Program-made: the position numbers and the translations under genes
In this document: in pieces, positions 1 to 38,561 of the stretch
How positions within the stretch are numbered: position 1 is the first letter of the stretch
Layout of the letters: each line of letters starts with the position of its first letter
Source of the DNA: a virus
Taxonomy: Duplodnaviria > Heunggongvirae > Uroviricota > Caudoviricetes
Reading direction: 5' to 3' (one strand)
Length of the DNA: 38,561 nt
Virus record (IMG/VR): IMGVR_UViG_2703718787_000016
The notes under the pieces: generated by a model
Told to the model about the DNA's origin: nothing
Databases searched by the model: none
The model's input: the letters and a program-made list of their open reading frames with translations, nothing else

Positions 1-480
1 TCATAGCGGCTGCCAGGTTATGGGTAACCACTGCCAGGCGGCACCGGGTTCCATCTGGGCCAGCTTCATGACATAACGCGGTTGTTGAGATAAAGCGTCC
101 AGCTTCGGCATTAATAAAGTTTGTGCGGCGTTATAAAAAACCGGTTCGAGATTCTTCGGCAGACTGGTCAACGTTTCGTTACGCAGCAGTTTCGCCACGC
201 CTTGTGGATTGATATAGAGCGGAACGATGCCATCAGTGGGTATTACATCCACCATTGCCGGGCGGGTTTTATTCAGTGTTTGCAGCGCGTTATTAACCAG
301 CGTGTCATCGAGGGAGAAAAGCAGCGTTTTGTTTTGCATCGCCAGCGACACGCGGAAAAAATAATCCGACATTAATTGATCGGGTTGCGCCGCCTGCGCT
401 TTCGGATACTGGCCGTATCGGGAACTCACTTCGCGACGCCAGATTTGCCCTTCGCCCTGCTGAGTCTGGCTTACCGGCAA
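1..480 (-). CDS. Host chromosomal gene, partial (5' end in window, 3' end beyond position 1); product not recognised
   Basis: Open frame on the minus strand running off the window edge. It begins with TTG at 480..478 preceded by an AAGG Shine-Dalgarno-like motif, with no in-frame ATG upstream before a stop at 537..535. It lies outside the prophage, left of the candidate att core. Confidence 0.45.
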   Translation of the reverse strand: MPVSQTQQGEGQIWRREVSSRYGQYPKAQAAQPDQLMSDYFFRVSLAMQNKTLLFSLDDTLVNNALQTLNKTRPAMVDVIPTDGIVPLYINPQGVAKLLRNETLTSLPKNLEPVFYNAAQTLLMPKLDALSQQPRYVMKLAQMEPGAAWQWLPITWQPL

Positions 481-526
481 AACACCTTCTGGAGATTTAA
501 CACACCTTACTCCCCTTGATGATTTA

Positions 527-537
527 CTTATTTTTCA
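527..537. other. Candidate attL core (cttatttttca)
   Basis: Near-identical to ttttattttca at 37321..37331. On the minus strand each copy contains an in-frame TGA: the one at 37331..37329 terminates the right-hand host ORF. Inexact match, so the core boundaries are uncertain. Confidence 0.3.
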
Positions 538-581
538 ATGACTAAATCAAAACAAGGGGAGCAAATTAACGCAAATTACAA

Positions 582-1589
582 CTAGTCAATGGACAGTTTA
601 TGGACACTATCAGCCAGCGGATTAAAGCTAATCGCATCCTGTAAAAAGTCCGGTGAAAAATGCGCATACGTCATCGTTTGTTGAATCGTGGCGTGCCCAA
701 GGATTCGCTGTAACGTAACGATATTTCCGCCGTTCATCATGAAATGCGTGGCGAACGTGTGACGCATAACGTGAGTCGCCTGACCTTTGGGTAAATCCGG
801 TTTCACCTCCTGAAGGATATCCCGAAAACGGATGTAATCAGCCTGGTACAATAGCCCGGTTTTTCGGGTTTTTATCAACGAAAGCACCGTATCAGAAACA
901 GGAACCGCGCGGGATTTTCCATTCTTTGTGTTAAAGAACATTACGCGGTTACCAACGATATGCTCACCACGTAAGCCAGCTGCTTCCCCCCACCTTGCGC
1001 CAGTGGAAAGACACAGAACAGCAACACGACGCGCATCCCCCTCGAGTCGTTCAAGCAGCCGATCAATCTCATCATCTGAAAGAAAGGCCATTTCTGTATT
1101 CCTGACCTTGAGCTTACGTATTCCACGCACCGGGTTTTCGTTATGGAAAACCTCCGCATCAATCAGCGAGGTAAACATTGCAGACAAGGCGCACAAATCA
1201 CGATTAACACTGGAGGGCATTAATCCGGCCTGTAATTTGTCTGAACGATACCCGAGCATAAACTTTCGCGTCATCTCACTGGCGCGGGGGTCCCTCATCT
1301 CACGGTTTATTTTTTCCAGCCTGACCCTGTAAGTATCCCCGTAAGGCTGATTCCGGCCATCAAGCACCCACCAGGCATCTATCAGTTCGGATAACCGACG
1401 CTGATCAGCTGGCTTGGCCTGCCACGGTTTATCGTGGAAATTCTGCAAAACATACCTTTCAAACTCCTGTGCCTTTGACTTCAGGGTAAAAATCTTACGG
1501 ATCCGCTTTCCTTCCGTCCCTTGCGGTCTTACATCAACCTTATAACGCCCGTCTTTGAGTTGCTTAATCGACATGATTAGCCCCTCCAA
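582..1589 (-). CDS. int: Tyrosine site-specific integrase, P2 Int-like
   Basis: 335 aa with phage-integrase catalytic-domain signatures (ARWGEA, HVMRHTFATHFMMNGGNI, LQRILGHATIQQTMTYAHF, carrying the Arg, His-x-x-Arg and Tyr residues). Located at the prophage end next to att and upstream of the repressor, as in P2. Confidence 0.93.
   Translation of the reverse strand: MEGLIMSIKQLKDGRYKVDVRPQGTEGKRIRKIFTLKSKAQEFERYVLQNFHDKPWQAKPADQRRLSELIDAWWVLDGRNQPYGDTYRVRLEKINREMRDPRASEMTRKFMLGYRSDKLQAGLMPSSVNRDLCALSAMFTSLIDAEVFHNENPVRGIRKLKVRNTEMAFLSDDEIDRLLERLEGDARRVAVLCLSTGARWGEAAGLRGEHIVGNRVMFFNTKNGKSRAVPVSDTVLSLIKTRKTGLLYQADYIRFRDILQEVKPDLPKGQATHVMRHTFATHFMMNGGNIVTLQRILGHATIQQTMTYAHFSPDFLQDAISFNPLADSVHKLSID
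589..607. promoter_or_regulatory. Candidate integrase arm-type binding sites (P' arm): two direct ATGGACA repeats
   Basis: ATGGACAgtttATGGACAc overlapping the 3' end of int; a 17/19-identical copy sits at 37287..37305. Resembles the TGTGGACA arm-site consensus I recall for P2 Int. Confidence 0.4.
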
Positions 1590-1643
1590 CGGATGAATCA
1601 GCCGTACACTCTCTACGGGATGAAACCCGCTCGATGTACAGCG

Positions 1644-1985
1644 TTAGCCAGCATTGCGACGAGATCGGGGTGATTTTTGGGTAATGCCGATTGAAACCTG
1701 ATCGCCCTCCGACTGAATGGAGCCATCAAGAGAGAGAGCCGGGGCAACCTGCCCGGCAGCGGGAAATGTTTTGTCGTGAAGTATCCACATAGTGTATTTT
1801 TCGAATCGCTCGACTTGGATTACTTTTTCTACAACCTCAATTCGCGCAGGTTTATATCCAGACTCATAATTTCCTATAGTTCCTACAGAAACTCCCGTTA
1901 CTTGCGAAAACTGAGATTGTGTAAGGTTTTCCGCGTTTCTGATTGCCTTTAGTTTTTTGGCGTAATCTCTTGACATGTTCACCAT
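1644..1985 (-). CDS. Immunity repressor, P2 C-like (HTH_XRE)
   Basis: An N-terminal helix-turn-helix (LTQSQFSQVTGVSVGTIGNYESG) follows the ATG at 1985. It is transcribed with int and divergent from or overlapping the early operon start. The listed ORF extends to a GTG at 2126, so the start is uncertain. Confidence 0.75.
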   Translation of the reverse strand: MVNMSRDYAKKLKAIRNAENLTQSQFSQVTGVSVGTIGNYESGYKPARIEVVEKVIQVERFEKYTMWILHDKTFPAAGQVAPALSLDGSIQSEGDQVSIGITQKSPRSRRNAG

Positions 1986-2008
1986 ACGATGAGTATCCTC
2001 TATTCGAA

Positions 2009-2026
2009 CTTCACCACAGGGTGAAG
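2009..2026. promoter_or_regulatory. Perfect inverted repeat CTTCACC-ACAG-GGTGAAG in the repressor/early-operon switch region (candidate operator)
   Basis: A 7-bp perfect palindrome with 4-bp spacer between the repressor start and the early operon start. Confidence 0.3.
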
Positions 2027-2088
2027 TAAACAAATCAAAACAAACCTTCATGATGCGCGACAAGCGCACCAACGCAAGAGGATAGCAA

Positions 2089-2613
2089 ATGCGGAAGTCA
2101 ATTGCCGATAAAGAGTTATCTGACACACAAGCCCTTCAGGAAAACGACAGCATCACCGAATCCGTTGGCGCGGCAAACGACGATGAACACCAAGAGGAAA
2201 AGAAAAAACGCACCTACAAAAAAGGGGCAACCTTGCGACTGGATGGCCCGGTAGCCGGACTTTGCTCACTTGAAAAAGGGGCAGCCTATATCGGGTTGAC
2301 AAAAGCTGCATTGCGCGTGGCGCTTCAGCGAAATCAGATGCCTGGACACAAGACCCGTTCAAACCCTGAAGATGAAAATTCGGATGGCGTATGGTGGTTT
2401 AACGCCAGAGAGTGGGACAAGCTGGCTGACGAACTACCAGAATGCGAGCCGCCAGAATGGCACAACTGGAAAAGCTACTGGACGTACGACCGACAGAAAA
2501 GAAAGTTTTCCCCGGCAAACAAAGAAGACTGCCAGACCATCAATGGAAAGCGGGTTTACACAGGAAGAAAGTCAAAACTGGAGCAACACCAATACAGCGA
2601 AGGCAACCAGTGA
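2089..2613 (+). CDS. Cox/Apl-like early regulator (excisionase/repressor-type HTH); true start possibly internal (TTG at 2233)
   Basis: The segment GAAYIGLTKAALRVALQRNQMP...GVWWFNAREWDKL resembles the P2 Cox HTH and the following aromatic motif, and it is the first gene of the rightward early operon. The ORF is longer than Cox; an AAGGGG Shine-Dalgarno motif precedes TTG 2233. Confidence 0.5.
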   Translation: MRKSIADKELSDTQALQENDSITESVGAANDDEHQEEKKKRTYKKGATLRLDGPVAGLCSLEKGAAYIGLTKAALRVALQRNQMPGHKTRSNPEDENSDGVWWFNAREWDKLADELPECEPPEWHNWKSYWTYDRQKRKFSPANKEDCQTINGKRVYTGRKSKLEQHQYSEGNQ

Positions 2614-2664
2614 CATCAAAACAAACCGGGATCATTAAGAGCATCGGGATTTGAATGTGTTGAC

Positions 2665-2859
2665 ATGACTGACTCCACTCAAACAAAAGACTTATACAGC
2701 GATTTACGCTTCATCATCATACAACAGCAATCAGGCAGGATGGATCCAACACGTGCAAGCAAGGCCTGGAAAGAAGCCCTTACCGATCAGGGGATCGATG
2801 TAATTAGCGAAGTCATGGCTGAAGTGATTTTTAGGCTGACAAGAGACGAATCACTGTAA
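2665..2859 (+). CDS. Hypothetical early protein (64 aa)
   Basis: ORF in the early operon, same strand, no recognisable motif. Confidence 0.4.
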   Translation: MTDSTQTKDLYSDLRFIIIQQQSGRMDPTRASKAWKEALTDQGIDVISEVMAEVIFRLTRDESL

Positions 2860-2884
2860 TCATCGCATAAGGACCGAGTGAAGA

Positions 2885-3208
2885 ATGAAGCAACAACGAA
2901 ATGCACGCATCAATAACAACACCGAACGCCACGTTGCACGCCAGCACTTCCGTAAAAATAGTGCGACCGCAACCACTGAAATCCATACCACACCAGACGG
3001 TCATCCGGTAAAACAAACCGGAAAGCACACCTGGGCGATTGGCGACACTGGCATCGTTATTCACAAAAGTTTTCGTAGCCCTGTTACTGGCAGATTTAAT
3101 TTTACCCTGACTCGCGGAGATGATTACTTCGGACAGGACTTCACATTTTTTGAAGCGTTAAGAACGGTCGATCGGTTAATGACTGGTCGTAATTTTCACG
3201 CTAAATGA
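2885..3208 (+). CDS. Hypothetical early protein (107 aa)
   Basis: ORF with ATG after a GAG-rich Shine-Dalgarno-like region in the early operon; no recognisable motif. Confidence 0.5.
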   Translation: MKQQRNARINNNTERHVARQHFRKNSATATTEIHTTPDGHPVKQTGKHTWAIGDTGIVIHKSFRSPVTGRFNFTLTRGDDYFGQDFTFFEALRTVDRLMTGRNFHAK

Positions 3209-3221
3209 TACAGATGAAAAC

Positions 3222-3437
3222 ATGGAAACATACAAAATTAAAAATATTGAACACCATGACGGTTTTTTCAGCACTGAACATGTTGCTTGTGTTGTCAGGA
3301 TTTTCAATGAAGTAGATGTGATTTTGAAGCAAAACATAAAGCTTGAAATCATCGCAAAAAGCGAAGCCGACGCCATTGAAATAAAAAAAGCTATTGAACG
3401 CCAGATAATGCCGTTGACAAGTATCATTGCATTTTAA
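3222..3437 (+). CDS. Hypothetical early protein (71 aa), AT-rich
   Basis: ORF in a visibly AT-rich patch of the early operon. Confidence 0.45.
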   Translation: METYKIKNIEHHDGFFSTEHVACVVRIFNEVDVILKQNIKLEIIAKSEADAIEIKKAIERQIMPLTSIIAF

Positions 3438-3455
3438 GCAACAGGAAAAATAACC

Positions 3456-3695
3456 ATGACCAGAAATTACAAAGAAATCGTCAATCAGATCATTAAGGCT
3501 TACAGCCACCGCATCGCAAAATCACCCGAGTTCATACGCATAATGGAGACGCGCTCATTAATGCAAGGACTGAACGGGTTGGCACTGGCCGCATTGGCAG
3601 CTAACGATATTGATGCCACTATCGAAATAAACAACCTGTTATTAGACATTGAAAAAGGCGGAAACATAGAACCCTACAATCTGGAGGCCGCATGA
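3456..3695 (+). CDS. Hypothetical early protein (79 aa)
   Basis: ORF preceded by a GGAAAA-rich leader; ATGA overlap with the next small ORF suggests translational coupling. Confidence 0.5.
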   Translation: MTRNYKEIVNQIIKAYSHRIAKSPEFIRIMETRSLMQGLNGLALAALAANDIDATIEINNLLLDIEKGGNIEPYNLEAA

Positions 3696-3817
3696 GCGTA
3701 TTTCTTTCGTGGGTAATTCTGATTATCTCCGTGCTTATGACAATCGGCATTATGCGAATTATCCACACACTGAAGGATATCGAATTATTCTTTACCGGCG
3801 ATAAACGCCGTAAATAA
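3692..3817 (+). CDS. Small hydrophobic peptide (41 aa, one predicted transmembrane segment)
   Basis: Translation MSVFLSWVILIISVLMTIGIMRIIHTLKDIELFFTGDKRRK; its start overlaps the upstream stop (ATGA). Below the ORF-track size cutoff, so the call is tentative. Confidence 0.35.
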   Translation: MSVFLSWVILIISVLMTIGIMRIIHTLKDIELFFTGDKRRK

Positions 3818-3829
3818 AGCGAAAACCTT

Positions 3830-3931
3830 ATGAAGAATGTAAAAGCAATACTCACCATCGCCACTGTATGGGTGATATTTCAGGTGAGTGCGCTTATCTG
3901 GTTAGCCCTGAAGAATCTGGGGATAATCTGA
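3830..3931 (+). CDS. Small hydrophobic peptide (33 aa, one predicted transmembrane segment)
   Basis: Translation MKNVKAILTIATVWVIFQVSALIWLALKNLGII, immediately downstream of the 41-aa peptide. Tentative. Confidence 0.3.
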   Translation: MKNVKAILTIATVWVIFQVSALIWLALKNLGII

Positions 3932-4007
3932 AGCCGAAAGCAGGCGCGGAATAACACCAGAAAACACACGAACAATTAATTAAGGCATTCATGCCTTCGG
4001 ATTCCCT

Positions 4008-4262
4008 TTGTCTTTTTTCATGAGTCAACAAATGAGAACAGCCGAATCACCCGGCAGAAAAATAACCGCCAGACCAGCTAACCATCATGCACATATCAGC
4101 ATTGCCGCAAGAAAAGCCGAGCGTGCGCATATCTGCGAATTGCTGCATGACCTGGTTAACACAGCGAGAGAGAAGCACACCTCCCCGGAGGAAACCTGTT
4201 CATCCATTGAACGACTGATTGCAATACTCGCCAACCCAGACGAACTGAAGGGGTGCGCATAA
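4008..4262 (+). CDS. Hypothetical early protein (84 aa or shorter)
   Basis: ORF whose stop overlaps the exonuclease start (TAATG). Confidence 0.4.
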   Translation: MSFFMSQQMRTAESPGRKITARPANHHAHISIAARKAERAHICELLHDLVNTAREKHTSPEETCSSIERLIAILANPDELKGCA

Positions 4263-4843
4263 TGAACCATCTCATGATTGACACCGAAACACTGGGTAAC
4301 GGACCGGACGCAGCCATATTCGCGATTGGGGCGGTGTTTTTCGACCCGTTCACCGGAAAGCTGGGCAAGCAGTTTGAGAAATTCATCGACCCGGTGGATT
4401 CAGAACGCAACGGCGGAACCGTCAATGCAGCCACCGCTGTATGGTGGGCCGGACAATCCGTGGAAGCCAGAGCCTGCCTGCGCAACGCAGATGGAACAGA
4501 GCTGGCAGCAGTGACCGAATTTCTGGCGTTCATTTCACGCAATATGCATGACGAAAGCCCGGGCAATTCACTGAACATATGGTGTAAGGGCGCATCCTTC
4601 GATTTCCCGATCCTGAAATCCGCCATAACACGCACAGCCGGAGAAAAAAGCATCCCCTGGTGCTACTGGAACGAGCGCTGTATGCGCCCGCTTATCGCCA
4701 TGGCTGAATCAACTGGATGGAAAATGCCAGGCAGATCAGGCAAAGAGACCATTGCTCACACCGCGCTGGGCGACGCCGTTTACCAGGCAAAGGTCGTGTC
4801 AGAAATCTGGCAGCGCTTCACAACACCATTCCTGAACATATGA
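4262..4843 (+). CDS. 3'-5' exonuclease, DEDDh (DnaQ-like) family
   Basis: Exo motifs MIDTETLG (Asp-x-Glu), FDFPIL and HTALGDAVYQA (His...Asp). Confidence 0.8.
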   Translation: MNHLMIDTETLGNGPDAAIFAIGAVFFDPFTGKLGKQFEKFIDPVDSERNGGTVNAATAVWWAGQSVEARACLRNADGTELAAVTEFLAFISRNMHDESPGNSLNIWCKGASFDFPILKSAITRTAGEKSIPWCYWNERCMRPLIAMAESTGWKMPGRSGKETIAHTALGDAVYQAKVVSEIWQRFTTPFLNI

Positions 4844-5076
4844 GGTGAAGCCATGGTCGCCATCCTGAATGTGTGTTGCTGCCCCCCCCTGAACGTGGAA
4901 AGAAAAGCCCGCGCATCGCTGCGTTTATTCCGCGACGGCGTGCGGAATTTTTCACGCATAAAACCCCACGACTACCTGGTAATAAGAATCGGTTTTCGCT
5001 GGCGATTGCTGAGCAAAAACAACGGGGCGTCATGGGATTTATTAACGCACGAAACCTATAACAAAGAGGCCGCGTT

Positions 5077-6021
5077 ATGAGCAAAGAACTGTTATCCGGC
5101 ACGCCGCTTAAATGGGTGGGCGGAAAAAGTCGCATCATGAACACACTGAAGGCGCATCTGCCAGAAGCAGACTGCCTGGTTGAGCCGTTTGTGGGTGGCG
5201 CATCGGTATTCATGAACACCAGTTACAAGCGTTACATCCTGGGTGATTCCAATGGTGCGCTGATTAATTTCTACCGGCAAGCCAGGGACAACACCGACAG
5301 CCTGATCGACGAGGCGAAAACCCTGTTCCTGAACCACAACAACAGGGGTGACTATCTCATCATTCGCGAAACCTTTAACGCAGAGAATCATGCCTTCCTG
5401 AACAGCAGAACGGGAATAAGCGACCGCCGTGAACTGCGACTGGCCGCCATGTTTTTGTACCTGAACCGACACAGCTTTAACGGTTTGTTCCGCGTGAACG
5501 GAAAAGGCGATTTTAACGTGCCTTTCGGCTGCTACCGCAAGCCCTACTTCCCTGAGCGGGAAATCCGCGCATTTGCAGACAAGGCAAACAGCACCCGAAC
5601 GCTGCTTATCCACGCAGATTTTAAGGATACGCTGAACTCTGCCAGTCACCTGTTCGGCATGGGCAACACGCTTTGCGTGTACTGTGATCCCCCTTACCTG
5701 CGATTCAGTGGCCGGGACAATTTCACCGCCTACGGAAAACCATTCGATGAAGACGAGCACGTTCGTCTGAGGGCAGCGCTTGACCGCCTTTCACAGGAAA
5801 CGGGCGGCATGACCAGCATCACCATATCCAATTCCGACACACCGGAAACCAGACGCATTTATCAGGGTTACCGGATGAACGCCATCCAGGCACCACGAAG
5901 CGTTGGCGCAAGAACCCGGGAATCAGCACCGGAGGTTATCGCCACCCTGAGATGCATCACATCCGCCTTATCAACGGTTCGCACTTCTGCGCCACGAACA
6001 TGGAAGAAGTACGCGTGCTGA
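5077..6021 (+). CDS. dam: DNA adenine (N6) methyltransferase, Dam family
   Basis: N-terminal KWVGGK and FVGGASVF (SAM-binding motif I) and the catalytic DPPY motif (VYCDPPYLR). Confidence 0.9.
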   Translation: MSKELLSGTPLKWVGGKSRIMNTLKAHLPEADCLVEPFVGGASVFMNTSYKRYILGDSNGALINFYRQARDNTDSLIDEAKTLFLNHNNRGDYLIIRETFNAENHAFLNSRTGISDRRELRLAAMFLYLNRHSFNGLFRVNGKGDFNVPFGCYRKPYFPEREIRAFADKANSTRTLLIHADFKDTLNSASHLFGMGNTLCVYCDPPYLRFSGRDNFTAYGKPFDEDEHVRLRAALDRLSQETGGMTSITISNSDTPETRRIYQGYRMNAIQAPRSVGARTRESAPEVIATLRCITSALSTVRTSAPRTWKKYAC

Positions 6022-6049
6022 CAGCAACACGCAATACGGGAGGTAAAGC

Positions 6050-6400
6050 ATGGCAGTGATTTATATCGCCGGTCCCATGACCGGATGCAAAGACCACAAC
6101 AGGACGGCATTTTGCGTGGAGGACCTGAAACTTCGGTGCGCCGGAAACATCGTTCTTAATCCTGCCGTACTGCCTGACGGATTAAGCCAGCAGCAGTACA
6201 TGAGCATTTGTATTCCGATGCTCATGTGTGCCGATGCCATTTACTTACTGGAAGGCTGGGTGGATTCAGCTGGCGCGCGGGCGGAGTACGTAATGGCACT
6301 CAAACTGAACATGCCAGTGTCATTCCCGGAAAACCGGGCAGCCGGAGAAACCATCGCGCAGCTGCTTCACAAATCAAAAGCCGCACAGGCGACTGAGTAA
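6050..6400 (+). CDS. DUF4406-like (nucleoside 2-deoxyribosyltransferase-like) protein
   Basis: N-terminal MAVIYIAGPMTG motif typical of this family; immediately downstream of dam. Confidence 0.6.
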   Translation: MAVIYIAGPMTGCKDHNRTAFCVEDLKLRCAGNIVLNPAVLPDGLSQQQYMSICIPMLMCADAIYLLEGWVDSAGARAEYVMALKLNMPVSFPENRAAGETIAQLLHKSKAAQATE

Positions 6401-6838
6401 CCGACCGGAGATCGAAACATGATTGCGCGAAGAGCTGCCAACCGCCTCACAGGCTTTATTCCAGGCAAGGTTGATCATGCACTCCATCACGGGGCTGTCA
6501 CTTTCCTCAACAAAGGAGAGGCGCGCAATCATGCATTCCGGAGTGAGCACGTGGCGCTGGCTAATCAGTCTTTGATAGCTAAGCGCCTGCCATTCAGCCT
6601 TTTCAGCTCTGATAGAAAGAGAGGCAGCCATGACCTGCCACACCAGAAAGAGCACCACACTGGCGAAAACAAACGTTGCGCTGTCGCAAAAAATGAATGC
6701 GGCAACAATCGCAAGGAAAGCGCTAATCCTCAGAACCAAGGAAGCGCGACGGTGGAGAAGGCTTGTCATGTGTTCAAGCCAGTAGCTGTACCACAGGTCA
6801 AAAAGAATTTCGTAATCAGAAGGGAGCTTATCACTCAT
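6374..6838 (-). CDS. Predicted membrane protein encoded antisense to the early operon (about 154 aa)
   Basis: ATG at 6838 followed by two long hydrophobic segments (ISAFLAIVAAFIFC, FVFASVVLFLVWQVMAASL). The plus strand across this stretch has no convincing gene. Confidence 0.4.
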   Translation of the reverse strand: MSDKLPSDYEILFDLWYSYWLEHMTSLLHRRASLVLRISAFLAIVAAFIFCDSATFVFASVVLFLVWQVMAASLSIRAEKAEWQALSYQRLISQRHVLTPECMIARLSFVEESDSPVMECMINLAWNKACEAVGSSSRNHVSISGRLLSRLCGF

Positions 6839-7221
6839 CAGAAACACCCCGCGTATGCAGACAATCACCAGTTGCCAGGTGATATTAATTCGCCACATTC
6901 TAACCACATCAGCACGCAACACAAAAACCGCTTGCCAGCGCTCGTCGTGTCGGGTTACATTTCCGCTGCACCTCATAAAACGGGTGCCGGGATTTCCACC
7001 CTGCTGACTAGCAAAGCGCACTACCGCGCCAGCGGTTTTTTTGTGCGTACTGTATTGCCACGTTTTTTTCGCATCAGAATTATGGCGGGGCGTACGGGGC
7101 CGACTTCGGTCGGGCCGGGTTCTTTGCTAGCCGGTTGTGGAAACCCTGTACGTCTCGCCACCCCGAGTTTTCCACCTCCGGTTGGTGAGTTTTCAAAACT
7201 TACTAGCAAAGAGGCCACACC

Positions 7222-7443
7222 ATGGCAAACCGCAAGCAACAGCGCGCCCGCGCTGAGCGTCTTCACATCCGCAGCGAAATCAACCGCAGACTTTTCCGCG
7301 CAACACGCGTCGCGCAAATCATGCATATCAACATGCTGCATGAGCGCACGCACGCACTATCAAACCGTTACTGCGCTGCCGTCTTCAGCTATCTGGCCGA
7401 AGACCTGGCAGAACTGCAAAGCCTCATCAACCAGCACCGATAA
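7222..7443 (+). CDS. Hypothetical basic protein (73 aa)
   Basis: ATG preceded by an AGAGG Shine-Dalgarno motif; Arg-rich N-terminus. Confidence 0.4.
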   Translation: MANRKQQRARAERLHIRSEINRRLFRATRVAQIMHINMLHERTHALSNRYCAAVFSYLAEDLAELQSLINQHR

Positions 7444-7511
7444 ACCACATCCGGAAGCTATCCCACACCTGCACGCGGGAGGCTTCCGCACATCTGTTAC
7501 CGGAGGTTCTC

Positions 7512-7928
7512 ATGAAGAGCGTTAAGGGACTTTCAGATATTCAGGACTTCTTTAACTGGATGTGGGCGGTGGATCCCCTGCTGGCTTCCCGCCTGAACAA
7601 CTGGCACGACTATTACCGCCGCGCCTGTAAACAGGCCGCCCGCAGCATCACCACATACGGGGATTTCTCCTTCACCGTTGACGGTCGTTACCGCGTGGAC
7701 GTGAAAGGTGACGGTGATGGCTTTGGTTTATTTCACATCAACGGCACCGACAGTACCGCCATCAGCTGGTCATCGTCAGAGATGGCACTGGTTCTGGAAA
7801 TGACAACCCACAGCGTGGCCGTGAAAGGCATATACACCGCAGAAGACTTTATCGGTGAATACCAGCGCCTTCTCGTGCTGTACCGCGCGGCGTTTCAGGA
7901 GGTCACTGGCGGGGAGTACGACGCATGA
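7512..7928 (+). CDS. Hypothetical protein upstream of the replication gene (138 aa)
   Basis: GGAGG Shine-Dalgarno motif before the ATG; stop overlaps the gpA start (ATGA). Confidence 0.55.
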   Translation: MKSVKGLSDIQDFFNWMWAVDPLLASRLNNWHDYYRRACKQAARSITTYGDFSFTVDGRYRVDVKGDGDGFGLFHINGTDSTAISWSSSEMALVLEMTTHSVAVKGIYTAEDFIGEYQRLLVLYRAAFQEVTGGEYDA

Positions 7929-10438
7929 GTGACCGCAATGCACAGCTGGCGTACCCGTGGAACGCACCGCTACCGGTTATCGATCCTGAAACGTTCGGCA
8001 GAGCACAACCAACCGCATTACGCCAGGCCATTCAGAGCTACATCAACGAGGACATTCGCATTGATGCCAGACTGGATGAAGAAACCGTCTCCTTCCTGAC
8101 AAACACAGACGAAGGCAAGCGAATTAATTCGCATCTTCACCACGACGAAGAGCGTCGGGTCAGACTGGAAAAACTGGCGAAGCACAAACGCGAGAATCCG
8201 CCCACGGTGGTATCGGAAGCCATGGCAGAACTTCGCGCCCTGCCCTCGTTTCTTGGCAACGTGCTCATTCGTGATCTGGCGCGTTTAAACCGCAAACAAC
8301 AAAGCGCCCGCAATGAAGGCGTGAAAAACAACAACACTCACGTGGCCGATAACTTCGTTCGCCGTGGACTGCGCACACGCCTGAAACGCATCGAACAGGT
8401 GAATGAATGCTTCGCCACGACGGCATTCAAAGCCACCGCAGCGCGTCATCGCCTTGATGAATTACTCATGCTGCCACAACTCAACCGTGATCAAATTCAG
8501 CGCCTTGCCACACTAACGGCGGCGGCATTTTCCACCGAACTGGAACGCATATGTGATGAAGTTACTGAGCGGACAGGAAAAGGCGACGATAACCTGTTTA
8601 CCTGGTTGCTGACTTACCAGCAGCTGGCGCGCATGGCAATAAAACTGGGCGTGAACCCACCATACTGGCCGTCACTCGAGATCAGACGTGACCGCCGCAC
8701 GGCACCAGACCCTGAACGGGTACCGGGCGCGGTAATGCGTATCACCTGCGCCACCTGGTGGAACAACCAGCTGCGCCACCTCGCTGATCTCTGGCGGGAG
8801 GAATTACTGCGTGCCGCCGGAAGAGTATCGCGCAAGGCATCCCCCTACATCAGCCATGAGTCACTCCAGGAATTCCGGGAGAAACGCCAGCGCACCCGTG
8901 ATTTTCTCAAAAGCTGGGACATTGAAAACGAAGACGGTGAACGCCTGAGCCTGGAGGACGTGTACTGGTCAGGGCTGGGGAATCCGCGCAACCGCCGCAA
9001 CGAGATGATGGCCTGCGTCAGAGGGATGGAACAGGTCGCCGAATCGCGTGGTGACTCCGCGTTCTTCGTGACAGTGACCTGCCCTTCCCGCTTTCACAGC
9101 GTAAACGAGGACGGCAGCCTGAACCAGAAATACAACGGTGCCACCGTGCGCGATGCCAGTGATTATCTGGTTTACGACGTCTTTGCAGCTGCAAGAAAAA
9201 AACTCAACAAAGAAGGCCTGAGCTGGTACGGGGTGCGCACCGTTGAGCCACACCATGACGGCACACCGCACTGGCACATGCTGGTATTCACCGCCCCGGA
9301 CAATGAAGAACGCATCATTGAAATCATGCGTGACGCAGCAATCAAATCAGATCGCGCAGAACTGGGGAATGATATTTCTCCGCGCTTCAAGTGCGAAAAA
9401 ATCGACCCGGCAAAAGGCACACCGGCAAGCTACATCGCAACCTATATTGGCAAGAACCTGGACGCCAGCACCTTTCACGACAATGACCCGAAAACCGGCA
9501 AACCTTACGCCGATAAAGAATCGGGAAAAACCATGGCGGAAACCGTGGAAAACGCCATTGCCTGGGCGAGTCTCCACCGCATCCGGCAGTTCCAGTTCTT
9601 CGGTATCCCGCCCCGCCAGGTATGGCGTGAACTCCGCCGCCTTGCCGGACAAATGGAGCGTAACCCCGCATCACCGAAGCGCCTGGACCATGACGACATT
9701 GACGCCATTCTGGCCGCCGCTGACGTGGGGTGTTTTGCCACCTACATCAACCGTCAGGGCGGCGTGCTCATTCCACGCAACCTGTACCTGATCCGCACCG
9801 CATACGAAACCGCAGATGAGGCCAACGACTACGGCGAATTCCCGCAGCGCATCTACGGAATTTGTGCCCCGTCGCTCGGCGAGCGCTACACCATCTGCAC
9901 CCATCCGGACGAGTGGAAACTGGTCAGAAAAGAAGCGAAAGCCGACAACAGCACGGACGAGGATTTTGACGTTGGGGGCGGCTTCGCCGCACCTTGGACT
10001 CGTGGCAATAACTGTCCCCATGATGAAAAAACAGACACCGGAGAGGGTAAAACCCCACCACCGGAAACCAGGAAAGAACAAAAACTGACCATCCCGGAAG
10101 GTGATTTGAGCGAATGGTTAAGGTCACTGACCCCCACAGAGAGAAAACAACTCACCAGGCAGCTGAAAGATGCGCCATCTGACACAAAAACCGTGAAAAC
10201 CGGCGGCCCCACCACGCCCGATGACGTCATACATGTGCGTACAGCATTGCCGCTGACTGACGTCACCACCACCGTAATCAAGTCGGCACTGAGCACGACG
10301 GGCGAGGAGCTACACAGTGGCGCAGCACTTTCCGTACACAGAGGTGCACGCGTTCGCCTGCCTGACGGGCGGATTGTGCACTGGGATGAAAAATCACGAA
10401 GCCTGGTGGCAGCAGATCAACCGGAGGTTAACCCATGA
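7925..10438 (+). CDS. A: Replication initiation endonuclease, P2 gpA-like (rolling-circle HUH initiator)
   Basis: 837 aa with an HUH-type metal motif (HHDGTPHWHMLVF) and paired active-site tyrosines (YIATYIGKNL); position and size match P2 gene A. Confidence 0.92.
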   Translation: MSDRNAQLAYPWNAPLPVIDPETFGRAQPTALRQAIQSYINEDIRIDARLDEETVSFLTNTDEGKRINSHLHHDEERRVRLEKLAKHKRENPPTVVSEAMAELRALPSFLGNVLIRDLARLNRKQQSARNEGVKNNNTHVADNFVRRGLRTRLKRIEQVNECFATTAFKATAARHRLDELLMLPQLNRDQIQRLATLTAAAFSTELERICDEVTERTGKGDDNLFTWLLTYQQLARMAIKLGVNPPYWPSLEIRRDRRTAPDPERVPGAVMRITCATWWNNQLRHLADLWREELLRAAGRVSRKASPYISHESLQEFREKRQRTRDFLKSWDIENEDGERLSLEDVYWSGLGNPRNRRNEMMACVRGMEQVAESRGDSAFFVTVTCPSRFHSVNEDGSLNQKYNGATVRDASDYLVYDVFAAARKKLNKEGLSWYGVRTVEPHHDGTPHWHMLVFTAPDNEERIIEIMRDAAIKSDRAELGNDISPRFKCEKIDPAKGTPASYIATYIGKNLDASTFHDNDPKTGKPYADKESGKTMAETVENAIAWASLHRIRQFQFFGIPPRQVWRELRRLAGQMERNPASPKRLDHDDIDAILAAADVGCFATYINRQGGVLIPRNLYLIRTAYETADEANDYGEFPQRIYGICAPSLGERYTICTHPDEWKLVRKEAKADNSTDEDFDVGGGFAAPWTRGNNCPHDEKTDTGEGKTPPPETRKEQKLTIPEGDLSEWLRSLTPTERKQLTRQLKDAPSDTKTVKTGGPTTPDDVIHVRTALPLTDVTTTVIKSALSTTGEELHSGAALSVHRGARVRLPDGRIVHWDEKSRSLVAADQPEVNP

Positions 10439-10839
10439 CACGATTCCATTGCGTACTCCAGCGCCATGATTTCAGCACCATCATGAACGCACGCATTCCG
10501 GCACTGACACTGAGCGGCGTCAGTGTTCGACCGCAGCCAGGCGACGAACTGGAAATCACGATCGCCAGTCCCGATCGCAGCACAGACACCGTTATGACCG
10601 ACATCCTGACTGCAAGAATCAACACCGACAGAAGCGCATTCATCGTTGCCGTGCGCCCTCGTCGCGCCATATCAGAGCCTGAACCACTGACTCCCGTAGG
10701 AAAAATCATGCAGGCATACCACGAAAAACAGACCAGAAAACTCAACGAAGAACTGGCAAGAACGCTGGCCGTCGTTAACCGAAAAGCGGCAATTGTCCGC
10801 TATGTGCATTCGGCCGCCAGCAGGCAATCACGCAGGTAA
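10435..10839 (+). CDS. Hypothetical protein after gpA (134 aa)
   Basis: ORF overlapping the gpA stop; no motif recognised. Confidence 0.5.
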   Translation: MTRFHCVLQRHDFSTIMNARIPALTLSGVSVRPQPGDELEITIASPDRSTDTVMTDILTARINTDRSAFIVAVRPRRAISEPEPLTPVGKIMQAYHEKQTRKLNEELARTLAVVNRKAAIVRYVHSAASRQSRR

Positions 10840-10887
10840 CAAAAGACCATGAACATGACCAGAAACAGCAAACCGAAGGAGCACACC

Positions 10888-11058
10888 ATGAACGACATCA
10901 GGAGGATCAGCGACAAAGAGCTTACGAAAATGATTGAGTCGGCGCAGCAGCTGCTTTCACGACGAAATCCGGTTGTGGAAGAAACATGGTGGGAAAATTT
11001 ACTGGCAGCACTGACCGAACTCCGCGAACGCCGGAACAACGAAGGAGCCGCCAAATGA
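10888..11058 (+). CDS. Hypothetical small protein (56 aa)
   Basis: AAGGAG Shine-Dalgarno motif upstream of the ATG at 10888; stop overlaps the next start (ATGA). Confidence 0.4.
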   Translation: MNDIRRISDKELTKMIESAQQLLSRRNPVVEETWWENLLAALTELRERRNNEGAAK

Positions 11059-11393
11059 AGACACCCAGAATGACCGGAAAGGTAATCATTTTACGCTACC
11101 TGGAAACGCACGCACGCTTCAGCGCACCAGAGCTGGTTGAAAAACTGGGCGTGAAAAGGACCATCATTAATCAGGCCGCCGGGAAGATGGTACGCGAAGG
11201 GCTGCTGGTTGTGGACGGGTACACGGACAAGATAACGCATTACCGGAAGCTAACGGAAAAGGAACGACTGGAGCTGGCGCAACGGGCAGAATGGCAACAA
11301 GAGCCGTCCGTAATTGAAGCCTGCAAGCGCAGCGAAATCATGAAGCGAATTCTATTTATCTACGGCGCTGGCGAAGAGCTGCCAGTCATCTAA
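11055..11393 (+). CDS. Putative winged-helix DNA-binding protein (112 aa)
   Basis: GGAG Shine-Dalgarno motif then ATG at 11055; helix-turn-helix-like segment (SAPELVEKLGVKRTIINQAAGKMVREGLL). Assignment by pattern only. Confidence 0.45.
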   Translation: MKTPRMTGKVIILRYLETHARFSAPELVEKLGVKRTIINQAAGKMVREGLLVVDGYTDKITHYRKLTEKERLELAQRAEWQQEPSVIEACKRSEIMKRILFIYGAGEELPVI

Positions 11394-11425
11394 CCCCAAC
11401 AATAAAACCAACACGGGAGACAAAT

Positions 11426-11743
11426 ATGCCAACACAGGTTGCAACAGAGGGACGACTGGCAGCAGACCCGAACACAAGGAGAACAACCAAAGGAACCAAC
11501 GTCACAACGGCACAACTGGCGGTATCACTACCCTGCCATGGCGCAGAACAGCCAACCACAATGTGGCTTTACCTTATTGCATTCGGGAAGCAGCACGAAG
11601 AACTGGCAAAACACAGAAAAGGCGATCTGATTCTGGTGCACGGAAACTTGCAGGTAAACAGGTATCAGGACAAGTACGGGCAACAGAAAGAGGGCTGGCA
11701 GTTGCTGGCGCAAAGCATTATCAGCTCAAGAACCGGGCGATGA
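11426..11743 (+). CDS. SSB-like OB-fold protein lacking a C-terminal tail (105 aa)
   Basis: Aligns by eye to the bacterial SSB OB-fold core (EGRLAADP...T..G..V; WLYLIAFGKQHEELAKHRKGDLILVHGNL...Y.D.YGQ), with no Gly/Pro-rich linker or acidic tail. Confidence 0.6.
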   Translation: MPTQVATEGRLAADPNTRRTTKGTNVTTAQLAVSLPCHGAEQPTTMWLYLIAFGKQHEELAKHRKGDLILVHGNLQVNRYQDKYGQQKEGWQLLAQSIISSRTGR

Positions 11744-11753
11744 CTTCACGCAT

Positions 11754-11794
11754 GTTACCCTCAGCAGCGAGGGTAACACAGGATTTCTTTTTTC
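11754..11794 (+). terminator. Rho-independent terminator ending the early operon
   Basis: Perfect 9-bp stem GTTACCCTC/GAGGGTAAC with 6-nt loop, followed by a T-run (tttcttttttc). Confidence 0.5.
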
Positions 11795-12329
11795 AGTCAA
11801 ACCGAAATCGGCCGCTTGTCGCGTATGCATAGGTGACCACCGCACCCAGCGCATTCACACGCTTCTTCACATAAATCACATTACCATCCTGATAGTCACC
11901 GTATGGGTAGCAAATAAATATTGTTTTTTGCAAATCAGGATCATCAACAAATGCCCCTGAACAACTTTTTGAGCTACCGCGACTGTACTCATAGGGAGCG
12001 GAATAGAATGAATCTTCACCCGGAAGAAAATATATCAGCGTAACCAGGAGGGTAAACAGAATCATCCAGGTAAGAAGGCACATACCCGAAAAAAACTTAA
12101 GATACGATGTAACCCCGGTAAATTTAGACCGATCAACCAGGTTCTTTTTCAACAGGCACAGTGAGACAAAAACCGAAAGCACCACAGACACTGAAACAAG
12201 GCAGTTTGTCGTGAACGAATAAAGGTAGGTAATTCTGTAAACATCGTTTCGCCACCAAATAAAAAGAAAAATCCCCCCCAAAACAGAAAGCGTGACAAAA
12301 GTTAAATAAGGATATGAGTAATTTTTCAT
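11793..12329 (-). CDS. Accessory membrane protein of unknown function (178 aa; three hydrophobic segments and a Cys/Tyr-rich C-terminal domain)
   Basis: ATG at 12329; hydrophobic segments (LTFVTLSVLGGIFLFIWW, LVSVSVVLSVFVSLCLL, MCLLTWMILFTLLVTLIYFL). AT-rich codon usage unlike the neighbouring phage genes; sits between the early-operon terminator and the candidate cos. Confidence 0.55.
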   Translation of the reverse strand: MKNYSYPYLTFVTLSVLGGIFLFIWWRNDVYRITYLYSFTTNCLVSVSVVLSVFVSLCLLKKNLVDRSKFTGVTSYLKFFSGMCLLTWMILFTLLVTLIYFLPGEDSFYSAPYEYSRGSSKSCSGAFVDDPDLQKTIFICYPYGDYQDGNVIYVKKRVNALGAVVTYAYATSGRFRFD

Positions 12330-12691
12330 AGTTCTCACCCGGCAGTCTCCCACTGATTCAGACAGATGAATATCATCACCACCTGCCACAAAAAATCGCA
12401 AGATCAAAACTGCACAAAAGCGCACGAAATTGCACAATTTTTCTAATGTACTTTTTCCCCATTCCGCCCGGTAACGGCGCTGGCTGAAGCCACTTTGCAC
12501 GGTGCACGAAAAACAAGGCAATTGCAGCGCGCAGGCGACGAGGGAAGGGCGCCCGAATTGAGGGGTGGAAGGCAGGTTGCTTTATTTGGGGTCGTATTGC
12601 GCGTGATACGCGCGCAGTGAAGCCAGTTTTGAAAAACCACATCAAAACATGGTCAGGGAAACAGGCCGTCAGAATGCGTCTGATTGCGTCT

Positions 12692-12723
12692 GGCGAGGTC
12701 GGAGATCGGGAGGGAAACGGATG
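12692..12723. other. Candidate cos (cohesive-end) region
   Basis: GGCGAGGTCGGAGATCGGGAGGGAAACGG loosely resembles the P2/186 cos sequence as I recall it (GGCGAGGCGGGGAAAGCA) and lies where cos is expected, between the replication-distal accessory genes and Q. Weak, memory-based match. Confidence 0.25.
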
Positions 12724-12874
12724 TGACGAACGGGATAAAAAAGAGAGACAAAAATCACTGAAATCATAAAGTTAATAGAATTTAAAGTATCAGTCATTCA
12801 CGGGTGAAAACTTGCGCACAATATGAGGTGAGCGCAGAATACAGGCTGGCATAAACAGACCAAAGGAGAGCGAC

Positions 12875-13378
12875 ATGAGCCATTTTCGCGATTTGTACCT
12901 GGCAAACAAAAAGAGCCGGGACGCGAGGCGGGAGGTTACAGGGATTCTGCGCAATCAGGCTGAAAAGCTGGTTGCTTTTTATGAGCAGTGGCTGGAATTG
13001 CCTTCAGAGACATGGGAAGACAAAGACGGCGAGCATCATCGTTACGTTGATACGGGGTTTCCGTGCAGAAACGATCGGGACTTCAGGCCATTTCCGGTAA
13101 ATATGATTGCAACCGACACAGATAACATATTCCGGATGGCTGTAAGAACATGGGTTGACTCACACGATGAAGGAGAGTCGGTAAACATAGTCCTGGCAAT
13201 GGAATTACATTCCGTCGGAAAAGACGGTGTATCTCTTCGGGTTCGCGTGGAAGATGATACCTCCATTCGCGTGGTCATCAACGGAGACGGTGACAGGGAA
13301 TGGCTGCCGATAGTAAACAGCATGAAGATACATATTATCAGCAAGCTGCAAAGAAGAACGCCATCCGCATTCCGTTAA
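12875..13378 (+). CDS. Accessory soluble acidic protein of unknown function (167 aa)
   Basis: Strong AAGGAG Shine-Dalgarno motif before the ATG at 12875; followed by its own terminator hairpin; no motif recognised. Confidence 0.6.
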   Translation: MSHFRDLYLANKKSRDARREVTGILRNQAEKLVAFYEQWLELPSETWEDKDGEHHRYVDTGFPCRNDRDFRPFPVNMIATDTDNIFRMAVRTWVDSHDEGESVNIVLAMELHSVGKDGVSLRVRVEDDTSIRVVINGDGDREWLPIVNSMKIHIISKLQRRTPSAFR

Positions 13379-13392
13379 GAGAGCTGGAGAGT

Positions 13393-13417
13393 CGGGGCAT
13401 AAATTTTTTATGCCCCG
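13393..13417. terminator. Bidirectional terminator hairpin between the accessory ORF and portal gene Q
   Basis: CGGGGCATAAA-TTT-TTTATGCCCCG perfect inverted repeat with an A/T-rich centre, between convergent genes. Confidence 0.6.
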
Positions 13418-13443
13418 GCGAAGCAGCAGACAAGCGAAGCGCG

Positions 13444-14487
13444 TCAGCTGGCGTTATCCAGAAGCAGGGCATAGGGGTTAAAGCGCATCACCTCAACGCC
13501 AAGCCATTCATTGACATGCTTCATGGCCTCCATGACAGGTTGCAACTCGTTGATGAAAAACACTCTCGCCGCTTTTTCAACGTCACCAAACGCCGCATTC
13601 CCGTCAGGCATTGCCCCCATCAGTTGAGGTGGTACACGATGGGCAGCAAGGATATCGTCGCGGGCGCTCCCCTTGATGTTCAGGAATTCATCCTTTGCGG
13701 TTATCTGCTGGAACGGCAGTATTTGCACACCATCCTTGCCACCACCCGGCGCATGTAGAAACAGGTTTTTAAACGCCCCGCGACCACGGGAATCCGTAAG
13801 CGTTTTTTTAATGGCCTCGACACTTTCCGCATTCGCCTGAGATGTGCCTACATAGATAATACACCCGGCATGAGAGCCGTTATCGTAGTAGAGCTTGCGG
13901 AATGTATCCGCTGAGTTTGACAGGCTGACAGACAGCAACCCGCCGATATATTCCGGCATCCCGTAGATCTCCTGATTAATATCAGGATTAAGCACGTGGC
14001 ACACAGTCCCTTTCCTGAAACTGAACTCCGTACCGTCGTCGTTGAGATACCAGTAGGTATCCAGGTCACTTCCCCTGCGTGTATATTTTGCCAGTGCCGG
14101 GCGAAGCAGGAGTGGTTCCCCCAGCCTGTTACGCCGCACTTCAAGATAGGCATTACCAAACACAAACCAGTCGAGCGCAAACGCTGAAAACGCCTGGCGG
14201 GACAGCAGAGGGTGAGGAACAAAGCACCCGTTCAGGGCGTTGCGCTTGAAGTACAAAGCCGACTGATGCCAGGACGCACGACGGGATGCACGGGCGATAG
14301 CGTTCCAGTCCATGGGGGTATCAAAGTAGCGCCCGTTATCTGCACATGACATGTTATCCAGGAGATCCATGCGGCTGACTTCATAGGGCCCATCAAAGGT
14401 GAATGCGCTGAGTGCAGGCGTTGATTTCAGTGCATCGTGTAGCGAATCCTGCCCCCTCTTTCCGGTGTATTTTTTGCGTTTACTCAT
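13444..14487 (-). CDS. Q: Portal protein, P2 gpQ-like
   Basis: 347 aa, matching P2 Q in size and in position next to the terminase ATPase on the same strand. Confidence 0.9.
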   Translation of the reverse strand: MSKRKKYTGKRGQDSLHDALKSTPALSAFTFDGPYEVSRMDLLDNMSCADNGRYFDTPMDWNAIARASRRASWHQSALYFKRNALNGCFVPHPLLSRQAFSAFALDWFVFGNAYLEVRRNRLGEPLLLRPALAKYTRRGSDLDTYWYLNDDGTEFSFRKGTVCHVLNPDINQEIYGMPEYIGGLLSVSLSNSADTFRKLYYDNGSHAGCIIYVGTSQANAESVEAIKKTLTDSRGRGAFKNLFLHAPGGGKDGVQILPFQQITAKDEFLNIKGSARDDILAAHRVPPQLMGAMPDGNAAFGDVEKAARVFFINELQPVMEAMKHVNEWLGVEVMRFNPYALLLDNAS

Positions 14488-14492
14488 TGTGT

Positions 14493-16241
14493 TCAGAACT
14501 CCATTGCAAAGCCGCGATTATCCTCACGCTCCGCACCAATTGGCTCATTGATAACAGCAAGCATGGTTGCCCAGGCGAGGTCACCATGGCTGACGCCACG
14601 GGAGCGGTCGGTGTCGTAGGTGATATAGCCGCCGGGTGTCTGTATTTTTCGCACCGATGCGAATGCCTGGATCAGGTCACGTTCACTGCGGTCATACTCC
14701 CAGCGTCCGGCACGCACCACCTGAAGCATTTTCATGACCAGTGCCCGCTTGGAGGCGATATTGAAGTTGTACGGTACGGCCATCGGGAAAAACTTTTTCA
14801 CAATCTGATAAACCCCCTCCCCGTTCCCGCCGGTCACATCAATGCCGATATGTTTCACGTTATATTTTTGGGTGTATTCCTCAATCAGTGCGGCCTGCTG
14901 TTCAAACTCCATCCCCTGAACCCTGACAGTTTCCACCGTGCGAAAACGCCCACCGGCAACAAGGGGCGGCACGCACACCGACAGTGCCCCGCAGTCCCCC
15001 TTCCCGCTGCTGCCGTTGGCGTCATACCCAAGCCAGACCTCCCTCACCCCCATAGGGCGGGCAGCAAAAGGTTTCCAGTCAGGCCATTCGTCATAGCCGT
15101 CAACACCGCAGCCGGTGAGCGCACTCAGGCTGAAGGCTGCCTCACCATCACGGACAAATTCGCACATGTACAGATTACGAAATTCACTTTCTGTATTTTC
15201 GCTGCGAATAACACCAATATTGGTGTACCGCCATCCGTTAGCGACAGCATCCTCAATAGTGACAATCTGCCGCCATGTTTCGTCAGGAAAGAGCACGCCC
15301 CCCTTCAGATGCGCATGTGAAACATCAAACTCACTGCGTTTTGAGCGTGGCTGTTCGCTGTTCCAGCGGTCCCCCGTCCAGAACTGATACGCCTCATGTG
15401 TTTCACCTGACGGTGTTGAAAAGTAGGTTCGCGTAAGCCCTTCCAGTGTCGCCATTGCCCCAGCAACCTTCCTGAGTTCCACAAAGTTACTGACCCAAAA
15501 AAATTCATCAAATTTAAGGTGTCCGGTATACGACTGAGCGGTTGCTGCCGATGTGCCAAGGAAGTGAAGCTCTGCACCGTTAGACAAAACAATCTTGTCA
15601 CCCCCTTTCAGTTCGACATCAACTTCCAGCGCCGCCTGCTGAATAAAGTGTTTGAACTGATACGCCTGGCGACGGGATGCGGACAAAAATATCTGGTTGC
15701 GCTGGTACCCGGCGGAGACATCATCACGCAGTGCATCAAGGAGTGCTTCGCGCGCAAAATACCAGGTCGCACCAATCTGACGCGACTTCAGGATCATGCG
15801 GTTGCGGTGATGGCGGTTGTCGTACCATTCGCGCTGATGCCAGGCCAGTGACGGCAGGATTTTTTCCCTGAGTGCGACAATCTGCTCTTCGGTGAAGTGA
15901 TTTTTCAGTTTGCGCCTGCGGGGCTTCTTACCGGAAACAGCCTGTTCTCCCTGACCGTCATTCAGTTTTTTCAGCTGGCGCGTCAGCAGGTCAATTTCCT
16001 TAAAGTCACCGCCGCTTTTATCCGGTTTGGCGGTGAGCTGTATCAGGCGTGCATCAATGGACTGGGTGACCCGCTGGATCGGGGGAGTGGCATCCCACTC
16101 ATCGCGTTTTTTCCACGAATAAATCGTGTTCTGGTTTATTCCCATCAGCTGAGCGATATCCGCCGGGGTATACCCCTGCCAGTAAAGCTGTTTCGCCCGC
16201 ATACGAATAAAGACATCCTGGATCATTGCACCCCCTGACAT
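14493..16241 (-). CDS. P: Terminase large (ATPase) subunit, P2 gpP-like
   Basis: Large ORF divergent from the scaffold gene, in the P2 Q-P arrangement. Start taken as ATG 16241; an alternative ATG at 16226 has a better GGGGGTG Shine-Dalgarno motif. Confidence 0.92.
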   Translation of the reverse strand: MSGGAMIQDVFIRMRAKQLYWQGYTPADIAQLMGINQNTIYSWKKRDEWDATPPIQRVTQSIDARLIQLTAKPDKSGGDFKEIDLLTRQLKKLNDGQGEQAVSGKKPRRRKLKNHFTEEQIVALREKILPSLAWHQREWYDNRHHRNRMILKSRQIGATWYFAREALLDALRDDVSAGYQRNQIFLSASRRQAYQFKHFIQQAALEVDVELKGGDKIVLSNGAELHFLGTSAATAQSYTGHLKFDEFFWVSNFVELRKVAGAMATLEGLTRTYFSTPSGETHEAYQFWTGDRWNSEQPRSKRSEFDVSHAHLKGGVLFPDETWRQIVTIEDAVANGWRYTNIGVIRSENTESEFRNLYMCEFVRDGEAAFSLSALTGCGVDGYDEWPDWKPFAARPMGVREVWLGYDANGSSGKGDCGALSVCVPPLVAGGRFRTVETVRVQGMEFEQQAALIEEYTQKYNVKHIGIDVTGGNGEGVYQIVKKFFPMAVPYNFNIASKRALVMKMLQVVRAGRWEYDRSERDLIQAFASVRKIQTPGGYITYDTDRSRGVSHGDLAWATMLAVINEPIGAEREDNRGFAMEF

Positions 16242-16291
16242 TAACAGGGCAAGATTAAGCCTCAGCAATACCGCCTGATACCAGCCCGCGT

Positions 16292-16309
16292 TGTCCCCGT
16301 CGCCATACA
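16292..16309. promoter_or_regulatory. TGT-N12-ACA element in the divergent P/O late promoter region (candidate Ogr binding site)
   Basis: TGTccccgtcgccatACA sits between the divergent P and O starts, matching the dyad consensus of P2-family late promoters. Confidence 0.5.
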
Positions 16310-16381
16310 ACTTAAGCACCTTGAGACACACCGTTATCTGCCGCCATCATGGGAAAAACGACCAGGTTATGGAGAATTTCC

Positions 16382-25756: not shown

Positions 25757-26639
25757 CCTGTCTCAGTTACCACGTCCGCAGATCATTGAATCACTGGATT
25801 ATGAGAGCATACTGAAAGACGTGAAGGCCTTTATGATTGATGCCTTCCCTGAAAACATGCGCAGTGCCGTCAGCGCAGCCATTGCGCTGGAATCAGAGCC
25901 ACTCAACATCATTGCTCAGGCCATCGCCTTTCGCGAAATGCTGCTCCGTCAGCGGATCAACGATGCAGCGGCGGGGTGCATGCTCAGCCATGCCGTATCC
26001 ACAGACCTGGATAATCTCGCCGCTATCGTGAATGCGAAACGCCTTGAACTGAAACCTGCTACTGATACAGAAGCTGCCATCATGGAGAGCGACAGCGCGT
26101 TCCGTCTGCGGGCACAATCCGGATTTGAAGGTTTCAGCGTCGCAGGCCCCTCTGCTGCATATGAATATTTTGCCCGCAGTGCCAGCGGTCTTGTTGCCGA
26201 TGCACGGGCAACCAGTCCGTCACCTGCGACGGTCATTGTCTCCATTCTCTCAACGGAAGGAGACGGCACAGCGTCACCGGAATTAATCGCGACCGTCAGC
26301 CGGGCTCTCAATGATGAAACTGTGCGCCCCCTGGCCGACAGACTCACGGTACAGAGTGCGACCATCGTCAGTTACGATATTGAGGCCGTACTCTATTTTT
26401 ATCCTGGCCCGGAATCTGAACCCATTCTTGCCGCCGCCAGAGATGCACTTGACACATGGCTGAAGACTCAGAATGCCATAGGGCGTGATGTGGCCCGCTC
26501 TGCCATTATGGCAACGCTACACGTACCGGGCGTTCAGCGAGTCGAGCTGAAGAAACCAGCGCAGAATGTGGTGATCAGTAACACCCAGTCAGCCCGCTGC
26601 ACATCCCGGAACATCTCTGCAGGTGGCACCGATGAATAA
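25743..26639 (+). CDS. J: Baseplate protein, P2 gpJ-like
   Basis: 298 aa (P2 J is about 300 aa) in the conserved V-W-J-I order. Confidence 0.9.
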   Translation: MPTIDLSQLPRPQIIESLDYESILKDVKAFMIDAFPENMRSAVSAAIALESEPLNIIAQAIAFREMLLRQRINDAAAGCMLSHAVSTDLDNLAAIVNAKRLELKPATDTEAAIMESDSAFRLRAQSGFEGFSVAGPSAAYEYFARSASGLVADARATSPSPATVIVSILSTEGDGTASPELIATVSRALNDETVRPLADRLTVQSATIVSYDIEAVLYFYPGPESEPILAAARDALDTWLKTQNAIGRDVARSAIMATLHVPGVQRVELKKPAQNVVISNTQSARCTSRNISAGGTDE

Positions 26640-27255
26640 CCGACTGCTGCCGCCATCATCGCCCTCCTTCCTGCATCATTCGGAACAGGGCGCTCAGCGC
26701 CTGTCAGAGCTGCCGATCCATATCAACACCCTCTGGAACCCCGACACCTGCCCAGCCCATCTGCTGCCATGGCTTGCCTGGGCGCTTTCCGTTGACCGCT
26801 GGGATGAAACATGGAGTGAAGAGGCACGTCGTCAGATCATCCGTGACTCGTGGCATATTCACCGCCACAAAGGCACCATCAGCGCCATGCGTCGGGCTGT
26901 GGAGCCCTTCGGCGCGATACTGAGTATTACAGAATGGTGGGAGAACAACGATCCGCCGGGGTCATTCAGGCTGGATATTGACATATCGGAGCGCGGACTG
27001 ACAGAGGAAACCCGGCAGGAGATGGAGCGAATGATTACCACCGTTCGCCCGGTAAGCCGACACCTTGCCGCCATGAAAATGACCTACGTTGCACGGGGTG
27101 TATCCCGCATAACCGGGGCCACGCTGACCGGGGAAACCATCGTGGTATATCCGGCAGCAGAACTGACAAGCCCGCTGTCAGTCAGTGGTGACATCCACCC
27201 GGGCGGAGTCACCTATGAAGGCATCACAGTAACCATCAGACCGGACAAGGAGTAA
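26632..27255 (+). CDS. I: Baseplate protein, P2 gpI-like
   Basis: ATG at 26632 overlapping the J stop; between J and the tail fiber gene. Confidence 0.85.
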   Translation: MNNRLLPPSSPSFLHHSEQGAQRLSELPIHINTLWNPDTCPAHLLPWLAWALSVDRWDETWSEEARRQIIRDSWHIHRHKGTISAMRRAVEPFGAILSITEWWENNDPPGSFRLDIDISERGLTEETRQEMERMITTVRPVSRHLAAMKMTYVARGVSRITGATLTGETIVVYPAAELTSPLSVSGDIHPGGVTYEGITVTIRPDKE

Positions 27256-28595
27256 TGATGGCCGCAAAATACAAAACCATTATCACAAATGCCGGCACAG
27301 CAGCCCTCGCAGCTGCGGTGTTACCGGATGGAGAAAAGATCACGCTGACACATATCGCCGTCGGAGACGGTAACGGTAAACCCACAGAACCACTGGCCAC
27401 GCAAACCGCTCTCGTTAAAGAGGTCTGGCGGGGCGAGGTCAGCAGGGTCAGCCGTGACGCGGAAAACACCAGTTTTTTAACCGCCGAAGTGATCATTCCT
27501 GCGAATGAAGGAGGATTCTGGATCCGCGAAATCGGTCTGTTTGACAGCAAAGGCACACTCATCGCCGTGGGTAATGTTGCGGAAGGTTACAAACCGCAGC
27601 TTGATGAGGGCTCAGGCAGAGAACAGGTATTCCGCATGGTGATTCTGCTGAGCAACGAAGCCTCTGTAAATCTGACAGCCGACTCATCAACCACCATGGC
27701 AACACAGGCTGGCGTGGCAGAAATGATAAAGCAGCATGAACAAAACGGTAAACACCCGGATGCCACAACCACCAGTAAAGGATTTACTCAGCTCAGTAGT
27801 GAAACCGACAGTGATGATGAAACCCGGGCAGCCACACCCAAAGCAATAAAAGCACTTAAGGCGCTGACAGTAACAAGACCAACAGCCCCCCTCGCCGTGG
27901 ATCTGAATACACTGGGGAGACCTGAACATCATGGTGACTACTATCAGCCCAACAACAACGGCGCCACTACAGCACATCACTACCCGGTAACATCAGCCGG
28001 ATCATTATCCATCAGGATGGGCGCATGGGGATTCTGCCAGCAGGAATACACCGCCTGGAATCCACCACGAAAATTTATCCGGACAGTGACAGGTAACTTC
28101 ACCGGCAACGGGCCATGGTCTGAATGGAAGGAGGTTGCCATACTCCCCCTCACGCAGACCGGCGACGCCTCCCTGACAGAGCGAGGTATTGTTCAGCTAA
28201 GCAGCGCAACGGACAGTGACAGTGAAGTGCTGGCTGCCACACCAAAAGCTGTGAAGACGGCCATGACGGCAGCAGAAAACGCCGGGCAGAAAGCACGGCA
28301 AGCACTGGAGGCTGCACAGGCAAAAACACAGCGGACACTCTGGGATGTGGGCAGCTTTATTCTGGCGGCAACGGATGCCGAAGGGGAGTGGCCAGCCAAA
28401 ATTGATATAACGGCCGGAAACACCCGCCCGGGCAGTAAACTCAGACTGATAAGCCTGACTCATTCCGAAGGCAACTTCGGCCCCCGTGAATCCATGCAAA
28501 ACTGGAACACAAACCGCAGGCCACCGGGCACGTGGCGGGCCTGCGCTGACATTTATGCAGGCGCAGGAATCGGAATATTTGAGCGCATTGCCTGA
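27255..28595 (+). CDS. H: Tail fiber protein, P2 gpH-like (conserved N-terminus, divergent C-terminus)
   Basis: 446 aa with a conserved N-terminal region (MMAAKYKTIITNAGTAALAAA..., IREIGLFD) and an internal repeat (FTQLSSETDSDDETRAATPKAIKA / VQLSSATDSDSEVLAATPKAVKTA). Confidence 0.85.
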   Translation: MMAAKYKTIITNAGTAALAAAVLPDGEKITLTHIAVGDGNGKPTEPLATQTALVKEVWRGEVSRVSRDAENTSFLTAEVIIPANEGGFWIREIGLFDSKGTLIAVGNVAEGYKPQLDEGSGREQVFRMVILLSNEASVNLTADSSTTMATQAGVAEMIKQHEQNGKHPDATTTSKGFTQLSSETDSDDETRAATPKAIKALKALTVTRPTAPLAVDLNTLGRPEHHGDYYQPNNNGATTAHHYPVTSAGSLSIRMGAWGFCQQEYTAWNPPRKFIRTVTGNFTGNGPWSEWKEVAILPLTQTGDASLTERGIVQLSSATDSDSEVLAATPKAVKTAMTAAENAGQKARQALEAAQAKTQRTLWDVGSFILAATDAEGEWPAKIDITAGNTRPGSKLRLISLTHSEGNFGPRESMQNWNTNRRPPGTWRACADIYAGAGIGIFERIA

Positions 28596-28606
28596 CGGAG
28601 AGACTC

Positions 28607-29194
28607 ATGCACACAATCAAATCAGCAAGAAATGCCGCTTATAACCGTGACGGCACTATCGACTGTGAGATCCAGTTTGAAGGGGAGGAGAGCTGGCTGC
28701 CCTATACGGCAACCGAATATGACAACTCGCCACACGGCAAAAAACTCTGGGGCGAACTGAAAGCAGGAAATCACGGCCCTGTATCTGAATACCAGGAAAA
28801 CGACACTGACAGGGAAAACGCCAGACGCCTGAAAAACGACGAAATCAACGCCTGGCGTAATGCGATGGAAGCGGCGAGTTACACCTTTGAACATAACGGC
28901 AGGAAATGGGACTACGGGAAGTCAACGCAGGCCCGCCTTGAGCCTTCCGTTGCTGCCGCAAAAGCGGGGATCCTGCCGCTGGATTTTTTCTGGACTGATG
29001 CACAGAACAACGATGTTCCTGTTTCTGCTGATGAGCTGATTGCCCTCAGCGATGCAGCCGCAAAAGCCCTGTTTGCCAAAGGGATGGAAATTCACATTCG
29101 CCAGCGTAACATGAAAAAAGAGATCGCCGCCCTGAACGATACGGCGGCGATTCTGGACTATAAGGTTGGCTGGGGAAAAGAAGCCGAAGCCTGA
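28607..29194 (+). CDS. Putative tail fiber assembly chaperone (gpG position)
   Basis: Immediately downstream of the tail fiber gene on the same strand; the sequence does not obviously match P2 gpG, so the call rests on position. Confidence 0.5.
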   Translation: MHTIKSARNAAYNRDGTIDCEIQFEGEESWLPYTATEYDNSPHGKKLWGELKAGNHGPVSEYQENDTDRENARRLKNDEINAWRNAMEAASYTFEHNGRKWDYGKSTQARLEPSVAAAKAGILPLDFFWTDAQNNDVPVSADELIALSDAAAKALFAKGMEIHIRQRNMKKEIAALNDTAAILDYKVGWGKEAEA

Positions 29195-29204
29195 ACAGTG
29201 ACCT

Positions 29205-29696
29205 TCACAACATGAGACCAGACAGCGCAGAGGACGCCGACGACAGGGCCGACGACGCGCTGTTTTTTAATCCTGCCATCAGATCACCCACCGAGCCCGA
29301 CTGAAGACGCTCACGCAGATCTTCATTGCATCGCTGAAAGCTGACAGTGAACTCAATTTTGCGGGCCATGCCATAGCGATCCAGCTCCTGACGGGTGGTC
29401 CTGATTTCCGTAATGACATACATCCCGTAAATCTGTCCGACACCATCAATCAGTGGCCAGGGTAATCCTGTGTAGGCCAGGGTGTTCAGGGCAGTCAGTG
29501 ACACCTCCCCGCCGGTGATTTCCGGACAGAGCACACCGGACATCGTGATGTGATCTTCACCAGAGCCAATATACTGCCAGGAGGATGAACGGTTAACCCG
29601 TTCATTACTGACGTGTCGCCAGCGTTTACTCTGTTCCACCTGCTGATGCGGCAGGGTACTTAACTGAAACACAAACATCCCATAAATCATCATCAT
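29205..29696 (-). CDS. U: Tail protein, P2 gpU-like
   Basis: N-terminus MMMIYGMFVFQLSTLPHQQVEQSKRWRHVSNERVN...LCPEITGG...LPWPLIDG closely parallels P2 gpU; start taken at the MMM ATG (29696). Confidence 0.88.
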   Translation of the reverse strand: MMMIYGMFVFQLSTLPHQQVEQSKRWRHVSNERVNRSSSWQYIGSGEDHITMSGVLCPEITGGEVSLTALNTLAYTGLPWPLIDGVGQIYGMYVITEIRTTRQELDRYGMARKIEFTVSFQRCNEDLRERLQSGSVGDLMAGLKNSASSALSSASSALSGLML

Positions 29697-29706
29697 CTTT
29701 TTCACC

Positions 29707-32499
29707 TCAGTCGCGATCGCGGAAGCTGCCGGTTCCGGCACGTGCCATTCTGTTCATTTCCGCCCTGACAGCGTCACCAACCATGCGCGCCAGTTCCCGG
29801 GGATTATGCGAACTCACCCCGTGAAGATGCACATGTATCTCCCCCTGAAAGGCGCTGGCGAAGGTTTCCTGCTGGTGCATTCGTGGCGCCGGGCGTGCCG
29901 TCGGCCATTGCTGCACCTGAATCTCCTCCTGTGGCAGCGCGCGCATTCCGCCGGAAGACGGCGCAACGACAGGTTCATGCCACTGCCCCCGGACCGCCAG
30001 CGCCCGTGGAAGATGTTTAAACACAATATCTCCGGGTCCGATACGTTTACGGTTTTCAGCCAGCAGACCACCGGTATTCCCCTCAATGCCTTTCAGGTGA
30101 CGGAGAACGTTACGGTTACCGTCCGGCGCTATCCCCGCAGGGAGCGCCACCGGCGGAGGCTGTGTACCGGAGGCGCCGGAAGGCACACTGGCCCCACCAG
30201 GAGGCGACCAGTGCCACGCCTTCTGAACCATTTTTTTCTGTTCCGGATCCCACTCCCATGCCACCGGCGTTTTACGGGCCTCATCCAGTTTTCGCTTAAC
30301 CCGCTCAGCTTCACCGGGCAGAACACCGAGTTTTTCCAGCACCCACGCCAGACCGTCAATCAGAGCTTTCAGGGGCGAAAAAACCGTGGCTAACGCACCG
30401 GCCAGAGTGCTCCCGAACGTCTGCCCGGCAGAGGTGCACTGCTCAAGCAAATCACGCGTGGAGGAGACTGGCGTTAACAGGGATTTAAACCATCCCAGAA
30501 TACGGGACAGTGCCCCTGAAACCAGATCCAGCAGCGGCGCAAAACGGGAGGCTGTCGCCATGAAGGGCGCCAGTGCTGACTGTACCCCTTCAATAAATCC
30601 GCTCACAAACGCCCTGACCCGATCCCAGTAGCGCCAGATCAGCAGAGCACCACCGACCAGGGCTCCCACCGCCACCACAACCGGCCAGGTCAGCGCCCCC
30701 AGCGCAGCCCCCACGGCTGAAATCACACCCGTCAGTCCGCCAAACAGCGTACCGGCAACAGAGAGTCCGGCCGGGATCGCGCGAAGCAGGGCAAGCCCCA
30801 GACGCAGTTTCAGTAACGGTGCGACAACCATCCAGGCCGCAACGGACAACGCCCCCATCGCTGTGGTTAACGCCAGCACCGCTCCCGTCGTCAGCGCAAT
30901 CATTCGCACCAGTTCCGGATGCGCATTCACCCACGCCTGCAGACGCTCACCCCACGCTGTGGCCATCCGGACAAGCCCACGCAGATCGTCCGTAATCTCC
31001 CCGATAATCCCACTTCTCAGCGCGCTGAACGTCCCGGTAAGCCGCGCCACATCACCACTCAGATTGTCACGCAGGGTTTGCCCCATCCGGTCCGCCACAC
31101 CAGACACGTCAGCCATACGGTCAGACACCCGCGCCAGCGCGCCAAGAAAGGCAGGGATTTGATCGACAGACAGATCTTCAACCGGTGTACCAAAAAGTGC
31201 GATGGCCGCATTGGCCCGCTCAGCCGGATCGACGATCTGCAACAGACCCGAGGCTGTTTTCTGCAGCGCAGCCCGTGCAGCCGTTCCACCACTGGCTACA
31301 GCCGATGACATCCTGGCTGCATCCAGCCCGATAAGCGCATACGCTTCAGCACTCGCCTTTGACATATCGGAGCCGCGAATACTGAACTCCTTGATGGCAT
31401 CGCCGGTTTTATCCAGCGCAAACTTCCCCTGCTGCGCCATATCCGCAAGGAGCGTCATGGTTTCCGACCCTGTCAGCCCCATGTTACGAAAATGGGTCGA
31501 ATACTCGTGAAGGATCTCAGGCAGCTCATCGCGCATAACCGGCCCCATGCGCTGCATGCCCGCCACCATCAGATCAACCGCCTCGTCACTGCTGCGTGCA
31601 AGACCGTTTTTGATCATGATGGCAGCCGCCTGAATGTGCTGCGGGATATCGCCCCCCATCACGGCCTGCATATCCAGCATTTTTCGGGTGATTCGGGTCA
31701 GTTCATTCTCACTAACCGCCCCCAGCCCACCCAGAGTGGAGCGGACAGCACCCACAGCTTCAGCCGCCAGTTGTGCATCCGGTGTGATACCGGTATGAAC
31801 CATGTGGTTTATAACCCCGGTATACCCCACGGCATCTGACGCGCCCTCTCCTGCCTGAGCCGCAATGACGGCACCATGACGCTGGAGATCCATCACCGGC
31901 GCAACAGCACGCCCGCCAGCGTAAAGTCCTGCTGCACCGGCAGCCAGTGCCGCCGCACCGGCATTACGTATCCGCCCGAGTCGCTCCTGCGCCTGTTCAT
32001 AGCGTTGCTGTGCACGGGTCACCTGTGCGAGCGCCTGCCGCTGTCGCGCCAGCTCTTCGTTATACTCTGCCGTCCGGCGAATGGCTGCCTGTATGGTCTG
32101 ACTGCTGCCCTCTGCGGCAATACCGTGTCTCTCCAGCTCCCGGCGTGAATCCTCCAGGCGTCGCTGATGTACATCCCTCACCCGGTTCAGACGTTCAAGC
32201 CGGGTGGTCAGCGAAGCCATCATTTCACGCTGCCGTTCACTGAGCACGGTACCCTCACGCTCCGCCTGCTGCAGACGGTTCAGTTGCTGCTGAACAGCGG
32301 CAATTTTCCGGGTGGCTTCGTCAAATTTAGTCTGTGCCGCAGCAAAGGCTTCACTCTGCCGTTCAAGCGAGCGGATGGAGTCCTGAGTTTCACGGAGGGA
32401 ATCAGAAAGCGCGCCCACGGTTTCGCGGGCGCGCCTGAGAGGTTGTGTCAGGGTGTCTGCCGCCGCCAGAGCAACCCTGATATGCAGATTATTCATCAT
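29707..32499 (-). CDS. T: Tail tape measure protein, P2 gpT-like
   Basis: About 930 aa, coiled-coil N-terminal region, central Gly/Ala-rich hydrophobic repeats, located between E and U. Start at the ATG ATG pair at 32499..32494; the listed ORF begins at an upstream GTG. Confidence 0.9.
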   Translation of the reverse strand: MMNNLHIRVALAAADTLTQPLRRARETVGALSDSLRETQDSIRSLERQSEAFAAAQTKFDEATRKIAAVQQQLNRLQQAEREGTVLSERQREMMASLTTRLERLNRVRDVHQRRLEDSRRELERHGIAAEGSSQTIQAAIRRTAEYNEELARQRQALAQVTRAQQRYEQAQERLGRIRNAGAAALAAGAAGLYAGGRAVAPVMDLQRHGAVIAAQAGEGASDAVGYTGVINHMVHTGITPDAQLAAEAVGAVRSTLGGLGAVSENELTRITRKMLDMQAVMGGDIPQHIQAAAIMIKNGLARSSDEAVDLMVAGMQRMGPVMRDELPEILHEYSTHFRNMGLTGSETMTLLADMAQQGKFALDKTGDAIKEFSIRGSDMSKASAEAYALIGLDAARMSSAVASGGTAARAALQKTASGLLQIVDPAERANAAIALFGTPVEDLSVDQIPAFLGALARVSDRMADVSGVADRMGQTLRDNLSGDVARLTGTFSALRSGIIGEITDDLRGLVRMATAWGERLQAWVNAHPELVRMIALTTGAVLALTTAMGALSVAAWMVVAPLLKLRLGLALLRAIPAGLSVAGTLFGGLTGVISAVGAALGALTWPVVVAVGALVGGALLIWRYWDRVRAFVSGFIEGVQSALAPFMATASRFAPLLDLVSGALSRILGWFKSLLTPVSSTRDLLEQCTSAGQTFGSTLAGALATVFSPLKALIDGLAWVLEKLGVLPGEAERVKRKLDEARKTPVAWEWDPEQKKMVQKAWHWSPPGGASVPSGASGTQPPPVALPAGIAPDGNRNVLRHLKGIEGNTGGLLAENRKRIGPGDIVFKHLPRALAVRGQWHEPVVAPSSGGMRALPQEEIQVQQWPTARPAPRMHQQETFASAFQGEIHVHLHGVSSHNPRELARMVGDAVRAEMNRMARAGTGSFRDRD

Positions 32500-33036
32500 G
32501 ATTGTGACTTCCGCTTCTGGCAGCCGCCCGCTCACGCCAGGCGACCACCTCTGCAGGCGTCATTGCAAATATCTCTGCGGGCGGCCAGTTAAAAATAACA
32601 GCAATATCCGCAACGGGATCTTCAATACAGTCAAAGCAAAGACAGGTTACGGCTCTGCCGTGTTCTCCGGTGCCGGTGCATTCGACCCCGAGGGTGCGAA
32701 AAAATTAACCGCCGCCGAGCTCAGCGCCGTAAAATCCGCCGTATTCATGGCATACATTTCGGCCTCCTTAAGTTTTGGCTCTGTCACACGCGCAAGCCAG
32801 GTGACCATGGCATCACAGTTCATGTTGTAAAGCGCAAGCAAAGACAGCCCACGCAGCGATCCGGCCTGATTCGCCAGCGGTCCGATTTTAATTTCACTGT
32901 ACGACACATCTCCGCGCACAACAGGCACCGTCAGCTTCACCACGTTCTTAGGTGCAGCCGTAGCGGCAACCGCCACCGCGGAAGCCTCCCCGTTACTGAC
33001 GGCAGTGTCAGTGGTCATTTCCGTTTCTTTATCCAT
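32489..33036 (-). CDS. Predicted E+E' programmed -1 frameshift product
   Basis: A -1 slip at the heptamer (minus-strand TTTTTTC, plus coordinates 32698..32704) opens a 68-codon extension (FFRTLGVEC...AEVVAWRERAAARSGSHNHDE) that stops at 32491..32489, overlapping the T start codons. This is the P2 E/E' architecture. Confidence 0.5.
32647..33036 (-). CDS. E: Tail assembly chaperone, P2 gpE-like
   Basis: 129 aa between the tube gene and the tape measure gene; ends just downstream of a T-TTT-TTC slippery heptamer. Confidence 0.8.
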   Translation of the reverse strand: MDKETEMTTDTAVSNGEASAVAVAATAAPKNVVKLTVPVVRGDVSYSEIKIGPLANQAGSLRGLSLLALYNMNCDAMVTWLARVTEPKLKEAEMYAMNTADFTALSSAAVNFFAPSGSNAPAPENTAEP

Positions 33037-33083
33037 TTTCAGTCTCCACGGCTGGATCCCCGCCGTTCTCTGTTAAACAATAA

Positions 33084-33593
33084 TCAGAAGCCCAGCATCG
33101 AGCGGGTGCGATCCGGCAGCACATCCTTACCGTCAATGCGCCAGATAAAATTCAGCACATCAAATTCGATTTTTTCCCGATCATCCACGCTCAGTCTGTA
33201 CCAGGTGTTTTTCATCGAATAACTGTGCTCAGTGTCTTCACCCTGCTTCGCCTCCCCCATATCGATTTCAGTGATGCGCCCGCGGACCTCAATATCCACA
33301 TATCTGATATCCGCATCCGAATAGTACTCACCGGAAAAGCGAAGACGGACTTCATCAAGTGACCCGGCATAACGGGAGAAAAGGTGGGCATCTGCGCCGC
33401 CTACCGCAAAAGAGAGATCCAGTGCACCATCATCAAGACCAAAGTCGACGGAAACACTGCCGGGCATCCCGGCACCACGGAAGGACTCCGTTTTTCGGGT
33501 CAGTTTAGGCGGCGTGAAGGACGTCACCCGCCCCAGCTTGTTTTCGCCATCGATGTACACCGTGAAAACGCGAAGTTTGTTTGGTACCGCCAT
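33084..33593 (-). CDS. FII: Tail tube protein, P2 gpFII-like
   Basis: 169 aa immediately downstream of the sheath gene on the same strand, size close to P2 FII. Confidence 0.9.
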   Translation of the reverse strand: MAVPNKLRVFTVYIDGENKLGRVTSFTPPKLTRKTESFRGAGMPGSVSVDFGLDDGALDLSFAVGGADAHLFSRYAGSLDEVRLRFSGEYYSDADIRYVDIEVRGRITEIDMGEAKQGEDTEHSYSMKNTWYRLSVDDREKIEFDVLNFIWRIDGKDVLPDRTRSMLGF

Positions 33594-34780
33594 TACTCAC
33601 CTCCCAGTGATGCAAATGCACCGTCAAAGAACTCATCAGTAAACGTCTGGTGAAGCTCCAGATCTTCAAGCGGTGGTACCGGCGTATATCTGTAGCGGAT
33701 CCGCACAATCCCCTGACGCAGATCCGTTGTGCCGTTATCCACCACGTCATACCAGCACTCTGCCCCGATAAGTTTACCCGCTGTCACAAGGGCACTCAGT
33801 TTTGCCCGGATATCGCTTAACACATCCTTCACGTTCGACGGCGTCAGCGGCTTGTCCACGGTTTCAAACTGCGATTCGGCGATGGTATCCGCCAGCGACT
33901 GCGCCGTACGCGTGTAGGTCTCAAAGGTGTAGGTAGTGGTGTCGAGAGTCCGGTTACCCCAGAAACGGAAGCCGTTACGTTTAATGAGTGTGGTGATCTC
34001 CTTGTCATTGAGGGTTTCCGCGTCACTGTCCTCTGCCTGGAGCGACCAGAACACCGGCACAGAAATACCCAGGACATTATTCACTGCCACATTGGACAGG
34101 GATTTATGCCAGCCCTGCTCGTGGTCAATCTTCGCACGCAACCCGCACGCATACGCAGATGCAGGAAAAGCCTCATTCTGGCCACTGTTAGGGTTGTACG
34201 CGATAAAATCAGGCCAGATCAGCATAACTTCACGGTGAGCAAGATCGGCGCGCCAGGTGACAGCCTCCTGCACGGTATTACAGCCGGGACAGCCCGCATA
34301 CACAAAGGCACGCAGCTTTTTCGCGACGGTTACCAGTGCCGCCACCACCTCTTTGGTGTCAAGCGATGGCACAGCCAGGATCCTGGGACGAACACCAACA
34401 GCCTCATTCTGTTCAGCCACCAGGAGCGCCTGCATGCCTGTATAGGTTCCGTCATTTTTGACCTCACCAATAACAAGCTGCGTTTGTGTCGGCTGACCAT
34501 CCCCCTCCTTCGCAGCAGCAACCCGCACCACAACAACTCTGGTGCTGACCTGATCGGCAATAGCTTTCAGACTTTTGTACAGCGTGCCGGTTTTCCCGGC
34601 CTTACCCAGCACATCCATAACGCGCGTCAGGAGCACCGGCTTATCCAGCGGAAATGTTTTTGCATCAGCATCATCAGCAACAGCCACGATACCAATCACA
34701 CTGGAGTCAATATCATTAATGGCCGTGACCAGATCCGCATTCTCCCGGACCCGCACGCCATGGAAACGGGTTTCAGCCAT
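33593..34780 (-). CDS. FI: Tail sheath protein, P2 gpFI-like
   Basis: Strong similarity to P2 FI (DADAKTFPLDKPVL, KLRAFVYAG, LMLIWPDF, LRAKIDHEQGWHKSLSNV, TLIKRNGFRFWGNRT, YRYTPVPPLEDL). Start at ATG 34780 with an AGGGTG Shine-Dalgarno motif. Confidence 0.92.
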   Translation of the reverse strand: MAETRFHGVRVRENADLVTAINDIDSSVIGIVAVADDADAKTFPLDKPVLLTRVMDVLGKAGKTGTLYKSLKAIADQVSTRVVVVRVAAAKEGDGQPTQTQLVIGEVKNDGTYTGMQALLVAEQNEAVGVRPRILAVPSLDTKEVVAALVTVAKKLRAFVYAGCPGCNTVQEAVTWRADLAHREVMLIWPDFIAYNPNSGQNEAFPASAYACGLRAKIDHEQGWHKSLSNVAVNNVLGISVPVFWSLQAEDSDAETLNDKEITTLIKRNGFRFWGNRTLDTTTYTFETYTRTAQSLADTIAESQFETVDKPLTPSNVKDVLSDIRAKLSALVTAGKLIGAECWYDVVDNGTTDLRQGIVRIRYRYTPVPPLEDLELHQTFTDEFFDGAFASLGGE

Positions 34781-34934
34781 ATTATTCACCCTGCATTCGT
34801 GTGAGTTCAGCAGAGATCTTTACGAACACGGGGAGCTTTTTCACGAACTGCGGTTTCTCGCAATACACATACAACCCAAACTCATTCCGGTGGTGTTTCT
34901 GGTATGCAACTGTGGCGGGAAAAACGGAGGAATT

Positions 34935-36059
34935 ATGGTATTGCTGAACGGTAACACGGTTTATTCCCCCCTGAAAGAACTGGTGAAAATGCCTGATTTC
35001 AGCGTTTCACTGGACAGGGAGCAGGATAAAAACACACTTCAGGAACTGAATAACCGGGTGATATCGCTTTCCATGACAGACAACCGGGGGTTTGAAGCAG
35101 ACAGGGTCACTCTTGTGCTGGATGATGCCGACGGGCAGCTGGCTCTCCCCGGGCGGGGAACACACATCAGAGTCATGCTGGGATGGAAGGGAGAACCTCT
35201 GGTTGATAAAGGCACCTACATTGTTGATGAGGTCGCTCATGAAGGACCTCCGGAGCGGCTGACACTGAGTGCAAACAGCGCAGACTTCAGGGAGGAATTT
35301 AACGTCAAACGGGAAGTATCCTGGCACGACGTGACTGTTGAACGCGTGGTTTCCGCTATTGCCCACCGTTACGGACTGAAAGCCCAGATAAGCGATATGC
35401 TTATGGATATTGAAATCGATCATGCCGACCAGACGGAAGAAAGCGACATATCATTCCTTACCCGCATGGCTGATATGCTGGGAGCCATCACTACCGTCAA
35501 AAATGGCTGTCTGCTGTTCATTCTGCCGGGTGGCGGCGTGACAGCTGACGGGCGCCCACTCCCCTCATTTGCACTGGCACGCAGTGACGGAGACAGTCAC
35601 CAGTTCAGAATAGCCGATCGCCAGGCATACACAGGGGTGAAGGCGTACTGGCTGGATTTGAATCATGGCAAAAAGAAAGCCGTCAACATAAAAAAACGAA
35701 AAACTCACGCTGAAAAGAGCAGCAGCCGGGAAGGCAGCTACATGGAGGGGGCAGAAGGTAACGTGTTCGTTCTGAGAAAAACCTACCCAAATGAAATTGC
35801 TGCACAGCGCGCAGCTGCCGCCAGGTGGCAGCAATTACAGCGCGGTGCGGCTGAATTCTCCATCACGCTGGCCCGGGGCAGAGCGGAGCTTTACCCTGAA
35901 ATGCATGGCACGGTAACCGGCTTTAAAACCGAAATAGACAATCAGGACTGGCTCATTGCAAAAGTGGAACACAATATCGACGGAAGCGGCTTCACCACAA
36001 GGCTTGAACTGGAGGCAAGAATACCCGAGTGGATAGCCGAAAAGGAAAGCAATGGTTAG
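34935..36059 (+). CDS. D: Tail protein / late gene D, P2 gpD-like
   Basis: 374 aa from the ATG at 34935 (GGAGG Shine-Dalgarno motif), located immediately before ogr as in P2. Confidence 0.88.
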   Translation: MVLLNGNTVYSPLKELVKMPDFSVSLDREQDKNTLQELNNRVISLSMTDNRGFEADRVTLVLDDADGQLALPGRGTHIRVMLGWKGEPLVDKGTYIVDEVAHEGPPERLTLSANSADFREEFNVKREVSWHDVTVERVVSAIAHRYGLKAQISDMLMDIEIDHADQTEESDISFLTRMADMLGAITTVKNGCLLFILPGGGVTADGRPLPSFALARSDGDSHQFRIADRQAYTGVKAYWLDLNHGKKKAVNIKKRKTHAEKSSSREGSYMEGAEGNVFVLRKTYPNEIAAQRAAAARWQQLQRGAAEFSITLARGRAELYPEMHGTVTGFKTEIDNQDWLIAKVEHNIDGSGFTTRLELEARIPEWIAEKESNG

Positions 36060-36103
36060 AATGGCGACGAGTTCAACCCCAGTTCAGCCAGGGGGGTATA
36101 TCA

Positions 36104-36406
36104 ATGTTTCATTGTCCATTCTGCGGCGCATCTGCCCGGATCCGTACCAGTAAAGCCGCCAATGATACCGGCACCATCCGCTACAAATACTATCAGTGCA
36201 ATAACCTTGAGTGCAGCGCCACATTTTCAACAATGGAAAGTGTGCACAGAATTATTGGCCAGCCTCAGTTGATCTTCCACGATAAAGATATTCCACGGGA
36301 GACAATGCGCAAATCCCATCAGGGACGCAGTCAGTTAACGCTACAACTGGAGGATTGCGGTATGGCTTTAAAACCAGTACATTACGCGCGGGTGCCTTTC
36401 GGCTGA
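36104..36406 (+). CDS. ogr: Late transcription activator, Ogr/Delta zinc-finger family, with a C-terminal extension
   Basis: MFHCPFCGASARIRTS...YYQCNNLECSATFSTMESVHR matches the P2 Ogr Cys4 zinc-finger core; the ORF continues about 30 codons beyond the usual Ogr length into the first hok-locus repeat. Confidence 0.85.
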   Translation: MFHCPFCGASARIRTSKAANDTGTIRYKYYQCNNLECSATFSTMESVHRIIGQPQLIFHDKDIPRETMRKSHQGRSQLTLQLEDCGMALKPVHYARVPFG

Positions 36407-36540
36407 CGGCTGGAAGGAAAACCTGAAGGCCGGATGTGGAAAGGCCCCGAGTCAAACATATTGTTTAACCCGAGGCCCTAACCATTCCTACCCTAGACAA
36501 GTGGAAGGTTAGCGCCTCCCTGTAAAAGGAGTCAAGCGCT

Positions 36541-36681
36541 ATGCCGCAAAAAACGATCATCGTGAGCATTTTATGCTTAACCATGTTGTTGGCCATCTGG
36601 ATGATACACCGTTCGCCGTGTGAGTTCAGACTTAACATCATGTGGTCAGAATTTGCGGCGTTCTTGCAGTGTAAACAGTAA
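36541..36681 (+). CDS. hok: Hok/Gef-family type I toxin (46 aa), copy 1
   Basis: Translation MPQKTIIVSILCLTMLLAIWMIHRSPCEFRLNIMWSEFAAFLQCKQ. Shares the Hok family signature with HokA as I recall it (N-terminal MPQK, transmembrane segment, R-x-S-x-C-E, E-x-AAFL-x-CK). AAGGAG Shine-Dalgarno motif 10 nt upstream. Below the ORF-track size cutoff. Confidence 0.6.
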   Translation: MPQKTIIVSILCLTMLLAIWMIHRSPCEFRLNIMWSEFAAFLQCKQ

Positions 36682-36772
36682 GAAACCGCAGCGGGGGTGA
36701 AAGCCCCCGCTATCCGGTTGTCGGGTTCAGTCGATATGGCACCCCTTTCTCCATTGGATTACAGACGTATTT

Positions 36773-36796
36773 GCCCGCAATATGCGGGCTTTTTTG
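36773..36796 (+). terminator. Rho-independent terminator downstream of hok-like copy 1
   Basis: GCCCGCA-ata-TGCGGGC stem-loop followed by TTTTTT. Confidence 0.5.
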
Positions 36797-37012
36797 CCGC
36801 CCTCCCCCTAAACAGTTTCAACACTGAGCATTGCGCGCACAAAGGGAAATCAGTAGATTACACGTGGGTGCCTTTCGGCTGACGGCTGGAAGGATTACCT
36901 GAAGGCCGGATGTGAAAAGGCCCCGAGTCAAACATTTGTTTAACCCGAGGCCCTAACCATCTAACCTTCGCAAGTGGAAGGTTAGCGCCTCTTTGAAAAA
37001 GGAGCAAGCGCT

Positions 37013-37153
37013 ATGCCGCAAAAAACGATCATCGTGAGCATTTTATGCTTAACCATGTTGTTGACAGTCTGGATGATACACCGTTCGCCGTGTGAGTTCA
37101 GACTTAACATCATGTGGTCAGAATTTGCGGCGTTCTTGCAGTGTAAACCGTAA
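37013..37153 (+). CDS. hok: Hok/Gef-family type I toxin (46 aa), copy 2
   Basis: Translation MPQKTIIVSILCLTMLLTVWMIHRSPCEFRLNIMWSEFAAFLQCKP, differing from copy 1 at three residues; same Shine-Dalgarno context. Confidence 0.6.
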   Translation: MPQKTIIVSILCLTMLLTVWMIHRSPCEFRLNIMWSEFAAFLQCKP

Positions 37154-37246
37154 GAAACCGCAGCGGGGGTGAAAGCCCCCGCTATCCGGTTGCCAAAGGT
37201 TCGGTCGAAAGTAGCACCCTCACACGCAAGTCACAAAGAAAAACAA

Positions 37247-37278
37247 AGCCCGTAGCGTAAAAACTGCGGGCTTTTTTG
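37247..37278 (+). terminator. Rho-independent terminator downstream of hok-like copy 2 (possibly bidirectional with the convergent host gene)
   Basis: AGCCCG...CGGGCT stem followed by TTTTTT. Confidence 0.45.
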
Positions 37279-37286
37279 TTTCAAAG

Positions 37287-37305
37287 ATGGACATTATATG
37301 GACAC
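37287..37305. promoter_or_regulatory. Candidate integrase arm-type binding sites (P arm): two direct ATGGACA repeats
   Basis: ATGGACAttatATGGACAc, 17/19 identical to 589..607 at the other prophage end. Confidence 0.4.
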
Positions 37306-37320
37306 CTGAAAATAAATCCC

Positions 37321-37331
37321 TTTTATTTTCA
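37321..37331. other. Candidate attR core (ttttattttca)
   Basis: Near-identical to 527..537; contains the stop codon of the host ORF 37329..38561 on the minus strand. Confidence 0.3.
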
Positions 37332-38561
37332 GTTAATTAATCTCATGCAAAAACCGCCCGCAGGCGCTTTGCTTTCGTGCGCACCAATATTTTGCGTAAA
37401 CAGTTTCCCTGGCAATTGCGCTTGTTCGGCAGTGCCATCAAACTGACCGACAAACAGCGGGGTTTGCAATTTTGAGTCTTCATACCAGCACAGCCCCGCG
37501 GCACCGTCTAACGCCCCAGTCAGCTTGTCGTTTTCCTGGCTGATGTGCGAAAGCATCTCTTCGGCAATACCGTGTGAATACGGCACCGCCACACAGAAGC
37601 TGGCCCCGGCAGGCATACTGTTCCAGACCGGCGTAAAATCGAAACTGGCATCCACACTCGCGGATTCATCATTTAACGCCAGAAAGCTATGCCAGCCGTC
37701 GTTGCTCATTTCGAAACGCACTCCGGCAAAAGAAGGCATTAATCGCTGGTAGCCAAAACCCAGCAACCTGGCGCTGACCACGATGCGCTGGCGTACTGGT
37801 GTTTTTCCGGCAGTACGCTCTTCCAGACCGAAGCTGGCTTGCCAGCGTTTTTTGCCGCTCAACAAATCACCTGCGATCGCCGTGGCTTCGGTATCCTGCT
37901 GATCATCTTTAAACAACATATCCGTGCTGGAAAACACCAGCATCTTGTCCTGATAAGTCGCGAACATCAGGGCGTTATTGCCGTTATAGCGCAACTGATA
38001 AACAGGAATAGTTTCACTATTTATCTTGATGCTACTGATTTCCGTTTTGCTTAACTGGCTGTCGCTGGTAGCGGCAAACAACAATGGCTCCAGCAGTTTG
38101 CTTAAACCACTGCGCTGGATCAGCACCATATAATGTGAAAGATGGCCTTGTTTATCGTGCCACAGCGCTGCCTGCGCGGGCTGATCTAAGAGTGACGAAA
38201 AGAGCTTATCTTTCAGCGTGAGATCGTGTTCATAGACAATACGACGAATGCTGCCTTCAATGCCCAGACGATCGGCATGATTCTGATAATAGAAAACGAA
38301 ATCTTCGCTCAGAACATCGTGGAGAAACGGAATGGTGAGGAGATCTTTGGGAAGCTGGCTCAGAGAGTCGCTGTCGAGAAAGAGGTCCGGCTCATTGAGA
38401 TCGATTTGCAGATTGTTGTGCACCACCAGCGGCGACAACGTTTTTTCTGGCCCACTGCCAGCATATTGCAACGCCCAGACGCCAGCGGAAAGCAGTGCTA
38501 TTGCGCCAAAACCTACAAGACCATAGAACCGCCAGCCTTTCGCCTTTTTTTCACCACTCAT
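37329..38561 (-). CDS. Host gene: membrane-anchored protein of unrecognised family (410 aa), start at or beyond the window edge
   Basis: N-terminal signal-anchor-like segment (WRFYGLVGFGAIALLSAGVWAL), then a large soluble region; stop lies within the candidate att core, so the prophage sits at its 3' end. Confidence 0.7.
   Translation of the reverse strand: MSGEKKAKGWRFYGLVGFGAIALLSAGVWALQYAGSGPEKTLSPLVVHNNLQIDLNEPDLFLDSDSLSQLPKDLLTIPFLHDVLSEDFVFYYQNHADRLGIEGSIRRIVYEHDLTLKDKLFSSLLDQPAQAALWHDKQGHLSHYMVLIQRSGLSKLLEPLLFAATSDSQLSKTEISSIKINSETIPVYQLRYNGNNALMFATYQDKMLVFSSTDMLFKDDQQDTEATAIAGDLLSGKKRWQASFGLEERTAGKTPVRQRIVVSARLLGFGYQRLMPSFAGVRFEMSNDGWHSFLALNDESASVDASFDFTPVWNSMPAGASFCVAVPYSHGIAEEMLSHISQENDKLTGALDGAAGLCWYEDSKLQTPLFVGQFDGTAEQAQLPGKLFTQNIGAHESKAPAGGFCMRLIN

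Follow-up and report, generated by a model that had tools for sequence, protein, structure and literature searches.

A P2-family prophage between two fragments of yfaA

The window, by which we mean the whole stretch of 38,561 nt that was analysed, carries a P2-family prophage of 36,872 bp (493-37364, delimited by the offset between the left and right host alignments), in which the RefSeq annotation recognises int, C, a cox-like gene, early genes, portal, terminase, capsid, lysis and tail genes, D, ogr and two copies of hok. The int gene (582-1574, minus strand) encodes a P2-type tyrosine integrase of 330 amino acids with the Pfam domains Int_N (E = 7.5e-28) and Phage_integrase (E = 7.1e-20). 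Its product is 55.6% identical to the Int of Peduovirus P2 over 97% of the protein (tblastn) and 87% identical to the Int of vB_EcoM-569R5, and the identical integrase (WP_016237838.1) occurs at other chromosomal sites. A C-type immunity repressor (HTH_3 in Pfam; 1644-1985, minus strand) is followed by a Cox-like protein of 174 amino acids (2089-2613, plus strand), a candidate excision directionality factor that has the position of the P2 cox gene and a weak match to Phage_Cox (E = 1.4e-5, under the Pfam gathering score). The earlier note on this DNA had referred to P2 Int, and integration of a P2-type prophage by means of a tyrosine integrase is supported: int lies beside attP, the C repressor and the cox switch come next, and the late genes show P2-type synteny (RefSeq annotation, Pfam). 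A PADLOC scan of the cargo ORFs for defence systems gave no match.

The sequences on both sides of the prophage belong to one E. coli gene of 562 amino acids, yfaA (DUF2138), as seen in empty-site E. coli genomes. The left fragment (1-492, minus strand) corresponds to codons ~401-562, with the stop codon at 1-3 and without a start of its own; it is collinear with yfaA of E. coli EC31, covers positions 400-560 of the 560 in the DUF2138 profile, and is labelled "partial, missing N-terminus" in RefSeq. The right ORF (37329-38561, minus strand) specifies 410 amino acids, namely YfaA 1-400 followed by AGGFCMRLIN; it covers profile positions 2-404 and is labelled "partial, missing C-terminus". RefSeq lists both halves as partial pseudogenes. 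The gene is thus cut after codon 400 of 562, so that the last 162 codons are lost and 10 phage-encoded residues are gained: the fusion protein ends in ..KAPAGGFCMRLIN*, where the wild type continues as ..KAPEGVLPVSQ.. with 162 residues more.

Junctions of the insert

Among the matching complete genomes, 5,392 of 5,393 have an intact yfaA with which the match of the left flank ends at 492-498. A base-by-base alignment with the empty-site yfaA of strain EC31 places the junctions at 492/493 and 37364/37365: the alignment of the window with the empty site extends to base 492 and resumes at base 37363, attP and the yfaA site have only GG in common at the crossover, no host bases are lost, and there is neither a duplication nor a deletion of the target. 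Since 400 of the 562 codons precede the junction, integration took place in the middle of the gene and not at its 3′ end.

The earlier note had pictured a complete host gene with the phage integrated at its 3′ end, which the att core regenerates, and the left ORF as the next gene of the same operon. The comparison with an empty site that it had suggested, made here with EC31, gives other junctions and unites the two flanking ORFs in a single gene. The DUF2138 positions and the empty-site alignment agree that the left ORF represents the cut-off end of yfaA; nothing is rebuilt at yfaA, the product of which is shortened.

All four sequences quoted in the earlier note lie where it had located them: two 11-mers, cttatttttca (527-537) and ttttattttca (37321-37331), which it took for the att core, and two longer repeats, ATGGACAGTTTATGGACAC (589-607) and ATGGACATTATATGGACAC (37287-37305). 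Read on the minus strand, each 11-mer does provide an in-frame TGA, and the one at 37331-37329 does end the 410-aa ORF, but that ORF is a truncated yfaA and not a complete host gene. This TGA (37329-37331, minus strand) is phage sequence, located 33-35 nt inside the phage DNA, and is a fortuitous stop codon of the truncated YfaA. By the empty-site junctions, both 11-mers lie some 35 bp inside the phage DNA. The left one (527-537, plus strand) is part of the P′ arm and, at 34-44 bp from the junction, does not coincide with the crossover; it is kept in relatives within a generally conserved P′ arm. The agreement between the two 11-mers (8 of 11 positions) is at chance level: between the two 200-bp end regions, 81 pairs of 11-mers agree at 8 of 11 positions, against ~53 in shuffled sequences, and the best real end-to-end matches in these regions are the longer repeats themselves; the 11-mer core therefore does not rise above chance. 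Since, in addition, both 11-mers accompany the phage to other chromosomal sites, we rejected them as the true core. The locus annotation is corrected accordingly, yfaA being a single pseudogene disrupted by a prophage instead of two genes, and the prophage boundaries 493-37364 replace those implied by the 11-mers.

Organisation of the attachment site of the phage

The longer repeats, which the earlier note had likened to the arm sites of P2 Int, have fared better. The copy predicted to form the P′ arm-type Int sites, ATGGACA-GTTT-ATGGACAC (589-607, plus strand), overlies the last codons of int (..SVHKLSID*); the copy predicted to form the P arm-type sites, ATGGACA-TTAT-ATGGACAC (37287-37305, plus strand), has the same orientation. 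The pattern ATGGACA-N4-ATGGACAC has exactly two matches in the window, even when up to two mismatches are allowed, where 0.04 are expected from shuffled sequences; the lone heptamer ATGGACA, by comparison, occurs at chance frequency (5 found, 5.6 expected). The arm consensus of P2-type Int is tgTGGaCa (PMC3448106), which the repeats fit: they differ from TGTGGACA by one or two mismatches, every one of them in a lower-case position of that consensus. The P′ repeat is invariant among relatives that are 83-100% identical, while the P repeat reads ATGGGCA..ATGGACAC or ATGGACG..CTGGACAC in relatives. Flanking the reconstructed attP core as one pair per side, and conserved in relatives with int regions 83-89% identical, the direct ATGGACA repeats make credible arm-type sites for Int, as judged from their sequence and position.

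A perfect inverted repeat of 11 bp, CTGAAAATAAA-tccct-TTTATTTTCAG (37306-37332, plus strand), separates the P arm sites from the core and holds the right 11-mer and the fortuitous stop codon of yfaA. In a relative of 89% identity, its arms are conserved and its loop is different. One would expect an IHF site of the P arm just where this palindrome lies, and the palindrome might be the site of an accessory bending protein. The IHF consensus WATCAANNNNTTR has no match with up to one mismatch in a scan of the reconstructed attP, and the cox-box TTAAA(G/C)NC(A/C) has only two weak matches there, with one mismatch each; given the divergence of the Cox homologue, the boxes it uses may be unlike those of P2.

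The empty-site alignment, the recurring phage ends and the motif match described below define the core sequences. In attL (479-498, plus strand), the host half AAAACACCTTCTGG is joined to the phage half AGATTT at 492/493, the GG at 491-492 being common with attP; in attR (37351-37370, plus strand), the phage half AAACCGCCCGCAGG is joined to the host half CGCTTT at 37364/37365. The sequence AGATTTAACACACC begins directly after a host GG at five chromosomal sites, and each of five attL sequences, those of yfaA, dmsA, nadA, rraA and a hypothetical gene, likewise carries AGATTTAAC.. as the start of the phage DNA. The phage half of attR (..CTCATGCAAAAACCGCCCGCAGG, with the end ..CCGCCCGCAGG) abuts four different host sequences. 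Identical phage ends at several sites identify the junctions as those of a fixed attP.

As reconstructed, attP would extend over ~193 bp and consist of the P arm sites (37287-37305), the palindrome (37306-37332), the core ..GCAAAAACCGCCCGCAGG|AGATTTAAC.., a P′ arm of ~95 bp, and the P′ arm sites (589-607). Excision would join ..CCGCCCGCAGG-AGATTTAAC.. (that is, ..CTCATGCAAAAACCGCCCGCAGG-AGATTTAACACACC..) as attP, and the restored attB of yfaA would then read ..AAAACACCTTCTGGCGCTTTGC... A contiguous attP was found neither in the phage collection (queried with a reconstructed sequence of 973 bp), nor in IMG/VR (two junction patterns), metagenome contigs or GTDB genomes, and the attP given here is therefore reconstructed, not observed; the sole match to a junction pattern in IMG/VR (L019) is another attL at dmsA.

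The primary attachment site at serS

The int region was found in 356 of 5,426 complete genomes, which together contain 364 copies of int. In 344 genomes the attL junction is located between dmsA and serS; elsewhere, it occurs at yfaA in one genome and at nadA in one, with rraA and the hypothetical gene as single cases. The yfaA site is a rare secondary site, and the preferred one is the terminator of serS, between serS and dmsA. The primary attB consists of the hairpin of this intrinsic terminator, AAAAAGCGCC-CGCA-GGCGCTTTTT; in K-12 it reads AAAAAAAGCGCCCGCAGGCGCTTTTT and lies 27 nt beyond the stop codon of serS. Upon integration, most of the hairpin is rebuilt in attR at serS (AAAAACCGCC-CGCA-GGCGCTTTTT). 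A terminator scanner called no terminator in the serS-dmsA spacer of K-12, in our view because an A/T extension of the stem probably absorbs the run of Ts; folded directly, the same spacer yields a 10-bp hairpin (-16.3 kcal/mol, z = -4.7) followed by Us.

A literature search for an attachment site at serS/dmsA or yfaA, or for the strain, returned nothing relevant. The attP core, the predicted arm sites and the primary attB are hereby defined for a P2-family integrase type that occurs in ~6.5% of complete E. coli genomes, and natural use of secondary sites is documented for it with four sites named, which aids the prediction of prophage boundaries and the use of Int as a tool.

A dyad motif at the secondary site

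The yfaA site, AAAACACC-TTCT-GGCGCTTT, which includes AAAACACCTTCTGGCGCTTT and is present in the intact yfaA that was examined, mimics the dyad of the serS site in the motif AARNCNCC-N4-GGNGNYTT. All four attB sequences fold into hairpins of 10-13 bp with loops of 4-5 nt. The motif has matches in the window at attL and attR only, and in the fetched loci at att sites only; it was derived from the sites that it matches, so the match as such is circular and only its absence elsewhere is informative. The nadA site in K-12, with a spacer of 5 nt, falls outside the motif; the attR at nadA in strain S19-651 suggests one G fewer in that strain.

Left of the crossover, 9 of 17 bases of the yfaA site match attP, compared with 15 of 17 for the serS site. 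In the putative overlap, 3 of 8 positions differ between yfaA (CCTTCTGG) and attP (CCCGCAGG). In lambda-type systems, such an overlap mismatch should strongly inhibit exchange, so the positions of the cuts remain uncertain. The inverted octamers of the motif may be core-type Int half-sites, in which case strand exchange would take place within or beside the central CC-N4-GG.

We consider it highly probable (roughly 0.9), on the strength of these sequence comparisons, that the phage was inserted by its P2-type Int into a secondary site within the coding sequence of yfaA, which it cut after codon 400. Such an event is a textbook case of P2-type secondary-site integration and does not overturn current understanding.

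A second prophage and alternative explanations

The source strain has a heteroimmune relative of the prophage at dmsA-serS. Int and Cox of the two are identical, while their C repressors differ at 31 of 113 residues and the operator DNA differs too. The incoming phage may have been diverted to the weak look-alike site in yfaA because this relative, with its identical Int, already occupied the primary site, much as in the double lysogens of classical P2 genetics. Strains S19-651 (insertion at nadA) and JNEC-KY179 (rraA) are secondary-site lysogens with one copy of int each; the use of a secondary site thus does not require that the primary one be occupied.

In the RefSeq assembly of the strain, attL(yfaA) and attR(yfaA) are on separate prophages. 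NZ_CP075697.1 reads yfaA′-attL..attR-serS at 0.855 Mb and dmsA-attL..attR-′yfaA at 4.35 Mb, and the window corresponds to the left part of one of these prophages joined to the right part of the other. Between ~12.7 kb and 36.9 kb, the two copies have the same sequence, giving 24 kb of homology. The contiguous yfaA′-prophage-′yfaA order may consequently not be that of the present chromosome: homologous recombination between oppositely oriented prophages would have inverted the intervening segment, leaving attL(yfaA) and attR(yfaA) at the flanks of two hybrid prophages. We give this an even chance, and it would add to the account of integration at yfaA without replacing it. The window itself is contiguous, and some 34 shared positions differ from both RefSeq copies, and its source is thus a different assembly version or isolate; across an identical repeat of 24 kb, moreover, either arrangement could be a choice of the assembler, and both may coexist in a culture. 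In any event, the inverted, near-identical prophages that join serS to yfaA in RefSeq concern the genome structure of STEC2018-607, by its name a Shiga-toxin-producing E. coli isolate, and matter for the quality control of its assembly.

It could be argued that yfaA is a regular, preferred attB of this particular phage variant instead of a low-efficiency site used when the primary one is taken. In the group of int regions that are at least 99% identical, the attP core mismatches the serS site (GGAGATTT in attP vs GGCGCTTT in the host, C vs G at position -11), and 4 of the ~18 copies with this core variant are located at four different sites other than serS, two of them inside genes, with two of these strains devoid of a second copy. 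However, the other 14 members of this group are at dmsA-serS, yfaA is occupied in one of 5,426 genomes although the site is there in the intact yfaA checked, and its core fits attP less well than that of serS does, all of which makes a regular site in yfaA improbable. With only two base pairs (GG) strictly shared by attP and yfaA at the crossover, one might also think of illegitimate or transpositional recombination without Int; we regard this as very improbable, as both junctions coincide, to the phage nucleotide, with those at four other, independent sites, the target shows neither duplication nor deletion, and its dyad has the architecture of the primary attB. Insertion beside a complete 410-aa gene that takes its stop codon from an 11-bp core, lastly, is refuted by the empty-site comparison, in which yfaA and its DUF2138 domain are split by junctions ~35 bp outside that core; in its favour were the two TGA triplets and the habit of many phages, among them 186-type relatives of P2 in tRNA genes (PMC3448106), of integrating at gene 3′ ends.

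With secondary-site integration into yfaA as the preferred reading, a more general proposal can be put forward tentatively and on balance doubtfully: this Int subfamily may select dyad-symmetric, terminator-like targets (AARNCNCC-N4-GGNGNYTT) instead of extended core identity, the attP variant (GGAGATTT vs GGCGCTTT in the host) may relax this choice, and the heteroimmune prophages of double lysogens, lying in opposite orientations, could serve as 24-kb substrates for recombination, flipping the ~1.7 Mb between serS and yfaA. Such a flip, if real, would be roughly symmetrical about the terminus.

Comparison with known phages

The prophage resembles P2 in the int-C-cox order beside attP, the P2-type late genes and the tyrosine integrase, in having two direct arm-type repeats on either side of a short, imperfect core, and in combining one preferred site with rare secondary sites. 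P2 itself has preferred and secondary attB sites in E. coli (locI, locII, locH and others), and in the classical genetics of Bertani and Six, second prophages in double lysogens reportedly occupied other sites. The core and attB differ, with loc sites in P2 and the serS terminator here, as does the arm heptamer (TGTGGACA in P2, ATGGACA in the window). Unlike P2, moreover, the phage has a 174-aa Cox-like protein below the Phage_Cox threshold and lacks good cox-boxes and a good IHF consensus.

Also close are vB_EcoM-569R5, 705R2 and the family with int regions of 83-89% identity, which share the Int family (87% at the amino acid level), the primary attB, the P′ repeats and the palindrome in the P arm. 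The right half of attP in that group is GGCGCTTTAAC or GGAGGTTTAAC, the same as or closer to attB, whereas the prophage in the window has GGAGATTTAAC; none of the fetched members of the group is inserted in yfaA.

Phages 186, HP1, Fels-2 and P4 regenerate the 3′ end of a tRNA or tmRNA gene upon integration, and phage 21 that of icd. They too yield att-flanked prophages beside host coding sequence, but at yfaA nothing is rebuilt. Lambda has secondary attachment sites, for instance in galT and proA/B, that are used when attB is deleted. These are likewise used at low frequency, have partial similarity to the core and often lie within genes, which are inactivated. The integrase lineage and the core of lambda are different, and the insertion in yfaA was met in a natural isolate instead of being selected in the laboratory.

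Integration splits the host gene yfaA

At this locus, an ordinary P2-type integration at a secondary site has split yfaA. A megablast search with nucleotides 1–700 of the window matched 5,393 of 5,426 complete E. coli genomes, only one of which, strain STEC2018-607, covers the full query. In the remaining matching genomes, the alignment ends at 492–498, within an intact yfaA (DUF2138) adjoining yfaT. In E. coli strain EC31, where the site is empty, yfaA (1,689 nt, 562 aa) is located between gyrA and yfaT. Compared base by base, yfaA positions 1–492 (locus orientation) correspond to window 1–492 and positions 491–1689 to window 37363–38561; the offset of the two host alignments gives an insert of 36,872 bp. 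GG are the only bases shared at the crossover, and no host bases were lost or duplicated: attB reads CCGGCAAAACACCTTCTGG|CGCTTTGCTTTCG, attL ..ACACCTTCTGG|AGATTTAACACACC and attR ..GCAAAAACCGCCCGCAGG|CGCTTTGC. In independent agreement with the empty-site result, the right and left ORFs match Pfam DUF2138 profile positions 2–404 and 400–560 of 560, respectively. Both yfaA halves are annotated as partial pseudogenes in RefSeq, and the wild-type protein sequence ..HESKAP-EGVLPVSQ.. becomes ..HESKAP-AGGFCMRLIN* in the truncated product.

The earlier note had proposed integration at the 3' end of a host gene, with the stop codon carried in the att core and the left ORF being the next gene of the operon. 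The empty site shows instead a single gene split by the insert, at other junctions, and the left ORF is the cut-off 3' part of yfaA. These are the two outcomes that the note itself had named as contradicting it, and all three proposals are refuted. All strings quoted in support were found in place: the 410-aa minus-strand ORF (37329–38561) does terminate at a TGA within ttttattttca, and in the left flank, one minus-strand frame is open. The two 11-mers taken as the core, cttatttttca (527–537) and ttttattttca (37321–37331), are identical at 8 of 11 positions and are phage arm sequence. Between the two 200-bp ends, 81 pairs of 11-mers reach that identity vs. ~53 in shuffles, the strongest real similarities being those of the arm repeats. 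The TGA (37329–37331) is 33–35 nt within phage DNA and is fortuitous. The observation is partly confirmed, in that the arm repeats hold up and the "core" does not, and the interpretation is partly supported, holding for the P2-type arm sites only.

Directly downstream of the disrupted yfaA, yfaT is an annotated pseudogene with an internal stop in STEC2018-607 (2381–3004 of the fetched locus). Decay of the yfaA–yfaT–alpha-2-macroglobulin cluster may have been under way before the insertion, in which case the cost of insertion would be lower.

Arm-type sites of attP

The window (38.5 kb) has exactly two matches to ATGGACA-N4-ATGGACAC, both on the plus strand, and their number does not rise when two mismatches are allowed (0.04 expected); single ATGGACA copies are unremarkable (5 seen vs. 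5.6 expected). The P pair (37287–37305) ends 59 bp before the crossover, and the P' pair (589–607) starts 96 bp after it, overlapping the final int codons (..SVHKLSID*). Both pairs match the P2-type arm consensus tgTGGaCa (PMC3448106) at all upper-case positions. In relatives with int regions 83–89% identical, the P' pair is invariant, and there are one or two substitutions in the P pair. A perfect 11-bp inverted repeat (37306–37332) lies between the P pair and the core, the arms of which repeat are conserved and the loop different in a relative; it occupies the position at which an accessory bending-protein site would be expected. The IHF consensus was not found in the reconstructed attP, and the two matches to the cox-box consensus (PMC3936717) there are both weak.

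Site usage and the target hairpin

The segment comprising int and the P' arm (499–1600) is present in 356 of the 5,426 genomes, 16 of them with at least 99% identity. Its attL is located upstream of dmsA (in the serS–dmsA spacer) in 344 genomes, and in one genome each upstream of nadA, behind the lysT tRNA operon (S19-651), downstream of rraA, adjoining zapB (JNEC-KY179), beside a hypothetical pseudogene (JNEC-KY177) and within yfaA. At 5 of 5 sites, the phage starts with AGATTTAACACACC directly after host ..(A/T)GG, and at four, it ends with ..CTCATGCAAAAACCGCCCGCAGG. Because the phage ends are identical across sites, attP can be reconstructed as ..GCAAAAACCGCCCGCAGG-AGATTTAAC..; it is a reconstruction, the contiguous junction being absent from all collections searched. 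Of the three secondary sites besides yfaA (nadA–lysQ, rraA–zapB and the hypothetical pseudogene), two are hairpins of intrinsic terminators, and the remaining one seems to interrupt a hypothetical gene. The prophage of S19-651 encodes the early-gene proteins of the window phage and stems from the same Zurich series of stool isolates.

The primary attB in K-12, AAAAAAAGCGCCCGCAGGCGCTTTTT, lies 27 nt beyond the serS stop codon. As RNA, it forms a 10-bp hairpin (−16.3 kcal/mol; z = −4.7) with a U-run behind it, and we read it as the serS intrinsic terminator. The primary attB is terminator-like, and attP has a well-defined architecture. The nadA/lysQ and rraA/zapB sites likewise form such hairpins, and the yfaA site folds too (GCAAAGCGCC-AGAA-GGUGUUUUGC; −15.3 kcal/mol; z = −2.9), though within coding sequence.

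The motif AARNCNCC-N4-GGNGNYTT fits all these sites as well as attP, a fit that is circular since the motif was derived from them. In the window, it matches at 479–498 (attL) and 37351–37370 (attR) only, vs. none in 100 shuffles, and in ~150 kb of fetched loci, it matches att sites only. Its two inverted octamers would be the core-type Int half-sites, with strand exchange presumably in or next to the central CC-N4-GG. At the primary site, attP/attB mismatches at −11, +1 and +3 segregate in attL and attR, which confines the exchange to 10 identical bases, CGCCCGCAGG. In yfaA, the corresponding stretch, CCTTCTGG, differs from CCCGCAGG at three positions, in keeping with a rare event. On the phage side, the right half of the core is GGAGATTT in the window phage, GGAGGTTT in the 89% group, and GGCGCTTT (i.e., as in attB) in the 83% group and in phage vB_EcoM-569R5. 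In the group with int regions at least 99% identical, 4 of ~18 copies are at secondary sites (a raw count not corrected for kinship; 364 int copies overall), which is no more than a hint that the core variant with mismatches is less faithful.

A second prophage at the primary site

STEC2018-607 carries another prophage of the same family at dmsA–serS. The two prophages encode identical Int and Cox-like proteins; of their 113 C-repressor residues, 31 are different, most of them in the N-terminal HTH half, and the operators are likewise distinct. The repressor/operator region (window 1644–2088) was compared with 37606–38052 of the fetched dmsA-side RefSeq locus. The pattern looks like an immunity-module swap within an early region that is otherwise 95–100% identical. 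Identical integrases with differing repressors and operators suggest that the phages are probably heteroimmune and compete for one attB. In P2 double lysogens, the second prophage is found at a look-alike site when the primary one is occupied; in the simplest reading, the primary site was likewise taken here, and the second phage would have landed in a look-alike. S19-651 and JNEC-KY179 each carry int only once, at a secondary site, so occupancy of the primary site is no prerequisite.

Arrangement in the RefSeq assembly

We compared window 1–38561 with regions 855304–893987 and 4349000–4391000 of the RefSeq assembly of STEC2018-607 (NZ_CP075697.1). There, the prophage with the yfaA attL (0.855 Mb) borders serS at its opposite end, and the one with the yfaA attR (4.35 Mb) borders dmsA at its opposite end. 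The window consists of the left part of one RefSeq copy and the right part of the other, and differs from both at ~34 shared positions. The two copies are near-identical overall, are identical from ~12.7 kb to ~36.9 kb and lie in opposite orientation on the chromosome, so that homologous recombination between them inverts the serS–yfaA segment. The exchanged halves (yfaA'..serS and dmsA..'yfaA) would amount to an inversion of ~1.7 Mb (equivalently, 3.46 Mb) via 24 kb of identical late-gene DNA, the window having the un-inverted arrangement. Possibly, the isolate carries the inversion and the window stems from another assembly version; it is also possible that the two assemblies resolved the 24-kb repeat in different ways. 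Under either possibility, the split of yfaA and the sequences at its two junctions stay unchanged. The window has an intact ORF for the terminase large subunit (14493–16331, minus strand; 612 aa, GTG start), which is annotated as frameshifted in both RefSeq copies, again suggesting two different versions of the sequence in the window and in the RefSeq record.

Gene content of the prophage

The insert is a P2-family prophage. On this DNA, RefSeq annotates genes for an integrase, an HTH repressor, a Cox-like protein, a replication endonuclease, portal, terminase, GPO scaffold, P2-family capsid, lysis, baseplate, sheath, tube, tape measure, gpD and an Ogr/Delta zinc finger, as well as a pair of Hok/Gef genes. 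Int is 330 aa long, contains the Pfam domains Int_N and Phage_integrase, and shares 55.6% identity with the Int of P2, 48.5% with that of Wphi and 87% with that of vB_EcoM-569R5.

Between ogr and the P arm of attP, a unit of ~375 bp is tandemly duplicated (36371–36744 and 36847–37219; ~92% identical). Each repeat unit includes an ORF for a 46-aa Hok/Gef-family toxin (36541–36681 and 37013–37153; Pfam HOK_GEF, E ~1e-6), and the end of the prophage thereby seems to hold a pair of type I toxin-antitoxin cassettes. The unit is single-copy in some relatives, whose matches begin at query position 148–154.

Downstream of the lysis genes, a plus-strand ORF (21319–23385; 688 aa) has DUF1737, SASA (sialate O-acetylesterase) and DUF6645 domains and resembles the NanS-p esterases. 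The usual carriers of these are Stx and lambdoid prophages; here, the ORF occurs in a P2-like prophage of a strain named as Shiga-toxin-producing.

There are four cargo ORFs, at 4853–5080 (plus strand), 6374–7021 (minus), 11793–12329 (minus) and 12875–13378 (plus). One encodes a ParE-like toxin domain protein (Pfam E = 1.1e-17), with no obvious annotated antitoxin partner; for the other three, Pfam gave no significant match and PADLOC no match. Two of these three lie in the interval from ssb to the portal gene, a frequent place for accessory or defence genes in P2-like phages.

Follow-up and report, generated by a model that had tools for sequence, protein, structure and literature searches.

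The window, that is, the whole stretch of 38,561 nucleotides that was analysed, is, as judged from its sequence, a complete E. coli prophage of the P88-like kind (genus Xuanwuvirus, family Peduoviridae; P2-family). Its gene layout is of the P2-family type, and positions 3100-4300 are 100% identical to the chromosome of E. coli S19-651 (NZ_CP075852), where the prophage is complete and flanked by nadA and a tRNA-Lys/Val cluster. A megablast search of the phage collection with 3100-4300 gave zero matches, and the relatives, phage P88 and its kin, were consequently seen by protein-level searches. The features of the window that bear on the analysis are as follows.

582-1574, minus strand: integrase gene
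1644-1985, minus strand: gene for an HTH-domain protein, placed where P2 has its C repressor
1970-1999, plus strand: promoter-like site (TTGACA, 18 nt, TATCCT; 10 of 12 hexamer positions matched), lying between the genes for the repressor and the Cox-like protein
2089-2613, plus strand: Cox-like gene, start of the rightward operon
Between the Cox-like and DUF4761 genes, plus strand: hypothetical gene
2885-3208, plus strand: DUF4761 gene
3222-3437, plus strand: 71-codon ORF, GC 0.34, RefSeq WP_062851070
3456-3695, plus strand: 79-codon DUF4754 gene, directly upstream of the 41-codon gene
3683-3695, plus strand: coupling junction (GGAGG at 3683-3687, 4-nt spacer, ATGA at 3692-3695)
3692-3817, plus strand: 41-codon gene for a predicted single-helix membrane peptide, RefSeq WP_062851068
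3817-3949, plus strand: 133-bp insertion/deletion segment with AATAA repeats at its borders, containing the 33-codon ORF
3830-3931, plus strand: 33-codon hydrophobic ORF, product MKNVKAILTIATVWVIFQVSALIWLALKNLGII, without RefSeq annotation
3982-4018, plus strand: predicted hairpin AAGGCA-TTCA-TGCCTT (3982-3997), followed by CGGATTC and a T-run (4012-4018); the next gene downstream has its ATG at 4020 or 4032
4032-4262, plus strand: hypothetical gene downstream of the gap
After the hypothetical gene at 4032-4262: 3'-5' exonuclease gene, ParE-like gene and Dam methylase gene, in that order
7925-10438: replication endonuclease gene, reached by the rightward operon and followed by the late genes
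19976-21329: lysis genes (lysozyme, DUF2570 gene, Rz1-like LysC gene), in the late region
36541 and 37013: two Hok/Gef genes, both matching their models

A first-pass annotation of this DNA had reported four short ORFs, the last two of 41 and 33 codons, between the Cox-like gene and the exonuclease gene. This arrangement was confirmed, the four being same-strand ORFs of 71, 79, 41 and 33 codons. The four ORFs form the promoter-proximal, accessory portion of the early lytic operon of the prophage. The site at 1970-1999 is the probable early promoter of this operon, an assignment made by position since the total number of promoter-like sites in the region was not above shuffled expectation.

The stretch had also been described as AT-rich. 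This holds for the four ORFs taken together (GC of 0.40 at 3222-3931 versus a window mean of 0.536, sd 0.049), but it is not a property centered on the tiny peptides, which have a GC of 0.39 (41-codon ORF) and 0.43 (33-codon ORF). The lowest 300-bp GC in the 38.5-kb window (0.34 at 3201-3500, ∼4 sd under the mean) coincides with the 71-codon gene, which sits in a variable slot flanked by the DUF4761 and DUF4754 genes. A related locus (L002) carries a 70-codon orthologue with 52% amino-acid identity and an equally low GC, L003-type relatives are without the gene, and in phage P88 the slot is taken by an unrelated 92-codon gene. Its pN/pS ratio is 0.59 (3 sequences), and it gave zero matches in Pfam, PHROG, NCBIfam and PADLOC. 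The 71-codon gene is an unrelated and typically exchangeable accessory gene.

The 41-codon gene and its relatives

On comparative evidence, the 41-codon ORF is a real, conserved and uncharacterised membrane-peptide gene. Its product, MSVFLSWVILIISVLMTIGIMRIIHTLKDIELFFTGDKRRK, is a member of the family that includes phage P88 gp07. The peptide begins MSVFLSWVILIISVLMTIGIMRII, fits the N-terminal core of the family, M-[SN]-x-F-x-S-W-[LV]-x-L-I ... G-I-M-R-I-I, and gives profile E-values down to 1e-22 against family members. P88 gp07 (YP_009113050), WP_062851068, WP_000021704 and WP_000021656 are 63-100% identical and 37-41 aa long, and P88 gp07 and the RefSeq relatives show the same ATGA overlap with the DUF4754 gene and the same place in the early operon, which for the 41-codon gene lies between cox and gene A of a P2-family prophage. 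The window copy has 41 aa, with T17 and a KRRK end, whereas P88 has the 37-aa form.

Several observations speak for a real gene. Its length is kept at 37-41 codons over 95 loci, and the pN/pS ratio over 36 distinct DNA sequences of the gene is 0.28 (pN 0.12, pS 0.42), with similar values for codons 1-24 (0.26) and codons 25-37 (0.30). Its own frame is the sole frame that stays open at 3692-3817; the other forward frames and two reverse frames showed stops or ratios of at least 0.7, and in 7 of 13 sequences stops close the antisense frame with which it shares third codon positions.

The first-pass annotation had proposed two membrane-peptide genes, both of them below the thresholds of standard gene calling, and had suggested conservation across related prophages as a check. 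For the 41-codon gene, reality and conservation were borne out by the 95 loci, and the 33-codon ORF, found in 21 of 5426 complete E. coli genomes, has neither deep conservation nor a Shine-Dalgarno sequence and has a frameshifted C-terminus. The remark on gene calling applies in part: the NCBI pipeline and the P88 annotation both include the 41-codon gene (labelled hypothetical in RefSeq and “membrane protein” for gp07), but some phage records, for example that of Shae_phiSM, leave it unannotated. Three of the four ORFs are annotated in RefSeq, and the 33-codon ORF alone is not.

Homologues occur in at least 123 of 5426 complete E. coli genomes and also in E. albertii and E. fergusonii. Twelve records of the phage collection carry the family, among them P88 and Citrobacter phage Shae_phiSM. 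A scan of one genome per species (185,579 species) returned the family in two records only, one from E. albertii and one with the title “Vagococcus sp.”, the locus of which, however, shares 92.6% identity with E. coli prophages. When 1.84 billion cluster representatives were searched with a profile, ∼20 clusters were recovered, all of the gp07-like family, and no distant relatives. The family is confined to phages of Escherichia and Citrobacter and so does not characterise P2-like phages in general.

Searches of Pfam, PHROGs, NCBIfam, PADLOC and PDB sequences linked none of the four ORFs to a family of known function, and PHROGs and Pfam hold no model for the gp07-like family. The PADLOC search was run for all four ORFs with a cut-off of E up to 1, and none of them matched. 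Data on the gp07-like family were not found in the literature on DUF4754, Xuanwuvirus, P88 and small membrane proteins, nor in a UPEC ribosome-profiling preprint.

Anatomy of the 41-aa peptide

The peptide had been described as almost entirely hydrophobic with a short basic tail. Residues 3-24 are indeed hydrophobic, with a best 19-residue Kyte-Doolittle mean of 2.61, the highest among the small ORFs of the window, but they are followed by a charged tail of 17 residues, which does end in the basic KRRK. A membrane-like look of a small ORF is by itself not beyond chance: 5 of the 190 ATG-ORFs with a length of 25-60 codons, counted over all six frames of the window, score at least 2.2. AlphaFold2 predicts a single helix over residues 2-35 (pLDDT 85-93 for residues 1-30) with a disordered end, and with one predicted helix and fewer than 50 aa the peptide shares the size and build of small single-pass membrane regulators.

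The charges (+6/-3) all lie beyond residue 21, toward the C-terminus. Because of the positive-inside rule, an N-out/C-in topology is inferred, in which two or three N-terminal residues would be periplasmic, residues 3-24 would cross the inner membrane and the tail would be cytoplasmic. The tail on this predicted cytoplasmic side holds R22, K28, a conserved I30-E31-x-F-F34 motif and the terminal KRRK.

The 45 distinct peptides all share S6, W7 and L10; I11, A17, G19 and I24 are nearly invariant, and positions 5, 8, 9, 15 and 16 vary. The proposed conserved face of the helix comprises F4, S6, W7, L10, I11, A17 and G19 to I24. Variability along the peptide has a periodicity that peaks at ∼105 degrees per residue, which a helix with one conserved face would be expected to give; the result is borderline (672 of 10000 permutations reach it, p ∼0.07). 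In the tail, K28, I30, E31 and F34 are kept under purifying selection (ratio 0.30), and the membrane helix may therefore not be the sole active part. Natural variants nevertheless exist in which the tail is frameshifted (34 aa in 388 contigs, and 45-aa forms) or truncated (30 aa in phage Chuche, the record of which is a complete genome).

Coupling with DUF4754

The 79-codon ORF is a DUF4754 gene (Pfam PF15946; 32.8 bits versus a gathering threshold of 27) and also matches phrog_2549 (E = 2.7e-24). Direct reading of the sequence shows that the ATG of the peptide gene (3692-3694) overlaps the TGA of the DUF4754 gene (3693-3695). The ATGA overlap noted previously for the 41-codon ORF was therefore correct, and together with GGAGG at 3683-3687 it defines the junction. 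The same ATGA/TGA overlap with a DUF4754 gene of 79-80 codons recurs in 95 of 95 related loci, with a G-rich, Shine-Dalgarno-like stretch ahead of the peptide start in every locus type. In the phage collection the peptide accompanies all 12 records with a full-length DUF4754 locus. We found no mention of this invariant coupling in the literature searched. Since the start of the peptide gene is physically coupled to termination of DUF4754, the two products are very probably made together after the C repressor is lifted.

The overlap persists where the DUF4754 partners are just 25-29% identical, and peptides that are 93-95% identical are paired with DUF4754 proteins sharing just 29% identity. 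The latter pairing indicates that recombination breaks occur at the junction and makes tight co-adaptation of the two proteins unlikely. The divergence of DUF4754 was also apparent in the searches: tblastn of phages with the window protein gave no match, because the protein is strongly diverged, whereas the P88 protein returned 14 records. In the structure model of the window DUF4754, three helices pack into a bundle (pLDDT 82), and the disordered C-terminus includes a conserved E-P-Y motif; the model was built on a shallow alignment, as the word-indexed protein search gave 7 close relatives only, and fold searches returned generic helical matches only.

The 33-codon ORF

The 33-codon ORF belongs to a rare, lineage-specific and recent insert, its coding status is unproven, and it may or may not be translated. 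The product is hydrophobic (2.15), as previously described, but the basic tail ascribed to it is absent, its lysines being K2, K5 and K28. Neither the close relatives L002 and L012 nor any P88-type locus has the 133-bp segment that contains the ORF. The segment was found in 13 of the 95 related loci, and in the 21 E. coli genomes that carry it, it always lies in the same context, with at least 96.5% identity. Two more DNA variants came from scans of viral and metagenome sequences with exact words of the insert, and where this was checked (L109) the context was the same. Five DNA variants were recovered. The usual form of the ORF has 31 codons and ends in KIWE; in the window and two other genomes a one-base insertion changes the end to NLGII, and between variants the C-terminus differs by frameshift (NLGII, IWE, IWG).

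We consider it slightly the more probable that this ORF is a chance open frame in a non-coding insert, its hydrophobicity resulting from T-rich codons. Beyond its rarity and its shifting C-terminus, there is no Shine-Dalgarno sequence before the ORF, a frequent variant carries L8H, that is, a histidine in the helix, and ∼3% of random small ORFs in the window look as membrane-like. A search of the phage collection with the 33-aa product gave no match, and protein databases contain it in one 2-member cluster only. Variable sites are as dense in codons 1-28 (7/84, split 2, 2 and 3 over the three codon positions) as in the adjacent non-coding DNA (7/82), compared with 13/126 in the 41-codon gene, and selection on the ORF is consequently neither shown nor excluded. 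Against a chance origin, the frame is open for at least 28 codons in all five variants, and the most diverged of them differs by two synonymous changes and by three replacements of a conservative nature (T to S, V to L, S to C). The ORF moreover lies on the sense strand of a tightly packed operon and fills most of an unusually long gap of 214 nt, and one pipeline called the 31-aa form in a metagenome-assembled phage genome. Its ATG follows the stop of the 41-codon gene by 12 nt, and re-initiation is therefore conceivable. Translation of the ORF could well occur, although we stop short of calling it probable. A possibility is that the insert represents the recent birth or capture of a second membrane micro-gene, of 31-33 aa, in the operon.

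Discussion

Small single-pass membrane proteins that regulate larger membrane proteins include AcrZ (AcrB), MgrB (PhoQ), MgtS and SidA (FtsW). The 41-aa peptide resembles AcrZ, MgrB, MgtS and SidA in size (30-50 aa), in its one membrane helix, in the very short extracytoplasmic end predicted for it and in conservation centered on the helix. It differs from them in being unrelated in sequence, phage-encoded and coupled to the gene of a soluble protein. Regulators of this class have been reviewed (PMC12648545).

The early-operon position of the gene offers a further comparison, with phage 186, where the small, overlapping genes fil (division block) and dhr (replication block) lie at the equivalent place and are followed by the terminator tR1, non-essential genes including an exonuclease, and gene A. 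This is the closest positional analogy that we found, and the likeness is one of position only: Fil and Dhr have no clear membrane helix and are unlike the peptide by eye. Homology to 186 Fil, considered on the basis of an “IRIVH / MRIIH” resemblance, was rejected with an hhalign probability of 0.6% over 5 aligned columns.

Among soluble phage host-takeover peptides, T7 Gp0.4 is a known example. Lambda Kil (PMC3961180) and Qin DicB (PMC6832061) are soluble phage and prophage peptides of the same kind. Like the 41-aa peptide, Kil, DicB and Gp0.4 are small early or prophage proteins, and they interfere with division or with inner-membrane proteins. They are, however, soluble and act on FtsZ, MinC or ManYZ, whereas the 41-aa peptide is a predicted integral membrane helix unrelated to them in sequence.

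The roles named in the first-pass annotation (host takeover, inhibition of division or replication, toxin-like action) are reasonable conjectures. In the reading that we tentatively favour, and hold to be quite possible, the 41-aa peptide serves as a small effector in the inner membrane; it would be produced alongside DUF4754 at an early lytic stage and exert its effect through helix contacts. According to this proposal the peptide would work by helix-helix contact within the membrane, as known small single-pass membrane proteins do, and it would bind either an inner-membrane protein of the host or further copies of itself, forming an oligomer. DUF4754, with its three helices, would be the partner made at the same time and located on the cytoplasmic face. 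Some host membrane function would thereby be altered transiently during early lytic growth; cell division or the entry of competing phages, for example, might be blocked. It is more doubtful whether DUF4754 and the 37-41-aa peptide constitute an unrecognised, Xuanwuvirus-specific two-component host-takeover module. In such a module the membrane helix of the peptide would bind and inhibit an inner-membrane protein of the host, perhaps one from the late divisome or one used in transport or phage entry, and DUF4754 would be its partner on the cytoplasmic side. Blocking of host division is a widespread phage strategy (PMC6206680, PMC3961180).

A small hydrophobic peptide could alternatively be, as the first-pass annotation had also considered, a membrane-damaging toxin of the type I or holin-like kind, depolarising or permeabilising the inner membrane for the purpose of host shut-off or lysis timing, and not for the binding of a specific partner. 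The general shape, with a charged C-terminal tail, is that of the Fst and Hok class, and the tight translational coupling could hold the dose of the peptide low. Hok/Gef, Fst and TisB are likewise small and hydrophobic with a polar end. Yet the context does not fit. The gene lies inside a polycistronic operon with its own GGAGG and is not a stand-alone locus; Rfam families of antisense RNA within 1-12000 are C4 and isrK alone, both located elsewhere. Promoter-like sites near the peptide gene, including one weak antisense site at 3743-3716 (9/12), are not more numerous than in shuffled sequences. In contrast to the Hok/Gef, Fst and TisB systems, neither an antisense-RNA match nor a promoter of its own was recognised for the peptide. 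No HOK_GEF or other Pfam or NCBIfam toxin model matched either peptide, although the true Hok-family ORF at 36541 did match, and the membrane segment has no charged or strongly polar residues that could line a pore. We also rejected a holin or antiholin, since the peptide is encoded in the early operon and the lysis cassette is in the late region at 19976-21329. A toxin function is on these grounds quite improbable.

The phi29 protein p16.7 organises phage DNA replication at the membrane, and DUF4754 could in an analogous manner be the active component of the pair, the peptide serving as a membrane anchor whose conserved tail (K28, I30, E31, F34) docks the DUF4754 bundle. The invariant 4-nt overlap, the constant company of the two genes, the purifying selection on the tail and the disordered but conserved E-P-Y motif of DUF4754, a possible docking peptide, are all compatible with such an arrangement. 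It would, however, have to accommodate near-identical peptides with DUF4754 partners of 29% identity as well as the natural forms with frameshifted or missing tails, and the most invariant residues lie in the membrane helix. We therefore regard the anchor as unlikely, if somewhat less so than the toxin. It is very improbable, finally, that 3692-3817 is conserved as an RNA or DNA element, or as a leader ORF with a purely regulatory role, instead of encoding a functional peptide. Short coupled ORFs can be regulators and a conserved hairpin lies just downstream, but a high pS of 0.42 with the amino acids kept is the opposite of constraint at the nucleotide level, specific residues are invariant over 45 distinct peptides, and no Rfam match was obtained.

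At present DUF4754 and the 41-aa peptide are an uncharacterised accessory gene pair in one genus of P2-like phages. If the pair does act on a host membrane protein, the small controllers of membrane machines would gain a phage-encoded, integral-membrane addition, and DUF4754 would gain a function. The locus is also a test case for small-gene annotation, in that one tiny ORF can be validated comparatively whereas an equally convincing neighbor cannot.

The hairpin at 3982-4018 has a short counterpart at the equivalent place in every related locus. Folding of 3800-4040 and 3950-4035 was not significantly better than that of shuffled sequences (z = -1.7 and -1.0), and in MAFFT alignments the base correspondence between the window hairpin and the P88-type hairpin stayed ambiguous. 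The P88-type hairpin reads TCCGC-N4-GCGGA and occurs with a compensatory variant, TCCGT-N4-ACGGA. In phage 186, the terminator tR1 is at the position equivalent to that of the predicted hairpin.

Annotation of the peptide family and a truncated form

The family to which the 41-codon membrane peptide (3692-3817) belongs has neither a PHROG nor a Pfam model, and its treatment in the records is uneven. Members are annotated in several phage genomes; the gene is left unannotated in some records, so that Shae_phiSM has no CDS at the locus, and the RefSeq record of phage 520873 lists the DUF4754 gene alone. In phage Chuche (PP925824; locus L010, 3001-3093) the peptide is truncated to 30 codons by a stop at codon 31. 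That record is a complete genome, and such a truncation makes the cytoplasmic tail of the peptide appear dispensable for plaque formation.

Other features of the early operon

In all related loci the stretch separating the peptide gene from the gene that follows it (in the window a hypothetical gene, annotated 4032-4262) contains a short hairpin.

3982-4018, window hairpin region, AAGGCA-TTCA-TGCCTT followed by CGGATTC and a T-run

In the relatives (L004-L096) the hairpin lies ∼40-60 nt 3' of the peptide gene and reads TCCGC-N4-GCGGA followed by GGnATTC, with a single compensatory variant, TCCGT-N4-ACGGA. Whether the window hairpin is homologous to this type is ambiguous. Phage 186 has its terminator tR1 at the position matching the hairpin of both the window and the relatives. 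The hairpin could act in termination, in attenuation or as a site of processing.

Within 4013-4032, ahead of the ATG at 4032, a good Shine-Dalgarno sequence, CAGGAG, is present in the relatives, whereas the window reads CATGAG. With this change the Shine-Dalgarno site is weaker and a new in-frame ATG arises at 4020, and the start of the next gene in this prophage may therefore differ from that in its relatives.

A further small reading frame is present upstream.

3205-3315, + strand, 36-codon ORF, ATGA overlap with the DUF4761 stop (3205-3208)

This ORF does not share its frame with the 71-codon gene and is probably there by chance, given that its counterpart in the related locus L002 has a GTG start at another position.

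One related locus, L095 (NZ_JBQPOM010000071.1, titled Vagococcus sp. WN89Y), lies on a contig of 226 kb in the assembly of a Gram-positive genome. Over 5 kb, this Escherichia-type prophage early region matches E. coli prophages at 92.6% identity; assembly contamination or mislabelling appears to be the likeliest cause.

Toxin-type genes and a possible RNA-controlled module elsewhere in the window

4853-5080, + strand, ParE-like toxin-domain ORF (Pfam ParE_like, 64 bits)
36104-36406, ogr/Delta-like gene, the last of the window's annotated phage-type genes
36541-36681, + strand, first Hok/Gef-family small toxin gene (Pfam HOK_GEF)
37013-37153, + strand, second Hok/Gef-family small toxin gene

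The ParE-like ORF overlaps by 4 nt the Dam methylase gene, which starts at 5077, and there is no antitoxin gene among its annotated neighbours. Both Hok/Gef genes lie past the ogr/Delta-like gene. The first is diverged, as judged by its model scores, because it passes the HOK_GEF threshold (26.6 bits against 22) but scores 36.6 on NCBIfam HokA, far short of the cut-off of 89.

6968-7042, + strand, isrK match (Rfam, 58.9 bits)
7078-7165, + strand, C4 antisense RNA match (Rfam, 80.3 bits)

These adjacent matches lie closely 5' of a gene at 7222-7443 that is annotated only as hypothetical in the window, and whose same-place counterparts in the related loci L004 and L006 and in P88 are named 'derepression protein'. 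This combination suggests an RNA-controlled anti-repressor module of the P1/P7 type. The 62-codon hypothetical CDS that RefSeq places at 6973-7161, on the strand opposite to isrK and C4, is probably a mis-call.

Follow-up and report, generated by a model that had tools for sequence, protein, structure and literature searches.

A lone, opposite-facing membrane-protein gene and a P4/P1-type RNA immunity cassette probably share an early-region interval of a P2-like prophage

The stretch of DNA analysed here (38,561 nucleotides, hereafter the window) is a P2-like prophage of Escherichia coli STEC2018-607. Between the end of a DUF4406 gene at 6400 and the start of the next credible plus-strand gene at 7222, an interval of 821 bp raises the question of what is encoded where the early genes appear to be interrupted. 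A previous sequence-only reading had noted about 820 bp with no convincing plus-strand gene, a minus-strand ORF for a membrane protein and a short GC hairpin, and all the elements it described are indeed present where it placed them or within a few bases. The interval from 6374 to 7221 is interpreted here, with a probability of roughly 0.7, as two unrelated units that diverge from a common intergenic region of ~130 bp, namely a leftward moron and a rightward RNA immunity cassette of the P4/P1 type. The cassette belongs to an already known kind, and the membrane protein is uncharacterised. The only long plus-strand ORF (6419-7525), which crosses both RNA genes and the 73-aa gene downstream out of frame, had already been considered unconvincing and is rejected as a gene, being judged spurious because dN/dS in its own frame is ~1.1-1.3. 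Identification of the interval with the known P2 defence hotspot was likewise considered and rejected, as that hotspot sits between gpA and gpQ (PMC9122126).

All elements of the rightward unit lie on the plus strand. A promoter scan detected a promoter-like site at 6932-6961 (TTGCCA-18-TACATT), which ends 6 nt ahead of the 5' end of the first RNA and which, across 57 distinct relatives, has an invariant -35 element, a near-invariant -10 element (slight variation at 6960) and a variable spacer portion (6938-6948). It is followed at 6968-7042 by a leader RNA of the IsrK type, equivalent to the P4 seqA leader and identified over its full length with the Rfam model RF01394 (58.9 bits against a gathering threshold of 50, E 2.8e-10). 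In this leader, two 5' hairpins are joined by a single-stranded linker to an intrinsic terminator at 7023-7043 (ACCGC-GCCA-GCGGT plus a T run), which corresponds to the 3' hairpin of the Rfam model; a terminator scan detected the hairpin (7023-7036) and its T run independently of that model. Two short sites are embedded in the leader: a1 (TTTCCAC, 6993-6999) in the loop of hairpin 2 and b1 (CTAGCAAAG, 7008-7016) in the single-stranded linker. A second promoter-like site at 7055-7083 was also evaluated and is poorly supported, with a -35 element that varies in relatives and a -10 element that lies within the conserved 5' end of the next RNA.

That next RNA, at 7078-7165, is a C4 antisense RNA, a member of the family that includes P1/P7 c4 and the P4 CI RNA. 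The match to RF01695 spans positions 1-87 of the 87 in the model (80.3 bits against a gathering threshold of 45, E 2.4e-14), and the fold is composed of an outer stem (7083-7099 with 7144-7160), hairpin 1 (7100-7113) and hairpin 2 (7114-7135). Hairpin 1 is the UUCG-capped GC stem (ccgac-TTCG-gtcgg) that had been proposed as a possible small RNA or attenuator; as part of a C4 match of this significance, it is far from a chance feature, and compensatory variants (CCAGC/GCTGG) are found in some relatives. The proposal was therefore right about an RNA element and under-described it, since the hairpin is no orphan but belongs to a complete P4/P1-type cassette, whose IsrK-type RNA, three copies of the recognition pattern and link to an epsilon-like gene had been missed. 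The loop of C4 hairpin 2 presents determinant b' (CTTTGCTAG, 7122-7130), complementary to b1 and b2, and a single-stranded bulge 3' of this hairpin presents determinant a' (GTGGAAA, 7137-7143), complementary to a1 and a2. Of the downstream targets, a2 (TTTCCAC, 7169-7175) lies directly 5' of a predicted hairpin in which CCUC would pair with the GAGG of the Shine-Dalgarno sequence, and b2 (CTAGCAAAG, 7203-7211) overlaps that Shine-Dalgarno sequence (AAGAGG, 7209-7214), the two together spanning 7203-7214.

The composite a...b pattern occurs in exactly three copies in the 38.5 kb, compared with 0.00 expected by chance, comprising the two plus-strand targets and the one complement inside C4. Sequence variation among related prophages was then used to assess these pairings, with three aberrant loci (L008, L075 and L080) left out of the alignment. 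In 44 distinct relatives, a1/a' and b1/b' form 100% standard pairs, with 11 of the 16 pairs changed on both sides and a covariation score of 0.724 versus 0.129 for shuffled alignments, whereas slid controls pair only 27-51%. The downstream combination, a'/a2 and b'/b2, is 98.3% paired in the same relatives, and 10 of its 16 pairs have changed on both sides. The internal structure of C4 behaves similarly: all 27 pairs are 100% paired in the 44 distinct sequences, including four that have changed on both sides, compared with 34-46% in slid controls. As the prophages compared are close relatives, significance is overstated by the shuffle controls, a problem from which the slid controls are free. 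The recognition sites thus covary three ways, and they do so in an otherwise stable background, with six a types and 12 b types occurring in mixed combinations (at least 13 a/b combinations were seen) within flanking sequence that is 82-94% identical.

With regard to the genes that this cassette precedes, the first is a plus-strand gene at 7222-7443 encoding a 73-aa protein related to the P4 epsilon 'derepression' protein. The protein matches phrog_3688 and reaches PF25738 at a borderline score (28.2 bits against a cut-off of 27), and BLASTP aligns it to P4 epsilon with 32% identity over 50 aa (pairwise E 8e-8); by analogy, it may act as an anti-repressor. The next plus-strand gene, orf138 (7512-7928; 138 aa, phrog_3237), is found in 18 of 80 related loci, and its stop codon overlaps the start of the following gene (ATGA); it was considered as a homologue of P4 orf151 and rejected, no similarity being found. 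The distal gene of the cassette-led operon, at 7925-10438 on the plus strand, encodes the replication endonuclease gpA (Pfam Phage_GPA, E 2e-108; also annotated by PGAP). The cassette is located upstream of the epsilon-like gene in 80/80 related loci and gpA downstream in 71 of them, while eight of the other nine loci are too short to reach gpA. The cassette is placed to control the epsilon-like gene and probably also the replication gene.

A mechanism can be proposed for this arrangement. Transcription would start at the promoter-like site (6932-6961) with an IsrK-type leader that contains a1 and b1 and that would end at the intrinsic terminator. Transcripts that read through would contain C4, which, by analogy with P1 and P4, may be cut out by RNase P as a stable RNA of ~80-90 nt. 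The a' and b' determinants of C4 would then bind a2 and b2, located around and across the ribosome-binding site that serves the epsilon-like gene, and thereby block translation of this gene; the untranslated leader would in turn be subject to Rho-dependent termination before orf138 and replication gene A, as in P4. Since the same determinants also pair with a1 and b1, the short IsrK RNA could compete for C4 and serve as a decoy or activator, as does IsrK of Gifsy-1. The net effect would be a second, RNA-based layer of immunity on top of the C repressor, which would keep the anti-repressor-like protein and replication off both in the lysogen and in homo-immune superinfecting phages, with the specificity of immunity set by the a and b sequences. 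No LexA box is present at the cassette, or anywhere between 1017 and 15350 (the number of matches in the window equals that expected by chance), and the search found no other signal that would account for cassette switching.

The proposal draws on several known systems. The immunity region of satellite P4 contains, in order, the PLE leader with seqA, the CI RNA with seqB, seqC, and then epsilon, orf151 and alpha. When this region was compared with the same Rfam models, the CI RNA matched C4 and the seqA leader matched isrK, and both models also matched phage P88. P4 accordingly has the two families in the same order, an antisense RNA complementary to sites upstream and downstream of itself, and an epsilon-family gene followed by a replication gene, as here. 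According to work by Deho and Ghisotti, pairing in P4 reportedly leaves the leader ORFs untranslated and causes premature termination before the replication genes. The loss of leader-ORF translation and the premature termination that follow antisense pairing have also been summarised more recently (PMC4825925). On the other hand, P4 is a satellite with a primase, whereas the present element is a complete P2-like phage of the helper type with its own C-type repressor (WP_000247831.1) and gpA; P4 epsilon is only 32% identical to the 73-aa protein and orf151 is unrelated to orf138; and P4 has a kil/eta region, whereas the epsilon-like gene here directly follows C4. In P4-like loci (n=80), the specificity types are diverse and combinatorial too, but no a/b type is common to the P4-like and P2-like sets, and the a site is of opposite polarity.

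The c4 RNA of the P1/P7 immI region is the founding member of the Rfam C4 family. In the 1990 study of Citron and Schuster, which PMC7313666 cites, a' and b' are said to pair both with upstream sites (a1/b1) and with downstream ones (a2/b2), the latter pairing reportedly extends over the ribosome-binding site of the gene that heads the anti-repressor operon, and changes in the determinants reportedly give rise to the hetero-immunity of P1 and P7. The present cassette resembles this system in having two determinants with upstream and downstream targets and a covered ribosome-binding site of the first gene. It differs in what is regulated (Icd/Ant in P1/P7; here a member of the epsilon/'derepression' family, with a replication gene in the operon and in another phage backbone) and in the number of a/b combinations, two in P1/P7 versus at least 13 here. 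Within the literature library searched, no paper linking C4 or IsrK to P2-like phages was found.

In the isrK-orf45(STnc1160)-anrP region of Gifsy-1, an IsrK-family RNA precedes a processed RNA of ~80 nt, after which comes an anti-repressor gene (PMC4825925, PMC7067206); as in the window, the short leader and the RNA that follows it are complementary. IsrK has been described as a structural homologue of the P4 SeqA RNA, binds Hfq and has a dual function as sRNA and mRNA, and STnc1160 has been likened to CI (PMC4825925); both RNAs are highly transcribed in Gifsy-1 lysogens (PMC7067206). It is possible, although the balance of evidence leans the other way, that the cassette is mainly an activator rather than a repressing immunity RNA, the short form of IsrK unfolding an inactive read-through mRNA and so turning on the protein encoded downstream. 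Besides the same two Rfam families in the same order, the complementarity of IsrK a1/b1 to C4 a'/b' would allow free IsrK to titrate C4 or open the structure, and the predicted CCUC-GAGG hairpin at the Shine-Dalgarno sequence resembles the 'inactive structure A' of the Gifsy-1 system (PMC4825925). However, Gifsy-1 is a lambdoid prophage in which a translated orf45 is coupled to anrP and whose reported output is AntQ-mediated antitermination and growth arrest, whereas here no short orf45-like ORF ends at the 7222 start, and translation from the ATG at 7082 would follow the spurious frame to 7525. Given that an orf45 equivalent is lacking, the details may differ between the two systems. Moreover, covariation with C4 is as tight for a2/b2 as for the upstream targets, which implies direct pairing of C4 with the mRNA, as in P1 and P4. 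The two views are compatible: C4 would repress, and IsrK would relieve that repression.

The leftward unit is a minus-strand ORF at 6374-6838, which encodes a 154-aa protein with a likely ATG start at 6838 and whose 3' end overlaps that of the convergent DUF4406 gene by 27 bp. The ORF is a genuine gene under purifying selection, as demonstrated by a dN/dS of 0.21 in its own frame only (0.46-1.8 in the other five frames), a match to phrog_6315 (E 1e-65, residues 6-154, for a profile of 152 positions) and full-length remote homologues. An exhaustive HMMER search retrieved 21 relatives at E <= 0.001, most of them full-length (~150-167 aa) along with a few short fragments. Full-length relatives, at 22-38% identity, are carried by P2-like (Erwinia) and lambdoid (Citrobacter and Pseudomonas) prophages, always as a lone gene that opposes the neighbouring early genes. 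Of 77 related loci, 17 have a family member at or close to this position, phage P88 having none; in 14 of the 17, the gene is at exactly the same position in versions ranging from 99% down to ~38% identity, and in the remaining three, a 34%-identical version lies one gene farther off. Judging from sequence, the earlier suggestion of a moron opposed to the early operon holds, the gene being real, conserved and patchy, with lone opposite-facing relatives. A hexamer scan suggests a weak promoter for it on the minus strand at 6897-6924 (TTGTGT-16-TAGAAT, 8/12 matches), which would stand back to back with the promoter-like site of IsrK; a stricter promoter scan did not report this candidate.

The membrane gene and the RNA cassette are separate units, because IsrK and C4 are lacking near distant relatives of the gene, and the gene is lacking from most loci with a cassette. 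A functional tie between the two was accordingly rejected, as was a tie to the adjoining DUF4406 gene, which the Erwinia, Citrobacter and Pseudomonas contexts lack.

Hydropathy analysis of the 154-aa protein agrees with the two hydrophobic helices and soluble tail described before, placing the hydrophobic segments at residues ~32-50 and ~54-76, with a tail of ~75 aa behind them. An AlphaFold 2 model (pLDDT 85.6) shows a long helical hairpin and three short helices, and the topology is probably N-in/C-in, with the helical tail in the cytoplasm of the host. The protein may thus be regarded as an inner-membrane protein with two transmembrane (TM) segments, encoded by a stand-alone accessory gene that points against the early lytic operon. 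It may be expressed from the prophage and, at the inner membrane, exclude incoming phages or abort their infection. By analogy only, it can be set beside the products of prophage morons for superinfection exclusion or abortive infection (such as lambda RexB, P22 SieB and HK97 gp15) and SLATT 2TM effectors, which are likewise small inner-membrane proteins encoded by lone genes with their own orientation relative to the lytic genes, patchily distributed and quick to diverge; none of them shows sequence or significant structural similarity to the 154-aa protein, and no partner gene is present here. No significant match to the protein was found among the defence and exclusion families of PADLOC-DB v2, in Pfam or in NCBIfam, the sole Pfam match being DUF6239 at a sub-threshold score (18.4 bits versus 27.1), and a profile search of PDB sequences returned nothing for the family.

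Considering that no tie to defence emerged, the protein might instead serve the lytic or replication cycle of the phage itself, or represent a toxic or selfish addiction element. Holins, among other proteins of the lytic cycle, are small 2-TM proteins, and the 3' overlap with the convergent DUF4406 gene could allow early transcription to regulate the gene by antisense interference. This explanation is nevertheless unlikely: the gene opposes the early operon far from the lysis genes, and most close relatives, the viable phage P88 among them, lack it, so that it is dispensable for the phage cycle. Furthermore, three unrelated prophage backbones have the gene on its own and facing the opposite way, as is typical of morons (PMC7067206).

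Still more doubtful is the identification of the protein as a stand-alone, pore-forming suicide effector of the SLATT type. Two TM helices flanked by helices within ~150 aa would fit such an effector; the top Foldseek matches in BFVD include five giant-virus proteins annotated as SLATT (E 0.025-0.31, all above 0.001; TM 0.38-0.45), and the PADLOC '2TM effector' model weakly matches two remote family members only (E 1e-4 and 6e-3). Against this, the Pfam SLATT models match none of 17 family members, and a Foldseek search with the better model found no PDB match at E <= 0.001 but only generic helical hairpins, a two-helix hairpin being a fold of low information content. In every context examined, the gene stands alone, with no adjacent SMODS, SLOG, TIR or reverse-transcriptase partner. 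Similarity to SLATT 2TM effectors is thus weak and lacks significance, and a stand-alone moron with a possible role in exclusion remains the preferred description.

It is very improbable that RefSeq is right in assigning a 215-aa minus-strand protein to 6374-7021 and no RNA genes (PGAP calls the CDS WP_244495808.1, and some database clusters have N-terminal extensions), given that remote homologues of 150-167 aa align from residue 1 of the 154-aa form, that the 152-position phrog_6315 profile fits this short form, and that the extension would cover the IsrK promoter-like site and the IsrK RNA, both of which are conserved in phages without the ORF.

For annotation, the consequence is that RefSeq currently calls a protein across the IsrK RNA and lists neither of the two RNA genes. 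The sequences concerned are widespread, as 1178 of 5426 complete E. coli genomes (approximately a fifth) carry DNA matching the query, mostly at 80-90% identity; phage records match only its cassette portion. STEC2018-607 itself contains four such matching places. In biological terms, a P2-like phage of the helper type is found to carry the RNA immunity design of its satellite P4 and of P1. Among P2-like prophages, Sp13, which has an epsilon-like gene, is inducible by mitomycin, whereas P2 itself is not (PMC2669165); P88, in which the same IsrK/C4 cassette is present, is also mitomycin-inducible (PMC5285337). The inducibility of these two epsilon carriers is indirect evidence that such a protein may bind and inactivate a P2-type C repressor. 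The cassette therefore offers a testable route to explaining why Sp13 and P88 are inducible and P2 is not, as well as a route to the hetero-immunity of closely related prophages that share a cell. The natural matched a/b sets constitute a panel of presumably orthogonal RNA-RNA recognition pairs, and the membrane protein represents a small, uncharacterised family of prophage accessory proteins that can be cloned for tests against phage panels.

A bolder combined interpretation, for which the odds are long, is that the C4 cassette of P2-like prophages provides combinatorial RNA 'barcode' immunity (at least 6 x 12 codes) and that the 2-TM protein, which repeatedly occupies the slot adjoining the cassette, founds a new family of stand-alone membrane effectors of exclusion or abortive infection. 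[quoted passage not shown] If this interpretation is true, helpers and satellites may have evolved to avoid, or to selectively exploit, cross-immunity at the RNA level.

The window matches, at 100% identity, a P2-like prophage in the chromosome of E. coli STEC2018-607. An integrase with an adjoining small HTH repressor is accompanied by a rightward early operon comprising a 3'-5' exonuclease, a ParE-like gene, Dam methylase (5077-6021) and DUF4406 (6050-6400), after which come the replication endonuclease gpA (7925-10438; Pfam Phage_GPA, E 2e-108) and, downstream of it, a portal gene and a frameshifted terminase pseudogene. The ParE-like gene, a 75-aa ORF at 4853-5080, carries the PGAP label 'ParE family toxin-like protein', with no obvious antitoxin annotated adjacent to it. 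As the sequence-only reading had noted, 821 bp without a plus-strand gene separate the end of DUF4406 (6400) from the next credible one (7222). That reading had placed here an antisense membrane-protein gene, possibly an exclusion effector, and a possible small RNA or attenuator. What it observed is confirmed, and its interpretation is supported in part, namely for a real minus-strand accessory gene and for a small RNA, which is C4 within an IsrK-C4 cassette.

An Rfam scan of the whole window at the gathering threshold returned exactly two hits, both on the plus strand: isrK RNA at 6968-7042 (58.9 bits, gathering 50) and C4 antisense RNA at 7078-7165 (80.3 bits, gathering 45), lying ahead of a 73-aa epsilon-like gene (7222-7443). 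The previously noticed UUCG hairpin, ccgac-TTCG-gtcgg, is present at 7100-7113 and constitutes hairpin 1 of C4. IsrK starts 6 nt after the end of a promoter-like site (TTGCCA-18-TACATT) and is closed by an intrinsic terminator (7023-7043). In 57 distinct relatives the -35 hexamer of that site never varies and the -10 hardly does, while part of the spacer is variable. Two determinants are exposed in C4, b' (7122-7130, CTTTGCTAG) in the loop of hairpin 2 and a' (7137-7143, GTGGAAA) in the bulge after it. Their complements lie on the plus strand both inside IsrK (a1, 6993-6999; b1, 7008-7016) and before the 73-aa gene (a2, 7169-7175; b2, 7203-7211). Three occurrences of the composite a...b pattern were counted in the window, where chance predicts 0.00, and b2 overlaps the Shine-Dalgarno AAGAGG (7209-7214) of ATG 7222. 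In a predicted hairpin at 7175-7215, CCUC beside a2 pairs with the Shine-Dalgarno GAGG; since its 3' arm includes part of b2, the ribosome-binding site of the 73-aa gene may be occluded in cis as well.

A search of IMG/VR with the 73-aa protein gave 80 loci, and every one has the cassette, at 82-94% identity. Variability in these loci is highest at the a and b sites, each of which changes in concert across its three copies. In an alignment of 44 distinct sequences, built without three aberrant loci (L008, L075 and L080), the upstream pairings (a1/a', b1/b') consist entirely of standard pairs, with 11 of 16 pairs altered on both sides and a covariation score of 0.724 versus 0.129 for shuffled sequences; slid controls were 27-51% paired. 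The downstream pairings (a'/a2, b'/b2) reach 98.3%, and 10 of their 16 pairs are altered on both sides; inside C4 the helices are fully (100%) paired, and four of the pairs are compensatory. Because these sequences come from related prophages, the shuffle control is generous, and the covariation argument is carried by the slid control and by how many independent types there are: six for a and twelve for b, which occur in at least 13 combinations. At the level of sequence, the identities of the cassette elements, their RNA structures and their pairings are established by this analysis.

The aberrant loci are informative in their own right. In L008 (211-486), a1 and b1 in IsrK (TTTCCAC / CAAACGAAG) belong to another specificity type than the locus's own C4 (a' TTGAGAA, b' CTTTGCTCT), which a2 and b2 match, the signature of a recombinant cassette with its breakpoint between IsrK and C4. 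In L080 (130-405), C4 hairpin 2 is tandemly duplicated, so that one RNA has distinct b' loops, CTTTGCTCT and CTTGTGTAG, and could represent a dual-specificity immunity RNA; L075 carries an indel. In the STEC2018-607 chromosome (NZ_CP075697.1), a 1.65-kb query matches at four places, which makes it probable that one cell contains several related cassettes.

The design of C4 determinants and targets is textbook knowledge for P1 and P4, and both RNA families are already in Rfam. The P4 immunity region matches both models, its CI RNA corresponding to C4 and its seqA leader to isrK. IsrK of Gifsy-1, for which an activating role has been shown, is a structural homologue of P4 SeqA RNA, and the processed downstream STnc1160 may act like CI (PMC4825925). 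P88 (Xuanwuvirus) possesses the same cassette directly ahead of a 'derepression protein' and a replication gene; no paper describing this cassette in P2-like phages was found. A like combinatorial design, with at least six b' and three a' types, was observed in 80 P4-like satellite loci found with P4 epsilon. These satellites have no a or b type in common with the P2-like set, and their a site is of opposite polarity. TTTCCAC, an a' type of the satellites, is complementary to the window phage's a' GTGGAAA, a match that could be due to chance given that only three bases are freely variable.

The 73-aa protein narrowly passes the Pfam 'Derepression' family cut-off (28.2 versus 27) and shares 32% identity with P4 epsilon across 50 residues. 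The 138-aa gene that follows was considered as a relative of P4 orf151, and no relation was found. Its stop overlaps the gpA start (ATGA, 7925-7928), which suggests translational coupling of gpA synthesis to the genes under C4 control. gpA lies downstream of the cassette in 71 of the 80 loci; of the nine that remain, eight do not extend far enough to include it.

On the minus strand, the ORF at 6374-6838 encodes, as first read, two hydrophobic segments (residues ~32-50 and 54-76) and a tail of ~75 residues. Comparison with homologues at 80-81% protein identity from three related loci gave a dN/dS of 0.21 in its own frame versus 0.46-1.8 in the remaining five, and phrog_6315 matches residues 6-154 (E 1e-65; profile of 152 positions); on this evidence the gene is real. 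The long plus-strand ORF 6419-7525, already judged unconvincing, is rejected as a gene: it crosses two RNA genes and, out of frame, the 73-aa gene, with a dN/dS of ~1.1-1.3 in its frame. For the minus-strand gene, RefSeq/PGAP annotates a 215-aa CDS (JFX52_RS04325; 7075-7722 in the matching chromosome region, 6374-7021 in the window) from GTG 7021, in a record that lists neither of the two RNAs (IsrK, C4) and names the epsilon-like gene 'hypothetical'. The N-terminal 61 codons of that CDS overlie the IsrK RNA and its promoter-like site, both conserved in phages without the ORF, and remote homologues do not have the extension; therefore ATG 6838 is the better start. The 3' ends of this gene and the convergent DUF4406 share 27 bp (6374-6400). 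A terminator-like hairpin was found on the minus strand only (6394-6379), so rightward early transcription may run antisense through the gene up to the IsrK terminator.

Conservation of the ORF, one of the checks proposed for it, extends to both related and distant prophages. A word-indexed search recovered E. coli relatives only (73-99% identity), and among 1.84 billion representatives searched exhaustively with HMMER there were 21 proteins at E <= 0.001, mostly of 150-167 aa and aligning end to end at 25-38% identity, with a few short fragments. The alignment retains F.L.YSYWLE, RR.D, the two hydrophobic helices, IEE.DS and NPA.NRAC. Homologues in an Erwinia P2-like prophage (L084), in Citrobacter lambdoid prophages (L085-L087) and in one lambdoid prophage of Pseudomonas (L088) are lone genes near the repressor, oriented against adjacent early genes, and neither IsrK nor C4 was found near any of them. 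The slot that directly precedes the IsrK promoter-like site (window ~6400-6900) is a variable cargo position in the 77 IMG/VR loci with the downstream cassette in common: 49 loci carry an SPFH-domain gene (P88 type), and other occupants are a 184-aa HTH-like gene, a MarR-like gene or Dam directly. A minus-strand family member, from 99% down to 34% identical, occurs in 17 of the 77; seven are 80-99% identical, another seven are only ~38% identical yet at precisely the same position, and three (~34%) lie one gene further away. Such a distribution is typical of an accessory gene that is mobile and diverges fast. The defence hotspot known from P2 is a different site, between gpA and gpQ (PMC9122126).

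The protein family is uncharacterised, and no significant PADLOC, NCBIfam or Pfam match was obtained. An AlphaFold model from a deeper alignment (pLDDT 85.6) displays a long helical hairpin with both transmembrane segments and three short C-terminal helices. PDB searches gave nothing informative; in BFVD, five of the top 14 matches to the model were giant-virus proteins annotated as SLATT 2TM effectors (E 0.025-0.31). From its arrangement and by analogy, we infer that the protein may be a lysogen-expressed membrane effector against incoming phages.

By homology with P4 and P1, C4 would be freed from read-through transcripts of the IsrK promoter and, by pairing with a2/b2, would block translation of the epsilon-like gene; the untranslated RNA would then undergo termination ahead of orf138 and gpA, as in P4. 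Through a1/b1 pairing, the abundant short leader would compete for C4, an activating role. C4 processing, repression, termination and the putative anti-repressor activity of the 73-aa protein are all proposed by analogy. No LexA box was found near the cassette. Sp13, a P2-like prophage with an epsilon-like gene, is mitomycin-inducible; P2 itself is not, according to PMC2669165, whose authors suggested epsilon involvement. P88, which has the cassette according to the present analysis, is also mitomycin-inducible (PMC5285337), and the inducibility of both prophages fits the proposed mechanism. The outcome would be a second, sequence-coded layer of immunity besides the C repressor.

Follow-up and report, generated by a model that had tools for sequence, protein, structure and literature searches.

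[quoted passage not shown] The gene lies in a stretch of viral DNA of 38,561 nucleotides (IMG/VR record IMGVR_UViG_2703718787_000016; Caudoviricetes), referred to below as the window. The original prediction, made from the sequence letters alone, suggested that the encoded protein could act in phage replication, as a decoy against SSB-sensing defence systems, or as an inhibitor of competing replicons. The features on which our argument rests are given in Table 1.

Table 1. Features at the distal end of the early operon, with positions in the window
Feature	Position	Strand	Basis
Replication initiator A (837 aa)	7925..10438	+	Phage_GPA PF05840 at 2.2e-108; PGAP 'replication endonuclease'
orf134, unknown function	10435..10839	+	PHROG 14984 at 5.8e-80; no Pfam match
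orf69, unknown function	10849..11058	+	PHROG 14672 at 1.1e-34
Ren-like winged-helix protein (112 aa)	11055..11393	+	PHROG 142, BLASTP to lambda Ren, AlphaFold2 topology
Shine-Dalgarno GGGAG of the SSB gene	11415..11419	+	Sequence; 6 nt upstream of ATG
Tail-less SSB-family OB-fold protein (105 aa)	11426..11743	+	PF00436, AlphaFold2 model, Foldseek
Hairpin then TTTCTTTTTT, probable early-transcript end	11753..11793	+	Fold -18.7 kcal/mol, z = -3.4 vs shuffles
Convergent low-GC cargo gene, 178-aa predicted membrane protein	11793..12329	-	PGAP WP_000801013, PHROG 1416

The 2.2 kb round the SSB gene were 99.9% identical to a chromosomal prophage of Escherichia coli STEC2018-607, and similar copies of this region were present in 38 of 5426 complete E. 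coli genomes. In the annotated prophage an integrase, a repressor and the early genes come first, followed by the 'replication endonuclease' (A), four small genes and variable genes, and then by portal, terminase, capsid and tail; by this gene order the element is a P2-like (Peduoviridae) prophage of E. coli. The large terminase ORF is intact in the window, and the Q gene lies at 13444-14487. Among the phages of INPHARED the 2.2-kb region had no DNA-level match by megablast, and no phage A protein exceeded 52% identity to that of the window, P88-like phages being nearest. The A gene is the upstream anchor both of the early operon and of the hotspot between gpA and gpQ considered below. Its stop codon is overlapped by 4 nt by the start of orf134, a gene kept in the syntenic prophages L004, L005, and L006, and the stop of orf69 overlaps the start of the Ren-like gene (ATGA). 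The P2 cos 19-mer had no match in the window at up to 3 mismatches, and among the loci fetched it matched exactly in P2 itself only.

The original prediction had aligned the 105-aa protein by eye to the SSB OB-fold core, and this assignment was upheld by profile and by structural comparison. The protein matched positions 3-100 of the 104 in the Pfam SSB profile (PF00436), scoring 54.4 bits where the cutoff is 26 (E 1.5e-14); it also matched PHROG 44, the family named 'single strand DNA binding protein', with an E value of 8.8e-25, and phmmer matched it to 27 PDB SSB chains. An AlphaFold2 model of the monomer, built from a 92-sequence alignment, consisted of a five-strand OB barrel and one helix with a mean pLDDT of 94.1, and the best 50 Foldseek matches in the PDB were all SSBs (probability 1.00, TM 0.67-0.81), including SsbA, SsbB, and the E. 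coli chymotryptic core (1EYG). Judged by these profiles and this model, the protein belongs to the SSB family and is predicted to have the SSB fold. Three of the four ssDNA-stacking aromatic positions of E. coli SSB (W40, W54, F60, and W88) are aromatic in the phage protein, with W47, F53, and Y80 aligning with W54, F60, and W88, respectively, while the equivalent of W40 is Cys37, a cysteine also found in the tailed relatives described below. A hand count from the translation gave 13 K+R against 8 D+E. Identity as PriB was rejected, with TIGR04418 (PriB_gamma) scoring 14.2 bits against a cutoff of 72 and only 16% identity to E. coli PriB; the SSB-family models outscored PriB_gamma by far. The existence and family of the gene are already on record, its PGAP name being 'single-stranded DNA-binding protein', and the absent tail and the function of the protein are not discussed.

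Set against E. coli SSB, the protein breaks off at approximately residue 115, which is the boundary between the OB domain and the linker, and it terminates in ...SSRTGR with neither linker nor acidic tip (DDDIPF-like). The model for full-length SSBs, TIGR00621, scored 49.6 bits, under its cutoff of 53.95. When tailed relatives were searched against the window with tblastn they aligned over residues 1-106 only, and no tail-like sequence was found 3' of the SSB gene in any of the three frames, so the Gly/Pro-rich linker and acidic tip are missing as originally claimed. A frameshift or assembly error concealing a normal tail, which had been named at the outset as one possible refutation, can be dismissed, because the same stop is common to at least 27 complete E. 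coli genomes, in which this 318-bp ORF is annotated 'single-stranded DNA-binding protein', and to three diverged lineages, and there is no downstream tail.

These three E. coli lineages were 76-99% identical, and in all of them the protein was 105 aa long and ended in ...RT(G/A)(R/I), with the stop at codon 106 in each of the three, dS of up to 0.85, and dN/dS of 0.16-0.32. Omega was comparable, at 0.04-0.23, in the tailed relatives when computed over their OB domain. The substitution patterns show that the 105-aa SSB is under purifying selection, and the shared stop indicates that the loss of the tail is ancestral to the three lineages and has been maintained in them.

The surroundings of the gene varied among the syntenic prophages. 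In L006 the series A-orf134-orf65/69-Ren leads directly into cargo and in L005 into ogr and the portal gene, in both cases without an SSB, while in L004 the SSB gene sits between Ren and the same TumE cargo as in L006. Similarity at the DNA level between lineages stops at the SSB stop codon, past which we found three unrelated cargos: the low-GC membrane-protein gene of the window, on the opposite strand, a TumE/HVO_A0114 pair, and a DUF4760 gene. By this comparison the SSB gene is accessory and dispensable, a present/absent cassette forming the first variable gene at the inner edge of the gpA-gpQ hotspot. The earlier statement that the region downstream of A is variable was therefore confirmed, with the SSB present in L004, absent from L005 and L006, and followed by differing cargos, while its description as an early-operon gene needs qualification, since strand and spacing agree with it but the gene is not a fixed member of the operon.

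The gpA-gpQ interval is a published P2 defence hotspot (Rousset et al. 2022, PMC9122126), and the loci table of that study lists WP_032330903 in rows of the form 'hypothetical + SSB + hypothetical...', with the SSB unmentioned in the main text (PMC9122126). WP_032330903 is the accession of this very 105-aa SSB. As a component of a known defence system the SSB was tried and rejected, as it matched no PADLOC defence model.

One reading of this arrangement takes the gene for a remnant without function, left when inserted cargo truncated an SSB gene that is now on its way to being lost. The end of the similarity between lineages at the stop codon, where the cargos abut, would fit such an origin, as would the decay variants (an in-frame deletion of 20 aa in two genomes and the frameshifted forms P0017 and P0020) and the absence of the gene from sister prophages. 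We nevertheless consider a remnant very unlikely, given the dN/dS values over the dS range reported above, a 105-codon frame intact in three lineages, a level of constraint similar to that of the tailed relatives, a clean cut at a domain boundary, and a retained ribosome-binding site. The gene is rare, occurring in about 0.5% of the complete E. coli genomes.

From A to the SSB all genes lie on one strand, with overlaps of 4 nt or gaps of no more than 32 nt, and the gap of 32 nt between the Ren-like gene and the SSB gene is too short for a promoter of its own. We found no sigma-70-like site on the plus strand between 10300 and 13500 in a promoter scan that was a crude consensus search, which lysogenic expression could escape. 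The SSB gene is the last on the early-operon strand before the convergent gene, and is followed by a hairpin with a 10-bp stem (11753-11762 paired with 11769-11778) and a T-run (11784-11793). A simple terminator scan missed this hairpin because the T-run begins 5 nt past the stem. The GC content of the SSB gene (approximately 0.52) matches that of the operon, whereas that of the convergent cargo gene is 0.40-0.45. The placement of the gene at the distal end of a P2-like early operon was thus correct as first proposed, with the SSB last on the plus strand and the hairpin and T-run preceding the convergent gene.

P2 is arranged in a similar way: orf91 prolongs the A operon without a change of strand, and the lysogenic-conversion genes tin and old are transcribed in the other direction from mapped starts of their own. 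By analogy with this layout the SSB would be a product of the lytic cycle and the convergent low-GC gene a cargo expressed in the lysogen. Such a layout favours a lytic-cycle function over a defence role expressed in the lysogen, and it makes no choice among a replication aid, a decoy, and an inhibitor. The contrary view, that the SSB is hotspot cargo like tin and old, expressed in the lysogen and excluding superinfecting phages by binding incoming or replicating foreign ssDNA and blocking it, takes its strength from the location between gpA and gpQ, from the entry of WP_032330903 in the Rousset et al. hotspot table, and from the presence/absence polymorphism. It is hard to reconcile with a gene that shares the early-operon strand, starts 32 nt beyond its upstream neighbour and has no predicted promoter, when in P2 the defence genes run the other way from a promoter of their own, and with a GC content that matches the operon, unlike that of the low-GC cargo beside it. 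The lack of any PADLOC match counts against it as well, and we regard this superinfection-exclusion role as highly improbable.

The gene immediately upstream bears on what a lytic product might be doing. The 112-aa protein aligned with positions 8-112 of the 116 in the profile of PHROG 142 ('Ren-like exclusion protein'; E 1.4e-28), and BLASTP aligned it with lambda Ren at 42% identity (E 3e-24) over nearly the whole length. By tblastn it had matches in 170 lambdoid phages, always at ren, adjoining P. Just as lambda ren overlaps the end of P, the 112-aa ORF overlaps its upstream ORF. Winged helix-turn-helix (wHTH) families of Pfam scored below their cutoffs (MarR_2 25.0 bits against 27, MarR 13.1 against 24.6) and over residues 10-53 only, so the MarR family, which is the PGAP label, was rejected as over-specific for what is a sub-threshold match to the wHTH core. 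The AlphaFold2 model, which deserves modest confidence as it comes from a shallow alignment and reached a pLDDT of only 60, has a helix-helix-helix-wing order with pLDDT of 70-78 over residues 11-50. By sequence comparison the protein is a full-length homologue of lambda Ren. The winged helix that had been proposed for this protein is in keeping with the modelled topology and the Pfam traces, and can be refined from a generic regulator to a Ren homologue.

The names 'exclusion protein' and Rex inhibitor for Ren come from PHROG and GenBank records. Ren is transcribed with O and P and 'likely involved in DNA replication', and it interacts with Rex proteins in two-hybrid assays (Thomason et al. 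preprint, bioRxiv 10.1101/2021.04.19.439022). This neighbour gives some weight to a counter-defence reading, according to which the tail-less SSB acts as a decoy or shield that masks phage ssDNA or its intermediates from abortive-infection sensors (Rex-type, retrons, DRT), paired with the Ren homologue as an anti-exclusion module; the sensors in question would be watching ssDNA, partners of the SSB C-terminus, or phage SSBs themselves. The SSB gene adjoins, and is apparently co-transcribed with, a gene carrying those names; accessory itself, it lies in a variable, early-expressed region. Phage SSBs set off several defence systems, and loss of the tip could evade sensing of the DRT10 type, the proposed trigger of DRT10 carrying a C-tip motif (bioRxiv 10.64898/2026.04.29.721553). 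Activation of Retron-Eco8, however, depends on the OB fold and oligomerisation of the T7 SSB, with deletion of the tail having no effect (bioRxiv 10.1101/2025.11.11.687766). Since the one system is indifferent to the tail and the other has a trigger with the tip, loss of the tail would be no general route of evasion, and an extra OB-fold SSB is as likely to trigger Retron-Eco8 as to evade it. Moreover, Ren-like genes without an SSB exist, so that the two do not form an obligate pair, and the molecular function of Ren itself is obscure. On balance, a decoy or shield seems to us unlikely.

Searched against INPHARED with tblastn, the SSB matched Faecalibacterium phages only, at approximately 35% identity, with no close phage relative. 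The nearest longer relatives are 136-156 aa in length and 47-55% identical to the 105-aa protein over the whole OB domain. They share ...SARTxR, after which a linker leads to a canonical SSB tip (...PPFDDExPF or ...YDDDF), and the motifs ...AVSLPC... and ...SARTxR are common to the 105-aa SSB and to these tailed SSBs of PICI-like elements. Across 48 loci (one genome per species, mostly Enterobacterales), most of the tailed relatives are encoded directly 3' of a Toprim/DUF927 primase gene, and none of the 48 loci is near a P2-type A or Ren gene. The islands carry an integrase, an AlpA-like regulator, in some cases Icd, the primase, the SSB, in some cases ProQ/FinO, and PerC, and are inserted at tRNA genes; this is the layout known from Gram-negative PICI satellites, whose replication module includes the primase and the SSB (PMC10111431; PMC11773190). 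Relatives of the tailed gene are present in 1797 of the 5426 complete E. coli genomes, or about a third, and in strain LZSFT34 a tailed copy of 136 aa coexists with the tail-less one of the prophage.

In a set of 150 representative relatives drawn from a library of 1.8 billion proteins, most end in a tip of the DD(x)(I/L)PF type, and a minority (for example, proteins of 104-119 aa) have no tip. Tail loss therefore recurs in this SSB subfamily. By sequence, the 105-aa SSB derives from the tailed SSB of the replication modules of PICI-like satellites. With a Ren homologue followed by a satellite-type SSB, the end of the early operon is mosaic, joining a replication-associated gene of lambdoid type to a replication gene of satellites.

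A protein so related to the SSBs of satellites might be a weapon against competing replicons. It would form mixed oligomers with the tailed PICI SSB, or out-compete for ssDNA either that SSB or one made by a superinfecting phage, and as a dominant-negative protein would starve the primase or replisome of the competitor of tail-mediated contacts. Tin acts by poisoning the T4 gp32 SSB. A weapon is suggested by the 47-55% identity to primase-adjacent SSBs of PICI-like islands, by the frequency of the tailed relatives among the complete E. coli genomes, and by their meeting with the tail-less copy in LZSFT34, as well as by a hotspot that is known for genes of inter-element conflict (PMC9122126) and in which the P2 gene tin is annotated as a blocker of T-even phage growth. 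On the other side, there is no sign that the islands use or compete with P2-like helpers, hetero-oligomerisation at approximately 50% identity is a supposition, and placement in an early lytic operon suits self-replication as well as interference; the SSB also has no homology to Tin or to any PADLOC model. We judge the weapon decidedly unlikely. A combined proposal, that a P2-like phage of the helper type took a satellite SSB and removed its tail to obtain an early dominant-negative protein or shield beside a Ren-type anti-exclusion protein, is in our estimate quite unlikely; such a protein would either poison the replication of competing satellites or phages dependent on a tailed SSB, or hide phage ssDNA from tip-dependent host nucleases and abortive-infection sensors.

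The explanation that we prefer, tentatively and as one that falls somewhat short of being probable, is that the gene encodes an optional ssDNA-coating protein of the lytic cycle, a captured, tail-less SSB core that does not engage the partners of the host SSB. The core would have been captured from another mobile element, the source being the tailed, primase-adjacent SSB of PICI-like islands, and the linker and acidic tip would have been lost in a single ancestral event exactly at the boundary between OB domain and linker. Its position in the early transcript downstream of A and the Ren homologue points to a lytic rather than a lysogenic product, so that the protein would be translated from the early (replication) transcript and made in lytic growth but not in the lysogen. 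It would then oligomerise as other SSBs do and coat the ssDNA displaced by A-initiated rolling-circle replication. With no tip there would be no docking of ExoI, RecJ, RecQ, RecO, PriA, Ung, or the chi subunit of Pol III, and as a result the phage ssDNA would be protected and kept apart from the repair, recombination, and nuclease pathways of the host. Together, the SSB and the Ren homologue would constitute a small, dispensable, replication-protecting module at the end of the early operon.

We infer the ssDNA binding, the oligomeric state, the timing of expression, and the biological benefit in this proposal. In its favour we counted the SSB fold, the retained aromatic residues, the end of the protein at the SSBc boundary, the selection on the gene, its placement in the operon and the matching layout of P2, the primase-adjacent position of the tailed relatives, the Ren homologue next door, and the precedent of SsbB, discussed below. 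Counted against it were the dispensability of the gene, its decay alleles, its rarity, and the cysteine at the position of W40. With regard to insulation from host pathways in particular, the tail was perhaps lost as a by-product of cargo insertion, in a protein that was still useful as an extra SSB.

Phage SSBs are emerging as triggers of several defence systems, and a phage-borne, tail-less SSB that is maintained by selection, with tailed satellite sisters in the same species, offers a ready-made experiment on the role of the tail in conflict between mobile elements. Lambda Ren, the function of which has long been obscure, gains a second genomic context, in which it once more closes a replication operon. 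Should the SSB do no more than add to the coating of ssDNA, its gene would be an ordinary accessory one.

Several known systems invite comparison. The orf91/tin/old segment of P2 occupies the same slot, with a short continuation of the A operon and then variable cargo before cos and Q, but P2 has no SSB here, and by annotation orf91 encodes a DUF3850 protein, Tin blocks T-even growth, and Old is an AAA ATPase. As in lambda, the Ren-like gene directly follows replication genes and overlaps the preceding ORF; in contrast to lambda, its place is in a P2-like genome, behind a rolling-circle initiator instead of O and P, and its product has additional residues at both the N and the C terminus. The SSBs of the PICI-like islands differ in having a linker and tip and a primase as neighbour, whereas the 105-aa SSB has neither and follows A and a Ren homologue. 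PriB, a 104-aa SSB-derived primosome protein, is of similar length, with an SSB-like OB fold and no tail, but at 16% identity the 105-aa SSB is not a member of that family. The characterised analogue of the proposed function is SsbB of Bacillus subtilis (113 aa), a tail-less protein of competence that protects ssDNA without tail-mediated partner contacts (PMC3384303); it too is a naturally tail-less paralogue, and structures of staphylococcal SsbB were among the top fold matches, but it is a chromosomal competence gene of Firmicutes that lost its tail independently and outside any phage context. Finally, the chymotryptic core of E. coli SSB (SSBc, residues ~1-115, 1EYG) shares with the phage protein the OB fold (TM approximately 0.7) and the same end point, at an identity of approximately 27% and with Cys and Leu in the phage protein in place of W40 and H55; what is a proteolytic fragment in the one case is in the other a natural gene product encoded by a phage.

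In this prophage, the variable cargo proper of the gpA-gpQ hotspot is the 178-aa gene lying on the strand opposite to the tail-less SSB gene (see table), with a GC content of 0.40-0.45 and a 540-bp gap upstream that reaches position 12870. Searches of Pfam, PADLOC and NCBIfam returned no match to its product in any of the three. Because several hydrophobic segments could be picked out by eye in the translation, the product is probably a membrane protein. We regard the gene as a candidate lysogen-expressed exclusion gene. The 167-aa ORF beyond the gap, for which no Pfam match was found, adjoins the portal gene in every lineage compared, irrespective of the cargo, namely the annotated STEC2018-607 copy (L001), two syntenic prophages (L004 and L006) and one further lineage (L059), and it looks like a core gene close to cos.

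The accessory SSB gene itself is under decay in some prophages. In the allele shared by E. coli strains Bongo and JNEC-KY174, 20 codons have been lost in frame between two '(G)RLA' repeats, a deletion that takes out part of the OB barrel, and frameshifted forms of the protein (P0017 and P0020) are also present.

Coordinates of the features discussed, in the window unless another locus is named
Feature	Position	Strand	Remarks
215-aa ORF	6374-7021	-	counterpart L001 7975-8622; annotated hypothetical
A protein, 837 aa	7925-10438
Low-GC cargo gene, 178 aa	11793-12329	-	convergent; PHROG 1416 match
167-aa ORF	12875-13378	+	PHROG 5091 match
Large terminase ORF	14493-16331	-	counterpart L001 16094-17826
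Early region, same prophage type	L001 5863-7622		PGAP annotation
Deleted SSB allele	L058 3372-3629		E. coli Bongo; same allele in JNEC-KY174
Portal-gene fragments, Klebsiella islands	L002 8472-8804; L018 7484-7792; L050 7528-7779
Island of ~7.6 kb at tRNA-Pro	NZ_CP132728 1130386-1138084		L061, E. coli LZSFT34

Primase islands carry tailed relatives of this SSB. In the E. coli LZSFT34 island the gene order is integrase, HTH regulator, Icd-like, DUF4222, primase, SSB (136 aa, tailed) and PerC, and relatives of its SSB occur in roughly one in three complete E. coli genomes. In three Klebsiella islands, the tailed SSB gene is followed after 30-85 nt by a gene fragment for the last ~100 residues of a P2-type portal protein, with 55% identity to the Q of the window, which hints that primase islands and P2-like phages recombined near cos in the past.

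According to PGAP, the early operon of the STEC2018-607 copy encodes a 3'-5' exonuclease, a ParE-like toxin-like protein and a DNA adenine methylase, additional accessory DNA-metabolism genes on one transcript with A, Ren and SSB. The 215-aa ORF, within the early region upstream of A and on the opposite strand, may be a further inserted accessory gene. The large terminase is an intact ORF in the window, whereas in the otherwise 99.9% identical STEC2018-607 copy it is annotated as frameshifted.

Identity of the A protein to any A protein in INPHARED is at most 52%, so no phage isolate of this P2-like lineage has been sequenced. Since the best phage matches span residues 6-749 only, the last ~90 residues are without counterpart in them; the A gene of P2, at 2286 bp (about 761 aa), is shorter than that of the window.

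Follow-up and report, generated by a model that had tools for sequence, protein, structure and literature searches.

The prophage analysed here harbours two genes, called A and B in the following, on either side of cos in the interval between the early operon and portal gene Q, and these are very probably independent hotspot morons rather than a cassette. Gene A encodes a predicted membrane protein and gene B a predicted soluble protein; both are present in some and absent from other close relatives of the prophage, and a conserved cos core separates them. The window is the whole stretch of DNA that was analysed (38,561 nucleotides), and all positions are counted from its first letter. The features of the interval and its flanks are:

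11426-11743: SSB-like gene, the last gene of the early operon
11753..11793, plus strand: hairpin (11753-11778) followed by a T-rich tract, which closes the early operon and adjoins the stop of gene A (opposite strand) on its 3′ side
11793..12329, minus strand: gene A, 178 aa, three predicted TM helices and a C-terminal beta domain (WP_000801013.1, PHROG_1416)
12330..12405, minus strand: leader found only upstream of gene A, with which the A module ends (pairwise BLAST), and in which the upstream alignment shows a TGnTAAAT-like extended -10 candidate
12401-12434 and 12503-12526: TGCAC repeats in the cos core region
12406..12702: conserved cos core, common to A-only and B-only relatives (pairwise BLAST)
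12448-12468, minus strand: candidate cos-like motif GGCGGAATGGGGAAAAAGTAC, a 21-mer
12544-12562, plus strand: candidate cos-like motif GGCGACGAGGGAAGGGCGC, a 19-mer with 13/19 positions shared with P2 cos
12703..13368, plus strand: B module, about 666 bp that are present or absent as one block, comprising about 170 bp ahead of the gene, the Shine-Dalgarno motif and nearly all of gene B
12863-12868, plus strand: Shine-Dalgarno motif AAGGAG of gene B, 6 nt before the ATG
12875..13378, plus strand: gene B, 167 aa, predicted soluble protein (WP_032330900.1, PHROG_5091)
13391..13419: strong hairpin where genes B and Q converge, at the position equivalent to P2 tQ
13444-14487, minus strand: portal gene Q

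The window represents a prophage of the P88/P2 family from E. coli, and its closest sequenced phages are P88-like Xuanwuviruses of the Peduoviridae. Positions 11700-13500 are 100% identical to a prophage locus in E. coli STEC2018-607, and the identity between the window and the STEC2018-607 prophage is 99.88% over 27.5 kb. According to the RefSeq annotation, this prophage starts with the integrase and the early operon, including the replication endonuclease gpA, a MarR-like gene and the SSB-like gene. Genes A and B, portal Q, terminase, scaffold, P2-family capsid and tail genes make up the remainder. Both ORFs of the original prediction are present in the identical locus, where RefSeq lists them as hypothetical proteins, and their predicted place between the end of the early operon and the portal gene is confirmed by the SSB-like gene on one side and Q on the other. 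The strains possessing genes A or B were isolated from the human gut or are STEC isolates.

Both ORFs evolve under purifying selection (dN/dS about 0.15) and are real genes. The value within the gene A family is 0.145, and gene B gives 0.16 against a 77%-identical relative (P0045); the portal gene, taken as yardstick for both, has a dN/dS of 0.057. The codon usage of the two genes had been described as more AT-rich than that of the neighbouring phage genes. This holds for gene A, with a GC content of 41.7% against 53.6% for the window, while gene B is only slightly GC-poor (48.8%). The spacer of 545 bp between the two genes likewise has 48.8% GC, a value at odds with its description as AT-rich.

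The occurrence of the two genes was counted in 5,426 complete E. coli genomes. Gene A was found in 22 and gene B in 11 of these genomes. The genes were adjacent in six, all of which share 98.9% identity or more with the query over 1.8 kb and thus form one lineage. Gene A was present without gene B in 16 of its 22 genomes, and gene B without gene A in five of its 11. Among 81 IMG/VR loci none carried both genes, and diverged homologues of A and B did not co-occur in any context that was examined individually. The pair had been put forward as a two-gene module, which might recur as a cassette across related P2-like prophages. Geometrically the genes are indeed divergent, yet overall they occur singly more often than together and have separate module boundaries, and the comparison across related prophages, with both genes in 0/81 IMG/VR loci, speaks against a cassette.

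The A module ends at the boundary 12405/12406, as located by pairwise BLAST, and the B module is the separate block listed above. In an A-only relative (L004), unrelated 105 nt stand in place of the B module, and no gene lies between cos and Q. Another relative (L006) possesses gene A together with a three-gene cluster in place of B, and in two B-only prophages (L005 and L024) a pair of a TumE/DUF6516 gene and a regulator replaces A. Replacement by other cargo in closely related prophages was hence observed for the A slot as well as the B slot. A search with PADLOC gave no match in the alternative cargo of sibling phages. Discrete insertions present in some and absent from other close relatives, as are characteristic of morons, were found on both sides of cos (block 12703-13368 for B, block end 12405 for A). 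Since the cos core lies between them, packaging places genes A and B at the two ends of the linear genome.

The hairpin at 11753-11778 has a folding energy of -16 kcal/mol (z -4.0) on the plus strand and -17.6 kcal/mol on the minus strand; with its T-run it agrees with the early-operon terminator predicted beside gene A. For the hairpin at 13391-13419 the energy is -28.9 kcal/mol (z -7.3), and no U-tract follows. This hairpin is kept in the B-less relatives L004 and P88_4B11. As it persists without gene B and takes the position of P2 tQ, it is a conserved Q-side element of the phage backbone, and the earlier reading as a terminator belonging to gene B has to be abandoned. Both hairpins, which a moron would carry as its own terminator, are shared with the backbone. 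No Rfam families were detected in 11600-13600.

Gene A possesses hydrophobic segments at about residues 6-27, 36-65 and 77-104, and its product contains 17 Tyr and 5 Cys and has a pI of 8.9. The AF2 model consists of three helices followed by a five-strand C-terminal domain. The description as a Cys/Tyr-rich membrane protein with three hydrophobic segments is therefore well supported. TM3 and the C-terminal domain are the most conserved regions; identity to homologues is about 66% in the C-terminal domain and about 40% in the N-terminal part. The conserved beta domain covers about residues 104-170, where C123 and C140 are invariant among homologues and could be joined by a disulfide; the domain is probably disulfide-bonded. 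In the predicted topology, gene A encodes an inner-membrane protein with a cytoplasmic N-terminus, a cytoplasmic, positively charged TM2-TM3 loop and a periplasmic C-terminal domain. The periplasmic location of this domain is deduced from the five positive charges of the TM2-TM3 loop and the positive-inside rule.

Searches of gene A against Pfam, NCBIfam and PADLOC (PADLOC-DB v2, no family at E ≤ 1) gave no match, and the same is true of gene B (PADLOC-DB v2, no family at E ≤ 1); the statement that neither protein carries a known defence motif stands. Gene A matches PHROG_1416 (7.6e-50, over the C-terminal 90 residues) and gene B matches PHROG_5091 (2e-40), both of them families without assigned function. 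A sequence-profile search of the PDB with the gene A family and the gene B family returned nothing below E 0.7. The extended -10 candidate in the leader of gene A is kept among P2-like A loci. A sigma-70 consensus scan upstream of genes A and B detected no promoter, and the Ogr-type late-promoter motif TGT-N12-ACA is absent upstream of both.

The gene A family is restricted to Escherichia, Shigella and Salmonella. At 99-100% identity, gene A is found on at least about 1,000 E. coli contigs in the protein collection. Homologues are present in P2-like hotspots of Salmonella and E. coli; of 79 IMG/VR loci with the family, 14 are P2-like gpA-gpQ hotspots and 64 are lambdoid. The lambdoid homologue lies between xis and exo in 47/47 loci, always antisense to int, xis and exo, and the phages with this arrangement include 434 (CPT_434B_36), 2B8 and mEp332. 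No conserved partner gene was found across the P2-like and lambdoid contexts examined, where gene A is always stand-alone. A 56-aa ORF ahead of the 434 homologue was considered as a partner and discarded; it is absent from the window and not conserved in P2-like loci. A stand-alone membrane gene that is kept apart from lytic transcription in two types of phage without relation to each other has the profile of an envelope function expressed in the lysogen.

Gene B is preceded by the strong AAGGAG motif that had been reported. The original prediction called its product acidic and soluble. Solubility is supported by the present predictions; the acidic character is only marginal, with a pI of 6.07 and 28 D+E vs 25 K+R. 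The predicted fold is an alpha/beta-sandwich with a long N-terminal helix, an antiparallel sheet and a C-terminal helix (AF2 model, pLDDT 81, pTM 0.79). When Pfam was run on every member of the gene B alignment no match was obtained, and the invariant residues of the family include no recognisable catalytic set. An exhaustive HMMER search revealed a small family of 160-180 aa proteins from enterobacterial phages. Long cadherin, Ig and beta-propeller repeat proteins were rejected as homologues, their short multi-stretch matches to beta-strand repeats being compositional or repeat artefacts.

Homologues of gene B occupy four variable gaps of temperate phages, namely the cos-Q gap in P2-like phages, the gap between the Q antiterminator and holin in Klebsiella lambdoids, the lysis/terminase gap and a tail-gene gap. 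The neighbours vary by context and bear no informative domains, and no conserved partner was found among them. A packaging-accessory role for gene B was dismissed, because homologues are also located far from cos, in the Q-holin and tail-gene gaps. Judged by its sequence and distribution, gene B is an itinerant single-gene moron, which most plausibly encodes a binder.

The overall best explanation, which we regard as falling a little short of an even chance, is that A and B are two separate single-gene morons in two variable slots flanking cos in the gpA-gpQ hotspot, and that they act as follows. Gene A would be transcribed against the early operon from cos-adjacent sequence, made in the lysogen and active at the envelope. 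Its most likely action would be superinfection exclusion by blocking DNA entry, like P22 SieA, T4 Imm and HK97 gp15. Conservation is highest in the predicted periplasmic domain, whose contact is therefore probably with a conserved component of the host or envelope and not with a fast-evolving phage protein. This assignment of A as an envelope-level exclusion protein is tentative, and somewhat less probable than the overall explanation. Gene B would act in the cytoplasm by binding another protein, either in Tin-type exclusion, through poisoning of a phage protein, or by inhibition of a host defence; each of these two specific readings is unlikely when taken singly. It is doubtful, although slightly more probable than either reading of B, that A founds a new envelope exclusion family spanning P2-like and lambdoid phages, including 434, and B a new small-binder family, which would make them two mechanistically new conflict genes in the cos-flanking slots of one prophage. 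The periplasmic disulfide domain of A would in that case block a host component on which phages depend for genome entry, and B would either poison a protein of an invading phage, as Tin does, or neutralise a host defence.

Some observations weigh against the overall explanation. Only about one third of the hotspot loci that were cloned proved active (PMC9122126). Furthermore, the consensus scan detected no sigma-70 promoter upstream of A or B, and the late-gene direction of the lambdoid B homologues fits a role in the lytic cycle as well as a role in the lysogen.

The latter direction also bears on an alternative in which gene B, and possibly gene A, serves the lytic cycle or counter-defence of the phage itself, for example as an inhibitor of host defence, while the lysogen is not protected. 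The lambdoid B homologues are co-directional with late and lysis genes, and a small, soluble protein without enzymatic motif and with a protein-binding type of fold has the typical profile of an anti-defence protein. In P2-like phages, however, genes B and Q are convergent and the Ogr-type late promoter motif is missing ahead of B, no similarity of gene B to any known inhibitor was found, and recognisable anti-defence genes are rare in P2-like phages (28/1,511; PMC13586616). We consider this alternative unlikely, though it fares best among those weighed against separate morons that act by exclusion or binding.

For gene A, a role as an abortive-infection or otherwise toxic membrane effector, or as an immunity protein against a bacteriocin or contact-dependent toxin acting at the membrane or periplasm, in place of a block to DNA entry, is less probable still. 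The immunity proteins of pore-forming colicins are inner-membrane proteins with 3-4 TM segments and are similar in size to A, but A matches neither the colicin-immunity family nor another family in Pfam. Among the Abi effectors of hotspot systems, small proteins with several TM segments are common (TM effectors, PMC9122126), whereas gene A is always stand-alone, with no conserved sensor partner. Furthermore, the best conserved part of A is the predicted folded periplasmic domain and not the membrane helices, and its stable carriage at 99-100% identity on so many contigs argues against strong toxicity.

Bor and Lom are lysogenic-conversion envelope proteins, and by analogy A, B or both could be host-fitness factors outside phage-phage conflict, or simply neutral hitch-hiking cargo. 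The carriage by human gut and STEC isolates is compatible with such a role, as is the finding that two thirds of the hotspot loci that were cloned had no activity against the phages of the panel (PMC9122126). Neutrality nonetheless conflicts with the purifying selection on both genes. Their repeated independent capture in different variable slots of unrelated temperate phages also points to a selected function that travels with phages, and we judge this alternative improbable, on a par with a toxic or immunity role for A.

By far the least probable is a single two-gene anti-phage system, with a membrane effector and a cytoplasmic sensor divergently transcribed across cos: A and B stand side by side and divergently in the window as well as in six complete genomes, against about 0.3 co-occurrences expected if the 26 A and 13 B places were distributed at random over about 1,286 related loci, but all six come from the one near-identical lineage, each gene is found without the other in the genomes counted above, diverged homologues are never together, and separate modules with the conserved cos core between them end up at opposite ends of the linear virion genome.

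The original observation is largely right, and its argument from location holds. The location is a known hotspot, both proteins are already catalogued as hypothetical, and the finding is unsurprising to a specialist. Genes A and B are nevertheless a reasonable experimental lead, and A is the stronger one owing to the breadth of its distribution and its homologue in phage 434. Several new anti-phage systems have already come from the P2-like cos-proximal hotspot, and new mechanisms keep turning up in orphan single-gene cargo. With its exact sequence on so many E. coli contigs, its capture by two unrelated temperate-phage types and the 434 homologue, gene A offers a good experimental handle, and if it blocks genome entry, the short list of superinfection-exclusion mechanisms that are understood would grow. 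Gene B is the less common of the two, and its role is less defined. As the divergent pair is not a unit, the two genes should be treated separately in cloning.

The gpA-gpQ interval beside cos is an experimentally validated anti-phage hotspot of P2-like phages (Rousset et al. 2022, PMC9122126) and was confirmed at larger scale (Moura de Sousa et al. 2026, PMC13586616), in agreement with the earlier statement that the interval is a variable cargo site for defence genes (PMC9122126, PMC13586616). About one third of the candidate hotspot loci cloned by Rousset et al. were active (PMC9122126). In P2-like phages, 28 of 1,511 was the count for recognisable anti-defence genes, which are rare there (PMC13586616). 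Genes A and B are located in this hotspot, between replication gene A and portal Q and beside cos, and WP_000801013 and WP_032330900 appear as 'hypothetical' in the supplementary hotspot table of Rousset et al. (PMC9122126). However, the systems that were cloned and tested in that study include neither A nor B, and neither matches a validated system. A literature search for WP_000801013, the PHROG ids and mEp332 retrieved no functional report.

The old and tin genes are encoded on the minus strand at the right end of P2, antisense to P2 gene A/rep, and their transcripts begin about 150 bp from cosR. In the window, gene A shares with old-tin the slot after the early operon, the strand and the direction against gene A/rep, and the sequence upstream of it borders on cos in the manner of the old-tin promoter. 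The 187 bp between cosL and Q contain no gene in P2; consequently gene B is not at the old/tin position but in a second slot on the cosL-Q side. The original assignment of both genes to the old/tin position is thus correct for A in slot, strand, orientation and cos adjacency, and incorrect for B, which lies across cos. The likeness ends with position, as neither sequence nor domain similarity was detected. Old is an ATPase-TOPRIM nuclease and Tin a soluble protein of 253 aa, whereas gene A encodes a 178-aa membrane protein and gene B stands across cos, where P2 has no gene. An OLD-family nuclease was rejected for both A and B, which have no ATPase/TOPRIM match in Pfam or PADLOC and are far too short. 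Similarity of gene B to P2 Tin was limited to E 1.7, and B was not accepted as a Tin homologue; gene A, a predicted membrane protein, was not accepted as a Tin relative either.

P22 SieA is encoded by a stand-alone prophage gene, which has its own promoter and is transcribed against the neighbouring genes, and is an inner-membrane protein of 162-164 aa with three predicted TM helices (PMC10883804). Gene A has the same overall architecture of a small, stand-alone inner-membrane protein with about three TM helices, its location being predicted. The conserved motif of SieA, FxRYPxEAxxFNK, is cytoplasmic, whereas the conserved part of A is the predicted periplasmic, Cys-containing beta domain. Homology of A to SieA was rejected, with a BLASTP E of 0.56, an hhalign probability of 0.4% and the motif FxRYPxEAxxFNK of SieA types A-C missing. 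Given this lack of homology and of the motif, gene A may work like SieA but is not a member of the SieA family.

The morons of lambdoid phages provide a further comparison, as homologues of A and B occupy the gaps typical of such genes (xis-exo, Q-lysis, lysis-terminase and tail-gene gaps). The hairpin downstream of gene B sets it apart from these, being part of the backbone and not of the module. Similar to the lambdoid morons, A and B are presence/absence polymorphic and have discrete boundaries, and A in addition has an atypical GC content.

The sibling prophage L006 (NZ_CP145707.1) carries two copies of the cos core, at 4709-4817 and 7635-7950, which share 99% and 82% identity, respectively, with the window (12410-12735). 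Three unannotated genes, with products of 263, 114 and 458 amino acids, lie between these copies, and the search with PADLOC revealed no match for this cluster. The placement of a cos-core copy on each side of the cluster points to recombination inside the cos region as the means of cargo exchange.

Prophages possessing the soluble-protein gene B of the window, and lacking its membrane-protein neighbour, encode other genes in the old/tin slot. In L005 (3186-3934) and L024 (4150-4898), this slot is occupied by a TumE (DUF6516) gene and an HVO_A0114-like regulator, which look like a toxin-antitoxin-like pair. PADLOC detected only a marginal CasR-like match for this pair.

Three different Klebsiella lambdoid backbones (L007, L008 and L009) possess the same divergent gene of 111 amino acids at 7318-7653 (-), beside the homologue of gene B at 8001-8510. 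The product shows a weak Pfam match to mono-CXXC; the E. coli window lacks this gene. The two genes could be a local two-gene unit in these phages.

The large terminase ORF of the window, at 14493-16226 (-), is uninterrupted, with 577 codons counted from the conserved ATG. Its counterpart in E. coli STEC2018-607 (1,733 nt) is marked as frameshifted by RefSeq; over 27.5 kb, the window and this genome differ by 33 mismatches and one gap.

The gap between lysis and tail genes is a further accessory slot of P2-like phages, and holds the following gene:

21319-23385, + strand: gene of about 2 kb, with DUF6645 as sole annotation.

No match for this gene was found in PADLOC. A DUF1378 gene follows it.

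Near the immunity region, GC content falls to 38% (3001-3500). Judging by how RefSeq annotates the matching locus, the early operon also contains genes for a ParE-like toxin, a Dam methylase and DUF4406 (region 4800-6400). Two RNA elements were detected with Rfam in the early region:

6968-7042, + strand: isrK Hfq-binding sRNA (58.9 bits).
7078-7165, + strand: C4 antisense RNA (80.3 bits).

The pair spans 6968-7165 (+), with C4 directly 3' of isrK, and overlaps an antisense hypothetical ORF at 6374-7021 (-). The order of isrK and C4 is the arrangement of the P1/P7-type c4 immunity RNA, here within the early region of a P2-family prophage.

Follow-up and report, generated by a model that had tools for sequence, protein, structure and literature searches.

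The window analysed here, a stretch of 38,561 nucleotides of tailed-phage DNA (IMG/VR record IMGVR_UViG_2703718787_000016), contains homologues of V, W, J, I, H, G, FI, FII, E, T, U, D, and Ogr, all of which were recognized by PHROG and Pfam matches. According to the open reading frame layout and the identities given by these matches, the genes V to G and D-ogr are located on the plus strand and U, T, E/E', FII, and FI on the minus strand (Table 1), which confirms a sequence-only reading of the same DNA in which the FI-to-U genes had been placed on the strand opposite to their P2 direction. G is the final gene of the plus-strand run V-W-J-I-H-G, and its TGA stop codon ends at position 29194, while the reverse complement of the U stop codon starts at 29205; direct reading of the sequence thus yields the convergent arrangement with 10 bp between the stops that had been described. 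At the other end of the block, FI and D diverge across a spacer, previously given as about 155 bp, of 154 bp. The -1 frame of E' is open up to a TAA located just past the T start, and within the E' region, at 32489-32626, the PGAP annotation places a 'GpE family phage tail protein'. The start codon of D is preceded by a GGAGG motif. A stretch of 100% identity is present in the Escherichia coli genome NZ_CP075697.1, where the PGAP annotation agrees with our assignment of strands and start codons.

Table 1 Coordinates of the inverted block, its junctions, predicted regulatory elements, and an internal comparator in the window
Feature	Position	Strand	Evidence or remark
P/O divergent spacer, 155 bp (internal comparator)	16227..16381	.	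central TGT-N12-ACA dyad at 16292-16309
G-position tail fibre assembly gene (DUF4376)	28607..29194	+	phrog_1141, E=1e-76; PGAP: DUF4376 protein
Candidate terminator of FI-U transcript	29110..29154	-	stem GAUCGCCGCC/GGCGGCGAUC then UCUUUUUU; antisense within G 3' end
Convergent G/U junction, 10 bp	29195..29204	.	ACAGTGACCT; left inversion endpoint relative to P2
U (tail protein)	29205..29696	-	phrog_76, E=3e-66; start per PGAP; open frame reaches 29741
Candidate terminator of V-G transcript	29220..29270	+	hairpin then T-run; antisense within U 3' end
T (tape measure protein)	29707..32499	-	phrog_28, E=2e-105; start per PGAP; open frame reaches 32535
E' extension	32489..32706	-	-1 frameshift at slippery T_TTT_TTC, about 32706-32700
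E (tail assembly chaperone)	32647..33036	-	phrog_103, E=1e-28
FII (tail tube)	33084..33593	-	phrog_55, E=2e-55; PGAP: major tail tube protein
FI (tail sheath)	33593..34780	-	phrog_23, E=9e-119; ATG at 34780
Divergent FI-D spacer, 154 bp	34781..34934	.	right inversion endpoint; proposed bidirectional late promoter region
Candidate -10 hexamer AAAGAT, FI-FII-E-T-U operon	34816..34821	-	predicted start near 34809
Ogr-type dyad TCT-N12-ACA	34856..34873	.	TCTCGCAATACACATACA; centre 34864.5; 84.5 nt to FI ATG, 70.5 nt to D ATG
Candidate -10 hexamer AACTGT, D(-ogr)	34908..34913	+	predicted start near 34920
D (late control D / baseplate hub protein)	34935..36059	+	phrog_52, E=7e-150; PF05954; ATG at 34935
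ogr (Ogr/Delta zinc-finger late activator), 100 aa	36104..36406	+	PF04606, E=7e-16; PGAP agrees

P2 (Peduovirus) and Fels-2 (Felsduovirus) resemble the window in gene set, in the E/E' frameshift, and in the possession of an Ogr activator. In P2, however, the order FI-FII-E-E'-T-U-D forms a single operon co-directional with V to G, as had been stated in the sequence-only reading and as is annotated in record NC_001895, and D overlaps the U stop codon and has no promoter of its own. The identity of the P2 proteins to those of the window is 49% for FI (compared with 76% for FI of phage P88_4B11) and 47% for gpD. The structural reading proposed earlier, a block of about 5.6-5.7 kb from FI to U that is inverted relative to P2 and has its endpoints at the U|D boundary and at the G|FI cargo site, where P2 carries Z/fun, was borne out, and so was its corollary that D has been separated from the F operon and hence needs transcription from the FI-D spacer. 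Fels-2, which was considered as a possible sharer of the inverted layout, was rejected as such because it is co-linear like P2.

The implied significance of this arrangement, namely a rearrangement of this particular prophage, is not supported, as the layout proved to be the norm of the lineage. It is found in the annotations of the P2-family reference genomes P88_4B11, PhiR44_2, SEN5, and phiT5282H. FI and D are adjacent and divergent in 45 of 45 phage records in which FI is at least 58% identical to that of the window, and every relative examined down to this identity shares the arrangement. The inverted layout was also present in all 80 IMG/VR relatives and at 22 of 22 GTDB species loci with an FI identity of at least 60%, which include Salmonella, Citrobacter, Edwardsiella, Enterobacter, Kosakonia, Klebsiella, Erwinia, Pantoea, and Pectobacterium. 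Scorable loci with an FI identity of at most 53%, Burkholderia among them, are co-linear, and none of the 105 loci of the inverted clade has the co-linear order. The identity ranges of the two classes do not overlap, for genes of the block and flanking genes alike; for D, the values are at least 60% in inverted loci versus at most 49% in co-linear ones. In neighbour-joining trees of FI, D, and FI+D, the inverted set, with the window included, is monophyletic. The arrangement is thus ordinary and involves no new rearrangement. Judged by these genome comparisons, the layout is an old, clade-defining trait that is already contained in reference annotations, and not an event in this prophage. The sub-branch concerned spans several genera, comprising the P88 (Xuanwuvirus), SEN4/5 (Senquatrovirus), and phiT5282H (Novemvirus) types and many Enterobacterales prophages.

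That the inversion might be recent and private to this prophage or strain, or else an assembly artefact, has a probability of practically nil. No support for it was found. The prophage type is a fairly rare one, occurring in 12 of 5,426 complete E. coli genomes. These 12 independent genomes carry the whole 8.5-kb stretch with both junctions, mostly as one aligned piece, and both junctions also occur in an identical IMG/VR contig and in relatives of many genera; with more than 100 independent loci sharing the layout, the misassembly that was to be checked for is excluded. Outside the identical sequences, the best FI identities are 79% for the closest IMG/VR relatives and at most 76% for described phages.

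Among the described phages, P88 and P88_4B11 (Xuanwuvirus), PhiR44_2, and the Citrobacter phage Shae_phiSM have the same order V-W-J-I-H-G(+), U-T-E'-E-FII-FI(-), D-ogr(+), an FI-D spacer of 157 bp with one TCT-N12-ACA dyad, and amino acid identities to the window of 75-76% for FI and 76-79% for D. SEN4 and SEN5 (Salmonella, Senquatrovirus) and phiT5282H (Enterobacter, Novemvirus) have the same inverted block with divergent FI and D, but are more distant, with FI identities of 58% and 73% and G/U junctions of 203 and 154 bp, respectively; the spacer of SEN5 contains a perfect TGT-N12-ACA. The inversion is not mentioned in the text of the papers on P88 (PMC5285337) and SEN4/5 (PMC5261728), in a 2026 survey of P2-like viruses (PMC13100340), or in a paper on Burkholderia P2-like phages (PMC3091744). 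As the standard layout of a described P2-like branch, the arrangement has little discovery value; it does indicate that P2 is an unsafe template for gene order and operon structure across the Peduoviridae, and annotators should not flag it as a rearrangement or misassembly.

The G/U junction is variable among relatives, its length lying between 10 bp and over 3 kb, and in 35 of 95 relative loci it harbours a gene for a Gin/Cin-type invertase directly beside U. In P88_4B11, an invertase and an alternative fibre cassette are located where the window has its 10 bp. These invertase genes are what speaks for the FI-U block being an actively invertible segment, i.e., a phase switch operated by a site-specific invertase, and the Gin/Cin/Pin/Hin systems likewise involve a reversed DNA segment adjoining tail-fibre genes. 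Such a switch is nevertheless very improbable here, in agreement with the earlier judgement. A tblastn search of the window with the P88_4B11 invertase revealed no homologue, and no inverted repeat pairs 29195-29204 with 34781-34934, only chance-level pairs being found, none of which links the two junctions, so that the crossover-site repeats of the Gin/Cin/Pin/Hin segments have no counterpart. Furthermore, the orientation is fixed, being the same in 105 of 105 inverted loci and in the 12 near-identical E. coli genomes, and the invertase of the relatives adjoins its usual substrate, an alternative tail-fibre cassette. That the original inversion was brought about by this tail-fibre invertase, which many relatives have at the left breakpoint, acting on a pseudo-site is a speculative and improbable idea.

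Our main reading, to which we assign a probability of roughly 0.85, is that the window contains an ordinary P2-like (Peduoviridae) prophage belonging to this sub-branch, in whose common ancestor the FI-FII-E/E'-T-U block was inverted once and then fixed. In this reading, the ancestral breakpoints were located just upstream of the activator site of the pF promoter and at the U|D boundary. P2-like phages exchange tail modules, and other rearrangements are documented, e.g., in Smp131 (PMC3931495), so the sheath-to-U module could also have been replaced from another phage in opposite orientation rather than inverted in place. We consider this quite improbable, since genes of the block (FI, FII, U) and flanking genes (D, J, V) diverge in parallel and define the same clade, and the distance between the predicted activator site and FI matches that of the ancestral pF, which is what a promoter moving together with the block would give. 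Inversion in situ and reacquisition of the block in reverse orientation cannot be formally distinguished.

What remains of modest biological interest is how D, severed from its operon, would keep late Ogr-dependent expression. In P2, four late operons are Ogr-dependent and the activator recognition consensus is TGT-N12-ACA (PMC3931495). Among 86 unique relatives, the length of the FI-D spacer stays within 146-158 bp, and 85 of these 86 spacers contain exactly one T[GC]T-N12-ACA dyad at the homologous position, with conserved half-sites and a variable N12. Measured from the dyad centre, the FI ATG is 78.5-88.5 nt and the D ATG 68.5-76.5 nt away; the D ATG and the ribosome-binding site align across the inverted clade. 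The window has nine perfect TGT-N12-ACA sequences, against about nine expected from a rough estimate based on base frequencies, so that the count alone is uninformative and position and conservation are what matter; one of them, located at 24279 within the S gene, was taken to be a chance occurrence. The extended form TTST-N12-ACAA occurs in the window only in the FI-D and P/O spacers. Another candidate, 34888-34910 on the minus strand, which was considered as an Ogr site for its resemblance to P2 pF, is not conserved in relatives and was dropped.

P2 and Fels-2 share with the window a pF-type dyad about 82 nt upstream of FI (82.5 nt from activator site to FI ATG as annotated for P2, 81.5 nt for Fels-2) and a bidirectional pP/pO spacer, and the match of these distances indicates that the FI side of the inverted clade keeps the ancestral geometry. 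A single site serves both the pP and the pO promoter of P2, and the mapped starts are 55.5 nt to either side of it according to the record annotation. A hexamer of the form nAnnnT starting 44 nt from the dyad centre fits the mapped P2 promoters pO, pP, and pF as well as the P/O spacer of the window, in which -10-like hexamers are present at offsets of 44 and 45 on the two faces. Of the 85 spacers, 100% obey the same rule on the FI face and 91% do so on the D face, percentages that overstate the number of independent observations because 59 of the 85 are of the closely related P88 type. Within the window, the P/O and FI/D dyads are the only ones with -10-like hexamers on both faces. The FI/D arrangement thus resembles the P2 pP/pO pair in having one central dyad in a divergent spacer with -10-like hexamers at 44 nt on both faces, and the spacer lengths in this comparison are about 155-173 bp; both starts of the P2 pair were mapped experimentally, whereas those of FI and D are predicted from the sequence.

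The 154-bp spacer could act as a bidirectional late promoter similar to P2 pP/pO. In this model, which we regard as moderately probable, the FI-U operon would still be transcribed from the ancestral Ogr-dependent pF promoter, and D, with ogr behind it, would be transcribed from the opposite face of the same symmetric predicted Ogr-binding dyad about 70 bp away. Slightly less firmly, we favour the view that the inversion broke just upstream of the symmetric predicted Ogr site of pF and put D on its unused face, a 'promoter capture by inversion' by which a one-way late promoter would have become a two-way one. If so, the pP/pO architecture would have been duplicated, and ogr may have gained direct positive feedback by co-transcription with D. 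The single conserved dyad with promoter-like elements on both faces makes for a simple and directly testable model.

A doubtful but still sizeable alternative accepts the ancient clade-wide inversion and assigns D a promoter of its own, which would be independent of Ogr or would use another site, the dyad serving FI only. The dyad of the window is imperfect, its left half-site being TCT and not TGT, as in most of the clade; a GC-rich block (CGCGCGCGTG) between the dyad and D is conserved in most relatives, although it is absent from the window; and the predicted D leader comprises only about 15 nt. In addition, ogr follows D and has to be expressed ahead of the late genes, an argument for some transcription that is independent of Ogr and either enters D-ogr or begins within D. 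The narrow range of distances between dyad and D ATG and the frequency of the D-face hexamer at the offset of the mapped P2 promoters point instead to the use of both faces of the dyad, and a consensus scan for sigma-70 promoters and terminators gave no match in the FI-D spacer or at the G/U junction.

With respect to the ends of the two convergent transcripts, each of the last genes contains a candidate hairpin in antisense orientation. The one assigned to the V-G transcript is weak by folding (-20.1 kcal/mol, z = -1.6), and so is that assigned to the FI-U transcript, for which a 95-nt stretch folds at -28.4 kcal/mol (z = -2.3; 4 of 200 shuffled sequences fold as well). The convergent V-G and FI-U operons probably end at these predicted hairpins, each inside the last gene of the other.

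A P2-type late region was recognised in the window by an open reading frame (ORF) map and profile matches (see table), with a spacing of 10 bp between the stops of G and U and of 154 bp between the starts of FI and D. In P2, FI-FII-E-E'-T-U-D form a single operon that runs in the same direction as V to G, and Z/fun is located between G and FI. The E/E' frameshift signal T_TTT_TTC is present and the -1 frame stays open up to the start of T. In Escherichia coli NZ_CP075697.1, which carries an 8.5-kb stretch at 100% identity, PGAP annotates matching strands and starts; together with the junction sequences and the P2 record, this annotation confirms all factual elements of the sequence-only reading. 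The H tail-fibre ORF (27255-28595, +) is intact but short (446 aa), and PGAP splits the H region of NZ_CP075697.1 into three fragments, each a partial tail-fibre pseudogene; truncation or mosaicism of the fibre is possible. At 100 aa, the Ogr homologue is longer than those of P2 (72 aa) and P88_4B11 (86 aa) and carries a C-terminal extension.

Late genes and predicted regulatory features of the prophage
Feature	Position	Strand	Remark
V, W, J, I, H	upstream of G-position gene	+	ORF map and profile matches
DUF4376 tail-fibre assembly gene	28607-29194	+	G position
U	29205-29696	-	
T	29707-32499	-	
E	32647-33036	-	
FII	33084-33593	-	
FI	33593-34780	-	
D	34935-36059	+	
Ogr/Delta zinc-finger gene	36104-36406	+	
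Candidate terminator hairpin	29220-29270	+	in 3' end of U; z = -1.6
Candidate terminator hairpin	29110-29154	-	in 3' end of G; stronger of the two, z = -2.3
Predicted FI -10, AAAGAT	34821-34816	-	predicted start near 34809
Predicted D -10, AACTGT	34908-34913	+	predicted start near 34920

This layout is ordinary for its lineage. It is annotated in exactly the same form in the closest annotated phages, P88_4B11 (Xuanwuvirus), PhiR44_2, SEN5 (Senquatrovirus), and phiT5282H (Novemvirus). When tblastn positions of FI and D were cross-tabulated across the phage collection, the two genes were adjacent and divergent in all 45 records with an FI at least 58% identical, among them P88, 500465-2, Chuche, Shae_phiSM, Klebsiella ST16-OXA48phi5.4, 3LV2017, the Kp48xx series, Serratia KSP20, 520873, and SEN4/5. 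Whether related prophages share the arrangement had been proposed as a check, and they do: 80/80 IMG/VR relatives retrieved by FI (75-100% identity) have U- T- E- FII- FI- D+ ogr+ and plus-strand V to H, and in a GTDB scan with one genome per species 22 of 22 loci whose FI reaches 60% identity or more were inverted (hosts: Salmonella, Citrobacter, Edwardsiella, Enterobacter, Kosakonia, Symbiopectobacterium, Erwinia, Pantoea, Trabulsiella, Izhakiella, Mixta, Klebsiella, and Pectobacterium). At FI identities of 53% or less, the scorable GTDB loci, many of them from Burkholderia, are co-linear as in P2; Fels-2 is co-linear too.

In neighbour-joining trees built from FI, from D, and from FI+D, the inverted loci group into one clade, and genes of the block (FI, FII, U) and genes outside it (D, J, V) separate inverted from co-linear loci alike, D being at least 60% identical in the former versus at most 49% in the latter. 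Read most simply, the block was inverted once, long ago, and the inversion became fixed in the ancestor of a sub-branch of the Peduoviridae that spans several genera; the co-linear order of the Burkholderia phages, P2, and Fels-2 would then be ancestral. The sequence-only reading therefore stands in part: a separate promoter for D and the absence of a switch are supported, and the implied unusualness of the layout is not borne out, as it is the norm of the lineage in reference P2-family genomes, the outcome that the sequence-only reading had itself named as refuting. With FI at most 76% identical in described phages and 79% in the closest non-identical IMG/VR relatives, the prophage belongs to a known branch, within which it is somewhat divergent, and its gene arrangement is already known from reference annotations. 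No paper text discussing the inversion in words was found, the likeliest place (Casjens and Grose 2016) being outside the coverage. Two loci depart further from the common order, the 69.9-kb IMG/VR contig L069, where T and U are oppositely oriented and about 6 kb distant, and L097 of Trabulsiella odontotermitis, where U is followed by I and H on its own strand; either case could reflect a secondary inversion or a second element.

The inverted block is neither a switch nor an artefact. No inverted repeats pairing the G/U and FI/D junctions and no invertase homologue were found in the window, and 105 of 105 inverted loci show one orientation only, in line with the earlier view that an active invertase-driven switch is probably not involved. 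Misassembly had also been considered; the whole stretch including both junctions is present in 12 complete E. coli genomes. In three near-identical E. coli copies (NZ_CP053234.1, NZ_CP132728.1, and NZ_CP116067.1) the region measures 8,961 bp versus 8,501 bp in the window and aligns in two pieces, and thus an insertion of about 460 bp lies somewhere in 28000-36500.

At the G/U junction, a Gin/Cin-type invertase gene directly adjoins U in 35 of 95 inverted-clade relatives (among the 35, locus L001, 15634-16233). In 30 of the 35 loci, no more than 50 bp separate it from the U stop, a position that is the exact left endpoint of the ancient inversion, and it may be relevant to the origin of the inversion. 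In P88_4B11, the invertase gene adjoins an alternative tail-fibre cassette. The G/U junction is the variable cargo site of the clade, its gap being as small as 10 bp and in other cases exceeding 3 kb, unlike the FI-D junction, which is kept at 146-158 bp. Because only 10 bp separate G and U in the window, there is no space for intergenic terminators; folding revealed two hairpins, each followed by a T-run and each inside the last coding region of the other operon, which are candidates for terminators of the convergent operons.

The case for a separate D promoter within the FI-D spacer is supported by a conserved dyad of the type TGT-N12-ACA, the published consensus for Ogr-dependent late promoters of P2 (PMC3931495). 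A single T[GC]T-N12-ACA occurs in 85 of 86 unique FI-D spacers, always at the homologous position (centre 78.5-88.5 nt from the start codon of FI and 68.5-76.5 nt from that of D), and in an alignment of spacers from 27 diverse clade members the half-sites T(G/C)T and ACAAC are kept and the 12 nt between them vary. In the window the dyad is TCTCGCAATACACATACA (34856-34873), with TCT rather than TGT as left half-site, a variant also seen in P88-type P/O spacers; a GC-rich block near D that is conserved in most relatives is absent. In P2 the centre of the annotated pF activator site lies 82.5 nt upstream of FI and in Fels-2 81.5 nt, and since the dyad-FI distance matches these values, the FI side retains the ancestral pF geometry.

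A -10-like hexamer, nAnnnT, was scored at every offset from the dyad centre in 85 spacers, 59 of which belong to close P88-type relatives. It starts exactly 44 nt from the centre in 100% of the FI faces and 91% of the D faces, and at other offsets in at most 11%, except for 47 and 58 nt on the FI face (about 70%). An offset of 44-45 nt also fits the mapped pO, pP, and pF of P2 and both faces of the window's P/O site, a 155-bp spacer with a central TGT-N12-ACA at 16292-16309; no dyad in the window other than those of P/O and FI/D is flanked by such hexamers on both faces. On these sequence features, the former pF activator site likely serves D with its opposite face: FI would be transcribed from the ancestral pF face of the dyad and D from its reverse face, resembling the divergent pP/pO of P2, which share one activator site and have mapped starts 55.5 nt to each side. 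No earlier description of such a shared-dyad model was found in the literature; it is a modest extension of the pP/pO principle. Further upstream, R, S, and V (23721-25394) are contiguous or overlapping with no gap at the place of P2's pV promoter, and the sole perfect TGT-N12-ACA nearby is at 24279, within S and about 520 bp ahead of V; in the inverted clade, transcription from upstream may read through into the baseplate and fibre genes.

Between the lysis genes and R, a 688-aa ORF (21319-23385, +) contains DUF1737, SASA (sialate O-acetylesterase-type), and DUF6645 domains, an order that resembles NanS-p esterases from Stx prophages; the ORF looks like cargo within the late operon. Downstream of ogr, positions ~36400-37300 are about 85% identical to Stx2-converting phages, whose counterpart is annotated 'MokW-like host killing', and in the identical region of E. 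coli PGAP places two Hok/Gef genes, at ~36541-36681 and ~37013-37153. The right-end ORF (37329-38561, -) encodes a DUF2138 protein (E=1e-197), versus a serS-rarA right flank in E. coli STEC2018-607, which is 100% identical over 28000-36500; the window therefore probably derives from another strain, or represents the same prophage type at a different chromosomal site.

What the first reader, a model, noticed from the sequence alone, without database searches (positions are those of the whole stretch)
36381..37283. Tandemly duplicated hok-like type I toxin loci between ogr and attR
Seen in sequence: two direct repeat units of about 476 bp, each with a 46-codon ORF carrying the Hok/Gef family signature (MPQK..., transmembrane segment, R-S-P-C-E-F, E-F-AAFL-Q-CK), an AAGGAG ribosome-binding site, a GC-rich hairpin (gcgggggtgaaagcccccgc) right after the stop, and a terminator about 110 nt downstream. 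The copies differ by a few substitutions and diverge in the 3' untranslated region. Established knowledge: hok loci encode membrane-depolarising toxins controlled by an antisense RNA and mRNA fold-back structures, and hok/sok has been reported to exclude T4. Inference: the prophage carries two complete post-segregational killing or abortive-infection cassettes as cargo at its right end; the duplication may raise toxin dosage or reflect recent recombination.
Basis: partly seen in the sequence, partly recalled or inferred. Interest (0 to 1): 0.6.

Follow-up and report, generated by a model that had tools for sequence, protein, structure and literature searches.

The report
Two tandem Hok toxin cassettes in prophage
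The right end of this P2-like E. coli prophage carries two head-to-tail copies of a Hok-type membrane-toxin/antisense-RNA cassette; the gene family is known and already annotated, and the only unusual points are the rare duplication and the lack of the usual "mok" leader reading frame.

Summary
Two direct-repeat units (about 36355-36797 and 36831-37281, spacing 472-476 nt) each hold a 46-codon ORF that passes Pfam's Hok/Gef threshold. Each has a leader matching the Rfam hok-leader model (E 3e-9 and 4e-8, below gathering score), a conserved hairpin after the stop codon, an intrinsic terminator, and predicted 5'-3' fold-back pairing.

A Sok-like antisense RNA of about 62-64 nt is predicted at the position where sokA is annotated in E. 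coli K-12.

RefSeq already calls both ORFs "Hok/Gef family protein", and PHROGs files them under phrog_251. The unit occurs in 1750 of 5426 complete E. coli genomes. In viral contigs, 91 of 123 units lie directly after ogr, so one unit beside the attachment site is normal for this P2-like lineage. Shiga-toxin phages carry one after lom.

The tandem junction is rare (21 of 5426 genomes). It is neither an assembly artefact nor a recent event.

The one departure from classical hok/sok is the absence of a mok frame overlapping hok. Both copies lack it, as do 47 of 75 relatives. How the toxin is translated, and whether it serves prophage addiction, abortive infection or lysis, is unresolved.

Verdict: a member of a known kind, of modest interest.

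The parts
36104..36406 (+). ogr (late-gene activator, zinc finger). Its 100-codon ORF runs through the hok-1 promoter and stops at a TGA 15-17 nt into the hok-1 leader.
   Evidence: Pfam Ogr_Delta E 7e-16; PGAP annotation. A 16-nt deletion relative to phage Chuche and L008 removes the normal ogr stop codon.
36355..36383 (+). Predicted weak hok-1 promoter, TTGCGG-17-TACATT, with +1 at about 36390.
   Evidence: Read. TTGC and TAnATTAC are conserved in 13 units. It falls below the consensus-scan threshold, which fits the weak hok promoter recalled for plasmid R1 (my own knowledge).
36390..36797 (+). hok-1 mRNA unit of about 408 nt: leader, ORF, 3' UTR and terminator.
   Evidence: Rfam RF01794 match at 36390-36552, 43.9 bits, E 4.4e-8. 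Fold -168 kcal/mol, z -6.7, with 5' GGGUGCC paired to 3' GGCACCC. Terminator at 36773-36789.
36437..36500 (-). Predicted Sok-like antisense RNA 1 of about 64 nt. Its promoter is TTGACT (36535-36530), an 18-nt spacer, then TAACCT (36511-36506). The terminator hairpin lies at 36477-36443.
   Evidence: Fold shows a 5' tail, an 18-bp hairpin and a U run, z -5.6. The -10 block AGGTTAGCGCCTC is invariant in 75 units. The 3' end falls at leader nt about 44-47, as for the annotated sokA of K-12. The hairpin has compensatory pairs. The scan tool did not call this promoter.
36541..36681 (+). hok-like toxin ORF 1, 46 aa: MPQKTIIVSILCLTMLLAIWMIHRSPCEFRLNIMWSEFAAFLQCKQ.
   Evidence: Pfam HOK_GEF 26.6 bits against cut-off 22. 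phrog_251 E 1.7e-18. RefSeq WP_001135719.1 'Hok/Gef family protein'. 45% identical to K-12 HokA.
36689..36712 (+). G+C-rich hairpin just after the stop codon. It probably protects the 3' end of the processed mRNA.
   Evidence: Paired in 99.8% of cells, with 4 compensatory pairs across 74 units (helix 19). The role is inferred from the last stem-loop of truncated R1 hok mRNA (PMC9841398).
36727..36744 (+). fbi-like 3' element (UCAGUCGA...GGCACCC) that pairs with the 5' end (36390-36406).
   Evidence: helices 1 and 2 are paired in 98.8% and 87.9% of cells.
36831..36859 (+). Predicted hok-2 promoter, TTGCGC-17-TAGATT, with +1 at about 36866.
   Evidence: Read; aligned with unit 1 and 11 other units.
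36866..37281 (+). hok-2 mRNA unit of about 416 nt.
   Evidence: Rfam RF01794 match at 36866-37023, 48.3 bits, E 3e-9. Fold -177.8 kcal/mol, z -9.4, with 5' GGGUGCCUUUCGG paired to the 3' region. Terminator at 37245-37274.
36913..36973 (-). Predicted Sok-like antisense RNA 2 of about 61 nt. Its promoter is TTGCTC (37007-37002), a 17-nt spacer, then TAACCT (36984-36979). The terminator hairpin lies at 36952-36919.
   Evidence: Fold z -6.9. Its 5' tail differs from that of copy 1: cognate duplex -40.5 kcal/mol against -19.1 for the other copy.
37013..37153 (+). hok-like toxin ORF 2, 46 aa: MPQKTIIVSILCLTMLLTVWMIHRSPCEFRLNIMWSEFAAFLQCKP.
   Evidence: Pfam HOK_GEF 27.8 bits. phrog_251 E 4.6e-19. 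RefSeq WP_001135720.1. The same protein sits in the att-proximal unit of the arrays in L002 and L006.
37161..37219 (+). Post-stop hairpin (37161-37184) and fbi-like element (37201-37219) of unit 2.
37287..37305 (.). Direct repeat ATGGACAttatATGGACAC, read as integrase arm-type sites of attR. A similar pair lies next to int near position 600. The prophage/host junction follows at about 37355-37375.
   Evidence: Sequence read; the assignment as arm-type sites is by analogy with P2 (my own knowledge) and was not tested. DUF2138 profile break. Other genomes carrying the same phage end stop matching at window 37370-37382.

Best explanation
The region holds two adjacent, independently transcribed type I toxin-antitoxin modules of the hok/sok kind. 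They belong to a prophage-borne subfamily of 46-residue toxins whose closest named relative is HokA.

Proposed mechanism for each unit:
1. A weak constitutive promoter makes a stable mRNA of about 410 nt.
2. The 5' end of that mRNA (GGGUGCC...) pairs with a 3' element (...GGCACCC). This closes the molecule, and the hok ribosome-binding site stays in a local hairpin.
3. Slow 3' trimming back to the G+C-rich hairpin after the stop codon would remove the 3' partner. The 5' end then refolds onto GGAAAGGCCCC, which exposes the antisense target.
4. A short unstable antisense RNA (about 62-64 nt, made from a promoter overlapping the hok ribosome-binding site) pairs with the leader and keeps the toxin off.
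5. When transcription of the locus stops, the antisense RNA decays first. The membrane toxin is then made and the cell is depolarised or lysed. Prophage loss, host shut-off by another phage, or prophage induction could each stop transcription.

What is shown here: family membership of the toxin, leader homology, the conserved and partly covarying RNA helices, and the genomic distribution.

What is inferred: the transcripts themselves, the processing step, the antisense RNA, toxicity, and the biological role. Neither copy has a mok frame, so the step that opens the hok ribosome-binding site is unknown.

One such unit between ogr and att is standard equipment of a large P2-like lineage. This prophage carries a rarer two-unit array, probably built by recombination between units.
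For: Toxin:
- Pfam HOK_GEF is above the gathering score for both ORFs.
- phrog_251 matches over the full length, E about 1e-18.
- Identity to K-12 HokA is 45%.
- NCBIfam's best model is HokA.
- Invariant family motif: M.Q........C.T.....W..H.S.CE.R........AAFL.C...
- dN/dS is 0.13-0.29 among 46 distinct ORFs.

Leader:
- RF01794 hits lie on the hok-sense strand, E 3e-9 and 4e-8.
- The same model hits the K-12 hokA leader at 70 bits. The annotated sokA lies antisense inside that match and ends at leader nt about 44, as predicted here.

Folds:
- z-scores are -6.7 and -9.4 with 5'-3' closure.
- The tac-type stem forms in the truncated copy-1 mRNA and in the isolated leaders of both copies.

Comparative support, 74 distinct units:
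- 84.5% of cells are paired, against 35-44% when partners are slid.
- 326 double-change cells, against 136 in shuffles.
- Compensatory pairs occur in the post-stop hairpin, in the Sok terminator hairpin, and in a long-range helix joining the antisense target to the 3' UTR.

Distribution:
- 1750 of 5426 E. coli genomes carry the unit, annotated Hok/Gef in every listed hit.
- 91 of 123 viral-contig units lie just downstream of ogr.
- The tandem junction occurs in 21 genomes.
Against: - No ORF with ATG, GTG or TTG spans the hok start in copy 1. Copy 2 has only a 14-codon TTG frame inside the ribosome-binding-site hairpin loop.
- At the position of R1 mok (after the conserved GAGG), 63 of 75 units have no frame reaching the hok ribosome-binding site, even when near-cognate start codons are allowed.
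- Thermodynamic modelling leaves the hok ribosome-binding site paired in every state tested (unpaired probability 0.15 or less). The units could therefore be translationally silent.
- The Rfam hits are below the gathering score (44-48 bits against 59).
- Neither predicted promoter reaches the consensus-scan threshold. The only antisense promoter-like sites the scan found lie inside the ORF.
- The 5' element was the search pattern used to collect relatives, so its invariance says nothing for or against the pairing.
- No transcript, toxicity or phenotype data exist for this subfamily in the literature I could search.
Confidence: 0.85

Rival explanations
1. The units are decaying relics. They are hok-derived sequences that are still transcribed and folded but are no longer translated, because the mok coupling frame has been lost. 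This would resemble the inactivated chromosomal hok loci of E. coli K-12.
For: - No mok frame in either copy, and none in 47 of 75 relatives.
- mok translation up to the hok ribosome-binding site is mandatory in plasmid R1 (PMC9841398, PMC4147584).
- The hok ribosome-binding site is predicted to be paired in all modelled states.
- The leader ORF starting at the conserved ATG varies from 1 to 79 codons.
Against: - 74 of 75 distinct units keep an intact ORF of 46-47 codons (44 in one unit).
- dN/dS is 0.13-0.29, and three Cys residues plus the CE.R...AAFL motif are invariant.
- Promoter blocks, the ribosome-binding site and all major helices are conserved with compensatory changes.
- The unit is kept in a third of complete E. 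coli genomes and in functional phages such as Chuche, 933W and Sp5.
- RNA-structure constraints could lower dS, but they would not preserve the reading frame and motif.
Confidence: 0.2
2. The duplication is an assembly artefact or a very recent, functionally meaningless duplication in this one strain.
For: Tandem repeats of about 475 nt are a classical source of assembly error. The two ORFs are 97% identical.
Against: - The copies differ by about 12-16% across the leader and have unrelated 3' UTR ends and terminators.
- Each copy groups with position-matched units of other arrays. Copy 2 matches L002_c and L006_b; the 3' end of copy 1 matches L006_a and L028.
- The junction occurs in 21 complete genomes from different countries and hosts.
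- Arrays of three units exist.
Confidence: 0.02
3. The antisense regulator is not the Sok-position RNA. Instead it is a longer RNA started inside the toxin ORF (promoter-like TGGCCA-16-TAAAAT at 36595-36568 and CTGTCA-16-TAAAAT at 37067-37040). That RNA would cover the hok start codon and ribosome-binding site directly, which would explain how control works without mok.
For: - These are the only sigma-70-like sites the scan reports on the antisense strand, and they occur in both copies at 9 of 12 matches.
- Such an RNA would overlap the translation initiation region, as in many other type I systems.
- Three of the four nucleotide differences between the two ORFs fall in this -35 hexamer.
Against: - The scan found 3 sites where 1.2 +/- 1.1 are expected by chance.
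- The TAAAAT box comes from the codons AGC-ATT-TTA of the MPQK-type toxin and is absent from the MSQK and MTQI types, which share the rest of the architecture.
- No terminator lies closer than the Sok-position hairpin.
Confidence: 0.1

Closest known systems
hokA/sokA of the E. coli K-12 chromosome (Pedersen and Gerdes hok family)
   Same: - It is the closest named toxin: 45% identity, the same MPQK start, and the W-M-I...S-x-C-E...AAFL-x-CK motif.
- NCBIfam's best model is HokA.
- The leader matches the same Rfam model on the same strand, and the antisense gene lies at the same leader position.
   Different: - The toxin is 46 residues rather than 50.
- It scores far below the HokA equivalog cut-off (37-38 bits against 89).
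- K-12 annotates a mokA (pseudo)gene overlapping hokA, whereas the window units have no such frame.
- The window units are prophage cargo, whereas hokA is a chromosomal locus inactivated by IS150.
hok/sok (parB) of plasmid R1
   Same: - A Hok/Gef toxin and an mRNA of about 400 nt with a long leader.
- 5'-3' fold-back (tac/fbi) and a tac stem in the processed form.
- A cis-antisense RNA of about 64 nt whose -35 box overlaps the hok ribosome-binding site (from my recollection of the R1 sequence).
- A protective stem-loop at the processed 3' end (PMC9841398).
   Different: - There is no mok. The R1 mok ribosome-binding motif GAGG is conserved, but no start codon follows it.
- The subfamily is almost absent from plasmids: tblastn finds it in 32 of 72,556 plasmid records.
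- The toxin is shorter than R1 Hok (46 against 52 residues, PMC8621323).
hokW-sokW of Shiga-toxin phage Sp5 (Takada et al. 2021, PMC8621323)
   Same: It is a prophage-encoded hok/sok-type module in E. coli. It was shown to be toxic, to be repressed by its antisense RNA, and to be switched on by prophage induction. It is therefore the best functional analogue for a phage-borne copy.
   Different: - It is a different locus and toxin (51 residues, MKQQKAM...ESEK, from the primers).
- Sp5 carries that locus in addition to one unit of the present 46-residue subfamily, which lies just downstream of lom.
- The label 'MokW-like host killing' attached to the 46-residue family comes from PHROGs and does not imply identity with hokW or mokW.
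Tandemly repeated type I loci (ibs-sib, ldr-rdl, zorO/zorP)
   Same: Type I toxin-antitoxin loci tend to be duplicated in tandem within one intergenic region, each copy with its own antisense RNA (PMC2887945, PMC3919570). Here the two predicted antisense tails have diverged: cognate duplexes are -43 and -41 kcal/mol, against about -19 for the cross pairs.
   Different: The toxin families are different. Tandem hok units are the exception here, with the junction in 21 of 5426 genomes against 1750 genomes carrying the unit.

Membership tests
Hok/Gef toxin family (Pfam PF01848) | A small hydrophobic protein that matches the HOK_GEF profile above its gathering score. | tested here: met
   26.6 and 27.8 bits against cut-off 22, covering profile positions 7-42 of 42. 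phrog_251 E about 1e-18. PGAP name 'Hok/Gef family protein'.
Hok/Gef toxin family (Pfam PF01848) | An N-terminal transmembrane segment followed by a periplasmic tail with a conserved Cys and the E-x-R ... AAF motif. | tested here: met
   Invariant pattern M.Q........C.T.....W..H.S.CE.R........AAFL.C.. across 46 distinct ORFs; alignment with HokA. Membrane topology itself was not predicted.
HokA equivalog (NCBIfam NF007290) | A score above the curated equivalog cut-off. | tested here: not met
   36.6 and 37.9 bits against cut-off 89. The toxin is a relative of HokA, not HokA itself.
hok/sok-type type I toxin-antitoxin locus (plasmid R1 and chromosomal hokA-E) | A long structured leader homologous to other hok leaders (Rfam RF01794, which models the hok-sense leader). 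| tested here: inconclusive
   Full-length model matches at E 4.4e-8 and 3e-9, but at 43.9 and 48.3 bits against a gathering score of 59. The K-12 hokA leader scores 70.1 bits.
hok/sok-type type I toxin-antitoxin locus (plasmid R1 and chromosomal hokA-E) | Pairing of the mRNA 5' end (tac) with a 3' fold-back element (fbi) in the full-length transcript. | tested here: met
   Present in the minimum-free-energy and centroid folds of both units, z -6.7 and -9.4. Paired in 98.8% and 87.9% of cells across 74 units, with only one-sided changes. The result is computational only, and the 5' arm was fixed by the search pattern.
hok/sok-type type I toxin-antitoxin locus (plasmid R1 and chromosomal hokA-E) | Refolding after 3' trimming, in which the 5' end forms a local tac stem and the antisense target hairpin appears. 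| tested here: inconclusive
   Predicted for the truncated copy-1 mRNA and for the isolated leaders of both copies. Truncated copy 2 (cut at 37200) kept pairing between its 5' end and the residual 3' sequence and did not show the stem. The stem is 99.5% paired but invariant, so there is no covariation; the target hairpin is 88% paired with 3 compensatory pairs. Processing itself cannot be tested here.
hok/sok-type type I toxin-antitoxin locus (plasmid R1 and chromosomal hokA-E) | A cis-encoded antisense RNA (Sok, about 64 nt) complementary to the leader, with its own promoter. | tested here: inconclusive
   - Predicted RNAs of about 61-64 nt with a 5' tail and a terminator hairpin, z -5.6 and -6.9.
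- The -10 box TAACCT is invariant in 75 units.
- The position matches the annotated sokA.
- The promoter scores only 7-8 of 12 consensus matches by my count and was not called by the scan.
- No expression data.
hok/sok-type type I toxin-antitoxin locus (plasmid R1 and chromosomal hokA-E) | A mok reading frame that starts in the leader, overlaps the hok start, and couples hok translation to Sok control. | tested here: not met
   - No such frame in copy 1.
- Copy 2 has only a 14-codon TTG frame inside the ribosome-binding-site loop.
- 47 of 75 units have none.
- 63 of 75 have none at the R1 position, even with near-cognate starts.
- Copy 1 has a 13-codon AUU frame that ends 2 nt before the hok GGAG; its significance is unknown.
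hok/sok-type type I toxin-antitoxin locus (plasmid R1 and chromosomal hokA-E) | Toxicity of the peptide, and killing or growth arrest when the locus stops being transcribed. | not testable with these tools
   Needs expression and curing or rifampicin experiments. The only indirect support is purifying selection on the ORF.
Known anti-phage defence systems (PADLOC-DB 2.0) | A match to a model of a catalogued defence protein. | tested here: not met
   No hit at E up to 1. The two P2 defence-hotspot papers do not mention hok or ogr.

The most novel reading that the evidence does not exclude
This prophage-borne 46-residue subfamily may be a mok-less variant of hok/sok. In it, toxin translation would be controlled without a leader ORF. 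One possibility is competition between the GAGGC:GCCUC target stem and the CCUCC:GGAG hairpin that sequesters the ribosome-binding site. Another is an unrecognised trigger linked to phage development, since ogr reads directly into unit 1.

The hypervariable antisense tail and target segment would then act as a specificity code. That code would let several units, in tandem here and on co-resident prophages elsewhere, work side by side without cross-repression.

If so, the ogr-att slot would be a third, RNA-regulated cargo site of P2-like phages, beside the two described defence hotspots.
Probability: 0.25. Interest if true: 0.45.

Novelty: new member of a known kind. Interest (0 to 1): 0.25.

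Why it matters
The finding adds little that is new. Hok/Gef toxins in prophages are well known, and these exact proteins already carry RefSeq and PHROG names.

Three points have modest value:
- A single conserved hok unit is the terminal, att-adjacent gene of a large P2-like lineage. It is present in about a third of complete E. coli genomes, yet no member of this subfamily appears to have been tested experimentally. hokW, the locus usually cited for phage-borne hok, is a different locus.
- Most members lack mok, the element through which Sok acts in the textbook system. The subfamily therefore offers a natural test of how hok translation can be controlled without it.
- The tandem copies differ most in the predicted antisense recognition segment. 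This makes a simple system for asking how paralogous type I modules avoid cross-talk.

Tried and rejected
1. I first took the Stx-phage homologue to be the published hokW-sokW. The primers in the paper (MKQQKAM..., 51 residues) show that hokW is another locus of Sp5, so its data cannot be transferred directly.

2. I looked for a mok frame in three ways: canonical starts spanning the hok start, the conserved leader ATG at -103, and near-cognate starts after the GAGG that serves as the mok ribosome-binding site in R1. None of these is conserved.

3. I tested the idea that antisense binding shifts the hok ribosome-binding site into its hairpin. The modelled unpaired probability changes only from 0.15 to 0.02 in copy 1 and not at all in copy 2. 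The idea is kept only as a hypothesis.

4. I scanned one genome per species with a coding-region pattern. It returned only Salmonella enterica and two Firmicute records, which I suspect are contamination. This gave no extra diversity.

5. I searched the attL and attR neighbourhoods for an exact repeat of 10 nt or more and found none. The junctions were placed instead from the split DUF2138 profile and from where other genomes stop matching.

6. I assumed the window was collinear with strain STEC2018-607. It is collinear only from 6854 onward, at 99.5% identity, and the early region is mosaic.

7. Weak Rfam hits to Thr_leader and isrK within the finding are only the intrinsic terminators.

8. 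The Pas sRNA preprint and the two P2-hotspot papers hold nothing on this locus.
Full report
**Observation**

The region contains two head-to-tail units. The repeat finder reports 197 nt at 96% identity (36524-36720 / 36996-37192), 100 nt at 88% (36371-36470 / 36847-36946), and two shorter blocks, with spacing 472-476 nt.

- Each unit holds a 46-codon ORF (36541-36681 and 37013-37153).
- GGAG lies 8-9 nt upstream of each ATG.
- A G+C-rich hairpin follows each stop codon (36689-36712, 37161-37184).
- An intrinsic terminator closes each unit (36773-36789, 37245-37274).
- The ORFs differ at 4 of 138 nt. The units diverge completely after about 36720 and end in different terminators.

**Context**

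The window is a P2-like prophage inserted in a DUF2138-family gene of E. coli.

- Host gene: Pfam profile positions 404-560 lie at window 4-480 and positions 2-404 at 37332-38561.
- Left end: integrase (585-1589), a helix-turn-helix protein that I read as the CI-type repressor, and Cox.
- Right end: gene D and ogr (36104-36406, Ogr_Delta E 7e-16).
- After unit 2 comes the repeat ATGGACAttatATGGACAC (37287-37305), which I read as an integrase arm-type site. The host junction follows at about 37355-37375.

The same two-copy sequence is present at 94-100% identity in about 10 complete E. coli genomes. One of them, STEC2018-607, has the same insertion site.

**What the ORFs are**

- Both pass Pfam HOK_GEF (26.6 and 27.8 bits against a cut-off of 22).
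- Both match phrog_251 over its whole length (E about 1e-18).
- RefSeq names them "Hok/Gef family protein" (WP_001135719.1 and WP_001135720.1).
- The nearest named toxin is K-12 HokA at 45% identity. NCBIfam's best model is HokA, but far below its equivalog cut-off.
- Across 46 distinct ORFs of the subfamily, the pattern M.Q........C.T.....W..H.S.CE.R........AAFL.C.. is invariant and dN/dS is 0.13-0.29. The peptide is therefore under purifying selection.

**RNA anatomy**

The Rfam model RF01794 is named "sok", but it models the hok-sense leader. It hits the K-12 hokA leader on the hokA strand at 70 bits, and the annotated sokA lies antisense inside that match. The same model matches both units end to end on the + strand, at E 4.4e-8 and 3e-9 but below the gathering score.

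Predicted transcripts start at about 36390 and 36866, seven bases after the -10 boxes TACATT and TAGATT. These belong to weak promoters of the form TTGCGN-17-TAnATT, conserved in 13 units.

- Closed form: the full-length RNAs of 408 and 416 nt fold with z-scores of -6.7 and -9.4. Both close the 5' end GGGUGCC... onto a 3' element ...GGCACCC. This is the tac/fbi arrangement of hok mRNAs (PMC9841398).
- Open form: removing the 3' partner lets the 5' end of copy 1 fold onto GGAAAGGCCCC, the tac stem, and a GAGGC...GCCUC hairpin appears. The isolated leaders of both copies fold the same way. The truncated copy-2 mRNA I tested, cut at 37200, kept pairing with the residual 3' sequence.
- Antisense RNA: on the opposite strand, a promoter whose -35 box overlaps the hok ribosome-binding site would give RNAs of about 61-64 nt. 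It reads TTGACT-18-TAACCT in unit 1 and TTGCTC-17-TAACCT in unit 2. Each RNA has a single-stranded 5' tail and a 17-18 bp terminator hairpin (z -5.6 and -6.9). The 3' end falls at leader nt about 44-47, as for sokA.

**Comparative test**

A pattern scan of viral contigs plus loci from E. coli genomes and phages gave 75 distinct units.

- Closed fold: 84.5% of cells are paired, against 35-44% with slid partners. There are 326 double-change cells, against 136 in shuffles.
- Post-stop hairpin: 99.8% paired, with four compensatory pairs.
- Sok terminator hairpin: four compensatory pairs.
- A long-range helix joining the antisense-target segment to the 3' UTR: six compensatory pairs.
- Hairpin holding the ribosome-binding site: 97-100% paired.
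- Open leader fold: 90.9% paired.

The tac/fbi and tac stems are almost invariant. The 5' arm was my search pattern, so these stems are consistent with the model but not independently supported.

The leader is more conserved than the coding region, apart from two hot spots. These are the loop of the Sok terminator hairpin and the segment complementary to the Sok 5' tail.

**The departure from classical hok/sok**

In R1, Sok acts through mok, and mok translation up to the hok ribosome-binding site is mandatory (PMC4147584, PMC9841398).

- Copy 1 has no ATG, GTG or TTG frame spanning the hok start. Copy 2 has only a 14-codon TTG frame inside the ribosome-binding-site loop.
- Among the 75 units, 47 have no spanning frame. 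The ORF from the conserved leader ATG varies from 1 to 79 codons.
- The GAGG that serves as the mok ribosome-binding site in R1 is conserved. Even so, 63 of 75 units have no frame from there to the hok ribosome-binding site, even with near-cognate starts.
- Copy 1 has a 13-codon AUU frame that ends 2 nt before the hok GGAG.
- Modelling leaves the hok ribosome-binding site paired in all states.

How the toxin is translated is therefore unresolved. A relic explanation cannot be dismissed, but the conserved ORF and regulatory elements argue against it.

**Distribution and the duplication**

- The unit occurs in 1750 of 5426 complete E. coli genomes (2978 places), and PGAP names it Hok/Gef in every listed hit.
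- In 120 viral contigs, 91 of 123 units lie just downstream of an ogr homologue and 17 downstream of lom. Only 3 contigs have two units.
- Single-unit examples include phage Chuche, a Salmonella prophage, and prophages at serS and ihfA.
- Shiga-toxin phages 933W, Sp5 and phage 86 carry one unit after lom.
- The subfamily is nearly absent from plasmids (32 of 72,556 records).
- The tandem junction is found in 21 genomes. Three-unit arrays exist in a related P2/HP1-like element at serS.

Copy 2 shares its protein and 3' end with the att-proximal unit of those arrays. The 3' end of copy 1 matches internal units. The array is therefore older than this strain and mosaic, not an artefact or a fresh duplication.

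The predicted antisense tails of the two copies have diverged. Cognate duplexes are -42.8 and -40.5 kcal/mol, against -19.7 and -19.1 kcal/mol for the cross pairs. This suggests partial insulation.

**Literature**

- The published prophage system hokW-sokW is a different Sp5 locus with a 51-residue toxin. It is toxic, repressed by its antisense RNA, and activated on induction, where it aids phage release (PMC8621323).
- Tandem duplication is a known habit of type I loci. Strain O157 Sakai was reported to carry 14 Hok/Gef genes (PMC2887945).
- The P2 defence-hotspot papers do not mention hok or ogr, and PADLOC has no matching model.

I found no experimental work on the 46-residue subfamily.

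**Verdict**

These are two hok/sok-type type I toxin-antitoxin cassettes of a known, already annotated family, carried as att-adjacent cargo of a P2-like prophage. The word "complete" and the idea of a recent duplication are not supported, and the function remains open among addiction, abortive infection and lysis aid.

Confidence in the identity is about 0.85. Confidence that both copies are functional toxin systems is about 0.55. I file it as a new member of a known kind, with interest 0.25.

Noticed in passing
window 36104-36406: The ogr ORF is 100 codons, against 86 in phage Chuche and L008. A 16-nt deletion removes its normal TAA, so it reads through the hok-1 promoter and stops at a TGA 15-17 nt into the hok-1 leader. 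Transcripts of ogr may therefore run into unit 1 with a 5' extension, which would prevent the normal 5'-end pairing.
   Followed up: partly
window 6968-7042 and 7078-7165 (+): Rfam matches above the gathering score to isrK (58.9 bits) and to the C4 antisense RNA (80.3 bits), side by side in the early region of this P2-like prophage. I recall this RNA pair from P1/P7 and Gifsy-type immunity or antirepressor control, not from P2.
   Followed up: no
window 21319-23385 (+): A 688-residue ORF with DUF1737, SASA (sialic-acid acetylesterase) and DUF6645 domains sits among the lysis and tail genes. I recall such esterases as moron genes of Shiga-toxin phages; here one appears as cargo of a P2-like prophage.
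   Followed up: partly
window 1-7700 compared with L134 (E. coli STEC2018-607): The window is 99.5% identical to the STEC2018-607 prophage from 6854 to the end. The immunity and early region (1102-7682) is only 92-95% identical, with gaps. This is a mosaic left arm in an otherwise identical phage at the same insertion site.
   Followed up: partly
L134 34795-35007 (related strain; roughly window 3550-3770): PGAP annotates a 'ParE family toxin-like protein' next to a DNA adenine methylase in the early region of the sister prophage. This may be a second toxin-type cargo gene. I did not check it in the window itself.
   Followed up: no
L010 and L012 (genome-contig hits): Exact matches to the hok coding pattern occur in records labelled Planococcaceae MAG and Vagococcus sp. 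These are probably enterobacterial contamination of those assemblies.
   Followed up: no
L096:8385-8874: One viral-contig unit is interrupted about 40 nt into the leader by unrelated sequence that looks like an insertion element. This echoes the IS150 disruption of hokA/sokA in K-12.
   Followed up: no
IMG/VR loci L018, L026, L041, L058, L064 and others (pattern at 271-287, minus strand): Many provirus contigs of about 35 kb end at the same distance from the unit's 5' end, roughly at the hok stop codon. This suggests that hok is routinely the last called gene of predicted P2-like proviruses, and that the 3' UTR and terminator are trimmed off.
   Followed up: no

Follow-up and report, generated by a model that had tools for sequence, protein, structure and literature searches.

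Bacteriophage P2 encodes Ogr, a protein of 72 aa carrying a four-cysteine zinc ribbon (PF04606). The ogr gene closes the late tail operon, right after gpD and beside the attachment site. A terminator for ogr and the F operon is found 10 nt after ogr, and attP also lies right after the gene. In P88-like phages (Xuanwuvirus), Ogr has 86 aa and the gene order is gpD-ogr-hok, with a single hok unit whose promoter abuts the ogr stop codon. The paper describing P88 does not mention ogr or hok (PMC5285337). The hok genes themselves are best represented here by two described systems, R1 hok/sok and hokW-sokW of the Stx prophage Sp5. In both, a small Hok/Gef peptide of 51-52 aa is combined with a long structured leader, a tac-fbi pairing between the two ends of the mRNA, an antisense promoter inside the 5' coding region, and a terminator. 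hokW-sokW functions as a type I toxin-antitoxin pair and promotes the release of phage (PMC8621323).

The present analysis deals with the 3' end of ogr in a virus record of the Caudoviricetes (IMGVR_UViG_2703718787_000016). The whole stretch of 38,561 nt is called the window, and its right end is that of a P88-like (Peduoviridae), P2-like Escherichia coli prophage (RefSeq annotation, E. coli STEC2018-607). There, ogr codes for 100 aa and runs into the first of two hok units (Table 1). What emerges is a real but ordinary feature, namely a known activator carrying a tail from a known toxin cassette.

Table 1. Coordinates of the features at the right end of the window, with the evidence used for each
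Feature	Position	Strand	Evidence
ogr CDS, 100 aa plus stop, putative late-gene activator	36104..36406	+	ORF; PF04606; RefSeq WP_016237816.1
Ogr/Delta zinc-ribbon core, residues 3-51	36110..36256	+	Pfam; AlphaFold; cysteines read from sequence
Native C-terminal segment of the Ogr subfamily, residues 52-82 (...IPRETMRKSHQGRSQLTLQL)	36257..36349	+	homologue alignment; tblastn; hok-less loci
18-codon tail, residues 83-100 (EDCGMALKPVHYARVPFG)	36350..36403	+	alignments of hok units
hok-1 promoter (inferred), with 17-nt spacer	36355..36383	+	conservation
-35 box of hok-1, TTGCGG	36355-60	+	
-10 box of hok-1, TACATT	36378-83	+	
hok-1 mRNA (inferred)	36390..36796	+	Rfam RF01794, PF01848, fold, terminator
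5' GGGUGCC (tac-like) of hok-1, followed by the leader	36390-96	+	
hok-1 CDS	36541-36681	+	
fbi-like GGCACCC of hok-1	36748-54	+	
hok-1 terminator	36773-96	+	
Putative Sok-1 antisense promoter, TGGCCA-16-TAAAAT, 9/12, inside the hok-1 5' part	36568..36595	-	promoter scan
Chance ORF, 61 aa, from the hok-1 3' UTR into the unit 2 promoter and leader, ending ...DYTWVPFG-stop	36697..36882	+	ORF list
hok unit 2	36826..37280	+	repeats, Rfam, PF01848, fold, terminator
-35 box of unit 2, TTGCGC	36831-36	+	
-10 box of unit 2, TAGATT	36854-59	+	
+1 of unit 2	36866	+	
5' GGGUGC of unit 2	36866-71	+	
hok-2 CDS	37013-37153	+	
fbi-like GCACCC of unit 2	37214-19	+	
Terminator of unit 2	37245-37280	+	
Putative Sok-2 antisense promoter, CTGTCA-16-TAAAAT, 9/12, same position as in unit 1	37040..37067	-	promoter scan
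yfaA (DUF2138) N-terminal part, host gene cut by the prophage	37329..38561	-	PF09909 profile positions 2-404; RefSeq pseudogene

The prophage right end and its two hok units

From left to right, the genes at this end of the prophage are tail sheath, tail tube, gpD (ending at 36059), ogr, hok unit 1, hok unit 2 and, on the opposite strand, a remnant of yfaA. ogr is directly 3' of gpD, at the end of a P2-type late tail operon, and the order sheath-tube-gpD-ogr is that of P2. In P2 the terminator and attP come right after ogr; here, two hok cassettes lie in between. The right end of the prophage is marked by yfaA, with host homology starting at about 37363 (5326 genomes match from 37363 on). The prophage is inserted within this host gene, the C-terminal part of which (profile positions 404-560) is found on the minus strand at window positions 1-480, beside the integrase (582-1589). 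Related prophages occupy quite different sites: serS, flk, tamB/ytfP, and pgsA-uvrC.

The two hok units form a direct repeat whose period is 472-476 nt. Similarity is strong between 36371-36470 and 36847-36946 (88%) and between 36524-36720 and 36996-37192 (96%). A weaker similarity extends back to GAGGATTGCG at 36350, to be compared with GAGCATTGCG at 36826. A first-pass annotation of this DNA had proposed that the junction of the tandem units coincides with the 3' end of ogr, and the 5' boundary of unit 1 as drawn by this repeat comparison indeed falls there.

Each unit carries a match to the Hok/Gef family (PF01848; 26.6 bits at 36541-36678 and 27.8 bits at 37013-37150, with a cut-off of 22). 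The RF01794 leader model matches, over its full length, positions 36390-36552 (43.9 bits, E 1e-7, model positions 1-157) and positions 36866-37023 (48.3 bits, E 7e-9), both scores being below the gathering score of 59. The predicted lowest-energy folds pair the 5' element of each mRNA with the corresponding fbi-like element, with z values relative to shuffled sequences of -6.5 for hok-1 and -10.6 for hok-2. In each predicted pairing, the 3' partner lies shortly before the terminator, as in the tac-fbi arrangement known for hok mRNAs. The Hok/Gef peptides, a candidate structured leader, the predicted pairings, a terminator and a putative antisense promoter in the 5' part of hok, where Sok promoters are located, make the units similar to R1 hok/sok and to hokW-sokW, and at the DNA level they are about 85% identical to the hok loci of Stx2 phages. 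Weak matches to the Rfam Thr_leader model at 37208-37352 correspond to the hok-2 terminator hairpin only and were set aside.

Some differences from the two described systems are also observed. Hok has here 46 aa, as compared with 51-52 aa, and the Rfam score stays below the gathering threshold. Moreover, there is no overlapping mok: in unit 1 (36390-36545) no ORF starts upstream of hok and overlaps it, and in unit 2 (36866-37017) the search for a mok frame returned only a 14-codon TTG ORF that is not conserved. hok has its own AAGGAG ribosome-binding site. Therefore, without mok and with this site, Sok control would have to act directly on hok translation, which departs from the R1 paradigm. 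All in all, both hok units look intact and resemble, without fully matching, the canonical R1 locus.

Extent of the additional C-terminal residues

The ogr reading frame starts with an ATG at 36104 and stops with a TGA at 36404-36406, the protein ending with ...KPVHYARVPFG. Its match to PF04606 (58.3 bits for a cut-off of 26.3) involves residues 3-51 and the whole profile (positions 1-47 of 47). The four zinc-binding cysteines, Cys4, Cys7, Cys32, and Cys37, form two CxxC-like pairs (C-x2-C-x24-C-x4-C) and are invariant in the homologue alignments, in a zinc ribbon like that of P2 Ogr. [quoted passage not shown] A search of the PDB for an Ogr structure found none and gave only weak matches to the NrdR zinc ribbon (E 0.04). 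In the AlphaFold model, computed from a shallow alignment of 5 sequences, the core is modelled with confidence up to about residue 48, and pLDDT is 80-88 over residues 1-40 and 69 over residues 41-50. The first segment below 50 begins at residue 49, and all values are below 50 for residues 72-100, the tail being predicted to be disordered.

The protein homologue search gave four clusters, and the wider family was covered by locus surveys. The closest proteins in a large protein database are two 100-aa proteins (P0001 and P0002, 62% and 59% identical, respectively), both ending with VHYARVPFG. A shorter form of 83 aa (P0003, 69% identical by BLASTP and 70% in the alignment) ends with ...HRGRLQLILEL. 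In tblastn searches against phage genomes, the nearest matches are the P88-like phages, whose Ogr is the closest among deposited phage genomes with about 50% amino-acid identity. These matches and many others in the Peduoviridae stop at query residue 82. In the homologue alignment, this is also where a conserved C-terminal motif, IPxxxFPxSH(R/Y)G(R/K)xQLxLxL, comes to its end.

The locus survey comprised 160 further ogr loci, 80 from species-representative genomes and 80 from IMG/VR. Subfamily members in which no hok was detected in at least 738 nt downstream (32 loci) have an Ogr of 79-84 aa ending with QLxLxx; they come from Citrobacter, Edwardsiella, Enterobacter, Pantoea, Erwinia, Brenneria, Serratia, Klebsiella, and other Enterobacterales. 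In the P88-type loci (71), hok is present and Ogr has 86 aa (70 loci) or 87 aa (1 locus), with PQN, SQN, PQD, or PKN as its last residues. hok is also present in the 9 loci of the L002 type, where Ogr has 83 aa and ends with QLILEL. Where the hok leader could be located, the ogr stop ends 44 nt (P88 type) and 38 nt (L002 type) before the hok +1. Finally, 13 loci encode tailed forms of 100 aa ending with ARVPFG, and a hok gene is downstream in 13/13 of them. The tail is seen in 0/32 of the hok-less homologues.

Residues 52-82 are accordingly the native C-terminal segment of an Ogr subfamily, common to hok-less relatives. Because these relatives end at the equivalent of residue 82, the real extension is the 18 codons of residues 83-100. 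The first-pass annotation had Ogr running about 30 codons past the conserved core into the first hok repeat. The protein does run into hok DNA, but over 18 codons and not about 30; a figure of 28-30 codons arises only if P2 Ogr is taken as the reference. P2 Ogr, with 72 aa as compared with 100 aa here, is devoid of the subfamily segment 52-82, and residues 83-100 here come from read-through into hok DNA. The comparison of homologues with and without hok loci had been proposed as the check that could overturn this view; with no tail in hok-less prophages and a hok gene at every tailed locus, it leaves the link between tail and hok standing.

The tail as hok-cassette DNA

Eight hok units from five genomic contexts were aligned. 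They are found after ogr in four lineages (window, L002, L008, and P88 types), as the second tandem unit in two lineages, beside ykgM on another E. coli chromosome, and after lom in an Stx phage. Invariance sets in at (GA)TTGC or ATTGC, and nothing is common upstream of this block. Within the block, the pattern is TTGC(G/C), a freely varying 17-nt spacer, TA(C/G/A)ATT, 6 nt, and then GGGTGCCTTTCGGCTGA. This conservation and the start of the Rfam model point to a hok-1 promoter and to a transcription start at 36390. The candidate promoter is 6 nt upstream of Rfam model position 1; it has 7/12 consensus matches and was not flagged by the simple promoter scan. On this alignment, all 18 tail codons are hok-cassette DNA; they would consist of 40 nt of promoter and of the first 14 nt of the hok-1 transcript, and the ogr stop would occupy positions +15 to +17 of the hok-1 mRNA. 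The idea, put forward at first reading, that the unit boundary reflects the original insertion point agrees with the aligned hok units, where the boundary is the place at which the cassette joins ogr. A further difference from R1 hok/sok and hokW-sokW is that the candidate hok promoter and the predicted first 17 nt of the transcript also code here for the upstream gene.

In every hok unit examined, this frame reads ...(V/I)(H/D/N)Y(A/T)(R/W)VPFG-stop, regardless of the upstream sequence. In units that ogr does not enter, the stop-free run before VPFG-stop varies from 11 to 66 codons, and its length is not conserved. The ...YARVPFG ending of ogr and the ...WVPFG ending of the ORF entering the second repeat, two observations of the first-pass annotation, were both recovered. 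The reading frame shared by the hok units explains why this chance ORF (36697-36882) has the same ending. The ORF gave no match in a Pfam search and was rejected as a gene, having no family match and an open-frame length that is not conserved.

One may ask whether the 18 residues alter Ogr itself, for example by affecting how stable it is, how it contacts the RNA polymerase alpha subunit or how it interacts with a partner, and are kept for that reason. The frame is open in four sequence variants of the spacer, and at least 28 complete genomes, together with several independent contigs, encode the 100-aa form, which would fit a tail under selection. However, the spacer codons of the 100-aa variants are unrelated (GMAL, APHV, ASQS, and SSQS) and unconstrained, whereas the promoter and leader bases are fixed. 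By our own arithmetic, a random spacer of 4-5 codons would anyway be free of stops about 80% of the time. The conserved residues of the tail (DC, K.VHY, and ARVPFG) sit on the -35 box, on the -10 box and on the 5' end of the transcript, that is on exactly those bases whose conservation is just as strong in places where this frame is not translated. Since the same DNA is present in hok units without ogr, the conservation reflects promoter and RNA, and not protein. The predicted disorder of the tail also speaks against a role in Ogr, as does the fact that 72-86 aa are enough for its relatives to work. P2 Ogr reportedly stays active when its C-terminus is truncated. Taken together, an effect on Ogr that would keep the tail in place is unlikely. 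Between lineages, DNA identity is 61-70% in the ogr core, 70-74% at the 3' end of gpD and 82-91% in the hok leader, the leader of P88 being 82% identical to that of the window.

Origin, frequency and possible consequences of the read-through

All four lineages have the hok cassette directly against the end of ogr; what varies is the junction. In P88, the ogr stop is a TAA located about 9 nt upstream of the -35 box, and there is no overlap. In the 83-aa lineage, it is a TGA located 3 nt upstream of this box. In the window, GAG GAT TGC comes directly after codon 82 (CTG) and ogr does not stop there; compared with that of the 83-aa sister lineage, the junction is shorter by 1 nt and also shows several substitutions. 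The best reading of these sequences is that a small change at the junction would decide whether ogr stops before the promoter or reaches +17 of the hok mRNA.

The frequency of each form was determined among 5426 complete E. coli genomes. A P88-type ogr, with its stop before the hok promoter, is present in 1193 genomes and the 83-aa type in 2 genomes. The 100-aa form of the window type is found in 12 genomes, and a second 100-aa type, 59-62% identical to it, in 16 genomes. In about 22% of complete E. coli genomes hok directly follows ogr, and about 98% of these hok-adjacent ogr genes stop 3-9 nt upstream of the hok -35 box. Within this very common ogr-hok arrangement, of which P88 represents the commoner form, the 100-aa form is rare. 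In nearly all P88-type loci surveyed, the hok cassette is directly downstream of ogr; some of the 1193 genomes have up to 3 copies of this ogr, and 9 plasmid records also carry it.

As most hok-adjacent ogr genes keep their stop, the tail needs an additional small junction change and not hok insertion alone. Tandem duplication was also considered as the cause of the tail and was discarded, lineages with a single hok (P0001/P0002) being tailed and a lineage with two (L002) being devoid of a tail. The first-pass annotation had held insertion or duplication of the hok locus responsible for the altered C-terminus of Ogr; the new end is indeed hok-locus DNA, but duplication is not its cause and insertion by itself is insufficient.

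The 1-nt junction indel that distinguishes the 83-aa sister lineage is of a kind that a sequencing error could produce and raises the question of whether the extension is an artefact, due to a frameshift in sequencing or assembly or to the decay of an ogr pseudogene in a dead prophage. Yet the identical 100-aa gene is found in 12 complete E. coli genomes and in one IMG/VR contig; the second 100-aa lineage, whose junction is the same, occurs in another 16 genomes and in over 30 contigs. Both the zinc-ribbon core and the native C-terminal segment are preserved, and the prophage still has its integrase, tail genes, and gpD. An artefact is hardly credible under these circumstances. As regards the direction of the change, outgroups favour 82-86 aa, and the two diverged 100-aa lineages have the same junction spacing. 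The 100-aa state could be ancestral in a sub-clade, the 83-aa form having regained a stop; parsimony requires two events either way.

The explanation that we prefer, with a probability of about 80%, is that a hok cassette came to abut ogr, that a junction change removed the ogr stop and that the tail is a passive by-product of this tight packing, with little or no effect on Ogr activity. In more detail, a hok/sok-type cassette sits directly against the 3' end of ogr, at the place where P2 has the ogr/F operon terminator. A small junction change in this lineage would have removed the stop of ogr, and the frame now crosses the candidate hok promoter until it meets a TGA, the first one in frame, at +15 to +17 of the predicted hok transcript, and gains 18 residues. 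No hok unit has an earlier stop in that frame of its promoter and leader, and any ORF that enters the frame from upstream would gain the ...Y-A-R-V-P-F-G ending. The conserved residues of the tail mirror the two promoter boxes (-35 and -10) and the 5' tac-like element, and its variable residues mirror the promoter spacer. The Ogr tail is probably neutral.

A simple terminator scan of window positions 36059-36796 found no terminator-like site between ogr and the hok-1 terminator (36773-36796), and the same scan of P88 (L016, positions 2261-2706) found none between ogr and the hok terminator. Because in P2 a terminator follows ogr and no terminator-like site was flagged here, read-through into hok-1 can be proposed. 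Transcripts of ogr and of the late operon likely meet no terminator before that of hok-1, so that the hok-1 sequence would form their 3' part. The hok terminator may double as the late-operon terminator, and hok RNA may be the 3' end of late transcripts.

Such read-through transcripts give room for a functional tail. Translation of ogr across the hok promoter and the 5' tac-like element would couple the activation or the silencing of hok to late expression. Ribosomes terminating at +17 would block the 5'-3' pairing that keeps the full-length hok mRNA inert; Hok would be made late in the lytic cycle and would aid lysis and phage release. The ogr stop is located inside the predicted 5'-3' helix of the hok mRNA, and no terminator-like site separates ogr from hok, as opposed to the terminator of P2. 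The related hokW-sokW is induced on prophage induction and about doubles Sp5 release (PMC8621323), and two diverged lineages both keep the 100-aa form. Against this, the ogr stop precedes the promoter in about 98% of hok-adjacent cases in complete E. coli genomes (1193 + 2 vs. 12 + 16), showing that the arrangement persists without overlap, and nothing in the tail is conserved beyond the needs of promoter and RNA. The rarity of the overlap among ogr-hok prophages argues against selection for coupling, and we regard a functional tail of this kind as very unlikely. The specific proposal that ribosomes at +17 melt the 5' tac-like helix on read-through transcripts and thereby switch Hok on or off in the lytic cycle is likewise very unlikely. 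If true, it would mean that a plasmid-type addiction module has been re-used as a timed lysis helper in a P2-like phage.

Several points of interpretation follow. The 100-aa proteins annotated as 'ogr/Delta-like' (WP_016237816.1 and relatives) correspond to a native protein of 82 residues plus 18 residues derived from the promoter of the neighbouring gene, and their ...VPFG ending is not to be taken for a protein motif. When an accessory cassette lies flush against the end of a gene, it can change the C-terminus of the encoded protein, and constraints on a promoter or an RNA can pass for protein conservation. It is unlikely that the tail itself matters. The ogr-hok adjacency, in place of the late-operon terminator of P2, may deserve experiment, given that hokW-sokW aids the release of Stx phage.

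Two minor observations concern the surveyed loci. Assemblies labelled Vagococcus sp., Planococcaceae MAG, and Bacillota MAG (L020, L040, and L079) contain P88-type or related ogr loci; they are most likely contaminated or contain mis-binned enterobacterial contigs. In two P88-type IMG/VR prophages, the hok cassette is partly replaced by unrelated DNA (L173:1700-2400 and L154:1700-2400), with breakpoints inside the hok -10 box (L173) and at the ribosome-binding site of hok (L154). Cargo exchange seems to be concentrated in the interval that separates ogr from the attachment site, which has the look of a hot spot.
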